A stretch of DNA of 64,000 nucleotides from Escherichia coli (GTDB taxonomy: Bacteria; Pseudomonadota; Gammaproteobacteria; Enterobacterales; Enterobacteriaceae). Below, piece after piece: positions 1 to 64,000 of this stretch; position 1 is the first letter of the stretch; every line of letters starts with the position of its first letter. The stretch is from the NCBI RefSeq assembly GCF_024502345.1, contig NZ_JALDNN010000001.1; one strand, given 5' to 3'. The notes under the pieces are model-generated. The model had not been told where the DNA came from. It saw only the letters and a list, made by a program, of their open reading frames with translations, and did no database searches. The translations under genes and the position numbers were made by a program.

Positions 1-62
1 CTCAGCCTGATGTTTTTCAATAAAGACATACTTCATTTCAGGCGCTTCGCGAAGTATGTCGC
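1..62 (-). mobile_element. IS3 element, internal segment (3' end of orfA onward); continues past the window edge; split by IS30
   Basis: Reverse complement of 1-62 continues the IS3 OrfA frame (..TYFAKRLK*) that is broken at 1284; GC dinucleotide at 61-62 is repeated at 1284-1285. Confidence 0.7.
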
Positions 63-1283
63 TGTAGATTCAATTGGTCAACGCAACAGTTATGTGAAAA
101 CATGGGGTTGCGGAGGTTTTTTGAATGAGACGAACATTTACAGCAGAGGAAAAAGCCTCTGTTTTTGAACTATGGAAGAACGGAACAGGCTTCAGTGAAA
201 TAGCGAATATCCTGGGTTCAAAACCCGGAACGATCTTCACTATGTTAAGGGATACTGGCGGCATAAAACCCCATGAGCGTAAGCGGGCTGTAGCTCACCT
301 GACACTGTCTGAGCGCGAGGAGATACGAGCTGGTTTGTCAGCCAAAATGAGCATTCGTGCGATAGCTACTGCGCTGAATCGCAGTCCTTCGACGATCTCA
401 CGTGAAGTTCAGCGTAATCGGGGCAGACGCTATTACAAAGCTGTTGATGCTAATAACCGAGCCAACAGAATGGCGAAAAGGCCAAAACCGTGCTTACTGG
501 ATCAAAATTTACCATTGCGAAAGCTTGTTCTGGAAAAGCTGGAGATGAAATGGTCTCCAGAGCAAATATCAGGATGGTTAAGGCGAACAAAACCACGTCA
601 AAAAACGCTGCGAATATCACCTGAGACAATTTATAAAACGCTGTACTTTCGTAGCCGTGAAGCGCTACACCACCTGAATATACAGCATCTGCGACGGTCG
701 CATAGCCTTCGCCATGGCAGGCGTCATACCCGCAAAGGCGAAAGAGGTACGATTAACATAGTGAACGGAACACCAATTCACGAACGTTCCCGAAATATCG
801 ATAACAGACGCTCTCTGGGGCATTGGGAGGGCGATTTAGTCTCAGGTACAAAAAACTCTCATATAGCCACACTTGTAGACCGAAAATCACGTTATACGAT
901 CATCCTTAGACTCAGGGGCAAAGATTCTGTCTCAGTAAATCAGGCTCTTACCGACAAATTCCTGAGTTTACCGTCAGAACTCAGAAAATCACTGACATGG
1001 GACAGAGGAATGGAACTGGCCAGACATCTAGAATTTACTGTCAGCACCGGCGTTAAAGTTTACTTCTGCGATCCTCAGAGTCCTTGGCAGCGGGGAACAA
1101 ATGAGAACACAAATGGGCTAATTCGGCAGTACTTTCCTAAAAAGACATGTCTTGCCCAATATACTCAACATGAACTAGATCTGGTTGCTGCTCAGCTAAA
1201 CAACAGACCGAGAAAGACACTGAAGTTCAAAACACCGAAAGAGATAATTGAAAGGGGTGTTGCATTGACAGATTGAATCTACA
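63..1283 (+). mobile_element. IS30, complete 1221-bp copy
   Basis: Starts TGTAGATTCAATTGGTCAACGC, ends GATTGAATCTACA (terminal inverted repeats); length 1221 bp; single 383-aa transposase ORF; flanked by 2-bp GC direct repeat. Confidence 0.9.
125..1276 (+). CDS. insI: IS30 transposase
   Basis: 383-aa ORF with N-terminal HTH and DDE transposase; matches IS30 InsI as I recall it. Confidence 0.93.
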   Translation: MRRTFTAEEKASVFELWKNGTGFSEIANILGSKPGTIFTMLRDTGGIKPHERKRAVAHLTLSEREEIRAGLSAKMSIRAIATALNRSPSTISREVQRNRGRRYYKAVDANNRANRMAKRPKPCLLDQNLPLRKLVLEKLEMKWSPEQISGWLRRTKPRQKTLRISPETIYKTLYFRSREALHHLNIQHLRRSHSLRHGRRHTRKGERGTINIVNGTPIHERSRNIDNRRSLGHWEGDLVSGTKNSHIATLVDRKSRYTIILRLRGKDSVSVNQALTDKFLSLPSELRKSLTWDRGMELARHLEFTVSTGVKVYFCDPQSPWQRGTNENTNGLIRQYFPKKTCLAQYTQHELDLVAAQLNNRPRKTLKFKTPKEIIERGVALTD

Positions 1284-1555
1284 GCGGCCTTTTGGAGGAT
1301 AGCCAGCTCTTCATCCCGTTCTGCCAGCTGGCGTTTGAGACGTGCAATCTCGGTAGACATCTCCAGTTCACGTTCAGAAGACGTCTGCTGATTTTGCTGT
1401 TTACTGCGCCAGTTGTAGAGCTGTGATTCATACAGGCTGAGTTCACGGGCTGCGGCAGTAACACCGATGCGTTCAGCAAGCTTCAGGGCTTCACTGCGAA
1501 ATTCAGGCGAATGCTGTTTACGGGGTTTTTTACTGGTTGATACTGTTTTTGTCAT
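1284..1555 (-). pseudogene. insE: IS3 OrfA (InsE-type), first ~91 codons; reading frame interrupted by IS30
   Basis: ATG at 1555; frame runs MTKTV..AILQKAA, then enters IS30 at 1283; the remaining codons resume at 62..1. Confidence 0.65.
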
Positions 1556-1620
1556 GTGAGTCACCTCTGACTGAGAGTTTACTCACTTAGCCGCGTGTCC
1601 ACTATTGCTGGGTAAGATCA
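1284..1620 (-). mobile_element. IS3 left-end segment (terminal repeat plus 5' part of orfA)
   Basis: Reverse complement of 1601-1620 is TGATCTTACCCAGCAATAG.., the IS3 terminus as I recall it; OrfA begins MTKTVSTSKKPRKQHSPEFRSEALKLAERIG. Confidence 0.75.
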
Positions 1621-2231
1621 TAGATGCTACGGATATCCATATCCAGAACTTCAGCAATCTGATATGGATTATAACCAGAAACCATATACCCCATTATGGT
1701 GAATTCCATCTGAGTTAATGTGTTACCTCTGGTAAATGATAAATAACGACCAATAAATAGTTGTCTGATCTTTTCATTGGCAACATCAAGACCATCATCA
1801 TTATATATGACAGCAGATATTGCTGAGTTGTGTTTTCGCCAGTAATTAGCTAACGATTGCATATTGCGGTCGCTGACTAAAACAATCCCCATGTCAGTAC
1901 TTGCAAGATAGTCAATCCAGTCTTTTTCAAGGAATAGACGTAAAAAACTTACTGAAAAATCGACAAAAATATATCCGCTTAATCTCGCATTGTGGTTTTT
2001 AGTTAAGATACCTTCTACCACACCACGATTAAAATATGAACTTTCTTCGGGCCACATACAAAAACACGAGTTTGCGCAGTACTGCAAACGCGGTGACTCT
2101 TCTGGCATTATTTGGCAATGCATTGAGCAACTATTGCATGTAAGACTTTTATAACGACTACAAAGCCCCATGTTAAGAACCTCCCTATCCGTATATAATT
2201 GCATAATTTCATTGGTGATTGATGATGTCAA
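1602..2231 (-). CDS. yqeH: LuxR-family (GerE-type HTH) transcriptional regulator, YqeH-like; last codons supplied by the IS3 terminus
   Basis: 209-aa ORF; C-terminal LuxR-type HTH (..GNTLTQMEFTIMGYMVSGYNPYQIAEVLDMDIRSIY); sits next to the yqeG remnant as in K-12; stop codon lies inside the IS3 end. Confidence 0.6.
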   Translation of the reverse strand: MTSSITNEIMQLYTDREVLNMGLCSRYKSLTCNSCSMHCQIMPEESPRLQYCANSCFCMWPEESSYFNRGVVEGILTKNHNARLSGYIFVDFSVSFLRLFLEKDWIDYLASTDMGIVLVSDRNMQSLANYWRKHNSAISAVIYNDDGLDVANEKIRQLFIGRYLSFTRGNTLTQMEFTIMGYMVSGYNPYQIAEVLDMDIRSIYDLTQQ

Positions 2232-2585
2232 TACACCATGATTTTGTAATTTTGCTGGGAAAAATTGCGATTAATCTGTATTTGCTATAATTCTGATTAA
2301 GACATTTTAAAATGCATTTCTCGTTATTAAATATGATTATGTTTCACTGATTTAATCTTACCTGGTTGAGGGTGGTTCAGATAACTATCTCATGGTATGA
2401 GAATATCTATATCGCAAATTGTTTTTGAATGACCAGAAGATATCTTGCGAATCTAAGTTATGCATCTTAAATGGTCTTATTTAAGATGTTCAGATCTCTT
2501 TGTGTGTTTAACTAACTGATAATACTAGGATATGATGAGAGAAGTGATAGGGCGGAATAATAACGAATGAACATTATGAAAACTG

Positions 2586-2620
2586 GAATGGTTCAAAATT
2601 GTAGCAATTTTGAACCATTC
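2586..2620 (-). terminator. Probable terminator hairpin downstream of the yqeG remnant
   Basis: Perfect 15-bp inverted repeat GAATGGTTCAAAATT / AATTTTGAACCATTC with 5-nt loop, directly after the yqeG stop, followed on the minus strand by a U-rich tract. Confidence 0.4.
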
Positions 2621-2630
2621 ACAATGGATA

Positions 2631-2865
2631 TCAGCTAAAGAACATTACCGATACGCACAGGATACCCACGATCAGCGTAATCAGATTTCCGATGGAACGC
2701 CAGGGTTTAAGCGCCGGGATCAGATACGTTGACAACGTAGGCATGATGAAAAGTATCATGGCAATGAGCGGGCCGCTGATCGCGTAAATCATCGAAATCG
2801 CGTTCGGGTTAATGCAACAAACAATGAAGGTGATCAGCGATACCAACATAATTGATAGTGCGCGG
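2631..2865 (-). pseudogene. yqeG: yqeG remnant: C-terminal ~77 codons of an HAAAP-family (SdaC/TdcC-like) transporter, truncated by IS903
   Basis: Frame ..GPLIAMILFIMPTLSTYLIPALKPWRSIGNLITLIVGILCVSVMFFS* aligns with the C-terminus of SdaC in this same window (..[51 protein letters not shown]); upstream part of the frame is IS903 sequence. Confidence 0.65.
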
Positions 2866-3922
2866 GGCTTTGTTGAATAAATCGAACTTTTGCTGAGTTG
2901 AAGGATCAGATCACGTATCTTCCCGACAACGCAGACCGTTCCGTGGCAAAGCAAAAGTTCAAAATCACCAACTGGCCCACCTACAATAAAGCCCTCATCA
3001 ACCGTGGCTCCATAACTTTCTGGCTGGATGATGAAGCTATTCAGGCCTGGTATGAGTCAGCAACACCTTCTTCACGAGGCAGACCTCAGCGCTATTCTGA
3101 CCTTGCCATCACGACTGTGCTGGTCATTAAACGCGTATTCAGGCTGACCCTGCGCGCTGCGCAGGGCTTTATTGATTCCATTTTTTCTCTGATGAACGTT
3201 CCGCTACGCTGCCCGGATTACAGCTGTGTCAGCAGGCGGGCAAAGTCGGTTAATGTCAGTTTCAAAACGCCCACCCGGGGTGAAATCGCACACCTGGTAA
3301 TTGATTCCACCGGGCTGAAGGTCTTCGGTGAAGGCGAGTGGAAAGTCAAAAAGCATGGCCAGGAACGCCGCCGTATCTGGCGTAAGCTGCATCTCGCCGT
3401 TGACAGTAAAACACATGAAATCATCTGCGCTGACCTGTCGCTGAACAACGTTACGGACTCAGAGGCCTTCCCCGGGTTAATCCGGCAAACCCACCGGAAA
3501 ATCAGGTCAGCCGCCGCCGATGGCGCTTACGATACCCGGCTATGTCACGATGAACTGCGGCGTAAGAAAATCAGCGCGCTTATCCCTCCCCGAAAAGGTG
3601 CGGGTTACTGGCCCGGTGAATATGCAGACCGTAACCGTGCAGTGGCTAATCAGCGAATGACCGGGAGTAATGCGCGGTGGAAATGGACAACAGATTACAA
3701 CCGTCGCTCGATAGCGGAAACGGCGATGTACCGGGTAAAACAGCTGTTCGGGGGTTCACTGACACTGCGTGACTACGATGGTCAGGTTGCAGAGGCTATG
3801 GCCCTGGTACGAGCGCTGAACAAAATGACGAAAGCAGGTATGCCTGAAAGCGTGCGTATTGCCTGAAAACACAACCCGCTACGGGGGAGACTTACCCGAA
3901 ATCTGATTTATTCAACAAAGCC
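2866..3922 (+). mobile_element. IS903-group (IS5 family) element, complete 1057 bp, no target-site duplication
   Basis: Left end GGCTTTGTTGAATAAATCG at 2866, inverse copy ending at 3922; exactly 1057 bp; flanks agtgcgcgg / cattcttct do not match, whereas IS903 normally makes a 9-bp duplication. Confidence 0.85.
2943..3866 (+). CDS. IS903-type DDE transposase (307 aa from a GTG start)
   Basis: ORF ..GLKVFGEGEWKVKKHGQERRRIWRKLHLAVD..DGAYDTR..SIAETAMYRVK; the track ORF begins at TTG 2898, but GTG 2943 gives 307 aa, which I recall as the IS903 transposase length. Confidence 0.8.
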   Translation: MAKQKFKITNWPTYNKALINRGSITFWLDDEAIQAWYESATPSSRGRPQRYSDLAITTVLVIKRVFRLTLRAAQGFIDSIFSLMNVPLRCPDYSCVSRRAKSVNVSFKTPTRGEIAHLVIDSTGLKVFGEGEWKVKKHGQERRRIWRKLHLAVDSKTHEIICADLSLNNVTDSEAFPGLIRQTHRKIRSAAADGAYDTRLCHDELRRKKISALIPPRKGAGYWPGEYADRNRAVANQRMTGSNARWKWTTDYNRRSIAETAMYRVKQLFGGSLTLRDYDGQVAEAMALVRALNKMTKAGMPESVRIA

Positions 3923-3940
3923 CATTCTTCTTACTTTTAT

Positions 3941-3966
3941 GACCCTGCCGCATGGCAGGGTTTTTT
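3941..3966 (+). terminator. Intrinsic terminator; probably the 3' terminator of the deleted upstream gene (kduD in K-12)
   Basis: GC stem CCCTGCC / GGCAGGG with 4-nt loop followed by TTTTTT, 20 bp after the IS903 end. Confidence 0.45.
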
Positions 3967-4135
3967 ATATCTGTAGATCATCATAATCCATATCATGGTT
4001 ATGAAATAATCCATATCAATTATCAATTAATGAACTTTATGAATTTTATCTGCTGTAAAATTAGGTGATTAATAATAATATCAATAATTCAACTTAATTT
4101 GAAAATTGGAATATCCATCACATAACGACATGTCG

Positions 4136-4170
4136 TAGCAATTTAATCCATATTTATGCTGTTTCCGACC
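4136..4170 (+). promoter_or_regulatory. araE promoter region with AraC half-site pair
   Basis: TAGCAATTTAATCCATA followed by TTTATGCTGTTTCCGAC resembles the AraC TAGCn7TCCATA motif, about 70 bp upstream of the araE start. Confidence 0.45.
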
Positions 4171-4234
4171 TGACACCTGTGTGAGTTGTTCACGTATTTT
4201 TTCACTATGTCTTACTCTCTGCTGGCAGGAAAAA

Positions 4235-5653
4235 ATGGTTACTATCAATACGGAATCTGCTTTAACGCCACGTTCTTTGCGGGATACGCGGCGTATGAAT
4301 ATGTTTGTTTCGGTAGCTGCTGCGGTCGCAGGATTGTTATTTGGTCTTGATATCGGCGTAATCGCCGGAGCGTTGCCGTTCATTACCGATCACTTTGTGC
4401 TGACCAGTCGTTTGCAGGAATGGGTGGTTAGTAGCATGATGCTCGGTGCAGCAATTGGTGCGCTGTTTAATGGTTGGCTGTCGTTCCGCCTGGGGCGTAA
4501 ATACAGCCTGATGGCGGGGGCCATCCTGTTTGTACTCGGTTCTATAGGGTCCGCTTTTGCGACCAGCGTAGAGATGTTAATCGCCGCTCGTGTGGTGCTG
4601 GGCATTGCTGTCGGGATCGCGTCTTACACCGCTCCTCTGTATCTTTCTGAAATGGCAAGTGAAAACGTTCGCGGTAAGATGATCAGTATGTACCAGTTGA
4701 TGGTCACACTCGGCATCGTGCTGGCGTTTTTATCCGATACAGCGTTCAGTTATAGCGGTAACTGGCGCGCAATGTTGGGGGTTCTTGCTTTACCAGCAGT
4801 TCTGCTGATTATTCTGGTGGTCTTCCTGCCAAATAGCCCGCGCTGGCTGGCGGAAAAGGGGCGTCATATTGAGGCGGAAGAAGTATTGCGTATGCTGCGC
4901 GATACGTCGGAAAAAGCGCGAGAAGAACTCAACGAAATTCGTGAAAGCCTGAAGTTAAAACAGGGCGGTTGGGCACTGTTTAAGATCAACCGTAACGTCC
5001 GTCGTGCTGTGTTTCTCGGTATGTTGTTGCAGGCGATGCAGCAGTTTACCGGTATGAACATCATCATGTACTACGCGCCGCGTATCTTCAAAATGGCGGG
5101 CTTTACGACCACAGAACAACAGATGATTGCGACTCTGGTCGTAGGGCTGACCTTTATGTTCGCCACCTTTATTGCGGTGTTTACGGTAGATAAAGCAGGG
5201 CGTAAACCGGCTCTGAAAATTGGTTTCAGCGTGATGGCGTTAGGCACTCTGGTGCTGGGCTATTGCCTGATGCAGTTTGATAACGGTACGGCTTCCAGTG
5301 GCTTGTCCTGGCTCTCTGTTGGCATGACGATGATGTGTATTGCCGGTTATGCGATGAGCGCCGCGCCAGTGGTGTGGATCCTGTGCTCTGAAATTCAGCC
5401 GCTGAAATGCCGCGATTTCGGTATTACCTGTTCGACCACCACGAACTGGGTGTCGAATATGATTATCGGCGCGACCTTCCTGACGCTGCTCGACAGCATT
5501 GGCGCTGCCGGTACGTTCTGGCTCTACACTGCGCTGAACATTGCGTTTGTGGGCATCACTTTCTGGCTCATTCCGGAAACCAAAAATGTCACGCTGGAAC
5601 ATATCGAACGCAAACTGATGGCAGGCGAGAAGTTGAGAAATATCGGCATCTGA
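4235..5653 (+). CDS. araE: Arabinose:H+ symporter (MFS sugar porter)
   Basis: 472 aa from ATG 4235 ([15 protein letters not shown]..); the track ORF starts earlier at GTG 4181. Confidence 0.93.
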
Positions 5654-5659
5654 TTTCAC

Positions 5660-5692
5660 GGGCCGGATGTGCTGTACATCCGGCCCTTTTTT
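5660..5692 (+). terminator. araE rho-independent terminator
   Basis: GGGCCGGATGT / ACATCCGGCCC hairpin followed by TTTTTT. Confidence 0.7.
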
Positions 5693-5781
5693 CGTTAATA
5701 GAGATCGGGCACTTGGCCGTTGAGGCGTTTGTCTCGTTCCTTATTCAGCCTTGTTGCGGTAACACACATCAGGAGAGAGGA

Positions 5782-6474
5782 ATGAAAACAATTGGTTTGC
5801 TGGGAGGAATGAGCTGGGAATCCACCATTCCTTACTATCGTTTGATAAATGAAGGCATTAAACAGCGGCTTGGTGGGCTTCACTCTGCGCAAGTGCTGCT
5901 ACATAGCGTCGATTTTCATGAAATAGAAGAGTGCCAGCGTCGCGGGGAATGGGATAAAACCGGGGACATTCTGGCTGAGGCGGCGCTTGGCTTACAGCGG
6001 GCGGGCGCAGAAGGTATTGTGTTATGTACCAATACGATGCATAAAGTGGCGGATGCCATTGAGTCACGTTGCACTCTGCCTTTCTTACACATTGCGGATG
6101 CCACCGGACGTGCAATTACCGGGGCCGGAATGACTCGTGTGGCGCTGCTGGGTACGCGTTACACCATGGAACAGGATTTTTATCGCGGGCGGCTGACGGA
6201 ACAATTTTCCATCAATTGTCTTATTCCTGAAGCGGATGAACGGGCGAAGATTAATCAGATTATTTTTGAAGAACTGTGTCTGGGGCAATTCACCGAAGCG
6301 TCACGCACTTATTATGCGCAAGTGATTGCTCGCCTGGCAGAACAGGGGGCGCAGGGTGTCATTTTTGGCTGCACAGAGATTGGTTTACTGGTGCCAGAAG
6401 AGCGCAGTGTTCTGCCTGTGTTTGATACTGCGGCGATCCATGCCGAGGATGCTGTCGCTTTTATGCTGTCGTAG
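5782..6474 (+). CDS. ygeA: Amino-acid racemase of the Asp/Glu racemase family
   Basis: 230 aa from ATG 5782 behind a GGAGAGAGG RBS; the track ORF 5407-6474 carries a spurious N-terminal extension overlapping araE. Confidence 0.85.
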
Positions 6475-7396
6475 CTGACGACAGAATAGCGTCAAGAGAA
6501 GTGACCAGTTTCGGTAATCCCGCTTGTAAATGCTCACTAAACGCCTGCACCAGCGCTGATGACGGGCGATGCAGAGGGCGGATCAGGCTGACGGTAAACG
6601 GAACCGCAATACTGAACCGCCGCACCACTAAACCGCTTGCCGCATAATCCAGTGCGGTGAGCGGGTTAACCACCGAAACACCTACCCCCGTCCGTACCAT
6701 TGCGCACACTGACGCGGCGCTGTGGGTTTCTACGATCATGCGTCGTTTAACCTGATGTTCAGTAAATAGCTGATCCAGCAACTGGCGATAGCTGTCAGTA
6801 CGGGAAAGGCTGATGTAGTTCTCACCCTGAAAATCATCCGGCGTTAATACCTTTTTTACCGCCAGCGGATGACCCGGAGGTAACACACACACTTCATCTA
6901 AAGAGAGTAATTCAGTACGTTCTGTTCCCGCAGGCGTATGGAGTGTCTCAGTGAGTCCTAAATCATGACGCTGTGCCGAGAGCCACTCTTCAAGTAGCGG
7001 TGATTCCTGGGGCACAATATTTAAGCTGACATCGGGATAACGTGCCAGAAAGGGTTGCAGGAGCTGCGGTAAAAAAGATTGCGAAAAGACCGGCAGGCAG
7101 GCAATAGACAGTTCTCCCTGGCGAAACTCGCGCAGACTTTCTGCGGCGCTGACAATGCGATCCAGTCCGTACCAGGATCGTTGCACTTCTTCAAACAGAC
7201 GCAGTCCTTGCACGGTAGGATGTAATCGTCCACGTACGCGCTCAAACAATTTCAGCCCGATCACCTTCTCAAAGCGCGCCAGTTCGCGGCTGACGGTTGG
7301 CTGTGAGGTGTGTAGCAGGTGTGCTGCCTCAGTCAGGCTTCCGGCGGTCATTACCGCATGAAAAATTTCAATATGACGTAAGTTAACGGCGGCCAT
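6461..7396 (-). CDS. lysR: LysR transcriptional activator of lysA
   Basis: 311 aa LTTR with N-terminal HTH; divergent from lysA. Confidence 0.93.
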
Positions 7397-7517
7397 TAGC
7401 GCTCTCTCGCAATCCGGTAATCCATATCATTTTTGCATAGACTCGACATAAATCGATATTTTTTATTCTTTTTATGATGTGGCGTAATCATAAAAAAGCA
7501 CTCATCTGGAGTTTGTT

Positions 7518-8780
7518 ATGCCACATTCACTGTTCAGCACCGATACCGATCTCACCGCCGAAAATCTGCTGCGTTTGCCCGCTGAATTTGGCTGCCCGGT
7601 GTGGGTCTACGATGCGCAAATTATTCGTCGGCAGATTGCAGCGCTGAAACAGTTTGATGTGGTGCGCTTTGCACAGAAAGCCTGTTCCAATATTCATATT
7701 TTGCGATTAATGCGTGAGCAGGGCGTGAAAGTGGATTCCGTCTCGTTAGGCGAAATAGAGCGTGCGTTGGCGGCGGGTTACAATCCGCAAACGCACCCCG
7801 ATGATATTGTTTTTACGGCAGATGTTATCGATCAGGCGACGCTTGAACGCGTCAGTGAATTGCAAATTCCGGTGAATGCGGGTTCTGTTGATATGCTCGA
7901 CCAACTGGGCCAGGTTTCGCCAGGGCATCGGGTATGGCTGCGCGTTAACCCGGGGTTTGGTCACGGACATAGCCAAAAAACCAATACCGGTGGCGAAAAC
8001 AGCAAGCACGGTATCTGGTACACCGATCTGCCCGCCGCACTGGACGTGATACAACGTCATCATCTGCAGCTGGTCGGCATTCACATGCACATTGGTTCTG
8101 GCGTTGATTATGCCCATCTGGAACAGGTGTGTGGTGCTATGGTACGTCAGGTCATCGAATTCGGTCAGGATTTACAGGCTATTTCTGCAGGCGGTGGGCT
8201 TTCTATTCCTTATCAACAGGGTGAAGAGGCGGTTGATACCGAGCATTATTATGGTCTGTGGAATGCCGCGCGTCAGCAAATCGCCCGCCATTTGGGCCAC
8301 CCTGTGAAACTGGAAATTGAACCGGGTCGCTTTCTGGTAGCGCAGTCTGGCGTGTTAATTACTCAGGTGCGGAGCGTCAAACAAATGGGTAGCCGCCACT
8401 TTGTGCTGGTTGATGCCGGGTTCAACGATCTGATGCGCCCGGCAATGTACGGTAGTTACCACCATATCAGTGCCCTGGCAGCTGATGGTCGTTCTCTGGA
8501 ACACGCGCCAACGGTGGAAACCGTCGTCGCCGGGCCATTATGTGAATCGGGCGATGTCTTTACCCAGCAGGAAGGGGGAAATGTTGAAACCCGCGCCTTG
8601 CCGGAAGTGAAGGCGGGTGATTATCTGGTACTGCATGATACAGGGGCATATGGCGCATCAATGTCATCCAACTACAACAGCCGTCCGCTGTTACCAGAAG
8701 TTCTGTTTGATAATGGTCAGGCGCGGTTGATTCGCCGTCGCCAGACCATCGAAGAATTACTGGCGCTGGAATTGCTTTAA
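7518..8780 (+). CDS. lysA: Diaminopimelate decarboxylase
   Basis: 420 aa; PLP-dependent fold-III decarboxylase. Confidence 0.95.
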   Translation: MPHSLFSTDTDLTAENLLRLPAEFGCPVWVYDAQIIRRQIAALKQFDVVRFAQKACSNIHILRLMREQGVKVDSVSLGEIERALAAGYNPQTHPDDIVFTADVIDQATLERVSELQIPVNAGSVDMLDQLGQVSPGHRVWLRVNPGFGHGHSQKTNTGGENSKHGIWYTDLPAALDVIQRHHLQLVGIHMHIGSGVDYAHLEQVCGAMVRQVIEFGQDLQAISAGGGLSIPYQQGEEAVDTEHYYGLWNAARQQIARHLGHPVKLEIEPGRFLVAQSGVLITQVRSVKQMGSRHFVLVDAGFNDLMRPAMYGSYHHISALAADGRSLEHAPTVETVVAGPLCESGDVFTQQEGGNVETRALPEVKAGDYLVLHDTGAYGASMSSNYNSRPLLPEVLFDNGQARLIRRRQTIEELLALELL

Positions 8781-8786
8781 CTGCGG

Positions 8787-9818
8787 TTAGTCGCTGGTTG
8801 CATGATGACTGGCCTCCAGCGACGGAGTTGACACTGAATGGCGACGTACCAGCGTCGGACTAAAGACATTAGTGATTTCCGGGAGAGGGCGATTATCCGC
8901 CAGCGCCAAAGCCAGTTCGGCAGCCTGGGTCGCCATCGTCACGATTGGGTAACGCACGGTGGTCAGGCGCGGGCGCACATAGCGTGACACCAGCACATCA
9001 TCAAAGCCAATTAACGAAATTTCGCCCGGTACATCAATACCATTATCATTGAGAACGCCCATCGCACCCGCCGCCATTGAATCGTTATAACAGGCTACCG
9101 CAGTGAAATTTCTTCCTCGTCCCAAAAGCTCGGTCATTGCCTGTTCGCCGCCGCTTTCGTCTGGTTCGCCAAATGTCACCAGCCGATCATTGGCCGGAAT
9201 ACCACTTTCAGCAAGGGCATCGTAATACCCTTGCAGACGATCTTCGGCGTCAGAAATAGAGTGGTTAGAGCACAGATAACCAATGCGGGTATGACCTTGC
9301 TGAATTAAATGACGCGTTGCCAGCCAGGCACCGTAACGATCGTCAAGAGCAATACAACGGTTTTCAAAGCCAGGCAGGATACGGTTGATCAGCACCATAC
9401 CGGGCATTTGTTTCATTAATGAGGCTAAATCGGCATCCGGGATCATTTTGGCATGGACGACCAACGCAGCACAGCGATGGCGGATCAGTTGCTCAATAGC
9501 CTGACGCTCTTTTTGTTCGTTGTGGTAACCGTTGCCAATCAATAAGAAATTACCGGTGTGATAAGCCACCTGTTCGACCGCTTTCACCATTGCACCGAAA
9601 AACGGATCGGAAACATCACCAACGACCAGACCGACCGTTTCAGTGGTCTGCTGCGCCAGCGCACGGGCGTTGGCGTTCGGGTGATAGCTAAGAGACTCCA
9701 TTGCACTATGCACAGCCAGCCGGGACGCTTCGCTGGCTTTGGGTGAATTATTAATGACGCGGGAAACGGTGGCGACTGAAACGCCTGCCAGTCGGGCTAC
9801 ATCCTTTATGGTCGCCAT
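8787..9818 (-). CDS. galR: Galactose repressor (LacI family)
   Basis: 343 aa, MATIKDVARLAGVSVATVSRVIN.. HTH. Confidence 0.95.
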   Translation of the reverse strand: MATIKDVARLAGVSVATVSRVINNSPKASEASRLAVHSAMESLSYHPNANARALAQQTTETVGLVVGDVSDPFFGAMVKAVEQVAYHTGNFLLIGNGYHNEQKERQAIEQLIRHRCAALVVHAKMIPDADLASLMKQMPGMVLINRILPGFENRCIALDDRYGAWLATRHLIQQGHTRIGYLCSNHSISDAEDRLQGYYDALAESGIPANDRLVTFGEPDESGGEQAMTELLGRGRNFTAVACYNDSMAAGAMGVLNDNGIDVPGEISLIGFDDVLVSRYVRPRLTTVRYPIVTMATQAAELALALADNRPLPEITNVFSPTLVRRHSVSTPSLEASHHATSD

Positions 9819-10031
9819 GAAAATACCTTAGTGGGTAAACGCTTACATTCTTTCAGTGTTACGGAAAACGCCCGTTGGTTCAAGGGGCGGCGTGTTTTCA
9901 TCGTGGGAATGTGAGCCAAACGCAAATAAGTAAGACAAAAAAAGAGATTGCAAACCTTTGGTTACACTTTGCGAAACGCTGTTGCGATTGACCGCTGGTG
10001 GCGTTTGGCTTCAGGTTGCTAAAGTGGTGAT

Positions 10032-10114
10032 CCCAGAGGTATTGATAGGTGAAGTCAACTTCGGGTTGAGCACATGAATTACACCAGCCTGCGCAGATGC
10101 GCAGGTTTTTTTTT
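10032..10114 (+). ncRNA. omrB: OmrB small RNA
   Basis: CCCAGAGGTATTGATAGGTGAAGTCAACTTCGGGTTGAGCACATGAATTACACCAGCCTGCGCAGATGCGCAGG followed by a T9 run. Confidence 0.9.
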
Positions 10115-10228
10115 GCCGGTCATCAAACTGTAACAGTAACCGACAATTTACACACCTCGTTGCATTTCCCTTCATTCCTTTGCGTTTTCTCGCTGGCGAA
10201 GAGTCGTCGTGCAGACCACAATCAAGAT

Positions 10229-10316
10229 CCCAGAGGTATTGATTGGTGAGATTATTCGGTACGCTCTTCGTACCCTGTCTCTTGCACCAACCTGCGCGGA
10301 TGCGCAGGTTTTTTTT
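10229..10316 (+). ncRNA. omrA: OmrA small RNA
   Basis: CCCAGAGGTATTGATTGGTGAGATTATTCGGTACGCTCTTCGTACCCTGTCTCTTGCACCAACCTGCGCGGATGCGCAGG followed by a T8 run; shares 5' and 3' ends with OmrB. Confidence 0.9.
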
Positions 10317-10382
10317 CGCACCTAATTTACTGTCGCTCGCGTTCTTTATCTCGTGTAATCTCCCTCCATTCGCTTTTACTGA

Positions 10383-13749
<3,367 letters not shown>

Positions 13750-13752
13750 TAT

Positions 13753-13778
13753 TTAACGCCGGTTTTAACCGGCGTTAA
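13753..13778. terminator. Bidirectional hairpin between convergent lplT and tas
   Basis: AACGCCGG / CCGGCGTT inverted repeat flanked by A/T runs on both sides. Confidence 0.55.
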
Positions 13779-13780
13779 TC

Positions 13781-14821
13781 TTATGGTGCCGGATAAGTAT
13801 AAACCTGATGCACCGCTTCAATTTCAGCTAATACGTCTTCGCTTAACTCCAGATGCAAACTTTCGATGTTAGTTTTCAGCTGATCCATCGTGGTTGCGCC
13901 CAGCAGAGTGCTGGCAACAAACGGTTGACGGCGTACAAACGCGAGCGCCATCTGAGCAGGGTCCAGGCCATGACGTCTGGCGATATCAACATACGCCGCG
14001 ACGGCTTTTTGCGTTTGCTCACCGCTATAGCGGGTGAACCGACTAAAGAGCGTATTACGTGCGCCAGCGGGTTTTGCACCATTGAGATATTTCCCGGTCA
14101 GCGTGCCGAAACCCAGGCACGAATAGGCCAGCAGTTCGACCCCTTCATACTGGCTGACTTCTGCCAGACCTACTTCAAAACTGCGGTTTAACAGACTGTA
14201 AGGGTTCTGAATGGTGACAATACGCGGCAGATCGTGTTTGTCCGCCAGATGCAGGTAGCGCATTACGCCAAATGCAGTTTCGTTCGACACGCCGATATAA
14301 CGAATTTTTCCCGCGCGTTGGTACTCTGCCAGTGCGTCCAGCGTATCCAGCAGCGAAACCGCAGGCGCAGAATCCGTCCAGCTATAACCGAGTTTGCCGA
14401 AGCAGTTGGTCGGGCGCTGCGGCCAGTGCACCTGATAAAGATCGAGGTAATCAGTCTGTAGGCGCTTGAGGCTGTCATGCAGCGCTTCGCGGATATTCTT
14501 CCGATCCAGCGCCTGATCCGGGCGGATGCCCTTGTCATTATTGCGCGACGGTCCGCTCACTTTGGAGGCGATAATTAACTTTTCGCGGCTGCCATGTTTC
14601 GCCAGCCAGTTGCCGACGTAGGTTTCGGTTAACCCTTGCGTTTCGGGGCGCGGAGGTACTGGGTACATTTCGGCAACGTCGATAAGGTTAATGCCCTGAG
14701 CGACGGCATAGTCGAGTTGTGCGTGGGCGTCGGCTTCGCTGTTCTGTTCACCAAACGTCATCGTGCCAAGCCCCAGCGTGCTGACTTCCAGCGAACTGTG
14801 GGGTATACGGTGATATTGCAT
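13781..14821 (-). CDS. tas: NADP(H)-dependent aldo-keto reductase
   Basis: 346 aa AKR family. Confidence 0.9.
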   Translation of the reverse strand: MQYHRIPHSSLEVSTLGLGTMTFGEQNSEADAHAQLDYAVAQGINLIDVAEMYPVPPRPETQGLTETYVGNWLAKHGSREKLIIASKVSGPSRNNDKGIRPDQALDRKNIREALHDSLKRLQTDYLDLYQVHWPQRPTNCFGKLGYSWTDSAPAVSLLDTLDALAEYQRAGKIRYIGVSNETAFGVMRYLHLADKHDLPRIVTIQNPYSLLNRSFEVGLAEVSQYEGVELLAYSCLGFGTLTGKYLNGAKPAGARNTLFSRFTRYSGEQTQKAVAAYVDIARRHGLDPAQMALAFVRRQPFVASTLLGATTMDQLKTNIESLHLELSEDVLAEIEAVHQVYTYPAP

Positions 14822-14928
14822 AGCCGTTTCCTTTTTATAATCACGACATAAGGAATATAAAAATGGCAGAGGGAAGGGAAAAGGGAAAGAGAAAAATCTT
14901 AAGGCCAGCCGGATGCTGACCTTATTTG

Positions 14929-15147
14929 TTAACGTTCAATAATTTGCGAAACATCATCACGGTTAATTTGCATCGCGTTACCTTGCTGATCGTGATAACT
15001 CACCAGCCCGGTATCATCATCAATTTCAGGTTTTCCATCGGTCAAAATCATACGGCCATCTTTGGTCGCCATGACGTAATCACTGGAACACCCGGAAACA
15101 GCAAACGCCAGTCCGACTGCAGAAATTATTACTGCCCATTTTTTCAT
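14929..15147 (-). CDS. ygdR: Small lipoprotein
   Basis: 72 aa; lipobox ..AVSGC; paralogous to ygdI in this window. Confidence 0.85.
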
Positions 15148-15284
15148 CCGGTTATCCTCATTTGGCCTACCTATGATAATAGTCTGTTTATAAACCGACG
15201 TTATATATCTTGAAAGCAGGAAAATCTTAAACTGTGAGGGTAAAAGGAGTGAGTACGCCCTCCCGCAGGAGAGCGTACGGAGTA

Positions 15285-15998
15285 TCAGAGCGGATTCTTT
15301 TTGTTGCGAATCAAGTTGAGGCTTTCAACCGCAATAGAGAAGAACATCGCGAAGTAGATGTAACCTTTCGGTACGTGGATGTCGAAACTTTCCAGAATCA
15401 GGGTAAAGCCCACCAGAATCAGGAAAGAGAGCGCCAGCATTTTTACCGAAGGATGGCGTTCGACAAAATCACCAATCGAGCGCGCGGCGAACATCATCAC
15501 GCCTACGGCAATCACCACGGCTGCCATCATAATAAACAGGTGATCTGACAGACCCACAGCCGTAATCACCGAGTCGAGGCTAAAGATAATATCCAGCAGC
15601 ATAATCTGCACGATAGCGCCGAGGAATGATGAAACGCGTGTTTTCAGCCCTTCTTCTTCACCTTCAATGGATTCGTGGATTTCCTTGCTGGCTTTCCAGA
15701 TAAGGAACAAGCCACCCAGAAGCAGAATCAAATCACGGGCAGAAATTTCCTGACTGAATATTGTAAAAAGCGGATTTGTCAGGCGCGTAACCCAGGCGAT
15801 TGATGCCAGCAGCGCCAGACGCATAACCATGGCTCCCGCCAACCCCAGACGGCGCGCATGAGCACGTTGTGCTGTGGGAAGCTTTGCCACCACCAGAGAA
15901 AGGAAAATAATATTGTCGATCCCAAGAACGATCTCCAGCAGCGTCAGCGTACCGAGCGCAAGCCAGGCGTTAGGATCGGTTATCCATGCAAATAACAT
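15285..15998 (-). CDS. ygdQ: TerC-family inner-membrane protein
   Basis: 237 aa multi-pass membrane protein. Confidence 0.85.
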
Positions 15999-16066
15999 CT
16001 AAAAAGCCCTGCCAAAAAAATGAAGCGGTAATTATATGCCCGGAAAGCGGCAGGTCAAAGCGATGG

Positions 16067-16756
16067 CTACTGGATCAGAAAATGACGGGCCAGTAGTGCA
16101 CTGGTGAAATTCTTCTTCAAATAAAAGCCGCGTGGCAGCGTCAGAATCCGTTCGCCCCGGGCACCAATGGCTTCGGTAAGCGCTTTCGCATTCGCTGCTT
16201 TCGGTCTTATCTGTAAATATTCCCCGTGACGAGCGGTGATCCGCTCAACCTGACCGAGAACAATCATATCCATTAATTCTTCCCAGTCTTCGCGTAGCTG
16301 TCGGTCTTCCTCTTCATTCGGGCTCCACAGCAACGGGGATCCTACGCGACGCTGCGCCAGCGGGATGCTGCGCTCGCCTTCAACCGGTATCCACAGTACG
16401 CGTTTGAGCTTGTGGCGCACGTGGCTGGTTTCCCAGGTCACCCCGCTATTACCCGTTAACGGGGCAACACAAACGAATGTTGTTTCCAGCGGACGACCAA
16501 GACTATCCACAGGGATAGTTTTAAGTTCCACGCCCAGAGCGGCAAAATCTTGCTCAGGTTTACTCCCTGCGCTGGCACCTAGCCAGATCTCCAGTAACAC
16601 GCCAATCCAGCCCTTATCGCGTTTTAAATTCTCTGGCGTAACCAGCCCGGCAAGTGCCGCCAGTTCTCCCAATGTATAACCAGAAAGTTGCTGTGCTTGC
16701 GCTAACAACTGTTCTTCAGTTTCGGGAGGAGAGAGCAGTGGGCGAGGTTGGGACAT
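16067..16756 (-). CDS. mutH: Methyl-directed mismatch-repair endonuclease
   Basis: 229 aa. Confidence 0.93.
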
Positions 16757-16899
16757 GTCATGATACCTTGATTAAAAAACAAACAGCAATTATGTGCCGA
16801 ATATTCGCAGTGTAACTTTTTCCACATGTGTTGTTCAATTCTCTGATTTATATTGCTTTTTAGGCTGCCGGTAATCGAGTTGCGCAACACTGCAATAGG

Positions 16900-17300
16900 T
16901 TTTCCAAATCTGGTCACTGAAAATAAACAGGATCTTACACCATGTTATCCACAGAAAGCTGGGATAACTGTGAAAAACCTCCACTACTGTTTCCATTTAC
17001 AGCCTTGACGTGCGATGAAACTCCAGTTTTTAGTGGTTCAGTGCTTAACTTAGTGGCACATTCTGTGGATAAATACGGCATTGGTTGATCTTTCGCCAAC
17101 CCGTAAATGAGAGGTGTGACCTGGGTCACGAATTACTCTTTTTCATTACTCAAATTACATGTAATGCATTGACTAATAATGAATATTTTAAAATGTCTAT
17201 ATCGGGTTTATTCAGAATGCTCCGGGTTTTCCCGTAGTAATTCCGTAGTTCTTCACAACTCTATCCACAGAAAAGGTGAATAAAAACGGCTATTCACCCC
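16900..17300. promoter_or_regulatory. Probable DARS2 (DnaA-reactivating sequence 2) DnaA-box cluster
   Basis: TTATCCACA at 16945-16953 (+) and inverted copy at 17064-17072, a further CTATCCACA near 17261; I recall DARS2 as lying in the mutH-rppH(ygdP) intergenic region; boundaries approximate. Confidence 0.5.
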
Positions 17301-17440
17301 TTCCTCTGTTTATAACTCTGCACATAACTGTGAGTTATTCAATTGTTATTAGTGTGTAATGCCCTGCAGAGAGTGGTTTACCGTCTTCCTGGAGTATGAA
17401 ACAATCATTCGTATATAAAGCTTTATTTTGAGGTAGTCCG

Positions 17441-17971
17441 GTGATTGATGACGATGGCTACCGCCCAAACGTAGGTATCGTGATTTGTAATCGCCAGGGG
17501 CAGGTAATGTGGGCCCGGCGATTTGGTCAGCACTCCTGGCAATTTCCGCAAGGCGGAATCAACCCCGGAGAATCCGCAGAGCAGGCGATGTACCGTGAAT
17601 TGTTTGAAGAAGTAGGATTAAGCCGCAAAGACGTTCGAATCCTTGCTTCAACGCGTAACTGGTTGCGCTACAAATTACCGAAACGTTTGGTGCGTTGGGA
17701 CACGAAGCCGGTTTGTATCGGCCAAAAACAAAAATGGTTTCTCTTGCAGCTGGTAAGCGGCGATGCAGAAATCAATATGCAAACCAGCAGTACACCAGAG
17801 TTTGACGGCTGGCGATGGGTAAGTTACTGGTATCCGGTCAGACAGGTGGTGTCATTTAAACGTGATGTCTACCGTAGGGTAATGAAAGAGTTCGCGAGTG
17901 TGGTGATGTCACTGCAGGAAAATACGCCAAAACCACAAAACGCATCTGCTTATCGACGTAAAAGAGGTTAA
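17441..17971 (+). CDS. rppH: RNA pyrophosphohydrolase (Nudix)
   Basis: 176 aa with Nudix box. Confidence 0.93.
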
Positions 17972-17983
17972 GTCACGCCAATT

Positions 17984-20230
17984 ATGCTCACTCGCCTGCG
18001 CGAAATAGTCGAAAAGGTAGCCAGCGCACCACGCCTGAATGAGGCGTTAAATATTCTGGTTACCGACATCTGTCTTGCGATGGATACCGAGGTCTGTTCG
18101 GTCTACCTGGCCGATCATGATCGACGTTGTTACTACCTGATGGCGACCCGGGGGCTGAAAAAACCACGCGGTCGCACTGTAACGCTCGCGTTTGATGAAG
18201 GGATCGTCGGCCTGGTTGGCAGGCTGGCGGAACCGATAAACCTTGCAGATGCGCAAAAGCACCCCAGCTTCAAATACATCCCCTCCGTAAAAGAAGAACG
18301 TTTCCGCGCGTTTTTAGGCGTACCAATTATTCAACGTCGCCAGTTGCTTGGTGTACTGGTGGTACAGCAACGAGAGTTGCGCCAGTATGACGAAAGTGAA
18401 GAATCCTTCCTGGTGACGCTTGCCACCCAGATGGCAGCTATTCTTTCTCAGTCGCAGTTGACTGCCTTGTTTGGGCAATATCGCCAGACGCGAATCCGCG
18501 CATTACCGGCAGCACCTGGTGTGGCGATTGCCGAAGGCTGGCAGGATGCCACGTTACCTTTAATGGAACAGGTGTATCAGGCATCAACGCTGGATCCGGC
18601 TCTGGAACGCGAACGACTGACCGGGGCGCTGGAAGAAGCGGCAAACGAGTTTCGCCGCTACAGCAAACGCTTTGCCGCCGGAGCACAAAAAGAAACGGCG
18701 GCTATTTTCGATCTTTACTCGCACCTACTTTCGGACACCCGGCTGCGTCGCGAATTGTTTGCCGAGGTTGATAAAGGCTCGGTGGCAGAGTGGGCGGTAA
18801 AAACGGTCATTGAAAAATTTGCCGAACAGTTTGCCGCGCTAAGCGATAACTATCTCAAAGAGCGGGCTGGCGATTTACGTGCGCTGGGTCAGCGATTGCT
18901 GTTTCATCTTGATGACGCTAATCAAGGGCCGAACGCCTGGCCGGAACGTTTCATTCTGGTGGCAGATGAACTGTCAGCGACAACTCTTGCTGAGCTGCCC
19001 CAGGATCGCTTAGTCGGTGTTGTCGTGCGAGATGGCGCAGCCAACTCCCATGCTGCGATCATGGTACGTGCGCTGGGGATCCCTACCGTGATGGGCGCGG
19101 ATATTCAGCCTTCGGTGCTGCATCGTAGGACGCTGATCGTTGATGGCTATCGCGGTGAATTGCTGGTCGATCCGGAGCCGGTACTGCTGCAAGAATATCA
19201 GCGGCTAATTAGTGAAGAGATTGAGCTTAGCCGTCTGGCGGAAGATGACGTCAATTTACCCGCGCAGTTAAAAAGCGGTGAGCGTATAAAAGTCATGCTC
19301 AATGCTGGTTTAAGCCCGGAACATGAAGAAAAACTGGGCAGCCGTATTGATGGCATCGGTCTTTATCGCACTGAAATCCCATTCATGCTGCAAAGTGGTT
19401 TCCCGTCGGAAGAAGAACAGGTGGCGCAGTATCAGGGGATGCTGCAAATGTTCAATGATAAACCCGTCACCTTGCGTACGCTGGATGTCGGAGCAGATAA
19501 GCAGCTGCCTTACATGCCGATCAGCGAAGAGAATCCATGCCTGGGTTGGCGTGGGATTCGCATTACGCTCGATCAGCCGGAGATCTTCTTGATCCAGGTG
19601 CGGGCGATGCTGCGTGCTAATGCCGCTACGGGCAACCTGAATATTCTGTTGCCGATGGTCACAAGCCTCGATGAAGTTGATGAAGCACGCCGCCTGATTG
19701 AACGTGCCGGACGTGAAGTCGAGGAGATGATCGGTTACGAAATTCCCAAACCACGTATCGGCATCATGCTGGAAGTGCCGTCAATGGTATTTATGCTGCC
19801 GCATCTGGCAAAGCGGGTCGATTTCATCTCTGTTGGCACCAACGATCTGACTCAATACATTCTGGCCGTTGATCGCAACAATACCCGGGTGGCGAACATT
19901 TATGACAGTCTTCATCCTGCAATGTTACGAGCTCTGGCGATGATCGCCCGGGAAGCGGAAATACATGGTATCGATCTCCGTTTGTGCGGTGAAATGGCGG
20001 GCGATCCCATGTGCGTGGCAATCCTCATTGGGCTTGGGTATCGCCATCTGTCTATGAACGGACGTTCTGTAGCGCGGGTAAAATACCTGCTGCGGCGCAT
20101 TGATTTTGCCGAAGCAGAAAATCTTGCGCAGCGTAGTCTGGAAGCGCAACTGGCGACCGAAGTTCGCCATCAGGTTGCAGCCTTTATGGAGCGTCGCGGC
20201 ATGGGCGGGCTGATTCGCGGAGGGTTATAG
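17984..20230 (+). CDS. ptsP: Nitrogen-PTS enzyme I (EI-Ntr) with GAF domain
   Basis: 748 aa. Confidence 0.93.
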   Translation: MLTRLREIVEKVASAPRLNEALNILVTDICLAMDTEVCSVYLADHDRRCYYLMATRGLKKPRGRTVTLAFDEGIVGLVGRLAEPINLADAQKHPSFKYIPSVKEERFRAFLGVPIIQRRQLLGVLVVQQRELRQYDESEESFLVTLATQMAAILSQSQLTALFGQYRQTRIRALPAAPGVAIAEGWQDATLPLMEQVYQASTLDPALERERLTGALEEAANEFRRYSKRFAAGAQKETAAIFDLYSHLLSDTRLRRELFAEVDKGSVAEWAVKTVIEKFAEQFAALSDNYLKERAGDLRALGQRLLFHLDDANQGPNAWPERFILVADELSATTLAELPQDRLVGVVVRDGAANSHAAIMVRALGIPTVMGADIQPSVLHRRTLIVDGYRGELLVDPEPVLLQEYQRLISEEIELSRLAEDDVNLPAQLKSGERIKVMLNAGLSPEHEEKLGSRIDGIGLYRTEIPFMLQSGFPSEEEQVAQYQGMLQMFNDKPVTLRTLDVGADKQLPYMPISEENPCLGWRGIRITLDQPEIFLIQVRAMLRANAATGNLNILLPMVTSLDEVDEARRLIERAGREVEEMIGYEIPKPRIGIMLEVPSMVFMLPHLAKRVDFISVGTNDLTQYILAVDRNNTRVANIYDSLHPAMLRALAMIAREAEIHGIDLRLCGEMAGDPMCVAILIGLGYRHLSMNGRSVARVKYLLRRIDFAEAENLAQRSLEAQLATEVRHQVAAFMERRGMGGLIRGGL

Positions 20231-20380
20231 CGCGGATCATATACATATCTTTTAACGGTATTCGGCAACTAGCCAGGTCCCCTTGTGCTATTATTCGCAC
20301 CTTTGGAGCGCCTGAAACCTGCGGCGCGCATTTCAATCGCTGTTCTCTTTCAGCGAAATAACAAGAACTTGTGGTGACAG

Positions 20381-21256
20381 ATGACCAGTAGCTATCTGCA
20401 TTTTCCGGAGTTTGATCCGGTCATTTTCTCAATAGGACCCGTGGCGCTTCACTGGTACGGCCTGATGTATCTGGTGGGTTTCATTTTTGCAATGTGGCTG
20501 GCAACACGACGGGCGAATCGTCCGGGCAGCGGCTGGACCAAAAATGAAGTTGAAAACTTACTCTATGCGGGCTTCCTCGGCGTCTTCCTCGGGGGACGTA
20601 TTGGTTATGTTCTGTTCTACAATTTCCCGCAGTTTATGGCCGATCCGCTGTATCTGTTCCGTGTCTGGGACGGCGGCATGTCTTTCCACGGCGGCCTGAT
20701 TGGCGTTATCGTGGTGATGATTATCTTTGCCCGCCGTACTAAACGTTCCTTCTTCCAGGTTTCTGATTTTATCGCACCACTCATTCCGTTTGGTCTTGGT
20801 GCCGGGCGTCTGGGCAACTTTATTAACGGTGAATTGTGGGGCCGCGTTGACCCGAACTTCCCGTTTGCCATGCTGTTCCCAGGCTCCCGTACAGAAGATA
20901 TTTTGCTGCTGCAAACCAACCCGCAGTGGCAATCCATTTTCGACACTTACGGTGTGCTGCCGCGCCACCCATCACAGCTTTACGAGCTGCTGCTGGAAGG
21001 TGTGGTGCTGTTTATTATTCTCAACCTGTATATTCGTAAACCGCGCCCAATGGGAGCTGTCTCTGGCTTGTTCCTGATTGGCTACGGCGCGTTTCGCATC
21101 ATTGTTGAGTTTTTCCGCCAGCCCGACGCGCAGTTTACCGGTGCCTGGGTGCAGTACATCAGCATGGGGCAAATTCTTTCCATCCCGATGATTGTCGCGG
21201 GTGTGATCATGATGGTCTGGGCATATCGTCGCAGCCCACAGCAACACGTTTCCTGA
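20381..21256 (+). CDS. lgt: Prolipoprotein diacylglyceryl transferase
   Basis: 291 aa membrane protein. Confidence 0.93.
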
Positions 21257-21262
21257 GGAACC

Positions 21263-22057
21263 ATGAAACAGTATTTAGAACTGATGCAAAAAGTGCTCGA
21301 CGAAGGCACACAGAAAAACGACCGTACCGGAACCGGAACGCTTTCCATTTTTGGTCATCAGATGCGTTTTAACCTGCAGGATGGATTCCCGCTGGTGACA
21401 ACTAAACGTTGCCACCTGCGTTCCATCATCCATGAACTGCTGTGGTTTCTGCAGGGCGACACTAACATTGCTTATCTACACGAAAACAATGTCACCATCT
21501 GGGACGAATGGGCCGATGAAAACGGCGACCTCGGGCCAGTGTATGGTAAACAGTGGCGCGCCTGGCCAACGCCGGATGGTCGTCATATTGACCAGATCAC
21601 TACGGTACTGAACCAGCTGAAAAACGACCCGGATTCGCGCCGCATTATTGTTTCAGCGTGGAACGTAGGCGAACTGGATAAAATGGCGCTGGCACCGTGC
21701 CATGCGTTCTTCCAGTTCTATGTGGCAGACGGCAAACTCTCTTGCCAGCTTTATCAGCGCTCCTGTGACGTTTTCCTCGGCCTGCCGTTTAACATTGCCA
21801 GCTACGCGTTACTGGTGCATATGATGGCGCAGCAGTGTGATCTGGAAGTGGGCGATTTTGTCTGGACGGGGGGCGACACGCACCTGTACAGCAATCATAT
21901 GGATCAAACTCATCTGCAATTAAGCCGCGAACCGCGTCCGCTGCCGAAGTTGATTATCAAACGTAAACCCGAATCCATCTTCGACTACCGTTTCGAAGAC
22001 TTTGAGATTGAAGGCTACGATCCACATCCGGGCATTAAAGCGCCGGTGGCTATCTAA
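21263..22057 (+). CDS. thyA: Thymidylate synthase
   Basis: 264 aa; ..CHAFFQFYV.. active-site region. Confidence 0.95.
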
Positions 22058-22077
22058 TTACGAAACATCCTGCCAGA

Positions 22078-22106
22078 GCCGACGCCAGTGTGCGTCGGTT
22101 TTTTTT
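22078..22106 (+). terminator. thyA rho-independent terminator
   Basis: CCGACGC / GCGTCGG hairpin followed by T8. Confidence 0.7.
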
Positions 22107-22241
22107 ACCCTCCGTTAAATTCTTCGAGACGCCTTCCCGAAATTTTGCAACGTCCTGCAACGGCGTAAATAGTCCGGAAGATGCGCCGAAGAAATAGAAA
22201 CTGGCCCTCGTCTTTTTTTCTCCTCGCTCCATACTGCCGGC

Positions 22242-22712
22242 ATGAAAACACAACGTGGTTATACGCTGATTGAAACGCTGGTCGCGATGCTGATTTTGGT
22301 CATGCTAAGCGCAAGTGGACTCTATGGCTGGCAATACTGGCAGCAGTCGCAACGGCTATGGCAAACCGCCAGCCAGGCGCGGGACTATTTGCTCTATTTA
22401 CGTGAAGATGCCAACTGGCATAACCGCGACCACAGTATCAGCGTTATCAGGGAGGGGACGTTATGGTGCCTTGTGAGTTCCGCTGCTGGGGCCAATACCT
22501 GTCATGGCAGTTCACCATTGGTCTTTGTGCCACGCTGGCCCGAAGTCGAAATGAGCGACCTGACACCTTCGCTTGCTTTCTTTGGCCTGCGCAATACCGC
22601 ATGGGCCGGGCATATTCGCTTCAAAAACTCAACGGGCGAGTGGTGGCTGGTGGTTTCGCCGTGGGGAAGACTCCGGCTTTGTCAGCAAGGAGAAACAGAA
22701 GGATGCCTGTAA
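22242..22712 (+). CDS. ppdA: Prepilin-peptidase-dependent pseudopilin A
   Basis: 156 aa; N-terminal type IV prepilin motif ([11 protein letters not shown]). Confidence 0.85.
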
Positions 22713-23266
22713 AAGAGCAAGGTTTTTCTCTGCTGGAAGTGTTGATTGCTATGGCGATCAGTAGCGTATTGTTGCTGGGGGCTGCACGCTTTCTGCCTGC
22801 GTTACAGCGTGAAAGTTTAACGAGCACCCGTAAGCTGGCGCTGGAAGATGAAATCTGGCTGCGGGTATTTACCGTCGCGAAGCATCTCCAGAGGGCGGGT
22901 TATTGTCATGGCAGCTGTACCGGCGAAGGGCTGGAAATTGTCGGACAGGGTGACTGTATCATTGTGCAGTGGGATGCGAACAGTAACGGTATCTGGGATC
23001 GCGAACCGGTAAAAGAGTCTGACCAGATTGGATTTCGTCTGAAGGAGCATGTGCTGGAAACGCTACGCGGTGCGACATCCTGTGAAGGTAAGGGCTGGGA
23101 TAAAGTCACTAATCCGGATGCCATCATTATCGACACTTTTCAGGTCGTACGTCAGGATGTCAGCGGCTTCTCGCCGGTGTTGACGGTTAATATGCGTGCT
23201 GCCAGTAAGTCTGAACCGCAAACCGTGGTGGATGCCAGCTATAGCGTGACAGGATTCAACCTGTGA
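22703..23266 (+). CDS. ppdB: Prepilin-peptidase-dependent pseudopilin B
   Basis: 187 aa from ATG 22703 ([17 protein letters not shown]); the track ORF 22463 start is a spurious extension. Confidence 0.85.
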
Positions 23267-23670
23267 ACCGCGAAAAAGGTGTTTCGTCACTGGCTCTGGT
23301 CCTGATGCTGCTGGTTTTGGGTAGCTTGCTATTGCAAGGAATGAGTCAGCAGGATCGCAGTTTTGCCTCTCGCGTGAGCATGGAAAGTCAGTCATTGCGC
23401 CGCCAGGCCATCGTTCAGTCGGCGCTGGCGTGGGGAAAAATGCACTCCTGGCAGACGCAGCCAGCAGTTCAGTGCTCGCAGTACGCTGGAACCGATGCCC
23501 AGGTTTGTTTGCGTTTACTGGCAGATAATGAAGCCTTATTGATTGCCGGTTATGAAGGCGTTTCGTTGTGGCGAACAGGCGAAGTCATTGATGGAAAAAT
23601 TGTTTTTTCGCCACGCGGCTGGAGCGATTTTTGTCCGCTGAAAGAGGGGGCATTATGTCAGCTTCCCTGA
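23263..23670 (+). CDS. ygdB: Pseudopilin-operon protein (DUF2509)
   Basis: 135 aa; start overlaps the ppdB stop. Confidence 0.8.
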
Positions 23671-23978
23671 AGAATCAACAAGGCTTTAGCCTGCCGGAGG
23701 TAATGGTTGCGATGGTGCTGATGGTGATGATTGTCACTGCGTTATCGGGTATCCAGCGAACATTAATGAACAGTCTCGCCAGCAGAAACCAGTACCAACA
23801 GCTCTGGCGGCATGGTTGGCAGCAAACGCAACTGCGCGCGATTTCGCCACCTGCCAACTGGCAGGTCAACCGAATGCAGACATCGCAGGCGGGATGTGTC
23901 AGCATCAGCGTTACGCTAGTTTCACCCGGGGGCAGAGAAGGCGAGATGACCCGCCTGCATTGCCCGAATCGTCAGTAG
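23655..23978 (+). CDS. ppdC: Prepilin-peptidase-dependent pseudopilin C
   Basis: 107 aa from ATG 23655 ([20 protein letters not shown]). Confidence 0.85.
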
Positions 23979-23990
23979 TCAGGAGCCGCT

Positions 23991-26900
23991 ATGTTAAGGG
24001 TCTACCATTCCAATCGTCTGGACGTGCTGGAAGCGTTGATGGAGTTTATTGTCGAACGCGAACGGCTGGACGATCCTTTCGAACCAGAGATGATTCTGGT
24101 GCAAAGTACCGGTATGGCGCAGTGGCTGCAAATGACCCTGTCGCAAAAGTTTGGTATTGCGGCAAACATTGATTTTCCGCTGCCAGCGAGCTTTATCTGG
24201 GATATGTTCGTCCGGGTGTTACCGGAAATCCCCAAAGAGAGCGCCTTTAACAAACAGAGCATGAGCTGGAAACTGATGACTCTGCTGCCGCAATTGCTGG
24301 AGCGCGAAGACTTTACCCTGTTGCGGCATTATCTGACTGACGATAGCGACAAGCGAAAACTGTTCCAGCTTTCCTCAAAAGCGGCGGACCTGTTTGACCA
24401 GTATCTGGTCTATCGTCCGGACTGGCTGGCACAGTGGGAAACAGGACATTTGGTTGAAGGGCTGGGAGAAGCACAGGCCTGGCAAGCCCCGTTGTGGAAG
24501 GCGCTGGTGGAATATACCCATCAACTCGGGCAACCGCGCTGGCACCGCGCCAATCTCTATCAGCGCTTTATCGAAACGCTGGAGTCCGCGACGACCTGCC
24601 CGCCGGGGTTACCTTCGCGCGTCTTTATATGCGGTATTTCCGCGTTACCGCCTGTTTATCTCCAGGCGCTACAGGCGCTGGGTAAACATATTGAAATCCA
24701 TCTCCTGTTTACCAACCCCTGCCGTTATTACTGGGGCGATATTAAAGATCCTGCTTATCTGGCGAAACTGCTGACTCGTCAGCGTCGACACAGTTTTGAA
24801 GATCGCGAATTGCCGCTATTTCGCGATAGCGAAAATGCCGGACAGCTCTTTAACAGCGATGGTGAACAGGATGTCGGCAACCCGCTGCTGGCCTCATGGG
24901 GGAAGCTTGGGCGCGACTACATTTATCTCCTTTCTGACCTGGAGAGCAGCCAGGAGCTGGACGCTTTTGTCGATGTGACGCCAGATAACCTGCTGCATAA
25001 CATTCAGTCTGACATTCTGGAACTGGAAAACCGCGCCGTTGCGGGTGTGAACATCGAAGAGTTTTCCCGTAGCGATAACAAACGCCCGCTTGATCCACTG
25101 GATAGCAGTATCACATTCCACGTTTGCCATAGCCCGCAGCGTGAAGTTGAAGTTTTACACGATCGCTTGCTGGCGATGCTGGAGGAAGACCCGACACTTA
25201 CTCCGCGCGACATCATCGTGATGGTGGCTGATATCGACAGCTACAGTCCGTTTATTCAGGCAGTGTTTGGTAGCGCACCTGCGGATCGTTACCTGCCTTA
25301 CGCCATTTCCGACCGTCGTGCGCGGCAGTCACATCCGGTACTGGAAGCGTTTATCAGCCTGTTATCACTGCCTGACAGTCGCTTTGTGTCAGAGGATGTG
25401 CTGGCGCTGCTGGATGTGCCGGTGCTGGCGGCGCGGTTTGACATCACCGAAGAAGGGCTGCGTTATTTACGCCAGTGGGTCAACGAGTCCGGCATTCGTT
25501 GGGGGATAGATGACGACAACGTTCGCGAGCTGGAACTCCCCGCTACCGGTCAACACACCTGGCGGTTTGGCCTGACGCGCATGTTGCTGGGTTACGCGAT
25601 GGAGAGCGCGCAGGGCGAGTGGCAATCGGTTCTACCTTATGATGAATCGAGCGGCTTAATTGCAGAACTGGTGGGGCATCTGGCTTCCCTGCTAATGCAG
25701 CTAAACATCTGGCGTCGCGGGCTGGCACAGGAGCGTCCGCTAGAAGAGTGGTTGCCGGTTTGTCGCGATATGCTCAACGCCTTCTTCCTGCCGGATGCGG
25801 AAACCGAAGCGGCGATGACGCTGATCGAACAACAATGGCAGGCGATTATCGCCGAAGGTTTAGGTGCGCAGTATGGCGACGCGGTGCCGCTGTCACTATT
25901 GCGTGATGAACTGGCACAGCGTCTGGATCAAGAACGTATCAGCCAGCGTTTTCTCGCCGGACCGGTTAACATTTGTACTCTGATGCCAATGCGTTCAATT
26001 CCGTTCAAAGTGGTTTGCCTGCTGGGAATGAACGACGGCGTTTATCCACGTCAGCTTGCGCCATTGGGCTTTGACCTGATGAGCCAGAAACCGAAGCGTG
26101 GCGACCGTAGCCGTCGCGATGACGACCGCTACCTGTTCCTGGAAGCGTTAATTTCCGCGCAGCAAAAACTCTATATCAGCTATATCGGGCGTTCCATTCA
26201 GGATAACAGTGAACGTTTCCCGTCGGTACTGGTGCAGGAACTGATCGACTACATCGGGCAAAGTCATTATCTACCGGGCGATGAAGCGCTCAACTGTGAT
26301 GAAAGCGAGGCAAGGGTAAAAGCGCATCTTACTTGCCTCCATACCCGGATGCCGTTTGATCCGCAAAACTACCAGCCAGGCGAACGACAAAGCTATGCTC
26401 GTGAATGGCTACCTGCGGCCAGCCAGGCTGGTAAAGCACATTCTGAATTTGTTCAGCCGCTGCCGTTTACCTTACCGGAAACCGTGCCGCTGGAAACGCT
26501 ACAACGATTCTGGGCACATCCGGTGCGGGCGTTCTTCCAGATGCGTTTGCAGGTGAACTTCCGTACTGAAGACAGCGAAATCCCAGACACCGAGCCATTT
26601 ATTCTGGAAGGGCTTAGCCGTTATCAAATCAATCAGCAGTTATTGAATGCACTGGTTGAGCAGGATGATGCCGAACGCTTGTTCCGCCGCTTCCGGGCGG
26701 CAGGGGATTTACCGTATGGCGCTTTTGGTGAAATTTTCTGGGAAACACAGTGCCAGGAGATGCAGCAGCTTGCCGACAGAGTCATTGCCTGTCGCCAGCC
26801 TGGGCAGAGTATGGAAATTGATCTCGCCTGCAACGGTGTGCAGATAACTGGCTGGTTGCCGCAGGTGCAGCCGGATGGCCTGTTGCGCTGGCGTCCCTCT

Positions 26901-27359
26901 TTATTAAGTGTGGCGCAGGGAATGCAACTTTGGCTGGAACACCTTGTCTACTGTGCCAGCGGTGGTAATGGTGAAAGTCGCCTTTTTCTACGCAAAGACG
27001 GCGAGTGGCGTTTTCCGCCGCTTGCAGCCGAACAGGCTTTGCATTACCTCTCACAACTGATTGAGGGGTATCGTGAAGGGATGTCCGCGCCATTGCTGGT
27101 GTTACCTGAAAGTGGCGGCGCGTGGCTAAAAACCTGTTATGACGCGCAAAACGATGCCATGCTGGATGACGATTCCACGTTGCAAAAAGCCCGTACGAAA
27201 TTCCTTCAGGCTTACGAAGGCAACATGATGGTGCGTGGCGAAGGTGATGATATCTGGTATCAAAGGCTCTGGCGGCAATTAACACCAGAGACAATGGAGG
27301 CCATCGTTGAACAGTCGCAACGTTTCCTGTTACCGCTGTTTCGCTTTAATCAGTCATGA
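23991..27359 (+). CDS. recC: Exodeoxyribonuclease V gamma subunit
   Basis: 1122 aa. Confidence 0.95.
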   Translation: MLRVYHSNRLDVLEALMEFIVERERLDDPFEPEMILVQSTGMAQWLQMTLSQKFGIAANIDFPLPASFIWDMFVRVLPEIPKESAFNKQSMSWKLMTLLPQLLEREDFTLLRHYLTDDSDKRKLFQLSSKAADLFDQYLVYRPDWLAQWETGHLVEGLGEAQAWQAPLWKALVEYTHQLGQPRWHRANLYQRFIETLESATTCPPGLPSRVFICGISALPPVYLQALQALGKHIEIHLLFTNPCRYYWGDIKDPAYLAKLLTRQRRHSFEDRELPLFRDSENAGQLFNSDGEQDVGNPLLASWGKLGRDYIYLLSDLESSQELDAFVDVTPDNLLHNIQSDILELENRAVAGVNIEEFSRSDNKRPLDPLDSSITFHVCHSPQREVEVLHDRLLAMLEEDPTLTPRDIIVMVADIDSYSPFIQAVFGSAPADRYLPYAISDRRARQSHPVLEAFISLLSLPDSRFVSEDVLALLDVPVLAARFDITEEGLRYLRQWVNESGIRWGIDDDNVRELELPATGQHTWRFGLTRMLLGYAMESAQGEWQSVLPYDESSGLIAELVGHLASLLMQLNIWRRGLAQERPLEEWLPVCRDMLNAFFLPDAETEAAMTLIEQQWQAIIAEGLGAQYGDAVPLSLLRDELAQRLDQERISQRFLAGPVNICTLMPMRSIPFKVVCLLGMNDGVYPRQLAPLGFDLMSQKPKRGDRSRRDDDRYLFLEALISAQQKLYISYIGRSIQDNSERFPSVLVQELIDYIGQSHYLPGDEALNCDESEARVKAHLTCLHTRMPFDPQNYQPGERQSYAREWLPAASQAGKAHSEFVQPLPFTLPETVPLETLQRFWAHPVRAFFQMRLQVNFRTEDSEIPDTEPFILEGLSRYQINQQLLNALVEQDDAERLFRRFRAAGDLPYGAFGEIFWETQCQEMQQLADRVIACRQPGQSMEIDLACNGVQITGWLPQVQPDGLLRWRPSLLSVAQGMQLWLEHLVYCASGGNGESRLFLRKDGEWRFPPLAAEQALHYLSQLIEGYREGMSAPLLVLPESGGAWLKTCYDAQNDAMLDDDSTLQKARTKFLQAYEGNMMVRGEGDDIWYQRLWRQLTPETMEAIVEQSQRFLLPLFRFNQS

Positions 27360-27534
27360 GTGCTGTATAAAAATTGCGCAATCTATCCGCTTACTTTATG
27401 ATGCGCACCAGTCACGGACTGATGGTTATATAAACATAGGCTGACTCGTGCAGCACAAGATTAAATTCTGGCAGATGATTTGCGTTAACGTGTTGAATCT
27501 GGACAGAAAATTAAGTTGATTATGAGGTCCGTGA

Positions 27535-30423
27535 ATGCCCCGCAGCACCTGGTTCAAAGCATTATTGTTGTTAGTTGCCCTTTGGGCACCCTTAAGTCAG
27601 GCAGAAACGGGATGGCAGCCGATTCAGGAAACCATCCGTAAAAGTGATAAAGATAACCGCCAGTATCAGGCTATACGTCTGGATAACGGTATGGTGGTCT
27701 TGCTGGTTTCTGATCCGCAGGCAGTTAAATCGCTCTCGGCGCTGGTGGTGCCCGTTGGGTCGCTGGAAGATCCCGAGGCGTACCAGGGGCTGGCACATTA
27801 CCTTGAACATATGAGTCTGATGGGGTCGAAAAAGTACCCGCAGGCTGACAGTCTGGCCGAATATCTCAAAATGCACGGCGGTAGTCACAATGCCAGCACT
27901 GCGCCGTATCGCACGGCTTTCTATCTGGAAGTTGAGAACGACGCCTTGCCTGGTGCGGTAGACCGCCTGGCTGATGCTATTGCAGAACCCTTGCTCGACA
28001 AGAAATACGCCGAACGTGAGCGTAATGCAGTGAACGCTGAATTAACCATGGCGCGTACGCGTGACGGGATGCGCATGGCACAGGTCAGCGCAGAAACCAT
28101 TAACCCGGCACACCCCGGTTCAAAGTTTTCTGGTGGTAACCTCGAAACTTTAAGCGACAAACCTGGTAATCCGGTGCAGCAGGCGCTGAAAGATTTCCAC
28201 GAGAAGTACTATTCCGCCAATCTGATGAAGGCGGTTATTTACAGCAATAAACCGCTGCCGGAGTTGGCAAAAATGGCGGCGGACACCTTTGGTCGCGTGC
28301 CGAACAAAGAGAGCAAAAAACCGGAAATCACCGTGCCGGTAGTCACCGACGCGCAAAAGGGCATTATCATTCATTACGTCCCGGCGCTGCCGCGTAAAGT
28401 GTTGCGCGTAGAGTTTCGTATTGATAACAACTCGGCGAAATTCCGTAGCAAAACCGATGAATTGATTACCTATCTGATTGGTAATCGCAGCCCAGGTACA
28501 CTTTCCGACTGGCTGCAAAAGCAGGGATTAGTTGAGGGCATTAGCGCCAACTCCGATCCTATCGTCAACGGCAACAGCGGCGTATTAGCGATCTCTGCGT
28601 CTTTAACCGATAAAGGTCTGGCGAATCGCGATCAGGTTGTGGCGGCTATTTTTAGCTACCTCAATTTGTTACGTGAAAAAGGGATCGATAAACAATACTT
28701 CGATGAACTGGCGAATGTGCTGGATATCGACTTCCGTTATCCGTCAATCACCCGTGATATGGATTACGTCGAATGGCTGGCAGATACCATGATTCGCGTT
28801 CCTGTTGAGCATACGCTGGATGCAGTCAATATTGCCGATCGGTACGATGCTAAAGCAGTAAAGGAACGTCTGGCGATGATGACGCCGCAGAATGCGCGTA
28901 TCTGGTATATCAGCCCGAAAGAGCCGCACAACAAAACGGCTTACTTTGTCGATGCGCCGTATCAGGTCGATAAAATCAGCGCACAAACTTTCGCCGACTG
29001 GCAGAAAAAAGCCGCCGACATTGCGCTCTCTTTGCCAGAGCTTAACCCTTATATTCCTGACGATTTCTCGCTGATTAAGTCAGAGAAGAAATACGACCAT
29101 CCAGAGCTGATTGTTGATGAGTCGAATCTGCGCGTGGTGTATGCGCCAAGCCGTTATTTTTCCAGCGAACCCAAAGCTGATGTCAGCCTGATTTTGCGTA
29201 ATCCGAAAGCCATGGACAGCGCCAGCAATCAGGTGATGTTTGCGCTCAATGATTATCTCGCAGGGCTGGCGCTTGATCAGTTAAGCAACCAGGCGTCGGT
29301 TGGTGGCATAAGTTTTTCCACCAACGCTAACAACGGCCTTATGGTTAATGCTAATGGTTACACCCAGCGTCTGCCGCAGCTGTTCCAGGCATTGCTCGAG
29401 GGCTACTTTAACTATACCGCTACGGAAGATCAGCTTGAGCAGGCGAAGTCCTGGTATAACCAGATGATGGATTCCGCAGAAAAGGGTAAAGCGTTTGAGC
29501 AGGCGATTATGCCCGCGCAGATGCTCTCGCAAGTGCCGTACTTCTCGCGAGATGAACGGCGTAAAATTTTGCCCTCCATTACGTTGAAAGAGGTGCTGGC
29601 TTATCGCGACGCCTTAAAATCAGGGGCTCGACCAGAGTTTATGGTTATCGGCAACATGACCGAGGCCCAGGCAACAACGCTGGCACGCGATGTGCAAAAA
29701 CAGTTGGGCGCTGATGGTTCAGAGTGGTGTCGAAACAAAGATGTAGTGGTCGATAAAAAACAATCCGTCATCTTTGAAAAAGCTGGTAACAGCACCGACT
29801 CCGCACTGGCAGCGGTATTTGTACCGACTGGCTACGATGAATACACCAGCTCAGCCTATAGCTCTCTGTTGGGGCAGATCGTACAGCCGTGGTTCTACAA
29901 TCAGTTGCGTACTGAAGAACAATTGGGCTATGCCGTGTTTGCATTTCCAATGAGCGTGGGGCGTCAGTGGGGCATGGGCTTCCTTTTGCAAAGCAATGAT
30001 AAACAGCCTTCCTTCTTGTGGGAGCGTTACAAGGCGTTTTTCCCAACCGCAGAGGCAAAATTGCGGGCGATGAAGCCAGAAGAGTTTGCGCAAATCCAGC
30101 AGGCGGTAATTACCCAGATGCTGCAGGCACCGCAAACGCTCGGCGAAGAAGCATCGAAGTTAAGTAAAGATTTCGATCGCGGCAATATGCGCTTCGATTC
30201 GCGTGATAAAATCGTGGCCCAGATAAAACTGCTGACGCCGCAAAAACTTGCTGATTTCTTCCATCAGGCGGTGGTCGAGCCGCAAGGCATGGCTATTCTG
30301 TCGCAGATTTCCGGCAGCCAGAACGGGAAAGCCGAATATGTGCATCCTGAAGGCTGGAAAGTGTGGGAGAACGTCAGCGCGTTGCAGCAAACAATGCCCC
30401 TGATGAGTGAAAAGAATGAGTGA
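27535..30423 (+). CDS. ptrA: Protease III (pitrilysin), periplasmic M16 zinc peptidase
   Basis: 962 aa; signal peptide; HYLEH zinc motif. Confidence 0.95.
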   Translation: MPRSTWFKALLLLVALWAPLSQAETGWQPIQETIRKSDKDNRQYQAIRLDNGMVVLLVSDPQAVKSLSALVVPVGSLEDPEAYQGLAHYLEHMSLMGSKKYPQADSLAEYLKMHGGSHNASTAPYRTAFYLEVENDALPGAVDRLADAIAEPLLDKKYAERERNAVNAELTMARTRDGMRMAQVSAETINPAHPGSKFSGGNLETLSDKPGNPVQQALKDFHEKYYSANLMKAVIYSNKPLPELAKMAADTFGRVPNKESKKPEITVPVVTDAQKGIIIHYVPALPRKVLRVEFRIDNNSAKFRSKTDELITYLIGNRSPGTLSDWLQKQGLVEGISANSDPIVNGNSGVLAISASLTDKGLANRDQVVAAIFSYLNLLREKGIDKQYFDELANVLDIDFRYPSITRDMDYVEWLADTMIRVPVEHTLDAVNIADRYDAKAVKERLAMMTPQNARIWYISPKEPHNKTAYFVDAPYQVDKISAQTFADWQKKAADIALSLPELNPYIPDDFSLIKSEKKYDHPELIVDESNLRVVYAPSRYFSSEPKADVSLILRNPKAMDSASNQVMFALNDYLAGLALDQLSNQASVGGISFSTNANNGLMVNANGYTQRLPQLFQALLEGYFNYTATEDQLEQAKSWYNQMMDSAEKGKAFEQAIMPAQMLSQVPYFSRDERRKILPSITLKEVLAYRDALKSGARPEFMVIGNMTEAQATTLARDVQKQLGADGSEWCRNKDVVVDKKQSVIFEKAGNSTDSALAAVFVPTGYDEYTSSAYSSLLGQIVQPWFYNQLRTEEQLGYAVFAFPMSVGRQWGMGFLLQSNDKQPSFLWERYKAFFPTAEAKLRAMKPEEFAQIQQAVITQMLQAPQTLGEEASKLSKDFDRGNMRFDSRDKIVAQIKLLTPQKLADFFHQAVVEPQGMAILSQISGSQNGKAEYVHPEGWKVWENVSALQQTMPLMSEKNE

Positions 30424-33400
30424 TGTCGCCGAGACACTAGATCCTTTGCGCTTGCCCTTACAGGGCGAGCGCCTGATTGAAGCCTCTGCCGGCACAGGCA
30501 AAACCTTTACGATTGCAGCGCTCTATTTGCGCCTGTTACTTGGACTAGGCGGTTCCGCCGCCTTTCCCCGCCCGCTGACCGTTGAAGAACTGCTGGTGGT
30601 CACCTTTACCGAGGCTGCCACGGCAGAATTGCGCGGTCGTATCCGTAGCAATATCCACGAGTTGCGCATCGCCTGTCTGCGTGAAACCACCGACAATCCA
30701 CTGTACGAACGCCTGCTGGAAGAGATCGACGATAAAGCGCAAGCCGCGCAGTGGTTGTTGTTAGCCGAACGGCAGATGGACGAAGCGGCAGTCTTTACTA
30801 TTCACGGCTTTTGCCAGCGCATGCTCAACCTGAATGCCTTTGAATCCGGCATGCTGTTTGAGCAGCAGCTGATTGAAGATGAGTCTCTGCTACGCTACCA
30901 GGCCTGCGCCGATTTCTGGCGTCGCCACTGCTACCCGCTGCCGCGTGAAATAGCCCAGGTCGTCTTTGAAACCTGGGAAGGGCCGCAGGCGTTGCTGCGC
31001 GATATTAATCGTTATCTGCAAGGCGAAGCGCCGGTTATCAAAGCACCGCCGCCCGATGATGAAACGCTGGCTTCCCGCCACGCGCAAATTGTGGCGCGTA
31101 TTGATACGGTAAAACAGCAGTGGCGCGACGCAGTGGGTGAACTGGATGCGCTGATCGAATCTTCTGGTATTGATCGACGCAAGTTTAACCGTAGCAATCA
31201 GGCTAAATGGATCGACAAGATCAGCGCCTGGGCAGAAGAAGAGACCAACAGTTATCAGTTGCCAGAGTCGCTGGAAAAATTCTCCCAGCGTTTCTTAGAA
31301 GATCGCACGAAAGCCGGGGGGGAAACCCCGCGACATCCACTGTTTGAGGCGATCGATCAACTGCTTGCAGAACCATTGTCGATCCGCGATCTGGTGATCA
31401 CCCGCGCATTGGCTGAGATCCGCGAAACAGTAGCGCGTGAAAAACGCCGCCGTGGCGAATTGGGTTTTGATGACATGTTAAGTCGGCTCGATTCCGCGCT
31501 GCGTAGCGAAAGCGGTGAGGTGTTGGCAGCGGCGATCCGTACGCGATTCCCGGTGGCAATGATCGATGAATTTCAGGATACCGACCCCCAGCAGTACCGA
31601 ATTTTTCGCCGTATCTGGCACCATCAGCCGGAAACCGCATTGTTGCTGATTGGCGACCCGAAGCAGGCCATATATGCATTCCGGGGTGCGGATATCTTCA
31701 CTTATATGAAGGCGCGTAGCGAAGTTCACGCCCACTACACTTTAGACACCAACTGGCGTTCCGCACCAGGAATGGTGAACAGCGTGAATAAGCTTTTCAG
31801 CCAGACTGATGACGCGTTCATGTTTCGCGAAATACCGTTTATTCCAGTGAAATCAGCCGGGAAAAATCAGGCGTTACGTTTTGTATTTAAAGGTGAAACG
31901 CAGCCTGCGATGAAAATGTGGCTGATGGAAGGCGAAAGCTGCGGCGTTGGCGATTATCAAAGTACCATGGCGCAGGTATGTGCTGCGCAAATCCGCGACT
32001 GGCTACAAGCCGGACAGCGGGGCGAAGCGTTGCTGATGAACGGCGACGACGCGCGTCCGGTGCGTGCTTCGGACATCAGTGTGCTGGTGCGCAGCCGCCA
32101 GGAGGCCGCCCAGGTGCGCGATGCCTTAACGTTGCTGGAAATCCCTTCCGTTTACCTTTCGAACCGCGACAGTGTTTTTGAAACTCTGGAAGCGCAGGAA
32201 ATGCTTTGGTTGTTGCAGGCGGTGATGACGCCCGAACGTGAGAACACCCTGCGCAGTGCGCTGGCAACGTCAATGATGGGGCTGAATGCGCTGGATATTG
32301 AAACGCTGAACAATGACGAACATGCGTGGGATGCGGTAGTTGAAGAGTTCGATGGTTATCGGCAAATCTGGCGCAAACGTGGCGTTATGCCGATGCTGCG
32401 GGCGCTGATGTCGGCGCGTAACATTGCAGAAAACTTGCTGGCAACGGCAGGCGGTGAGCGGCGTCTTACCGATATCTTGCATATCAGCGAACTGCTTCAA
32501 GAAGCCGGAACGCAGCTGGAAAGTGAACATGCGCTGGTACGCTGGTTATCGCAACATATCCTCGAGCCAGACAGTAATGCCTCCAGCCAACAAATGCGCC
32601 TCGAAAGTGATAAACATCTGGTGCAGATTGTCACGATCCATAAATCAAAAGGGCTGGAATATCCGCTTGTCTGGTTGCCATTTATTACCAATTTCCGCGT
32701 CCAGGATCAGGCGTTTTATCACGATCGCCACTCGTTTGAGGCTGTTCTGGATCTTAACGCTGCGCCAGAAAGTGTCGATCTCGCGGAGGCCGAACGTCTG
32801 GCGGAAGATCTGCGTTTGCTTTACGTGGCGCTGACGCGTTCGGTTTGGCATTGCAGTCTCGGCGTTGCACCGCTGGTGCGCCGTCGTGGCGATAAAAAAG
32901 GTGACACCGACGTCCACCAAAGTGCGCTCGGGCGTTTGCTGCAAAAAGGGGAACCGCAAGATGCGGCAGGGCTTCGCACCTGTATTGAAGCGTTATGCGA
33001 TGATGATATTGCCTGGCAAACGGCACAAACTGGTGATAACCAGCCCTGGCAGGTTAATGATGTTTTAACTGCAGAACTGAATGCGAGGACGCTACAACGA
33101 TTGCCCGGCGATAACTGGCGTGTCACCAGCTACTCCGGTTTGCAGCAGCGTGGTCACGGTATCGCTCAGGATCTGATGCCACGGCTGGATGTTGATGCCG
33201 CAGGCGTGGTCAGCGTCGTTGAAGAACCGACGTTAACACCGCATCAGTTCCCGCGCGGTGCGTCACCGGGGACATTCTTGCACAGTTTGTTTGAAGACCT
33301 CGATTTTACCCAGCCGGTTGACCCGAACTGGGTGCGGGAAAAACTGGAACTCGGCGGCTTTGAATCGCAGTGGGAACCGGTATTGACCGAGTGGATCACG

Positions 33401-33958
33401 GCTGTCCTCCAGGCACCTCTCAATGAAACCGGCGTAAGCCTGAGTCAACTTTCCGCCCGCAATAAACAGGTGGAGATGGAGTTTTATCTGCCGATTAGTG
33501 AACCGCTTATCGCCAGTCAGCTTGATACGTTAATCCGCCAGTTTGACCCGCTATCCGCTGGCTGCCCGCCGCTGGAGTTCATGCAGGTACGCGGCATGTT
33601 AAAAGGCTTTATCGACCTGGTGTTCCGCCACGAAGGGCGTTATTACCTGCTCGACTATAAATCCAACTGGTTGGGTGAAGACAGTTCGGCTTACACCCAA
33701 CAGGCTATGGCAGCGGCAATGCAGGCACACCGCTATGATCTGCAATATCAGCTTTATACCCTGGCGCTGCACCGTTATCTGCGCCATCGCATTGCTGATT
33801 ACGACTATGAGCGCCACTTTGGCGGCGTTATTTATCTGTTCCTGCGTGGTGTTGATAAAGAACATCCGCAACAAGGGATTTACACAACCCGCCCCAACGC
33901 CGGGTTGATTGACCTGATGGATGAGATGTTTGCCGGTATGACTCTGGAGGAGGCGTAA
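30416..33958 (+). CDS. recB: Exodeoxyribonuclease V beta subunit (helicase-nuclease)
   Basis: 1180 aa from ATG 30416 ([11 protein letters not shown]..); Walker A GTGKT; overlaps the ptrA stop. Confidence 0.95.
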
Positions 33959-35784
33959 TGAAATTGCAAAAGCAATTACTGGAAGCTGTGGAGCACAAAC
34001 AGCTACGCCCGCTGGACGTGCAGTTTGCCCTGACCGTGGCGGGAGATGAACATCCTGCCGTCACCCTCGCGGCGGCACTGTTAAGTCATGATGCCGGAGA
34101 GGGACACGTTTGTTTGCCGCTTTCACGACTGGAAAATAATGAGGAGTCGCATCCGCTGTTGGCGACCTGTGTCAGTGAAATCGGTGAGCTACAAAATTGG
34201 GAAGAATGCTTGCTGGCTTCACAAGCGGTCAGCCGGGGAGATGAACCCACGCCGATGATCCTCTGTGGCGATCGTCTTTATTTGAATCGCATGTGGTGTA
34301 ACGAGCGGACGGTAGCGCGCTTCTTCAATGAGGTGAATCATGCCATCGAGGTGGATGAAGCCTTGTTGGCGCAAACCCTGGATAAACTCTTTCCGACTGG
34401 TGATGAAATTAACTGGCAAAAAGTGGCGGCAGCAGTGGCGCTGACGCGGCGGATCTCGGTGATTTCCGGCGGCCCTGGCACCGGTAAAACGACCACCGTA
34501 GCGAAGTTGCTGGCAGCGTTAATTCAAATGGCCGACGGCGAACGCTGCCGTATCCGTCTGGCTGCACCAACGGGTAAAGCTGCCGCGCGCTTAACCGAAT
34601 CTCTCGGCAAGGCTTTGCGACAGTTACCGCTGACCGATGAACAAAAGAAACGCATTCCGGAAGATGCCAGTACTTTGCACCGATTGCTGGGTGCGCAGCC
34701 GGGTAGCCAGCGTTTACGTCATCATGCCGGTAACCCGCTGCATCTTGATGTGCTGGTGGTAGATGAAGCGTCAATGATCGATCTGCCTATGATGTCGAGA
34801 CTGATCGACGCCTTGCCCGATCATGCGCGAGTGATCTTTCTCGGCGATCGTGATCAACTGGCCTCGGTTGAGGCTGGGGCTGTGCTGGGCGATATCTGCG
34901 CTTATGCCAATGCCGGCTTTACCGCCGAGCGTGCCGGGCAGCTAAGCCGCCTGACGGGAACTCACGTTCCGGCAGGAACTGGCACAGAAGCGGCATCTTT
35001 GCGCGACAGTCTCTGCCTGCTGCAAAAAAGCTATCGTTTCGGCAGCGATTCTGGCATTGGTCAGTTAGCTTCGGCGATCAACCGTGGTGACAAAACGGCA
35101 GTGAAAACCGTTTTTCAGCAGGATTTTACTGATATTGAAAAACGGCTTTTACAGAGCGGCGAAGATTATATTGCGATGCTTGAGGAAGCTCTTGCGGGTT
35201 ATGGACGTTATCTGGATCTGCTGCAAGCGCGTGCCGAGCCGGATTTAATCATTCAGGCGTTCAATGAGTACCAACTTTTGTGCGCCCTGCGGGAAGGGCC
35301 GTTTGGCGTGGCTGGACTGAATGAGCGAATTGAGCAGTTTATGCAACAGAAGCGCAAAATTCATCGTCATCCGCACTCTCGTTGGTACGAAGGCCGACCG
35401 GTGATGATTGCCCGTAATGACAGCGCGCTTGGGTTGTTTAATGGCGATATCGGTATTGCGCTGGATCGCGGGCAGGGGACGCGCGTTTGGTTTGCGATGC
35501 CGGACGGCAATATTAAGTCTGTGCAACCGAGCCGCCTGCCAGAGCACGAAACGACGTGGGCGATGACGGTACATAAATCGCAGGGATCGGAGTTCGACCA
35601 TGCGGCGTTGATTTTACCGAGCCAACGCACGCCGGTAGTAACGCGAGAGCTGGTTTACACCGCAGTGACCCGCGCGCGTCGCCGTCTGTCGCTGTATGCC
35701 GATGAGCGTATATTAAGTGCGGCAATCGCCACTCGTACTGAGCGGCGCAGTGGTCTGGCGGCGTTGTTTAGTTCGCGGGAATAA
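33958..35784 (+). CDS. recD: Exodeoxyribonuclease V alpha subunit
   Basis: 608 aa; Walker [10 protein letters not shown]; ATG overlaps the recB stop (TAATG). Confidence 0.95.
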
Positions 35785-35792
35785 ACGTAATT

Positions 35793-35833
35793 GCCGGATG
35801 CGACGTACGAGTGTTACGCATGTCGCATCCGGC
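35793..35833. repeat. REP-type palindrome / bidirectional terminator between convergent recD and argA
   Basis: GCCGGATGCGAC..GTCGCATCCGGC near-perfect hairpin. Confidence 0.7.
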
Positions 35834-35845
35834 GATTTTCGTCGC

Positions 35846-37177
35846 TTACCCCAAATCCGCCATCAACACTTTGGATTTACGCTGGTAGTTGTACAACTGC
35901 TTTTTGCTCTCGGGCAGTAAATCAATATCCACTGGGGTAAATCCACGTTCCTGGAACCAGTGAATACTGCGCGTGGTCAGCACAAACAATTTGCTTAAGC
36001 CGCTCTGCTTCGCCTGAGCGGCAATGCGTTCCAGCAGAACCTCGCCCCGTGATGAGCTGCGGTAATCCGGGTGAACTGCCACACAGGCCATTTCCCCAAT
36101 CTTCTCTTCCGGGAACGGATAGAGCGCGGCGCAGGCAATAGTCGTGTTATCGCGCTGAATAATGGTGAATTTGTCGATTTCCATCTCCAGCTGCTCGCGA
36201 GAACGGCGCACCAGAATACCTTGCTGCTCCAGCGGGCGAATCAACTCCAGAATACCGCCAATATCGTTGATTGTTGCGCGACGAATCTGCTCGGCGCTTT
36301 CCATCACAATCTGCGTACCGATACCGTCGCGTGAGAACAACTCTTGCAACAGCGCGCCATCTTCCTGATAACTGATTAAATGACAGCGACGCACGCCGCT
36401 GCGGCAGGCTTTCACTGCGCCACGCAAAAAGCGCACCGTACCGGAGTTGTAATCGCCTTTCTCTTCCTGGGCTTCTACCCGTGCTTGCGCTTCGTTAGGG
36501 AAAAGTTCGGAGACAATATCACCGTCGTCATTAGTGACGCCTTGGGAAGAGCAAAAACCAATCATCTTTTCAGCTTTCAGTTTGATGGCCAGTTGAGTAG
36601 CAATCTCTTCCGAGGTCAGATTAAAGCTCTCGCCAGTGACTGAAACAGCGACCGGCCCCATTAGCACTATTGCACCGCTGTCCAGTTGACGATGGATCGC
36701 GTCTTCATCAATCCGCCGGATACGCCCGCTATGGCAGTAATCCACGCCGTCATCGACGCCCAGCGGCTGGGCGATAATAAAATTGCCACTGACGACGTTG
36801 ATATGCGCGCCCTGTAGCGGCGTGTTATTGAGACTCATCGACAGGCGAGCAGTAATATCCAGTTGCAATGTTCCCGCAGCCTGCTTCACCAGTTCCAGTG
36901 TTTTGGCGTCGGTCACACGTATATTCTTGTGATACAGCGGTTCGTGGTGATGCGCAGCCAGATTTGCGTCGATCTGCGGACGTGCGCCATAGACCACCAC
37001 CAGACGGATGCCGAGGCTGTGCAATAACCCGATATCATTAACGATACTGGAGAAATTCTCATGCTCAATGGCTTCACCGCCGAGCATGATGACAAACGTT
37101 TTTCCCCGGTGGGTATTGATATAGGGAACCGAATGGCGGAATCCCTCGACCAACTCGGTTTTACGTTCCTTTACCAC
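35846..37177 (-). CDS. argA: N-acetylglutamate synthase
   Basis: 443 aa from GTG 37177 ([27 protein letters not shown]..); the track ORF is extended 22 codons upstream. Confidence 0.93.
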
Positions 37178-37187
37178 GGCACACCTC

Positions 37188-37235
37188 TTTGCATGATTAT
37201 TCGAAATTAGTGTATTTTTATTCTGTTTTTTCGCA
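37188..37235 (-). promoter_or_regulatory. Probable ArgR operator (tandem ARG boxes) at the argA promoter
   Basis: AT-rich GAATAA-containing palindromic motifs (..CAGAATAAAAATACACTAATTTCGAATAATCATGC..) just upstream of the argA start; coordinates approximate. Confidence 0.35.
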
Positions 37236-37408
37236 GGGTGCAAGTGTAAATTTTATGCGAGAGCGACTTTTTTATCAGTAATGCCGTGAATATAAAAAGA
37301 ATGTTTACCGTTTATTAGATGACAGATTATGCGTCTTTCGCTAAAGTTTCCGGTCAAATTAGTCGTTTACTTGTTACACAGCTTAGATTTCTTTTGCTCG
37401 GGAGAGGC

Positions 37409-38662
37409 ATGTCAGGATCCAACACTGCAATCAGCCGTCGTCGTTTACTGCAAGGCGCGGGTGCCATGTGGCTATTGAGCGTAAGTCAGGTCAGTCTGGC
37501 TGCGGTCAGCCAGGTCGTGGCGGTGCGCGTCTGGCCTGCGTCCAGCTACACCCGTGTGACGGTAGAATCAAATCGTCAGCTGAAATATAAGCAGTTCGCG
37601 TTGAGTAACCCTGAACGCGTGGTGGTGGATATCGAAGATGTAAACCTGAACTCGGTACTCAAGGGGATGGCGGCACAAATTCGTGCAGACGACCCGTTCA
37701 TCAAGTCGGCGCGCGTCGGGCAATTTGACCCGCAAACCGTACGGATGGTTTTTGAGTTAAAGCAAAATGTAAAACCGCAGATGTTTGCCCTCGCGCCGGT
37801 CGCCGGGTTTAAAGAACGTCTGGTGATGGACCTTTATCCGGCCAATGCTCAGGACATGCAGGACCCATTGCGGGCGCTGCTGGAAGATTACAATAAAGGC
37901 GACCTCGAAAAGCAGGTGTCGCCTGCGCAGAGTGGCCCACAGCCAGGCAAGGCCGGGCGCGATCGTCCGATTGTCATTATGCTCGACCCTGGCCACGGCG
38001 GCGAAGACTCCGGCGCGGTGGGGAAATACAAAACGCGCGAAAAAGACGTGGTATTGCAAATAGCTCGCCGTCTGCGCTCTCTGATCGAGAAAGAGGGCAA
38101 TATGAAGGTTTACATGACGCGTAATGAAGACATCTTCATTCCGTTGCAAGTGCGCGTAGCAAAAGCACAGAAACAGCGTGCTGACCTGTTTGTCTCTATC
38201 CATGCCGACGCCTTTACCAGTCGTCAGCCGAGCGGTTCCTCGGTGTTTGCGCTCTCAACCAAAGGTGCAACCAGTACTGCGGCAAAATATCTGGCACAAA
38301 CCCAGAACGCCTCGGACTTGATTGGTGGCGTGAGCAAAAGCGGTGACCGCTATGTCGACCACACCATGTTCGATATGGTGCAGTCGCTGACCATTGCCGA
38401 CAGCCTGAAGTTTGGTAAAGCGGTACTGAATAAGCTCGGTAAAATCAACAAGCTGCATAAAAATCAAGTTGAACAGGCCGGGTTTGCCGTACTAAAGGCA
38501 CCAGATATTCCCTCCATTCTGGTCGAAACGGCGTTTATCAGTAACGTTGAGGAAGAGCGTAAACTGAAAACGGCGACCTTCCAGCAGGAAGTTGCGGAGT
38601 CTATTCTTGCAGGGATTAAAGCGTATTTTGCCGATCGGGCGACGCTGGCGAGAAGGGGATGA
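37409..38662 (+). CDS. amiC: N-acetylmuramoyl-L-alanine amidase, Tat-exported
   Basis: 417 aa from ATG 37409; twin-arginine signal [11 protein letters not shown]. Confidence 0.93.
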
Positions 38663-38663
38663 T

Positions 38664-38689
38664 AAAAAGGCGCTGAATGGCGCTTTTTT
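38664..38689 (+). terminator. amiC terminator
   Basis: AAAAGGCGC / GCGCTTTTTT hairpin immediately after the stop. Confidence 0.6.
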
Positions 38690-38735
38690 ATAGGAGACCA
38701 GAAACAAAAAAACACCCGTTAGGGTGTTCAATAAT

Positions 38736-38812
<77 letters not shown>

Positions 38813-38844
38813 TCACCGTACTGCTTTATTTCATTAAATTTGAT

Positions 38845-38921
<77 letters not shown>

Positions 38922-38954
38922 TCACCGTACTGCTTTACTTCATCAAATTTTAAT

Positions 38955-39031
<77 letters not shown>

Positions 39032-39239
39032 TCCGTGGATGCGCACTATACTCCGCTCGCGTTTTCATGCAACCTTTTTTTTACCCCGATCACGGATTTA
39101 GCATGATTTTGAACAAAAACAAACCACTAAAGCCTATTTTTTGTGCAAAATTTGCGTCAGGGAGAGGCTGCTCATTTCATTAAACGCGGCGGTTTGTTAT
39201 CTTCGTTGCGCCTTATTTTTTAACCTGAAGAAGAGAACA

Positions 39240-40337
39240 ATGAAAGGACGTTGGGTAAAGTACCTTCTTATGGGCACGGTTGTGGCAATGCTTGCCGCCT
39301 GCTCTTCCAAACCAACCGATCGCGGACAGCAATATAAAGACGGGAAATTTACCCAGCCTTTCTCTCTGGTGAACCAGCCAGATGCCGTTGGCGCGCCGAT
39401 TAACGCCGGTGATTTTGCCGAGCAAATTAACCATATCCGTAATTCGTCACCGCGTCTGTATGGCAACCAGAGTAATGTTTATAACGCGGTGCAAGAGTGG
39501 CTGCGCGCAGGCGGTGATACCCGCAATATGCGCCAGTTCGGCATTGATGCCTGGCAGATGGAAGGTGCCGACAACTATGGTAACGTGCAGTTTACAGGCT
39601 ATTACACGCCGGTAATTCAGGCGCGCCATACCCGCCATGGCGAGTTCCAGTATCCTATTTACCGTATGCCGCCAAAACGTGGTCGTCTGCCGTCTCGTGC
39701 GGAGATCTACGCGGGGGCATTGGGCGATAAATACATCCTCGCTTACAGCAACTCTCTGATGGATAACTTCATTATGGATGTGCAGGGTAGTGGGTATATC
39801 GACTTTGGTGATGGCAGTCCGCTTAACTTTTTCAGCTATGCAGGGAAAAACGGTCATGCCTATCGCAGCATTGGTAAGGTGCTGATCGACCGTGGCGAAG
39901 TGAAAAAAGAAGATATGTCGATGCAGGCGATTCGTCATTGGGGCGAAACACACAGTGAAGCCGAGGTTCGCGAGCTGCTGGAACAGAACCCGTCTTTCGT
40001 CTTCTTTAAACCGCAATCTTTTGCACCGGTGAAAGGGGCAAGTGCGGTGCCGCTGGTTGGCCGTGCTTCTGTTGCCTCCGATCGTTCAATTATTCCGCCA
40101 GGTACTACCTTGCTGGCAGAAGTGCCGCTGCTGGATAATAACGGCAAATTTAACGGTCAGTACGAATTGCGTCTGATGGTGGCGTTGGATGTCGGGGGCG
40201 CAATCAAAGGCCAACACTTCGATATCTATCAAGGGATCGGGCCGGAAGCCGGACACCGCGCAGGTTGGTACAACCACTATGGACGTGTCTGGGTGCTGAA
40301 AACCGCCCCGGGCGCAGGTAACGTCTTTAGCGGCTGA
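39240..40337 (+). CDS. mltA: Membrane-bound lytic murein transglycosylase A
   Basis: 365 aa from ATG 39240; lipobox LAACSS. Confidence 0.93.
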   Translation: MKGRWVKYLLMGTVVAMLAACSSKPTDRGQQYKDGKFTQPFSLVNQPDAVGAPINAGDFAEQINHIRNSSPRLYGNQSNVYNAVQEWLRAGGDTRNMRQFGIDAWQMEGADNYGNVQFTGYYTPVIQARHTRHGEFQYPIYRMPPKRGRLPSRAEIYAGALGDKYILAYSNSLMDNFIMDVQGSGYIDFGDGSPLNFFSYAGKNGHAYRSIGKVLIDRGEVKKEDMSMQAIRHWGETHSEAEVRELLEQNPSFVFFKPQSFAPVKGASAVPLVGRASVASDRSIIPPGTTLLAEVPLLDNNGKFNGQYELRLMVALDVGGAIKGQHFDIYQGIGPEAGHRAGWYNHYGRVWVLKTAPGAGNVFSG

Positions 40338-40339
40338 TG

Positions 40340-40570
40340 TGATATTCTGTATGCCGTTTTTACGGATATGACAGGGTGAGGGGTAACCTCACATCCTGAT
40401 TATTGACTAAGTGCGCGTTGTTCATGCCGGATGCGGCGTGAACGCCTTATCCGGCCCACAAATCATGCAAATCCAAAATATTGCAGGAGTTATGTAGGCC
40501 TGATAAGCGTAGCGCATCAGGCATTTATGCGTTTAGGGTGAGGGAAAACCTCACCCTTTTTAATTCTGAG
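40340..40570. repeat. BIME / REP cluster between mltA and tcdA
   Basis: Several imperfect palindromic units (GCCGGATGCGGCGTGAACGCCTTATCCGGCC; AGGCCTGATAAGCGTAGCGCATCAGGC; GGGTGAGGG..CCTCACCC). Confidence 0.75.
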
Positions 40571-40575
40571 GTGCT

Positions 40576-41382
40576 ATGTCTGTGGTAATTAGTGATGCAT
40601 GGCGTCAGCGTTTTGGTGGCACAGCGCGTCTGTATGGTGAAAAAGCGTTGCAACTGTTTGCTGACGCGCATATTTGTGTGGTTGGTATCGGTGGTGTCGG
40701 TTCCTGGGCGGCGGAAGCGCTGGCGCGCACGGGGATTGGCGCAATCACGCTTATCGATATGGATGATGTGTGCGTCACCAATACCAATCGGCAAATTCAT
40801 GCCCTGCGCGATAACGTTGGGCTGGCAAAAGCGGAAGTCATGGCGGAACGTATTCGCCAGATTAACCCGGAGTGCCGTGTAACGGTGGTGGATGATTTCG
40901 TGACGCCGGATAACGTAGCGCAGCATATGAGCGTGGGTTATTCGTACGTGATTGATGCCATTGATAGTGTACGGCCCAAAGCGGCGCTGATTGCTTATTG
41001 TCGGCGCAATAAAATCCCGCTGGTCACGACCGGTGGCGCGGGTGGGCAGATTGACCCAACGCAGATTCAGGTTACCGATCTGGCGAAAACGATTCAGGAC
41101 CCGCTGGCGGCGAAGTTGCGCGAGCGCCTGAAAAGCGATTTTGGCGTAGTGAAAAACAGTAAAGGTAAGCTCGGCGTGGATTGCGTGTTTTCTACTGAAG
41201 CGCTGGTGTACCCGCAGTCAGACGGTACGGTGTGTGCGATGAAAGCCACGGCAGAAGGGCCGAAGCGGATGGATTGTGCATCTGGATTTGGCGCGGCAAC
41301 GATGGTGACCGCCACCTTTGGGTTTGTTGCGGTTTCTCATGCGCTGAAGAAGATGATGGCGAAAGCGGCGCGTCAGGGTTAA
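40576..41382 (+). CDS. tcdA: tRNA threonylcarbamoyladenosine dehydratase (ThiF/MoeB-type E1-like)
   Basis: 268 aa; GIGGVGS nucleotide-binding motif. Confidence 0.9.
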   Translation: MSVVISDAWRQRFGGTARLYGEKALQLFADAHICVVGIGGVGSWAAEALARTGIGAITLIDMDDVCVTNTNRQIHALRDNVGLAKAEVMAERIRQINPECRVTVVDDFVTPDNVAQHMSVGYSYVIDAIDSVRPKAALIAYCRRNKIPLVTTGGAGGQIDPTQIQVTDLAKTIQDPLAAKLRERLKSDFGVVKNSKGKLGVDCVFSTEALVYPQSDGTVCAMKATAEGPKRMDCASGFGAATMVTATFGFVAVSHALKKMMAKAARQG

Positions 41383-41387
41383 ACAAT

Positions 41388-41424
41388 CAGGTCGGATGCG
41401 ACGCGAACGTCTTATCCGACCTGG
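41388..41424. repeat. REP element
   Basis: CAGGTCGGATGCGACGCGAACGTCTTATCCGACCTGG palindrome. Confidence 0.7.
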
Positions 41425-41432
41425 TTCTGTGC

Positions 41433-41876
41433 TTAAACCTGCTTCGCCGCAGCGATAATTGCCTCGCTTAACGCATTCAACCCCTGGCTGCGTGAGGCGC
41501 TAAGCTGCCCACGCAATCCCAGCTCATCAAACAATGCCAGCGGCGACTGTGCCTGTAATTCGGCGGCGGTTTTCCCCTCAACGGCAGTCAACAACACCGC
41601 CAACAGGCCGCGCACAATGCGCCCTTCGCTGTCGCCAAAGAAGTGCATTTTACCGTTTTCAGCCACGGTATATCCCAGCCAGACGCGGTTTTCGCATCCG
41701 GCAATCTCTTTAGCCTGCGCTTTTAACTCGTCTGGCAAAGCCGGAAGCTGTTTCCCCAGCATGATCAACTGGCGATATTTATCTTCCCATTGCGTCAACG
41801 GTGCGAAGGTATTGCGTAACGTTTCTGCGGTTACGGTTGTGCCGAACGGATGTCCGGCGAATTGCGGGTTTGTCAT
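41433..41876 (-). CDS. csdE: Sulfur acceptor protein for CsdA (SufE-like)
   Basis: 147 aa. Confidence 0.9.
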
Positions 41877-43081
41877 TAATCCACCAATAATTCCAGCGCA
41901 CGGTCAACGGCATTCACCAGCGCATCCACATCACTCTTTGTATTATATGGCGCAAAAGAGGCGCGCAGTGTGCCGGTTACGCCTAATTCTGCCAGTAGCG
42001 GCTGAGCGCAATGTTGCCCGGCCCGCAAGGCAATACCGTACTCCGCCAGTAGCGTCACCATATCGCTGTGATGAACGCCAGCAAAATCAAAGGCCAGCAG
42101 GCTGGAATCCTGGCAGCGGAATGAACGAAAGCCTGGACGTTTCGCCAGCGCATCTTCCGCCAGCGTTGCTAAGCTATGGCTCCAGTTTTCGGCCTGGTTG
42201 ATATCGTAATCTGCCAGCCATTCCAGCGCCGCGCTTAATCCTATGACACCAGCCACATTTGGCGTTCCTGCTTCCAGTTTCCACGGCGCAGATTGAGTCG
42301 TGAAGCCGTCAAAACTCACTTCGTGAATCATTTTGCCGCCACCCAGCCAGGGCGACATCGCTTCCAGCAGTTCTGATTTGCCATACAGCACGCCGATACC
42401 CGTCGGGCCATACAGTTTGTGACCAGAGAAAGCATAGAAATCGATATCCAGTTGCTGAACATCCGCGGGGAAATGCACCGCCCCCTGAGCACCATCAACC
42501 ATCACCACCATCCCTGCTGAATGAGCAAAGGTAATCGCTCGCGCCAGATCCGGGCAACCGCCAGTAACGTTCGACATCTGACTCAACGCCAGAATCCGAC
42601 TACGGGGAGTAATCAGTTCTGGCAACAAATCGACATCCGGCAGTCGCTGCGCATTAAGCGGCAATTTCACCACTTTGGCTCCAGTTTGTTGGGCGACCAT
42701 CAGCCAGGGGACGAGGTTGGCGTGGTGTTCTGCCACGCTGACAATAATCTCATCGCCCGGTTGCAGACGCGGACGCGCATAGCATTGTGCCACCATGTTG
42801 ATGGATTCAGTGGTGCCGCGCGTCCAGACGATAGTTTTATCATCCGGTGCATTCAGTAATTGCGCCACTTTCTCTCGTGCAGCTTCATAACGCGCGGTCA
42901 GGCGTTGGGCTTCGGCAAACTGGCTGCGATGGACGTTTCCGGCGCTCAGGCTGTAAAACTGTCGAGTGGCTTCAACCACGGCTTCAGGTTTAAGCGCGGT
43001 CGCGGCGCTGTCGAGATAGACGCCCGCATCCTGTAGTGCGGGAAACTGGGCGCGAAACTGCGCGGGATTAAAAACGTTCAT
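41876..43081 (-). CDS. csdA: Cysteine sulfinate desulfinase / cysteine desulfurase
   Basis: 401 aa from ATG 43081 ([16 protein letters not shown]..); PLP class V aminotransferase. Confidence 0.93.
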
Positions 43082-43272
43082 GGTACTCCTCGGCTTGATG
43101 CACCGATCGTGACGCAAAATTCACTTTGATACAAGGAGAGTGCTAACCATCAGAATTATCTGGATATCCTGGCGAAGCCGCGTCAGTAACATATGCTGAA
43201 TAGTGTTAGGCGTTAATTTTAGCCTGTTAATCAATACTATTAAGATTTATTAATCGCTTTAAGGAGAAGATG

Positions 43273-43500
43273 ATGAAAAAGACTGCCGCAATTATTTCTG
43301 CCTGTATGCTGACTTTTGCCCTGAGCGCCTGTTCCGGTTCGAACTATGTGATGCACACCAATGACGGACGTACCATCGTCTCTGACGGCAAACCACAGAC
43401 TGATAACGATACCGGTATGATTTCGTATAAAGACGCTAATGGCAACAAACAGCAGATCAACCGTACCGACGTGAAAGAGATGGTCGAACTGGATCAGTAA
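43273..43500 (+). CDS. ygdI: Small lipoprotein (paralog of YgdR)
   Basis: 75 aa; lipobox LSACSG. Confidence 0.85.
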
Positions 43501-43516
43501 TTCGCGATCGCAAGGT

Positions 43517-43722
43517 AAAAAAAAGCACCGCAATTAGGCGGTGCTACATTAATCACTATGGACAGACAGGGTAAATGTACAGGAAGTGAAAAAAGGTAGC
43601 TTTGCTACCATGGTCTGAATCGCAGACCAATTGCAAACACAACAACACAACATCACAACCGTAAGCCAAAAGTTCACCAGAACACGCATTCCGATAAAAC
43701 TTTTCGTTCCGGCTCAGGAAGT
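43517..43722 (-). ncRNA. gcvB: GcvB small RNA
   Basis: Reverse complement begins ACTTCCTGAGCCGGAACGAAAAGTTTTATCGG, contains the G/U-rich region GTTGTGATGTTGTGTTGTTGTGTTTGC, ends in a terminator hairpin plus T8; divergent from gcvA. Confidence 0.9.
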
Positions 43723-43850
43723 GCCGCCACTATAGGTATTTGCTGGTAGAAGCTCAACGGACAATTTATAATGGCTCAGATTAAAAAAACTAATAGGTTA
43801 CACAGTGTAATCTAATTGTTAAATTCATTTAACATCAAAGTTTAAAAGCC

Positions 43851-44768
43851 ATGTCTAAACGATTACCACCGCTAAATGCCTTACGAGTTTTTGATGCCGC
43901 AGCACGCCATTTAAGTTTCACTCGCGCAGCAGAAGAGCTTTTTGTGACCCAGGCCGCAGTAAGTCATCAAATCAAGTCTCTTGAGGATTTTTTGGGGCTA
44001 AAACTGTTCCGCCGCCGTAATCGTTCACTCCTGCTGACCGAGGAAGGGCAAAGCTATTTCCTCGATATCAAAGAGATATTTTCGCAATTAACCGAAGCGA
44101 CGCGTAAACTCCAGGCCCGTAGCGCCAAGGGGGCGTTGACGGTCAGTTTACTCCCCAGTTTCGCCATTCATTGGTTGGTTCCGCGACTTTCCAGCTTTAA
44201 TTCAGCTTATCCGGGAATTGACGTTCGAATCCAGGCGGTTGATCGTCAGGAAGATAAACTGGCGGATGATGTTGATGTGGCAATTTTTTATGGCCGGGGC
44301 AACTGGCCGGGGCTACGGGTGGAAAAACTGTACGCCGAATATTTATTGCCGGTGTGTTCGCCGCTACTGCTGACTGGCGAAAAACCCTTGAAGACCCCGG
44401 AAGATCTGGCTAAACATACGCTATTACATGATGCGTCACGCCGTGACTGGCAGACATATACCCGACAGTTGGGGTTAAATCATATCAACGTTCAGCAAGG
44501 GCCAATTTTTAGCCATAGCGCCATGGTGCTGCAAGCGGCTATCCACGGGCAGGGAGTGGCGCTGGCAAATAACGTGATGGCGCAATCTGAAATTGAAGCC
44601 GGACGTCTTGTTTGCCCGTTTAATGATGTTCTGGTCAGTAAAAACGCTTTTTATCTGGTTTGTCATGACAGCCAGGCAGAACTGGGTAAAATAGCCGCCT
44701 TTCGCCAATGGATCCTGGCGAAAGCCGCTGCTGAACAAGAAAAATTCCGCTTTCGTTATGAACAATAA
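43851..44768 (+). CDS. gcvA: Glycine cleavage system LysR-type regulator
   Basis: 305 aa. Confidence 0.93.
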   Translation: MSKRLPPLNALRVFDAAARHLSFTRAAEELFVTQAAVSHQIKSLEDFLGLKLFRRRNRSLLLTEEGQSYFLDIKEIFSQLTEATRKLQARSAKGALTVSLLPSFAIHWLVPRLSSFNSAYPGIDVRIQAVDRQEDKLADDVDVAIFYGRGNWPGLRVEKLYAEYLLPVCSPLLLTGEKPLKTPEDLAKHTLLHDASRRDWQTYTRQLGLNHINVQQGPIFSHSAMVLQAAIHGQGVALANNVMAQSEIEAGRLVCPFNDVLVSKNAFYLVCHDSQAELGKIAAFRQWILAKAAAEQEKFRFRYEQ

Positions 44769-44786
44769 TTTACGTAGGGTACGACC

Positions 44787-45182
44787 ATGACCAGCCGTTT
44801 TATGCTGATTTTCGCCGCCATTAGCGGCTTCATTTTTGTGGCACTGGGCGCTTTTGGTGCGCATGTGTTAAGTAAAACCATGGGGGCCGTTGAGATGGGC
44901 TGGATCCAAACCGGTCTCGAATACCAGGCGTTTCATACGCTGGCGATCTTAGGTCTGGCGGTGGCAATGCAGCGTCGCATCAGTATCTGGTTTTACTGGA
45001 GTAGCGTTTTCCTCGCGTTAGGCACGGTGCTATTCAGCGGCAGCCTTTATTGCCTGGCACTGTCCCATCTGCGTTTGTGGGCGTTTGTCACTCCGGTTGG
45101 CGGCGTGAGCTTCCTTGCGGGCTGGGCGTTAATGTTAGTTGGTGCTATCCGTTTAAAGCGCAAGGGCGTAAGTCATGAATAA
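44787..45182 (+). CDS. ygdD: DUF423 inner-membrane protein
   Basis: 131 aa, hydrophobic. Confidence 0.85.
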
Positions 45183-46275
45183 GATTGTATTGCTGTGCCG
45201 TCCGGGCTTTGAAAAAGAGTGCGCCGCAGAAATTACCGATAAAGCCGGCCAGCGGGAAATTTTCGGTTTTGCCCGCGTGAAAGAGAATGCGGGTTATGTC
45301 ATTTATGAATGTTATCAACCTGATGATGGCGATAAGTTAATCCGTGAGCTGCCGTTCAGTTCATTAATTTTTGCCCGCCAGTGGTTTGTGGTGGGGGAAC
45401 TCTTGCAGCATTTGCCGCCAGAAGATCGTATTACCCCCATTGTCGACATGTTGCAGGGCGTAGTAGAGAAGGGCGGTGAACTGCGTGTTGAAGTTGCCGA
45501 TACCAACGAAAGCAAAGAGTTGCTGAAATTCTGCCGTAAATTTACTGTTCCGCTACGCGCTGCCTTGCGCGATGCGGGGGTGCTGGCGAACTATGAAACG
45601 CCGAAGCGTCCGGTTGTGCATGTATTCTTTATTGCACCAGGCTGCTGCTATACCGGTTACTCATACAGCAACAATAATTCGCCGTTCTATATGGGCATTC
45701 CGCGCCTGAAATTTCCGGCAGATGCGCCGAGTCGTTCCACGCTCAAACTGGAAGAGGCATTTCATGTGTTTATTCCTGCGGATGAGTGGGATGAACGCCT
45801 GGCGAACGGGATGTGGGCGGTGGATTTGGGCGCTTGCCCAGGCGGCTGGACCTACCAACTGGTGAAGCGCAACATGTGGGTTTATTCCGTCGACAACGGC
45901 CCGATGGCGCAAAGTCTGATGGATACCGGGCAGGTGACGTGGCTACGGGAAGACGGGTTCAAATTCCGTCCGACACGCAGCAATATCTCCTGGATGGTAT
46001 GCGATATGGTTGAAAAACCGGCGAAAGTTGCGGCATTGATGGCGCAGTGGCTGGTTAATGGCTGGTGTCGTGAAACCATTTTCAACCTCAAACTGCCGAT
46101 GAAAAAACGCTACGAAGAAGTGTCACACAATCTGGCGTATATTCAGGCACAGCTTGATGAACATGGCATAAATGCTCAGATTCAGGCGCGGCAGTTGTAT
46201 CACGATCGCGAAGAAGTGACGGTGCACGTCCGCCGCATCTGGGCTGCGGTGGGGGGGCGTCGCGACGAGCGATAA
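45175..46275 (+). CDS. rlmM: 23S rRNA C2498 2'-O-methyltransferase
   Basis: 366 aa; start overlaps the ygdD stop. Confidence 0.9.
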
Positions 46276-46318
46276 CAGGCAAGGCCGGGGCGTCGTTTCC
46301 GGCCTGCTACCCTTTCCG

Positions 46319-47050
46319 TCAGGCTGTTACCAAAGAAGTTGCAACCTGGCGTTCATCAGAAATAATGTGCGTTACCTCATCCAGATGCCCGATGCGGGCT
46401 TCCCCTGAACGATTAAATTTACTTTTATCAATCAATAACAACGATTGCGCGGCGCGTTTTAATAGCATTGATTTGTAATCAGCGTTGATAGCATTGGAGT
46501 CCCACAGTGCGCCGCTGCTATCGATCCCTTCACAAGAAAAAATAAACAGATCGATTTCCAGCGATTTAAGTTGGGAAATCAGCGAGGGATTGACGTAACA
46601 GCCATATTTGCGCTCAAGTGTGCCGCCGGAACTGATCAGTTGAATGCGTTCGCGTTTACCGAGTTCATGGCAAATCGGATGGCTATTGGTGAAGACCTGA
46701 ATGTTGATGTCAGGCAACTGGCGTGCCAGATACCAGCAGGTTGAACTGGCGTCTAAGGCTATCACCATCCCTTCTTCAATCCACGCGAGCGCCTCGCGCG
46801 CGATATCTGCTTTATGCGCATAATGGCTTTTCAGCCGGATGTGAAAGGGATCGCCACTGTCTTGATTTTGACGGTGGATATATTTAGCGCGTCCATGATT
46901 GCGCAGAATTTTACCCTGCGTCTGTAATTCATTGAGATCGCGACGAATGGTTTCTTTACTGACCTTTAGCTGTTCAGAGAGAGCTTCCGTGGTCAGGCTG
47001 GTATGGTTCAGCAGCAGGTCGACTATCGCTTGCTGGCGTGCCGCTTTCAT
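46319..47050 (-). CDS. fucR: L-fucose operon activator (DeoR family)
   Basis: 243 aa from the MKAARQQAIVDLL start; the track ORF begins 3 codons earlier. Confidence 0.9.
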   Translation of the reverse strand: MKAARQQAIVDLLLNHTSLTTEALSEQLKVSKETIRRDLNELQTQGKILRNHGRAKYIHRQNQDSGDPFHIRLKSHYAHKADIAREALAWIEEGMVIALDASSTCWYLARQLPDINIQVFTNSHPICHELGKRERIQLISSGGTLERKYGCYVNPSLISQLKSLEIDLFIFSCEGIDSSGALWDSNAINADYKSMLLKRAAQSLLLIDKSKFNRSGEARIGHLDEVTHIISDERQVATSLVTA

Positions 47051-47107
47051 ATTTTTCACCCCATCATTCGATAACCGCCCGCGTCATGCGGGCGTACCGG
47101 TATGAGA

Positions 47108-47530
47108 TTACGGTGTTACCCCTTTTTTTAAAAGAATATTCCCGTACTTCGCTCGTTCGCCTGTGATAACGATCGCAAAGGCTTTTTGCGCCCGTTCATA
47201 AAACGCAAAACGATTGATGCGGATGATGTCAGGACACGGGACTTGTAGTGAAAGCGCATTACGGTAACGTCGTTCTACTTCAGGATCGAGAGTGTCACCT
47301 TCTACCGCTGCCATCATCACCAGCGGCGGTGCATAACTGTCCAGCTCAAATAACGGGATAATCGCCTGGAGCAAGTCGCTCACCAACAGGCCATCAGCGC
47401 GGATCACCTGCGGTCCCATCGAATGGGCGGGAAAGTGAGCATCGGAAAAAATAATTTCATCTCCATGTCCCATCTCTGCCAGCACTTTCAATAGTTCGGG
47501 AGAAATTAACGGCGAAATTGTTTTCAGCAT
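47108..47530 (-). CDS. fucU: L-fucose mutarotase
   Basis: 140 aa. Confidence 0.93.
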
Positions 47531-47531
47531 T

Positions 47532-48950
47532 TCACACTTCCTCTATAAATTCAGGTTCAGTTTGCGGGTAGAAATAACGGTACTGATAATGAATCTGTGC
47601 ACGGGCTTCTTCCGGGCTGTTAAATTCCCCTACGCCATACCAACCGAACAGCGCAGCTCCTGCGACGGTCGTTTCGGCATCGTCGAGAACTTTTACCGGA
47701 ATATCAAGCATATTGGCTTTAATCTGATTCCACAATGTGTTGCGACTTCCTCCACCGACTAACAATAATTTAGAGGCTTTAAAGTGCCCGATTTTTTCCA
47801 GCATCTGTAGATTGCGCTGTAATTGCGCAGTTAACCCTTCCAGCGCCGCGCGATAGAAATGCCCCCGCGTGGTATTAAGCGTCACTCCTTGCCAGCCAGC
47901 GTTCTGACACGACAATAAATCACACTGCATTTTCACGCCATCCGCGCCAGGCGCGATCAGACGAGCCTCTTCAATCAACATTTGCCAAGGTGTTTCAGCC
48001 GTCCAGAACAGTTTTCTCACCCATTCCAGCACGCCGGATGCCAGCCATTGCATACCTGGGTTATACAACCCTGCCTGGCTATCCAGTTCGCAGGTGGAAC
48101 CGGCGTACTGACTTAACAGCGAAGTATCAACCTGGGCGCTACGGACCATTAAAATTTCCCATGTACCGGAAGAGAGCACGGGTTCATTTTGGTCGGCACC
48201 AGCGCCAAAAAGGGCGAACTGGGTATCGTGACCTGCGGAAATCACCGGTATGCCAACGGGTAAGCCGAGCATTGCTGCGGCGCTGTTCTGTAGCGTACCA
48301 ATCTGTTCACCCGCTTCCACCAGACGAGGGAAGAGTCGGCGTGGAATACCGGTGGCTTGTAAAATTTGCGGACTGAAATCGCGTTGCTGGATATCCAGCA
48401 TCTGGCTGGTTCCGGCCATCGTGATATCAGTAGTGAATTCGCCGGTTAAACGGTGGTTAATCAGCGACGAAATAAAGAGCCAGGCGTGCGCGCGTTCCAG
48501 CAGTTGTGGATGATTTTCTTTCAACCACACCAACTTATATAACGTATTGAAACTAAAGGCTCCGACGCCAGAAATAGCCTGCAACCGCTGTGCGGAGATC
48601 AACTGTTCAATATTGTCCATAACCGCTGCTGTTCGCGGACATTTCCAGCTAATGATCGGATAGAGCAGATTACCTTGCTTATCTACCAGAGCGCCATCCA
48701 CACCAAAGGTGGTGACGGCGATACCGCGGATGTGGCATTCAGTCAGTTCACTATTGATTTGCCGACAGCAATCAGCAAAGCGTTGCAAAATGGCGTCTAA
48801 AGACCACTGGTGCCAGGTGTTGTTTTCCATCGCGATATCGCTGGCATTAGGCGTTGAGGCGCGGGCAACAATTTTTCCCTGCCGATTAACCGCGATGGCC
48901 CTGACATTGGTCGCGCCACAGTCGAGTACCAGGATAACTTCTTGTTTCAT
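47532..48950 (-). CDS. fucK: L-fuculokinase
   Basis: 472 aa FGGY kinase. Confidence 0.93.
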
Positions 48951-48959
48951 AATCGCTCC

Positions 48960-49055
48960 TGCAATATAGCCGGATAATATTGCTTATCCGGCTAACCACT
49001 CTTGCTTGTTCAGGCCCGGTAGCCGGAGCGACCGGGCATCACATCAGGGAGTAAT
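48960..49055. repeat. REP-like palindromes between fucK and fucI
   Basis: AGCCGGATAA..TTATCCGGCT and GGCCCGGTAGCCGGAGCGACCGGGC inverted repeats. Confidence 0.45.
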
Positions 49056-49058
49056 GTA

Positions 49059-50834
49059 TTAACGCTTGTACAACGGCCCGTAGTTCTGGCAAGCGCGGTA
49101 ATCCTGGCCTTCAATATCCATGCCGTGCGCAGCCCAGGCAGAAGGACGATACACTTTGGTCTCTTCAACGTTGTGCATACATACCGGGATACGCAGCATG
49201 GAGGCGAGAGTGATAAAGTCTGCGCCAACGTGGCCGATGGTCAGAACCCCATGGTTAGCGCCCCAGTTCGCCATTACCGAGTACACATCCGTAAACGGCC
49301 CTTTACCGGTGAGGCGCGGTGCAAACCAGGTGGTTGGCCAGGTTGAGTTGGTGCGTTTGTTGAGGATGTCATGCACATCCTTCGGCAATTCCACGCTCCA
49401 GCCTTCCGCGATTTGCAGTACCGGTCCCAGGCCTTTGATGATGTTGACACGAGTCATGGTGAACGGGACGCCGCCTTCGGTAAGGAAGCGGGAAGAGTAA
49501 CCGCCGCCACGGAAGTATTCGTGGATCGCCGGGCACCATTCGGTAGCGGCGAGGCAAGCGTCAGCCTCTTGCTGAGAGATTTCCCAGTGTGGCTTCATCG
49601 TCGGGTTACCTTCGCTGTCGCGTTGTTTACAGGAACCGTCCAGCGCAGCAGAACCTGAGTTGATCAAATGGATGATGCCGTGTTCTGCCAGTCCATCGAG
49701 TTTATGCCCCGTTACACGCTCAATTGCTTCTGGTGACCAGTAGGTACGCACATCGGCAAATACCTGAGCGGTGCCGGTGAGCTGGTGACCCATTAGCATT
49801 GCCACGCCGTTAAGACTGTCGTTTTCAGTCGCCACGACAAAGGGTTCGCGCACGCCATTCCAGTCAAATGAACTGTTAAGGAGCGCTTCGGCGGTGTCGC
49901 CATTGGGATATTGATCGGTCCAGTGGCGTTGTCCCTGGAAGCCCGCAGCGATGGCGTTGTAGCCAAGTGATTCTTCCACGCGACCAATATCGGCCAGTTT
50001 GCTGTTGCCTTGCATCATGTCGCGGATACACATCGCCATCAGTAAACTTTCGCGCAGAACTGCGCGGCTTTGCTCGGCATTGCGTTGATACTGTTTGTTA
50101 TTTTCATCTTCGCCATAGCGGAAGTTTTTATCAGCCCAGGCCAGCGCCATTTCCAGTTCGGCTTCGTCGTAAATCTTCTGATCGATACGGCGACGCAGTT
50201 CGGTCATATCCACCGCCTGGACTTTCATTCCCAGCCAGGATTCAAAGAAGTTGTGATCAACAATAGAACCGGCGATACCCATCGAAACGCCGCCCAGCGA
50301 CAGATAGCTTTTACCTTTCATGCTGGCGACGGCCAAACCGGCGCGGGCAAAGCGCAGCAGTTTTTCTTCAACATCGGCAGGAATCGATGTGTCATCGGCA
50401 TCCTGAACGTCATGACCGTAAATGGAGAATGCCGGGATGCCTTTCTGGCTGTGAGCTGCCAGAGCCGCTGCCAGGTAAACAGCGCCGGGACGTTCAGTGC
50501 CGTTAAAGCCCCAAATGGCTTTCGGGCGGGTTGGATCCATGTCGATGGTTTCACTGCCATAGCACCAGCAAGGCGTTACCGTAATGGTGAGGCCTACATT
50601 CTGGCTGCTGAATTTTTCTTCGCAAGCAGCGGCTTCAGCCATACCCGCGATACAGGTATCGGAAATGACACACTCGACGGCAGCTCCGCAGGCATGGCGC
50701 AGTTTCTCGGTCAGCAGTGCGGCCGTAGCTTTCGCCATATTCATTGTTTGTTCTTCAAGCGACTCACGAACACCCATGCGACGACCGTCAATAACCGGGC
50801 GGATACCAATTTTCGGTAAGCTGATTTTTTTCAT
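49059..50834 (-). CDS. fucI: L-fucose isomerase
   Basis: 591 aa. Confidence 0.95.
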
Positions 50835-50866
50835 TACAGATTCCTCACTTTATTCGGAAAATATGT

Positions 50867-52183
50867 TCAGTTAGTTGCCGTTTGAGAACGGAAACGGGCA
50901 AAGATAAAGATGACCGCGAAGCAGAGTGCGGGGATCAGTTCAGCAGTGGGGATGTTGCCCGCCGCGTCACTGACAAAACCCATGACCGGAGTGACAATAC
51001 CGCCGCCAATGATGGTCATAACGATGAAGGACGAACCGTATTTGGTGTCCTGGCCGAGATTCTTAATGCCCAGCGAGAAGATTGTTGGGTACTGAATCGA
51101 CATAAAGGCGCTGCATAAAGTCAGGGCTATTAAGCCCACATGACCGCCAGCGAAGGCTGAGATCAGGCACAGTGCCATAGCGATTAATGCGTAGGCGGCC
51201 AGGACTTTGTGTGGTGCGAAGCGACTGATGAGCCTGGTACCGGTGAAACGACCAATAAAGAAGCACACCATGGTTCCGGTTAAATAGTTAGCGGCAAAGC
51301 CTGCAGTCATACCTGGAATTTCTTCTACAGCGTAGCGAATCAAATAGCTCCAGCAGGCCGTTTGTGCGCCAACGTAGCAGAATTGCGCTAATACTGCCCA
51401 GCGCCAGTGGCGAATACGCGCCAGGCGAGAAAGCGATGCGGAGAACGATCCTTGTTTGGCGTCACTGTGATTATCACTCTGCAATGCCGGGAATTTCGTC
51501 AGCATGATCAGCAGGGCGACCAGTAACACGATAGCCACGATGATCATATAAGGTGTCTGTACCGATAATACCAGGCTGTGTTTATACGCACTCAATTGCT
51601 CTGGAGACATTTTATCGAGAACGTCTTGCGATTGATGTGGCACGTTAGACAAAATAAGACTTTGCCCAAAGACAACCGCGATAATTGCGCCAAATGAGTT
51701 AAATGTTTGCGCAAGATTTAAGCGGAAGTGACCACTGCTTTCCGGCCCTAATACCGTAACAAAAGGGTTTGCGGCAGTTTCCAGACAACCTAATCCGGCT
51801 GCAATAATAAATAGGCCAACTAAAAATAAGGTGTAGTTCATTATTTCTGCCGCGGGCCAGAATAATGCAGCACCCAAGGCATATAAAAATAACCCGGTAA
51901 TAATCCCTGCTTTATAACTGAGTTTTTTCATCAATATCCCAGCAGGAATTGGGATAATGAAATAACCAAAGTAAAAGGCCGATTGGATCAGGCCAGCCTG
52001 GAAATTTGTCAGCGTAAAAGCCTGCTGGAATTGAGGTAATAAAATGTCGTTAAGGTTATTGGCTACCGCCCAAAGAAAAAACAGTGAGCACAGCAGCGCG
52101 AATGGAATAATGTAACTTCTGCTTTGCCCTGCATCTTTATCTACCGCACGGTAACTCTGCGTTTGTATTGATGTGTTTCCCAT
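50867..52183 (-). CDS. fucP: L-fucose:H+ symporter (MFS)
   Basis: 438 aa. Confidence 0.93.
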   Translation of the reverse strand: MGNTSIQTQSYRAVDKDAGQSRSYIIPFALLCSLFFLWAVANNLNDILLPQFQQAFTLTNFQAGLIQSAFYFGYFIIPIPAGILMKKLSYKAGIITGLFLYALGAALFWPAAEIMNYTLFLVGLFIIAAGLGCLETAANPFVTVLGPESSGHFRLNLAQTFNSFGAIIAVVFGQSLILSNVPHQSQDVLDKMSPEQLSAYKHSLVLSVQTPYMIIVAIVLLVALLIMLTKFPALQSDNHSDAKQGSFSASLSRLARIRHWRWAVLAQFCYVGAQTACWSYLIRYAVEEIPGMTAGFAANYLTGTMVCFFIGRFTGTRLISRFAPHKVLAAYALIAMALCLISAFAGGHVGLIALTLCSAFMSIQYPTIFSLGIKNLGQDTKYGSSFIVMTIIGGGIVTPVMGFVSDAAGNIPTAELIPALCFAVIFIFARFRSQTATN

Positions 52184-52729
52184 AGCATCCTCTTAGGTTC
52201 AGAAGCTTAAGCACGTAATCGGTTATGTTTTCAAAAGTGCAAAACCAGCGAGTTCGGGCTTCATATCAGTGAATATTTGCCTGTCTGAAATGAACTCATG
52301 GATTCATTTTCAAATAAAAAACGCTCTGTAATATGACGGCGGTCACACTTATTAGCTGGAAGGTGACTTTATGTGACTACCATCACTTTAATAATCGAAA
52401 TTTCATGCCCGTTTCAGAAAATAAATCATAAAAAACACAAACCAGATGACCGTATTAATTGTTTATGCCGAAAACGGGCATTCCTGGCTTAGGTGAATAG
52501 AAAAATGACCGTTTTGATAAATATTTTTAAGAGCGGTCATTTTTAATGGGGTTATAAAAAGAGAACTTGCAGTTATTTGCTGTGATTAGTTGAGCCAGGT
52601 CACAAAATATAAGCTTGTGAATTTCTTTCTTGTTAATCAGGAAGAAGATGGTGGGTAATTAAACGGCTAATTCAATAGTGTGAAAGGAACAACATTATTG
52701 CCCTGTTTTGAATCAGAGAGAGGTAGCTA
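52184..52729. promoter_or_regulatory. Divergent fucPIKUR / fucAO control region
   Basis: 546-bp AT-rich intergenic region between divergent operons; individual FucR/CRP sites not resolved. Confidence 0.5.
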
Positions 52730-53377
52730 ATGGAACGAAATAAACTTGCTCGTCAGATTATTGACACTTGCCTGGAAATGACCCGCCTGGGACTGAACCA
52801 GGGGACAGCGGGGAACGTCAGTGTACGTTATCAGGATGGGATGCTGATTACGCCTACAGGCATTCCATATGAAAAACTGACGGAGTCGCATATTGTCTTT
52901 ATTGATGGCAACGGTAAACATGAGGAAGGAAAGCTCCCCTCAAGCGAATGGCGTTTCCATATGGCGGCCTATCAAAGCAGACCGGATGCCAACGCGGTTG
53001 TTCACAATCATGCCGTTCATTGCACAGCAGTTTCCATTCTTAACCGACCGATCCCCGCTATTCACTACATGATTGCGGCGGCAGGTGGTAATTCTATTCC
53101 TTGCGCGCCTTATGCGACCTTTGGAACACGCGAACTTTCTGAACATGTTGCGCTGGCTCTCAAAAATCGTAAGGCAACTTTGTTACAACATCATGGGCTT
53201 ATCGCTTGTGAGGTGAATCTGGAAAAAGCGTTATGGTTGGCGCATGAAGTTGAAGTGCTGGCGCAACTTTACCTGACGACCCTGGCGATTACGGACCCGG
53301 TGCCAGTGCTGAGCGATGAAGAGATTGCCGTAGTGCTGGAGAAATTCAAAACCTATGGGTTACGGATTGAAGAGTAA
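52730..53377 (+). CDS. fucA: L-fuculose-1-phosphate aldolase
   Basis: 215 aa class II aldolase. Confidence 0.93.
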   Translation: MERNKLARQIIDTCLEMTRLGLNQGTAGNVSVRYQDGMLITPTGIPYEKLTESHIVFIDGNGKHEEGKLPSSEWRFHMAAYQSRPDANAVVHNHAVHCTAVSILNRPIPAIHYMIAAAGGNSIPCAPYATFGTRELSEHVALALKNRKATLLQHHGLIACEVNLEKALWLAHEVEVLAQLYLTTLAITDPVPVLSDEEIAVVLEKFKTYGLRIEE

Positions 53378-53404
53378 TTTCGTAAAGCAACAAGGAGAAG
53401 GATG

Positions 53405-54553
53405 ATGGCTAACAGAATGATTCTGAACGAAACGGCATGGTTTGGTCGGGGTGCTGTTGGGGCTTTAACCGATGAGGTGAAACGCCGTGGTTATCAGAAG
53501 GCGCTGATCGTCACCGATAAAACGCTGGTGCAATGCGGCGTGGTGGCGAAAGTGACCGATAAGATGGATGCTGCAGGGCTGGTATGGGCGATTTACGACG
53601 GCGTAGTGCCCAACCCAACAATTACTGTCGTCAAAGAAGGGCTCGGTGTATTCCAGAATAGCGGCGCGGATTACCTGATCGCTATTGGTGGTGGTTCTCC
53701 ACAGGATACTTGTAAAGCGATTGGCATAATCAGCAACAACCCGGAGTTTGCCGATGTGCGTAGCCTGGAAGGGCTTTCCCCGACCAATAAACCCAGTGTA
53801 CCGATTCTGGCAATTCCTACCACAGCAGGTACTGCGGCAGAAGTGACCATTAACTACGTGATCACTGACGAAGAGAAACGGCGCAAGTTTGTTTGCGTTG
53901 ATCCGCATGATATCCCGCAGGTGGCGTTTATTGACGCTGACATGATGGATGGTATGCCTCCAGCGCTGAAAGCTGCGACGGGTGTCGATGCGCTCACTCA
54001 TGCTATTGAGGGGTATATTACCCGTGGCGCGTGGGCGCTAACCGATGCACTGCACATTAAAGCGATTGAAATCATTGCTGGGGCGCTGCGAGGATCGGTT
54101 GCTGGTGATAAGGATGCCGGAGAAGAAATGGCGCTCGGGCAGTATGTTGCGGGTATGGGCTTCTCGAATGTTGGGTTAGGGTTGGTGCATGGTATGGCGC
54201 ATCCACTGGGCGCGTTTTACAACACTCCACACGGTGTTGCGAACGCCATCCTGTTACCGCATGTCATGCGCTATAACGCTGACTTTACCGGTGAGAAGTA
54301 CCGCGATATCGCGCGCGTTATGGGCGTGAAAGTGGAAGGTATGAGCCTGGAAGAGGCGCGTAATGCCGCTGTTGAAGCGGTGTTTGCTCTCAACCGTGAT
54401 GTCGGTATTCCGCCACATTTGCGTGATGTTGGTGTACGCAAGGAAGACATTCCGGCACTGGCGCAGGCGGCACTGGATGATGTTTGTACCGGTGGCAACC
54501 CGCGTGAAGCAACGCTTGAGGATATTGTAGAGCTTTATCATACCGCCTGGTAA
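53405..54553 (+). CDS. fucO: L-1,2-propanediol oxidoreductase (lactaldehyde reductase)
   Basis: 382 aa from MANRMILNE; iron-containing alcohol dehydrogenase family. Confidence 0.93.
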   Translation: MANRMILNETAWFGRGAVGALTDEVKRRGYQKALIVTDKTLVQCGVVAKVTDKMDAAGLVWAIYDGVVPNPTITVVKEGLGVFQNSGADYLIAIGGGSPQDTCKAIGIISNNPEFADVRSLEGLSPTNKPSVPILAIPTTAGTAAEVTINYVITDEEKRRKFVCVDPHDIPQVAFIDADMMDGMPPALKAATGVDALTHAIEGYITRGAWALTDALHIKAIEIIAGALRGSVAGDKDAGEEMALGQYVAGMGFSNVGLGLVHGMAHPLGAFYNTPHGVANAILLPHVMRYNADFTGEKYRDIARVMGVKVEGMSLEEARNAAVEAVFALNRDVGIPPHLRDVGVRKEDIPALAQAALDDVCTGGNPREATLEDIVELYHTAW

Positions 54554-54571
54554 ATGCGCTGATGTGATAAT

Positions 54572-54601
54572 GCCGGATACGACGTTTGCGGCGTATCCGG
54601 C
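54572..54601. repeat. REP element between convergent fucO and xni
   Basis: GCCGGATACGACGTTTGCGGCGTATCCGGC palindrome. Confidence 0.7.
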
Positions 54602-54607
54602 TCGCCG

Positions 54608-55474
<867 letters not shown>

Positions 55475-56842
55475 TTAATCGCAGGCAACGATCTTCATTG
55501 CCAGGCCGCCGCGAGAGGTTTCGCGGTACTTGGCGTTCATATCTTTACCTGTTTCGTACATGGTTTCGATAACTTTATCGAGGCAGACGCGCGGCTCGCT
55601 GGTACGGCGCAGCGCCATACGTGCGGCGTTCACCGCTTTTACTGCCGCAATGGCGTTACGCTCGATGCATGGCACCTGTACCTGTCCGGCGACCGGGTCA
55701 CACGTCAGACCGAGGTTGTGCTCCATGGCGATTTCCGCCGCGATGCACACCTGCGCCGGGCTTGCACCTAACAGTTCTGCCAGACCAGCCGCCGCCATTG
55801 AGCACGCCACACCAACTTCACCCTGGCAACCCACTTCGGCACCAGAAATCGACGCGTTCATCTTATAAAGAGAACCAATGGCGCTGGCTACCAGCAGGTA
55901 ACGAGCCAGTGAGTTAGCGTTCACTTCGCGGATAAACTTATCGTAGTACGCCAGCACTGCCGGGATAATCCCGCACGCACCGTTAGTCGGCGCAGTCACC
56001 ACGCGACCGCCAGCAGCGTTCTCTTCGTTCACTGCCAGTGCAAACATGTTGATCCAGTCAACAACCGCCATCGGGTCAGTGGTGGTTTTATCCTGGCTGA
56101 CCAGCATCCGGCGTAGTGCCGCAGCACGGCGTGGAACACGCAGTTTGCCAGGTAACACACCTTCGGTGGAAATACCGCGCTCAATACCGCCACGCATCAC
56201 TTCCCAGACGTTCGCCAGGTGCTGTTCCAGCTCTTCTTTGCTGTGCAGCGCCAGCTCGTTTTTCATCATCAGGCCAGAGAGTGACAGCCCGGTTTCCTGA
56301 CAATGTTTTTGCAGATCGGCTGCTGAACTGTACGGATAAGGAACTTCAACCGGTGCGCTATCCTGCTGGCCAAAATGCTCTTCATCAACGATAAAGCCAC
56401 CGCCAATAGAGTAGTAAGTCTGACTGTAAACGACTTTATCACCCGCCAGCGCGGTAATGCGCATACCGTTTTCATGCAGAGAAAGGTTGTCGGCATGGAA
56501 GTTCATGCACTGATCAACCGGGAACTCCACTTCATGCTGACCGTTTGCCAGCATCAGGCGACCATGAGTATTCACATCCTGAATAAAACCGGGGATGGAA
56601 TCGATATCCACGGTATCCGGCAGGTTACCCGCCAGGCCCATAATAATGGCGATATCAGTGTGGTGGCCTTTACCAGTCAGAGAGAGCGAGCCGTACACGT
56701 CAACCACCACGCGGGTCACGTCTTTAAGCAGGTTACGGGCAATCAGATCGTCGGTAAATTGTTTACCCGCTTTCATTGGTCCAACGGTATGAGAACTGGA
56801 AGGGCCAATGCCGATTTTGAAAATATCGAATACGCTAATCAT
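55475..56842 (-). CDS. sdaB: L-serine dehydratase 2
   Basis: 455 aa. Confidence 0.93.
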   Translation of the reverse strand: MISVFDIFKIGIGPSSSHTVGPMKAGKQFTDDLIARNLLKDVTRVVVDVYGSLSLTGKGHHTDIAIIMGLAGNLPDTVDIDSIPGFIQDVNTHGRLMLANGQHEVEFPVDQCMNFHADNLSLHENGMRITALAGDKVVYSQTYYSIGGGFIVDEEHFGQQDSAPVEVPYPYSSAADLQKHCQETGLSLSGLMMKNELALHSKEELEQHLANVWEVMRGGIERGISTEGVLPGKLRVPRRAAALRRMLVSQDKTTTDPMAVVDWINMFALAVNEENAAGGRVVTAPTNGACGIIPAVLAYYDKFIREVNANSLARYLLVASAIGSLYKMNASISGAEVGCQGEVGVACSMAAAGLAELLGASPAQVCIAAEIAMEHNLGLTCDPVAGQVQVPCIERNAIAAVKAVNAARMALRRTSEPRVCLDKVIETMYETGKDMNAKYRETSRGGLAMKIVACD

Positions 56843-56899
56843 AGGAAATACATCGCGTTAAAACGGAGGAAGCGCCGCCCGAAAGCGGCGCGAAAGGAC

Positions 56900-58189
56900 T
56901 TAGCTGAACAGAGAGTAGAAGATTGCAGAGATTGCAATCAGACCCATCACGACAACGAATACGTTGCTGATGTGACCGCTGTACTTACGCATTGCCGGTA
57001 CTTTCTGAATTGCGTACATCGGCATCAGGAACAGGATCATCGCGATGATTGGGCCGCCCAGGGTTTCAATCATACCCAGGATGCTCGGGTTCAGGGTGGC
57101 AACAATCCAGGTCGTTACCAGCATGAACAGCGCAGTGATACGGTTCAGCTTGTTGATTTCAATAGACTTACCTTTACCACGCAGAGATTTAATCACCATA
57201 CCGTTGAAGCCTTCACGTGCGCCCAGGTAGTGGCCGAGGAAGGATTTGGTGATAGCGATAATCGCGATAATCGGAGCCATCCACGCGATGATCGGCGCGT
57301 TAAAGTGGTTAGCCAGGTAAGACAGAATCGAGATGTTCTGCTCTTTAGCCGCAGCCAGGTCTGCCGGAGTCAGGCTCAGTACGCAGCTGAATACGAAGAA
57401 CATTACGGTCAGCACCATCATGATGTGTGCGAATGCCAGGATCTTCGAGCATTTCTGTTCTGCCATATCGCCGTACTCTTCACGCTTCGCAACGGCGAAA
57501 GAAGAGATGATCGGAGAGTGGTTGAACGAGAACACCATTACCGGAATTGCCAGCCACAGGGTCATCCACAGACCGTTTCCGGTTGCAGATGCAGTGTCCA
57601 GAGACAGCGTTTCCAGTGCTGCGCCGTTCCACTGCGGGATCAGGTACAGAGCCAGCAGCATCAGTACGCCAACAAACGGGAATACCAGAATACTCATCGC
57701 TTTAACGATCATCTGTTCACCAAAGCGAACGATGGTCATCATACCCACGATCAGGATCAGCGACAGAATCGCACGCGGCGGTGGCGTCATACCCAGCTGG
57801 TGAGACATGAAGCTTTCAACTGTATTGGTGATTGCCACGCTATAAACCAGCAGGATCGGGTAGATAGCGAAGAAGTAGAGCAGGGTAATCAGTTTACCTG
57901 CGCCAATACCAAAGTGTTCTTCTACAACCTCGGTGATGTCTTCGCCCGGGTTTTTACCAGACAGTACGAAGCGAGTCAGGCCGCGGTGAGCAAAAAACGT
58001 CATCGGGAACGCAAGGATAGCCATGATGATCAGCGGGATCATACCGCCAACACCGGCGTTGATTGGCAGGAACAGCACGCCCGCGCCGATTGCCGTGCCG
58101 TAAAGGCCCAGCATCCACATGGTGTCTGTCTTGCGCCAGGCACTACGAGAGTCTTTCGACGCAATCGTGCTGGTTTGAGTCGTTTCCAT
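56900..58189 (-). CDS. sdaC: Serine:H+ symporter (HAAAP family)
   Basis: 429 aa. Confidence 0.93.
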
Positions 58190-58745
58190 CTATTTCTCCT
58201 GGAGGAATGCAAATAATTCAGCTTTTAGCCAGTTCAGCCCGGGAAGGTGCCTGACCGTAAAAATGAAATCTGTCTATCGGCGATGGCTTAATCATTTACC
58301 GCCGTAATAATTTGAGGGCGGAAAGATACACACAAGTTATGTATCTATCAGTGATCTTGATCCCAAATACAATAATCTACTTGGAAGATAGATTATCCCA
58401 ACGCTTTACTCTGTAAATCAAAAGTAAAAGAGAATTTAAGGGCAATATTTGCCCATTAAACGACATCTGACTTCTTCCTGGGCGCGCAATATATGTAGGT
58501 TGAACTGAAAAAATCAATACTTTTAGTTAATCATGGCGATAATTTCTTTTTCATAGCGATAAAATACGGTTTATGAAAATAGGGAAACGTTTCCGTTGCA
58601 ACATAAATTGTATGACATATTAACTGTGATGATGTTTATCATCTGAGGATGGTGAGAAACATTCATATAACAAATGAAAAAAAATGATGAGTAAGTGACC
58701 AAAAACGAGAAAACCCGGCAACAAACGTCACCGGGGGAGGGGAGA

Positions 58746-60110
58746 TTACGTGCAGATTTCGTAGCAAGGGATGTAGGCTGAGCCTGGCAACTTCATACGA
58801 TGCTGGGCAACAAAACCCTGTAGCAGGTCGTCCATACGACGCATAATCTCTTTATCGCCGTTGATTTTGTAAGGACCAAACTCTTCAATGGCGCGAATAC
58901 CGACTTCTTTTACGTTACCCGCCACAATACCGGAGAACGCACGGCGCAGGTCGGCAGCCAGCACTTCAACAGGTTGATCCGGGTAAAGCTTCAGATTAGC
59001 CATATTCTCGTGAGACGGCTCAAACGGCATTTGCAAATCTGGTGCAATGCGCATTGACCAGTTAAAGCTGTAAGCGTCACCGGTGTCGCGGCGATTTTCT
59101 TTCACCAGCGGCATCGATTTTTTCATCTGACGAGCGACTTCAGCGGCGTCATCAATGATGATGCGGTAATGGCGGCGCGCGTTTTCACCCAGCGTATGCA
59201 CGACAAACTCGTCCAGTACGCGGAAGTAGTCGGCGCTCTCTTTCGGGCCGGTGAGGATCAATGGTAAAACCTGATCTTTGTTGGCCGGGTTCATTAAAAT
59301 TCCCAGCAAATACAGCAACTCTTCTGCCGTACCCACACCGCCAGGGAAGATAATGATACCGTGAGCGATACGGACAAACGCTTCCAGACGTTTTTCGATA
59401 TCTGGCATGATGATCAATTCGTTGACCAGCGGGTTAGGCGGTTCAGCGGCGATAATCGACGGCTCTGTCATACCAATAAAACGACTGTCTTTGTAACGCT
59501 GCTGCGCGTGTCCGACCGCAGCACCTTTCATCGGCGCTTCCATCGCTCCCGGACCACAGCCGGTGCAGATATTCAGCTCACGCAGGCCCAGCTGGTTTCC
59601 GACGCGACGGGCATACAAATACTCATTTTCGTTAATTGAGTGACCGCCCCAGCAGACCACCATATTTGGCGCTTCACCCACATGCAGCGCGCGAGCGTTA
59701 CGCAAGATGGAAAAGACCAGGTTAGTGATGTGTACGGAGTTGTCGAGATTCAGGTTGGGAAAACGAACGATGTTATGGATTTGCCCGTAAACGAAGAGAA
59801 TGTCTCGCAGAACCGCGAACAAGTTGGCCTGCAAAGCGCGAATAATTCGCCCATCGACAAAAGCCTCTTCCGGGGGATTAATCAGTTCCAGCTTTACGCC
59901 GCGTTCACGGCGCAGGACGTTAATATCGAAATTTTCAAAACGAGACAGCAATTCTTTGCTGTTATCGGTCAAACTACCGGAGTTCAGTACGGCAAGTGAA
60001 CAGTTGCGAAACAGTTGATAGAGGTCGCTGCTGGCGGTGCGTTTAAGCATATCCACTTCCAGCTGCGACAACATATCCATGGAGCCAAGCGGGCTAATAT
60101 GTGTAATCAA
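58746..60110 (-). CDS. ppnN: Pyrimidine/purine nucleotide 5'-monophosphate nucleosidase (LOG family)
   Basis: 454 aa. Confidence 0.9.
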
Positions 60111-60221
60111 GAAAAACTCCTTATGGGACGAATATCGTCATTCCCTTTGATTACAATAGCCCTGCCTGATGACCTTTCACAACCTTCTGCGTGAATCCAG
60201 CACGCAAAATTGAGAAAAAAT

Positions 60222-61070
60222 TTATTGCCGAACCAGTCTTGTGGTCGATGGGACAAAATCGCTATTACTGCGCCACGGGTTAATGTCCAGACCGCCACGA
60301 CGGGTATAACGTGCGTAAACGCTCAATTTTTCTGGCTGGCAGAAGCGTAACAGGTCATTAAAGATGCGTTCCACGCACTGTTCGTGGAACTCGTTGTGAT
60401 GACGGAATGAGACCAGGTAACGCAGCAGTTTTTCTCTGTCAATTTGGCGTCCACGATACTGAATTTGGATCGAACCCCAATCTGGTTGATGGGTGATCAG
60501 GCAGTTTGATTTCAGCAGGTGGCTGACAAGCGTCTCTTCCACTACTTTTTCACCACAGGTGGCATTCTCCAGATAGTCAGTAGTGAATTCATAGTTATCG
60601 ATAGTGATATCCTGGTCATCAATGCAAGTGCCATTAAAATGACCTATCGGCTGGCCTTCCAGTTCATCAAGACGATATAACGCCACGCTAACCTTACCCT
60701 GGGCGCAAGTGCTTAAGTCGCGCTCCAGCGTCTGGCGCACCTCATCCCAGTTATTAAAACGCGTCTGGTTAAAACTGTTGAGATAGAGCTTAAAACTCTT
60801 CGACTCAATCAGATTTGCGCTGGTGTAATCAAGTTCAACGTGACCGACGGCAACCTGCGGCAAACCTTTCGCATTCAGCCAGGAAAGTTCATACAGCGTC
60901 CAGATATCCGTACCGTGAAAAGGCAGGTTATCCGCTTTCAGACCCAGCGGGTCGCGATTCAGGCTGCGTGGAACGCCTTGCAGTAGGCTGGCGTCATAGG
61001 TATCCCGGTAATCGGTTGATTTTCCAAGAGTCAGGCCCGCAAGTGCCTGATGGTTTGCATAAGAAGACAT
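60222..61070 (-). CDS. queF: NADPH-dependent 7-cyano-7-deazaguanine reductase
   Basis: 282 aa. Confidence 0.93.
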
Positions 61071-61137
61071 GTTTCACCGTCATAAACCAGATAAACTAAA
61101 CGACAAGTGTATCTGGTTTAAGTGAAGAGAGAAATTA

Positions 61138-61683
61138 GTGGACGATTTGACCGCACAAGCCCTGAAAGATTTTACTGCACGCTACTGCGATGCGTGGCAT
61201 GAAGAGCATAAAAGCTGGCCGTTAAGTGAGGAACTGTACGGTGTTCCTTCACCGTGCATTATTTCAACTACCGAAGATGCCGTATACTGGCAACCCCAGC
61301 CGTTTACCGGGGAACAAAATGTAAACGCGGTTGAACGCGCTTTTGATATTGTGATACAACCCACAATTCATACCTTTTATACGACTCAGTTTGCCGGGGA
61401 TATGCACGCGCAGTTTGGCGATATCAAACTGACATTGCTGCAAACCTGGAGTGAAGACGACTTCCGTCGGGTGCAGGAAAATCTGATTGGTCATCTGGTG
61501 ACTCAGAAAAGGCTAAAACTGCCGCCCACGCTATTTATCGCGACGCTGGAAGAAGAGTTAGAGGTCATCTCGGTGTGTAATCTCTCCGGTGAAGTGTGCA
61601 AAGAGACGCTGGGAACACGTAAACGGACGCATTTAGCCTCAAATCTTGCGGAATTCCTTAATCAACTTAAGCCTCTTCTGTAA
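61138..61683 (+). CDS. syd: SecY-interacting protein
   Basis: 181 aa. Confidence 0.9.
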
Positions 61684-61893
61684 TCCAAATACCCCATCTG
61701 GTTGTGAGAGATCTCTTACAGACTCTGTAGGAGATCGCCAGGAAATAAGCGAATACTTAAAAAGATAAGAATCGTTATTTTCATTTAAAATCAAAATGTT
61801 GATTGTTAATTCTTAACTTTCATATGAAATTTTCCTTAAGGCATTGTCTGTAAGCGCCTTGTAAGACTTCGCGAAAAAGACGATTCTATCTTC

Positions 61894-62259
61894 GTCGACA
61901 GGGAGTCAGACAACGAAGTGAACATCAGGATGATGACACTTCTGCAGGACACACCAGGATGGTGTTTCAGGGAAAGGCTTCTGGATGAAGCGAAGAGGAT
62001 GACGCAGGACGCGTTAAAGGACACCTCCAGGATGGAGAATGAGAACCGGTCAGGATGATTCGGTGGGTCAGGAAGGCCAGGGACACTTCAGGATGAAGTA
62101 TCACATCGGGGTGGTGTGAGCAGGAAGCAATAGTTCAGGATGAACGATTGGCCGCAAGGCCAGAGGAAAAGTTGTCAAGGATGAGCAGGGAGCAACAAAA
62201 GTAGCTGGAATGCTGCGAAACGAACCGGGAGCGCTGTGAATACAGTGCTCCCTTTTTTT
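61894..62259 (+). ncRNA. csrB: CsrB regulatory RNA (CsrA-sequestering)
   Basis: Begins GTCGACAGGGAGTCAGACAACGAAGTGAACATCAGGATGATG; about 18 GGA-containing motifs (CAGGATG, AGGATG, AGGAAG, AGGGA); ends in GC hairpin plus T7. Confidence 0.9.
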
Positions 62260-62304
62260 ATTCCTGCTATCCTTCGCGGCAGTTTTTCTTATTGAGGTTG
62301 CTTT

Positions 62305-62634
62305 ATGACCACTCATGACCGCGTTCGTCTCCAGTTGCAGGCGCTTGAAGCGTTACTGCGTGAACATCAGCACTGGCGAAACGATGAACCCCAGCCGCAT
62401 CAATTTAATAGTACCCAACCGTTCTTTATGGACACCATGGAACCACTGGAGTGGTTGCAGTGGGTGCTGATCCCGCGAATGCACGATTTGTTAAATAACA
62501 ACCAGCCGTTACCGGGCGCTTTTGCTGTTGCACCCTATTATGAAATGGCGCTGGCGACGGACCATCCGCAACGCGCGCTTATTCTGGCTGAGTTGGAAAA
62601 ACTGGATGCTCTTTTTGCGGATGATGCGAGCTAA
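62305..62634 (+). CDS. yqcC: DUF446 protein
   Basis: 109 aa. Confidence 0.85.
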   Translation: MTTHDRVRLQLQALEALLREHQHWRNDEPQPHQFNSTQPFFMDTMEPLEWLQWVLIPRMHDLLNNNQPLPGAFAVAPYYEMALATDHPQRALILAELEKLDALFADDAS

Positions 62635-63416
62635 TGCTGGAAATACTCTATCAGGATGAATGGCTGGTTGCGGTAAATAAACCCTCCGGCTGGCTGGTTC
62701 ACCGTAGCTGGCTGGATCGCGACGAGAAAGTAGTGGTCATGCAAACCGTGCGTGACCAGATAGGACAGCATGTTTTTACTGCTCATCGTCTGGACCGACC
62801 CACTTCTGGTGTGTTGTTGATGGGATTATCCAGCGAGGCCGGACGGCTGCTGGCACAACAGTTTGAACAGCACCAAATCCAGAAACGTTACCATGCGATT
62901 GTGCGCGGCTGGTTGATGGAAGAAGCGGTGCTGGATTATCCACTGGTGGAAGAACTGGACAAAATCGCTGATAAATTTGCCCGCGAAGATAAAGGCCCGC
63001 AGCCAGCAGTGACGCATTATCGCGGTCTGGCGACCGTAGAAATGCCGGTAGCGACCGGACGTTACCCGACCACGCGCTACGGCCTGGTGGAACTGGAGCC
63101 GAAAACCGGACGCAAACATCAGCTTCGCCGACATCTTGCCCATTTGCGTCATCCGATTATTGGCGATAGCAAACATGGCGATTTACGCCAGAATCGCAGC
63201 GGTGCTGAGCATTTTGGCCTCCAGCGGTTAATGCTACATGCCAGTCAGTTGTCATTGACTCATCCTTTTACTGGCGAGCCGCTGACTATTCACGCGGGCC
63301 TGGACGACACCTGGATGCAGGCGTTATCACAATTTGGCTGGCGCGGTCTGCTTCCTGAAAATGAAAGGGTTGAGTTCAGTGCGCCATCGGGTCAGGATGG
63401 AGAGATAAGTTCCTAA
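62634..63416 (+). CDS. truC: tRNA pseudouridine(65) synthase
   Basis: 260 aa RluA-family pseudouridine synthase; ATG overlaps the yqcC stop. Confidence 0.9.
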
Positions 63417-63433
63417 TCCAGGGAGAAAACGGT

Positions 63434-63883
63434 ATGGCGGAAATTGGTATTTTTGTCGGCACCATGTACGGAAATTCGCTGTTAGTGGCGGAAGAAGCAG
63501 AAGCAATTCTGACCGCACAGGGCCACAAAGCAACGGTATTTGAAGATCCTGAATTAAGCGACTGGCTGCCTTATCAGGATAAGTATGTTCTGGTGGTTAC
63601 GTCCACGACCGGGCAGGGCGACCTTCCTGATAGCATTGTGCCGCTCTTTCAGGGAATCAAAGATAGTCTGGGCTTCCAGCCGAATCTGCGTTATGGCGTG
63701 ATTGCGCTCGGCGACAGCAGTTATGTAAATTTCTGCAATGGCGGCAAACAGTTCGATGCCTTGTTGCAGGAACAGAGCGCTCAGCGGGTTGGCGAAATGC
63801 TGTTGATTGACGCCAGTGAGAACCCGGAACCGGAAACGGAATCAAATCCGTGGGTCGAACAGTGGGGCACGCTGTTGTCCTGA
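63434..63883 (+). CDS. yqcA: Flavodoxin-like FMN-binding protein
   Basis: 149 aa. Confidence 0.88.
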
Positions 63884-64000
63884 TATGTCAGCGAGCGGTA
63901 AATGTCGTTTTAGCGGTGCTGAATCGAATCTTTTCAGGCAAATGCCAGTAAAAACTGCTTCATAGCGCGGATTTTTACTGGCGTTTGCCTGGAGTCAAGC

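Follow-up and report, generated by a model that had tools for sequence, protein, structure and literature searches.

Sequence anatomy and conservation of the gcvB locus, encoding the small regulatory RNA GcvB, in a non-K-12 Escherichia coli chromosome

GcvB is a small regulatory RNA whose transcription is made responsive to glycine by GcvA together with GcvR, and whose targets are mRNAs of amino-acid transport and metabolism, with the R1 region serving as the main seed and R2 and R3 being used for some of them (PMC9299463). SroC, an RNA derived from the 3′ UTR of gltI, pairs with SL1 and with SL4/R3 and thereby triggers the decay of GcvB by RNase E (PMC9299463; see also PMC4474525 for SroC as a sponge of GcvB). 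Two terminators, t1 and t2, give rise to GcvB RNAs of ~130 and 206 nt, and putative GcvA sites for the activation of gcvB were placed within the region from -90 to +1 (PMC1557403). According to the same paper, in which Urbanowski et al. (2000) is cited, the majority of gcvB transcripts in E. coli stop at t1, and the 206-nt RNA is needed for the repression of dppA and oppA. The Salmonella RNA differs from that of E. coli by 10 nt (PMC9299463). In Rfam, the GcvB family (RF00022) includes members from Enterobacterales, Salmonella and Yersinia among them, Pasteurellaceae and Vibrionaceae. The reference gene is gcvB of E. coli K-12 MG1655 (b4443), annotated in the curated record as an ncRNA of 206 nt, ‘small regulatory RNA GcvB’, at NC_000913.3 2942696..2942901.

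In the window analysed here, i.e., the whole stretch of 64,000 nucleotides from an E. coli contig (NZ_JALDNN010000001.1), the minus strand of positions 43517..43722 (ACTTCCTGAGCCGGAACG...GCACCGCCTAATTGCGGTGCTTTTTTTT, with the 5′ end at 43722 and the 3′ end at 43517) almost certainly represents a chromosomal gcvB gene, which would encode the 206-nt, Hfq-dependent, trans-acting small RNA GcvB; no feature of the sequence speaks against this reading. The original prediction, made from the letters of the sequence, had described a minus-strand RNA of about 206 nt at this position as the known GcvB regulator, and had proposed an Rfam search and an alignment with K-12 gcvB as checks; both bear it out, and the agreement goes well beyond chance. 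By using Rfam 15, the RF00022 model was aligned end to end (model positions 1-204 of 204) to exactly 43517..43722 on the minus strand, with a score of 199 bits in relation to a gathering score of 42 and an E value of 2.1e-47, and the same match was returned when the whole window was scanned. In the alignment with b4443 all 206 of 206 nucleotides were identical, R1 included. Length, promoter hexamers, both terminators and neighbours are also the same in the two strains, with the gene order rlmM-ygdD-gcvA / gcvB / ygdI-csdA-csdE common to both. The gcvB gene of the window is already known and ordinary, being the K-12 allele itself.

The 5,001 bases around the gene align colinearly with those of K-12, with no indels and 79 differences (1.6%), a rate at which about 3.4 substitutions would be expected within gcvB, where none was seen. 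As the flanking genes differ by about 1.6% from those of K-12, the strain is a non-K-12 E. coli, and the window reads as part of an ordinary chromosome of such a strain, for which the result on gcvB confirms the presence of the standard, fully conserved allele. In comparison with the other members of RF00022, the locus shares the five hairpins, the position of R1 between SL1 and SL2, a conserved R2, the terminal terminator and a divergent gcvA. As for differences, the R1 of the Escherichia type carries an 8-nt insertion (uuguguug) with respect to the RF00022 consensus, and in the Pasteurellaceae SL1 and SL4 are much shorter than, or different from, those of the Escherichia type.

The RNA had been described as wedged between ygdI and the gcvA promoter, and the open reading frames of the window agree with this placement. 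The gene for the LysR-type regulator GcvA (305-aa ORF, 43851..44768, plus strand, colinear with K-12 b2808) diverges from gcvB, the ATG of gcvA and the 5′ end of gcvB being separated by 128 bp of intergenic DNA on opposite strands. On the other side, the lipoprotein gene ygdI (43270..43500, plus strand, K-12 b2809) converges on gcvB with a gap of 16 nt to its 3′ end; ygdI is context only and not a part of the GcvB system. Both arrangements recur among the matches listed in our survey of other species, where each of the 14 testable loci has a divergent gcvA homologue at a distance of 108-134 bp to the 5′ end of gcvB (two of the 16 GcvB loci end less than 100 bp upstream and were left out of this count), and where, in the loci of Enterobacteriaceae, ygdI converges on gcvB with a gap of 14-34 bp.

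Within this intergenic region, a consensus scan found a candidate sigma-70-type promoter for gcvB (43729..43757, minus strand), composed of a -35 hexamer TTGAGC (43757..43752), a 17-nt spacer and a -10 hexamer TATAGT (43734..43729) whose end is 7 nt upstream of the annotated 5′ end at 43722. In the aligned control regions, the TTG of the -35 and the TA.A.T of the -10 are kept from Escherichia to Pasteurellaceae. The promoter and the terminators t1 and t2 described below are motif matches only. Further upstream, at -72 to -57 from the gcvB 5′ end, lies a dyad block, ATTAGTTTTTTTAATC (43779..43794, minus strand), which conforms to the T-N11-A pattern of LysR-type sites, falls within the published region from -90 to +1 (PMC1557403) and is conserved out to Pasteurellaceae. 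No other part of the intergenic alignment, which comprises 16 species, is as well conserved, and A60-T74 of its first row are largely invariant. We infer from these features that the block is probably the GcvA activation site. Three substitutions in relation to K-12 were found in the region between gcvA and gcvB, at 43803, 43809 and 43846; they are located between the two ATTAG motifs and close to the start codon of gcvA, and none of them touches the conserved -35, -10 or dyad block. This allele occurs unchanged in other E. coli, in which an 801-base segment comprising gcvB and both flanks is 100% identical.

The GcvB RNA was folded to a minimum free energy of -62.1 kcal/mol (z = -3.63), better than all 200 dinucleotide shuffles. 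Projection of the Rfam consensus onto the RNA places SL1 at nt 9-59 (43664..43714, all elements being on the minus strand), R1 at nt 63-92, SL2 at nt 94-112 (43611..43629), SL3/t1 at nt 114-128, a single-stranded R2 at nt 135-148, SL4, which holds R3, at nt 145-177 and SL5/t2 at nt 178-199. The G/U-rich seed R1, GGUUGUGAUGUUGUGUUGUUGUGUUUGCAA (43631..43660), is unpaired in the consensus and identical to K-12; the string quoted for it in the original prediction, GTTGTGATGTTGTGTTGTTGTGTTTGC, was found at nt 64-90 (43659..43633). SL3 followed by six U forms an internal Rho-independent terminator, t1 (43589..43609), which was located by both the terminator scan and the Rfam structure, with the hairpin GGTAGCAAAGCTACC (43609..43595) followed by TTTTTT, and which was an element absent from the original prediction. 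R2, CACUUCCUGUACAU (43575..43588), which starts with CACUUCCUGUA, corresponds to the region described in PMC9299463. The R3 seed region lies inside SL4, at about nt 150-165 (43558..43573, borders approximate), and the residues G156, G160 and C162 of the window RNA match the letters of the published R3 mutants G156C, G160C and C162G, so the numbering used here agrees with that of the literature. At the 3′ end, the terminator scan found the Rho-independent terminator t2 (43517..43545), in which SL5, AGCACCGCCTAATTGCGGTGCT (43545..43524; AGCACCGC-CUAAUU-GCGGUGCU), is followed by a U-run amounting to eight consecutive U up to 43517 with the last stem U included, as had been described from the sequence. 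A terminator hairpin with its U-run is the usual Hfq-binding 3′ module of small RNAs. The promoter and terminator motifs, whose absence the original prediction had named as counter-evidence together with divergence in R1, are both present, and R1 is not diverged.

Orthologues were sought by scanning species-representative genomes with the pattern TGATGN{0,12}TTGTGTTTGCA, which has few fixed bases and returned at least 120 loci, mostly chance matches in unrelated phyla. Among the matches listed, 16 GcvB loci were picked by nhmmer and Rfam, belonging to Escherichia albertii, Citrobacter (2), Enterobacter (4), Superficieibacter, Yersinia, Photorhabdus (2), Haemophilus (3), Rodentibacter and one Enterobacterales MAG. 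Loci from Haemophilus haemolyticus, Arsenophonus and Vibrio sonorensis gave no GcvB match at the gathering score and were rejected, as were those on second contigs of Rodentibacter rarus, H. seminalis and H. sputorum. Because the scan pattern required the R1 core, the invariance of R1 in the resulting alignment is circular and was not counted. R2, which was not selected by the pattern, is nearly invariant across 17 species; the columns of the terminal poly-U are invariant across the aligned species, and Pasteurellaceae retain the t2 helix with some bases changed.

Through this alignment, the five-hairpin structure is supported by covariation in 16 orthologues from other species. When the Rfam structure was imposed on the 17 species, 86.5% of the cells were paired, in comparison with 34-45% in slid controls, for which the 3′ partners were moved by 1-3 columns, and 19 pairs were changed on both sides, in comparison with 4-11 in the same controls. 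None of 500 shuffles reached the observed percentage paired, number of double changes or covariation score. Across species, pairing amounts to 91-95% in helices 1 and 2 of SL1, where 9 pairs are altered on both sides; 5 of the 8 pairs of SL2 change on both sides, and the SL3/t1 helix, with 94.7% pairing, shows 3 compensatory pairs.

The same alignment bears on whether the RNA could be an mRNA, or an RNA of dual function, through translation of a mechanical ORF of 46 codons that lies inside it (MRVLVNFWLTVVMLCCCVCNWSAIQ..., 43549..43689, minus strand). This ORF does have an ATG start and is intact, with 43-46 codons, in Escherichia, Citrobacter, two Enterobacter genomes and Superficieibacter, a retention that is to be expected because the RNA is near-identical in these close relatives. 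Frame and length vary, however, already within close Enterobacteriaceae, where 29 codons are left in Enterobacter sp. Ag1 and the frame is lost in sp. Bisph1, and Yersinia, Photorhabdus, all Pasteurellaceae and the MAG lack the ATG, although they keep the RNA structure and R2. In addition, the ATG is part of the apical loop and 3′ strand of SL1 and is not preceded by an evident Shine-Dalgarno sequence, and according to PMC1557403, in which Urbanowski et al. is cited, the GcvB ORF is not translated. The small-protein reading was rejected on conservation, its probability being close to nil, and GcvB reads as non-coding, with no conserved ORF. Very unlikely, too, is a further role for the products of the locus, either through the ~130-nt t1 isoform with a regulatory function of its own or through translation of the ORF under some condition. 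The isoform would keep SL1 and R1 and be devoid of R2, R3 and one of the SroC pairing sites, and as that site is missing it might escape the SroC sponge; nothing in the data points to a separate role of the isoform or to translation of the ORF.

It may also be asked whether the stretch is passive intergenic sequence, made up of the gcvA upstream region and a ygdI terminator, with no independent RNA in this strain. With its position 24 nt past the stop codon of ygdI, the t2 hairpin could, on the plus strand, also help to end ygdI transcription, and the 15 PGAP-annotated RefSeq E. coli records consulted have no feature under the gcvB match. On the plus strand, however, what comes after the hairpin is ACATTAATC instead of a T-run, whereas the minus strand carries a promoter motif and covarying hairpins over 200 nt; the 206 nt of gcvB are more conserved than the flanking coding genes, and the curated K-12 record has the ncRNA. 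The missing PGAP feature is an annotation gap and not evidence of absence, and a passive stretch is extremely improbable in relation to an active gcvB gene. The practical value of the gcvB assignment lies in annotation, as its coordinates, strand and sub-features can be transferred to PGAP-annotated genomes.

Because the sequence is identical to that of K-12, the published mechanism of GcvB should apply to the window, and it is from experiments on this identical sequence that Hfq dependence, control by GcvA, GcvR and glycine, the set of targets, the repression of their translation and the sponge action of SroC are inferred. Transcription of gcvB would start at 43722 on the minus strand, from the sigma-70 promoter, and would be activated by GcvA, the product of the divergent gene, via the conserved site upstream of the -35, with GcvR counteracting GcvA unless glycine is abundant. 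It would end either at t1, after ~130 nt, or at t2, after 206 nt. R1, or R2 and R3 in the case of some targets, would then pair with C/A-rich sequences located within, or immediately 5′ to, the ribosome-binding sites of numerous mRNAs of amino-acid and peptide transport and metabolism, e.g., dppA, oppA and cycA, by which translation initiation would be blocked and the mRNA level lowered. SroC, processed from the gltI 3′ UTR, would pair with SL1 and R3, leading to degradation of GcvB by RNase E.

Target pairing was approached by duplex prediction of R1 against the region -80 to +30 of K-12 dppA and oppA. With dppA the predicted duplex covers -44 to -11, contains AACAACAAACAUCACAAUUG and has an energy of -27.1 kcal/mol, equalled by 8 of 300 shuffles; with oppA it covers -10 to +15 at -23.1 kcal/mol (9 of 300 shuffles equal). 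Both predicted duplexes sit on C/A-rich stretches at the ribosome-binding sites. When 48 unrelated start regions of the window were paired with R1, the mean energy was -18.9 kcal/mol and the best value -30.4 kcal/mol, obtained through G-U-rich pairing with G/C-rich sequence. As G-U pairing makes R1 promiscuous in silico, duplex energy is a poor discriminator and, taken alone, weak evidence for target pairing by R1. In K-12, whose GcvB has the identical sequence, this regulation has been established by experiment (PMC9299463). Regarding targets within the window itself, none of sdaC, argA, lysA, csdA, ygdI and ygdR is mentioned as a published GcvB target in PMC9299463.

The distribution of gcvB within the species was evaluated by megablast against complete E. 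coli genomes. The gene was found in 5,425 of 5,426 genomes, with a median of one copy per genome, and 5,389 of the 5,425 carriers have a copy at least 99% identical. One genome gave no gcvB match and two others have copies just 80-90% identical, for which deletion, misclassification or membership of a cryptic clade could account. A natural disruption was observed in the bovine isolate E. coli OkiPb01677 (NZ_AP042483.1, 3137300..3140000), where an insertion of ~1.3 kb with a transposase of the IS4-like ISVsa5 family interrupts gcvB after about nt 125, and where R2, R3 and t2 are removed from the promoter-proximal part. A plasmid copy of gcvB was also considered, on account of nine PLSDB records of 0.57-5.4 Mb with a match, and was rejected. 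These records apparently consist of chromosomal sequence that was entered as plasmid, six of the nine being chromosome-sized (4-5.4 Mb), and no evidence of a mobile gcvB copy was found among the nine matches.

The Rfam scan of the window also returned other RNAs. A match of 43 nt to ES036 (CssrF) was found at 40459..40501 on the plus strand, with a score of 46.5 bits in relation to a gathering score of 37.6; when K-12 coordinates are transferred, the match is located between tcdA and mltA, downstream of the latter gene, and it may represent no more than a terminator hairpin. Three tandem tRNA genes (38739..39031, minus strand), each with 61.4 bits and spaced by about 109 bp, are probably metZ, metW and metV, judging from their position relative to K-12. 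Two tandem small RNAs of the OmrA-B family (RF00079) lie on the plus strand at 10032..10113 and 10229..10316, with 86 and 97 bits, respectively, as expected for omrA and omrB of E. coli. A full-length CsrB (RF00018, 380 bits, E = 1e-110), a well-known global regulatory RNA, was matched at 61903..62262 on the plus strand.

Follow-up and report, generated by a model that had tools for sequence, protein, structure and literature searches.

A csrB locus identical to that of K-12 in a 64-kb stretch of Escherichia coli DNA

Results

The csrB gene lies between syd and yqcC

The window, a stretch of 64,000 nucleotides of Escherichia coli DNA, carries csrB in the repeat-rich region between syd and yqcC (Table 1). 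A sequence-only reading had placed a CsrB RNA of about 366 nt at 61894-62259 in this intergenic region, and the two flanking genes are where it put them. Scanning the whole window against Rfam, we found CsrB (RF00018) at 61903-62262 on the plus strand with 380.4 bits (E 1.2e-110; gathering score 71), and the match covers positions 1-356 of the 356 in the model. The alignment with K-12 MG1655 has 100% identity over 61680-62310, a stretch of 631 bases that takes in all 369 nt of csrB, 214 nt upstream and 48 nt downstream. The K-12 record lists a 'small regulatory RNA CsrB' (b4408, 369 nt, 2924156-2924524) between syd and yqcC. Because that stretch aligns at 100% identity, the annotated csrB corresponds to 61894-62262. 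The start given earlier is therefore exact, and the end belongs at 62262 with a length of 369 nt by the K-12 annotation; the T-run of the terminator has its last T at 62259, 3 nt earlier.

The assignment to CsrB had been staked on an Rfam search and on there being CsrB homology at all. It is upheld by the full-length RF00018 match and by base-for-base identity with K-12, promoter included. It is practically certain that 61894-62262 on the plus strand is csrB and specifies the 369-nt non-coding CsrB RNA of E. coli, a CsrA antagonist with 22 GGA sites, and no observation speaks against this. The copy is the reference CsrB itself, which is already known and brings no new biology. CsrB thus accounts for the repeat-rich syd-yqcC intergenic region, which is no longer a possible unknown. 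The position between syd and yqcC is the one typical of enterobacteria, as seen in the annotations of K-12 and strain 120899 and by tblastn in orthologous loci.

Outside the locus the window differs from K-12. Over positions 3923-63999 we counted 709 mismatches and 6 gaps against K-12, an identity of 98.81%, as in a non-K-12 E. coli strain. At this divergence about 7.5 differences are expected in the 631 nt at 61680-62310 that hold csrB, its promoter and its terminator, and there are 0, a result that fits strong constraint across the entire csrB unit. Of 5426 complete E. coli genomes, 5425 contain the 601-nt stretch around csrB.

As a side observation from that search (window 61700-62300), one of the 5426 complete genomes gave no match, and some genomes had two places, one place being on a plasmid.

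Table 1. Features of the csrB locus and its flanks (window coordinates; +1 = 61894; hairpin statistics are from the orthologue alignment)
Feature	Position	Strand	Description	Basis
syd	61138..61683	+	SecY-interacting protein; upstream flank, context only	ORF list; K-12 and strain 120899 annotation; synteny
UvrY inverted repeat	61703..61720	.	TGTGAGAGATCTCTTACA, 18 bp, centred at -183/-182	exact match
Extra UvrY half-site	61726..61734	+	TGTAGGAGA, 5 bp downstream of the inverted repeat	read from sequence
IHF-like box (putative)	61789..61804	.	AATCAAAATGTTG on + and AATCAACATTTTG on -, overlapping; between UvrY site and promoter	
Probable -35 element	61859..61864	+	TTGTAA	TTG invariant in 23 orthologous promoters, consensus CTTGTAAGAC
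Probable -10 region	61882..61889	+	GATTCTAT	conserved among Enterobacteriaceae
csrB	61894..62262	+	CsrB RNA	Rfam RF00018; K-12 b4408 annotation mapped by 100% identical alignment; fold z-score -3.85
GGA hairpin 1	61923..61935	+	CAU-CAGGAUG-AUG; GGA site 2	Rfam consensus; 92% of cells paired
GGA hairpin 2	61951..61965	+	GGA site 4	Rfam consensus; compensatory changes in 4/5 pairs
GGA hairpin 3	61977..61991	+	loop CUGGAUG; GGA site 6	Rfam consensus; 88% paired, 3/5 compensatory
GGA hairpin 4	62001..62015	+	GGA site 8	Rfam consensus; 95% paired, 4/5 compensatory
GGA hairpin 5	62025..62037	+	CUCC-AGGAU-GGAG; site 10 in loop, site 11 in 3' stem	Rfam consensus
GGA hairpin 6	62045..62064	+	GGA site 12	Rfam consensus; 88% paired, 5/6 compensatory
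GGA hairpin 7	62066..62078	+	loop UCAGGAAGG; GGA site 13	Rfam consensus; 90% paired
GGA hairpin 8	62086..62098	+	GGA site 15	Rfam consensus; inner pairs 3/3 compensatory
GGA hairpin 9	62120..62128	+	GC-AGGAA-GC; GGA site 16	Rfam consensus; 96% paired
GGA hairpin 10	62133..62145	+	GUUCA-GGA-UGAAC; GGA site 17	minimum-free-energy and centroid folds; absent from Rfam consensus
GGA hairpin 11	62175..62184	+	UC-AAGGAU-GA; GGA site 19	Rfam consensus; invariant
GGA hairpin 12	62201..62216	+	GUAGC-UGGAAU-GCUGC; GGA site 21	Rfam consensus; 100% paired, one-sided changes
RNase E segment	62217..62226	+	single-stranded GAAACGAACC with the 'necessary cleavage site'	published mapping (PMC5027483)
Intrinsic terminator	62227..62259	+	11-bp stem 62227-62252 with GGA site 22, then T7 62253-62259	terminator scan
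yqcC	62305..62634	+	DUF446; downstream flank, context only	ORF list; K-12 and strain 120899 annotation; synteny

GGA motifs are enriched and irregularly spaced

We counted 22 GGA, 14 AGGA, 8 AGGATG, 6 CAGGATG, 2 AGGAAG and 4 AGGGA motifs on the plus strand of 61894-62262. Over the 64-kb window, taking either strand, the background is a mean of 4.35 GGA per 366 nt (sd 2.36), and outside the csrB locus the count never exceeds 13. Dinucleotide-preserving shuffles of the csrB region gave 0.36 AGGATG (maximum 3) and 0.12 CAGGATG (maximum 2). As the shuffles yield so few of either motif, the enrichment of GGA units is not compositional. The repeated CAGGATG / AGGAAG / AGGGA units reported earlier are thus present at that place and on that strand, far above chance. 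The accompanying figure of about 18 GGA repeats was right as to there being many, and the count is 22. Liu et al. in 1997 are said to have originally counted 18 imperfect repeats in CsrB. We looked for the 18-repeat figure in the cited CsrB literature and did not find it; the number given there is 22 GGA (PMC5027483), in agreement with our count.

Repeats of this kind could be taken for a tandem-repeat or CRISPR-like array acting as DNA or as crRNA precursors. Consistent with such an array, csrB holds direct-repeat families, with four copies of TCAGGATGAT/A and four ACATCAGGATGATG-like copies. These families are short (10-14 nt), however, with a conserved core of only about 7 nt, and their copies are irregularly spaced, at 29, 134 and 18 nt in one family and 125, 38 and 47 nt in the other. 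The distance from one GGA to the next also varies, from 4 to 32 nt, and Tandem Repeats Finder reported no tandem array in csrB even at a minimum score of 30. No cas genes flank the locus, where the neighbors are syd and yqcC, and the full-length Rfam CsrB match explains the repeat pattern. Lacking periodicity, such an array is vanishingly improbable here, in line with the warning of the sequence-only reading against this confusion, and the repeats are those of the CsrB RNA.

Most GGA motifs are displayed in loops or linkers

The csrB RNA folds with -120.7 kcal/mol (z = -3.85), and none of 100 shuffles was as stable. In the Rfam consensus structure, hairpin loops contain 11 of the GGA motifs and single-stranded linkers 9; the other 2 are in stems, at 62034 (a hairpin stem) and 62228 (the terminator). 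With hairpin 10 added to the consensus, the numbers become 12 in hairpin loops, 8 in linkers and 2 in stems. Base-pair probabilities gave a mean P(unpaired) of 0.80 for GGA bases versus 0.44 for all bases of the RNA, and 19 of the 22 sites have a P(unpaired) of at least 0.5. Folding, which had been suggested as a way to count the GGA motifs in hairpin loops, therefore puts them mostly in loops or linkers. In the minimum-free-energy fold of the single sequence, the number of GGA in hairpin loops falls to 9, since this fold adds interior loops and a long-range helix (~16-27 with ~277-282, and others) outside the conserved structure, the helix being without a counterpart in the Rfam consensus.

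Support differs among the hairpins. Hairpin 5 is the most conserved, with pairing in 100% of cells and a nearly invariant sequence among the 34 orthologues. Support for hairpin 10 is moderate, with 70% of cells paired and both-side changes in four of five pairs, in a gappy part of the alignment. Hairpin 11 sits inside an invariant block, UCANGGAUGAGCAGGGAGCA, which also holds GGA site 20. The invariance of the block across the orthologues follows from its having served as their search pattern, and because hairpin 11 is invariant, covariation says nothing about it either way.

The 3' end holds a terminator and an RNase E segment

The strong terminator claimed for this RNA was found by a terminator scan as an 11-bp stem, 7 of its pairs being G-C, with T7 directly after it. 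In the 34 orthologues this stem is 97% paired, with compensatory changes in 5 of 10 pairs. As in the RF00018 family, csrB is thus an independent transcription unit ending in a Rho-independent terminator. Just before the stem lies the single-stranded segment in which RNase E cleavage has been mapped at A327 and A331 (PMC5027483). These positions correspond to 62220 and 62224, both A in the window, and the segment is nearly invariant in the 34 orthologues. The published numbering fits the window, with five GGA downstream of +263 and the 22nd in the terminator. CsrA at GGA sites 20 and 21 protects CsrB from RNase E (PMC5027483). Sites 20 (62189) and 21 (62207) and the segment 62217-62226 are all present here, so the elements for CsrD/RNase E turnover are in place and may function as such.

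Upstream control elements

An inverted repeat of the UvrY/GacA type lies far upstream of csrB, as is usual for the RF00018 family. Its sequence, TGTGAGAGATCTCTTACA, occurs once in the 64 kb, with 0.02 expected, and a site for phosphorylated UvrY has been found by ChIP-exo and footprinting with the same sequence and at the same position (PMC4682653). Allowing up to 3 mismatches, we found the inverted repeat in 96 of the 111 orthologous loci with enough upstream sequence, among the matches listed, and in none of 416 control windows. Its distance is 472 nt here and has a median of 470 nt in the orthologues. An extra UvrY half-site, TGTAGGAGA, has likewise been described downstream of the inverted repeat (PMC4682653), and in a promoter alignment of 23 sequences it is conserved as TGTGAGAGA or TGTAGGAGA.

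Downstream of the UvrY site and ahead of the promoter, an IHF-like box matches WATCARNNNNTTR on both strands, and its AATCA..TTA block is conserved in the same alignment of 23 sequences. A putative IHF site has been reported at the same relative location, and CsrB levels are about 10-fold IHF-dependent (PMC4682653). The exact bases assigned to the box, 61789-61804, are a tentative choice. From conservation and spacing, TTGTAA would be the -35 element and GATTCT a weak -10 element; the latter occupies -12 to -7, 17 bp after the -35 element, and is a weak match to TATAAT. A generic scan of 61600-62400 for sigma-70 promoters gave 0 sites, as is expected of an activator-dependent promoter.

The IHF-like box also bears on whether the RNA might be the paralogous CsrC, or another member of the Csr/Rsm clan, instead of CsrB. 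These RNAs share the GGA-hairpin architecture and belong to the same Rfam clan, CL00106. Within that clan, however, the CsrB model matches best, does so over its full length and is the one kept in clan competition. The gene has the same sequence as the csrB annotated in K-12 and occupies the csrB-specific position between syd and yqcC, and the literature reports an IHF site for csrB, not for csrC (PMC4682653). We therefore give the CsrC reading a nearly negligible probability and treat the gene as csrB.

The locus is conserved among enterobacteria

To find orthologues we scanned representative bacterial genomes with the conserved 3' box TCANGGATGAGCAGGGAGCA, which gave at least 120 loci. Among the matches listed, 113 of 120 have csrB similarity by blastn. 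The remaining seven have none by blastn, and those with titles come from unrelated phyla and are chance matches. The csrB loci among the matches listed range from Escherichia, Salmonella, Citrobacter and Enterobacter to Pantoea, Erwinia, Mixta, Hafnia and Edwardsiella. Wherever flanks were available among the matches listed, csrB lies between syd and yqcC homologues (tblastn, Enterobacterales), and 16 of the most divergent listed loci are full-length CsrB by Rfam, with 138-263 bits.

For covariation we used 34 diverse csrB orthologues in a plain MAFFT alignment, unfitted to structure, on which we tested the Rfam consensus plus three extra hairpins. Standard pairs occupy 90.4% of cells versus 35-49% when the partners are slid by 1-3 columns. 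Both-side (compensatory) changes were found in 42 of 69 pairs and 209 cells, and none of 500 column shuffles reached the observed pairing values by any measure. Textbook compensatory swaps occur in hairpin 4 and in the terminator, including A-U/G-C/C-G at 21/10/3; the swaps in hairpin 4 include C-G/U-A at 22/12 and G-C/U-A at 17/15. The hairpin structure is thus maintained by compensatory base changes, as in the RF00018 family. The number of GGA per orthologue is 19-30 (median 23.5). Taken across species, the UvrY site, the IHF-like box, the promoter, the GGA hairpins, the RNase E site and the terminator form a set that is kept from Escherichia to Edwardsiella, Hafnia and Pantoea.

Two loci depart from the usual arrangement or length. 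In Enterobacillus tribolii DSM 103736 the space between syd and yqcC contains three full-length csrB genes in tandem (L076:7700-9538, minus strand), with Rfam scores of 232-239 bits and 5' ends 609 and 612 bp apart. Their RNA parts are 96.5-97% identical and their upstream parts only 47-79%, and each of the three copies has a UvrY-type inverted repeat at the usual distance. In all other loci among the matches listed, csrB is single-copy. The CsrB of Pseudescherichia vulneris (L047:3729-4118, minus strand) is 390 nt long and has an extra insert of about 16 nt, (G)GTTTATGGATGAACAG, that repeats the neighboring GGA hairpin unit. This insert would illustrate the gain of a binding site by local hairpin duplication.

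Reading frames within csrB are not conserved

ORFs of 45-71 codons overlap csrB on both strands, and the repeats could in principle encode a repetitive peptide in a small protein, from either a 46-codon GTG ORF at 61918-62058 (+) or a 71-codon ORF at 62101-62316 (-). E. coli and E. albertii keep the 46-codon frame intact. Outside Escherichia, Salmonella and Citrobacter, however, most genera have it interrupted by in-frame stops or by length changes that are not a multiple of 3; it is broken in, for example, Enterobacter, Superficieibacter, Pluralibacter, Phytobacter and Cedecea. Substitutions preserve base pairing instead, and indels of 1-2 nt are frequent in the alignment of csrB orthologues. 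With the internal ORFs not conserved in the aligned orthologues, we dropped the protein-coding reading, which is extremely unlikely, and csrB is non-coding, without a conserved reading frame, like the RF00018 family. A second function of CsrB in Escherichia besides CsrA titration, such as translation of the 46-codon GTG ORF (61918-62058), whose frame is intact only in the closest relatives, is very unlikely as well, and nothing that we observed speaks for it.

Other features of the window

The window is not K-12 DNA, given the 98.81% identity over 3923-63999 and an unrelated segment at 1-3922. This segment has no counterpart in the collinear K-12 region and matches multi-copy IS30, IS903B (IS5-like) and IS3-family transposase elements. 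In none of the complete E. coli genomes of the collection does a single place contain at least 80% of it. It looks like an insertion-sequence cluster abutting the kduI/kduD side.

Several other RNA genes were observed. GcvB has a full-length Rfam match of 199 bits at 43517-43722 (-) and adjoins gcvA as in K-12. OmrB at 10032-10113 (+) and OmrA at 10229-10316 (+), which score 86 and 97 bits, are in tandem between aas and galR, the same place as in K-12. At 38739-39031 (-) there are three almost identical tRNA genes, spaced by about 110 bp, which correspond to the initiator tRNA-Met genes metZ, metW and metV of K-12. A marginal Rfam match to ES036 (CssrF) at 40459-40501 (+) has 46.5 bits, where the gathering score is 37.6; it is tcdA-mltA intergenic by K-12 coordinates, and the K-12 record carries no annotation there. 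Perhaps it is no more than a terminator or a 3' UTR element.

Discussion

Proposed function of the csrB locus

CsrB is a central and thoroughly studied regulator that acts through CsrA on carbon metabolism, biofilm formation, motility and virulence. The csrB RNA of the window is a string of short hairpins and linkers displaying 22 GGA motifs, typically CAGGA(U/A/C)G, each of which could be bound by one RNA-binding face of a CsrA homodimer. By binding many dimers at once, it would draw CsrA off its lower-affinity mRNA targets and so reverse post-transcriptional control. CsrA dimers are known to bind GGA motifs, with a preference for those in hairpin loops, and can bridge two sites (PMC5027483, PMC7652899, PMC4682653). 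The K-12 CsrB has been found experimentally to bind and sequester multiple CsrA dimers and to antagonize CsrA in vivo (PMC5027483, PMC7652899). As the csrB of the window is identical in sequence to the K-12 RNA, we infer that it too sequesters CsrA.

Transcription would start at G61894 from a weak promoter that needs phosphorylated UvrY at 61703-61720, with IHF presumably aiding it by bending the DNA between the UvrY site and the promoter, and would end at the terminator at 62227-62259. The csrB gene is activated by BarA-phosphorylated UvrY with IHF, and ppGpp/DksA and the DeaD and SrmB helicases contribute (PMC5027483, PMC7652899, PMC4682653). A dependence on UvrY and IHF is thus predicted for the copy in the window. 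Its decay is likewise predicted to depend on RNase E and CsrD. RNase E would make the first cut in the single-stranded segment 62217-62226, CsrA on GGA sites 20 and 21 would block this cleavage, and CsrD would relieve the block. It has been reported that RNase E begins CsrB decay just upstream of the terminator and that CsrD relieves the CsrA block in response to glucose, via EIIA-Glc (PMC5027483, PMC7652899, PMC4682653).

Comparison with known Csr and Rsm RNAs

The closest known system is the CsrB of K-12 MG1655 (b4408, RF00018), which agrees in sequence, neighbors, number of GGA (22), position of the UvrY site and RNase E numbering. There is no difference in the locus, and the surrounding genome is 98.8% identical over 60 kb. 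E. coli CsrC is the product of another gene at another locus and is shorter than CsrB, with fewer sites. Like CsrB, it sequesters CsrA by multiple GGA sites, depends on UvrY via a far-upstream inverted repeat and undergoes CsrD/RNase E-dependent decay (PMC4682653, PMC7652899). Unlike that of csrB, its inverted repeat is less symmetric, and IHF is not needed (PMC4682653).

The RsmB, RsmX, RsmY and RsmZ RNAs of Pectobacterium and Pseudomonas resemble CsrB in titrating CsrA/RsmA/RsmE dimers with GGA motifs in hairpin loops and in being transcriptionally activated by the GacA/UvrY orthologue (PMC7652899). RsmX, RsmY and RsmZ are much shorter than CsrB, however, and pseudomonads are without CsrD (PMC5027483). 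The genomic surroundings of the Rsm RNAs of Pectobacterium and Pseudomonas differ too, and these RNAs are analogues of CsrB in function and relatives within the clan, not orthologues of the csrB locus.
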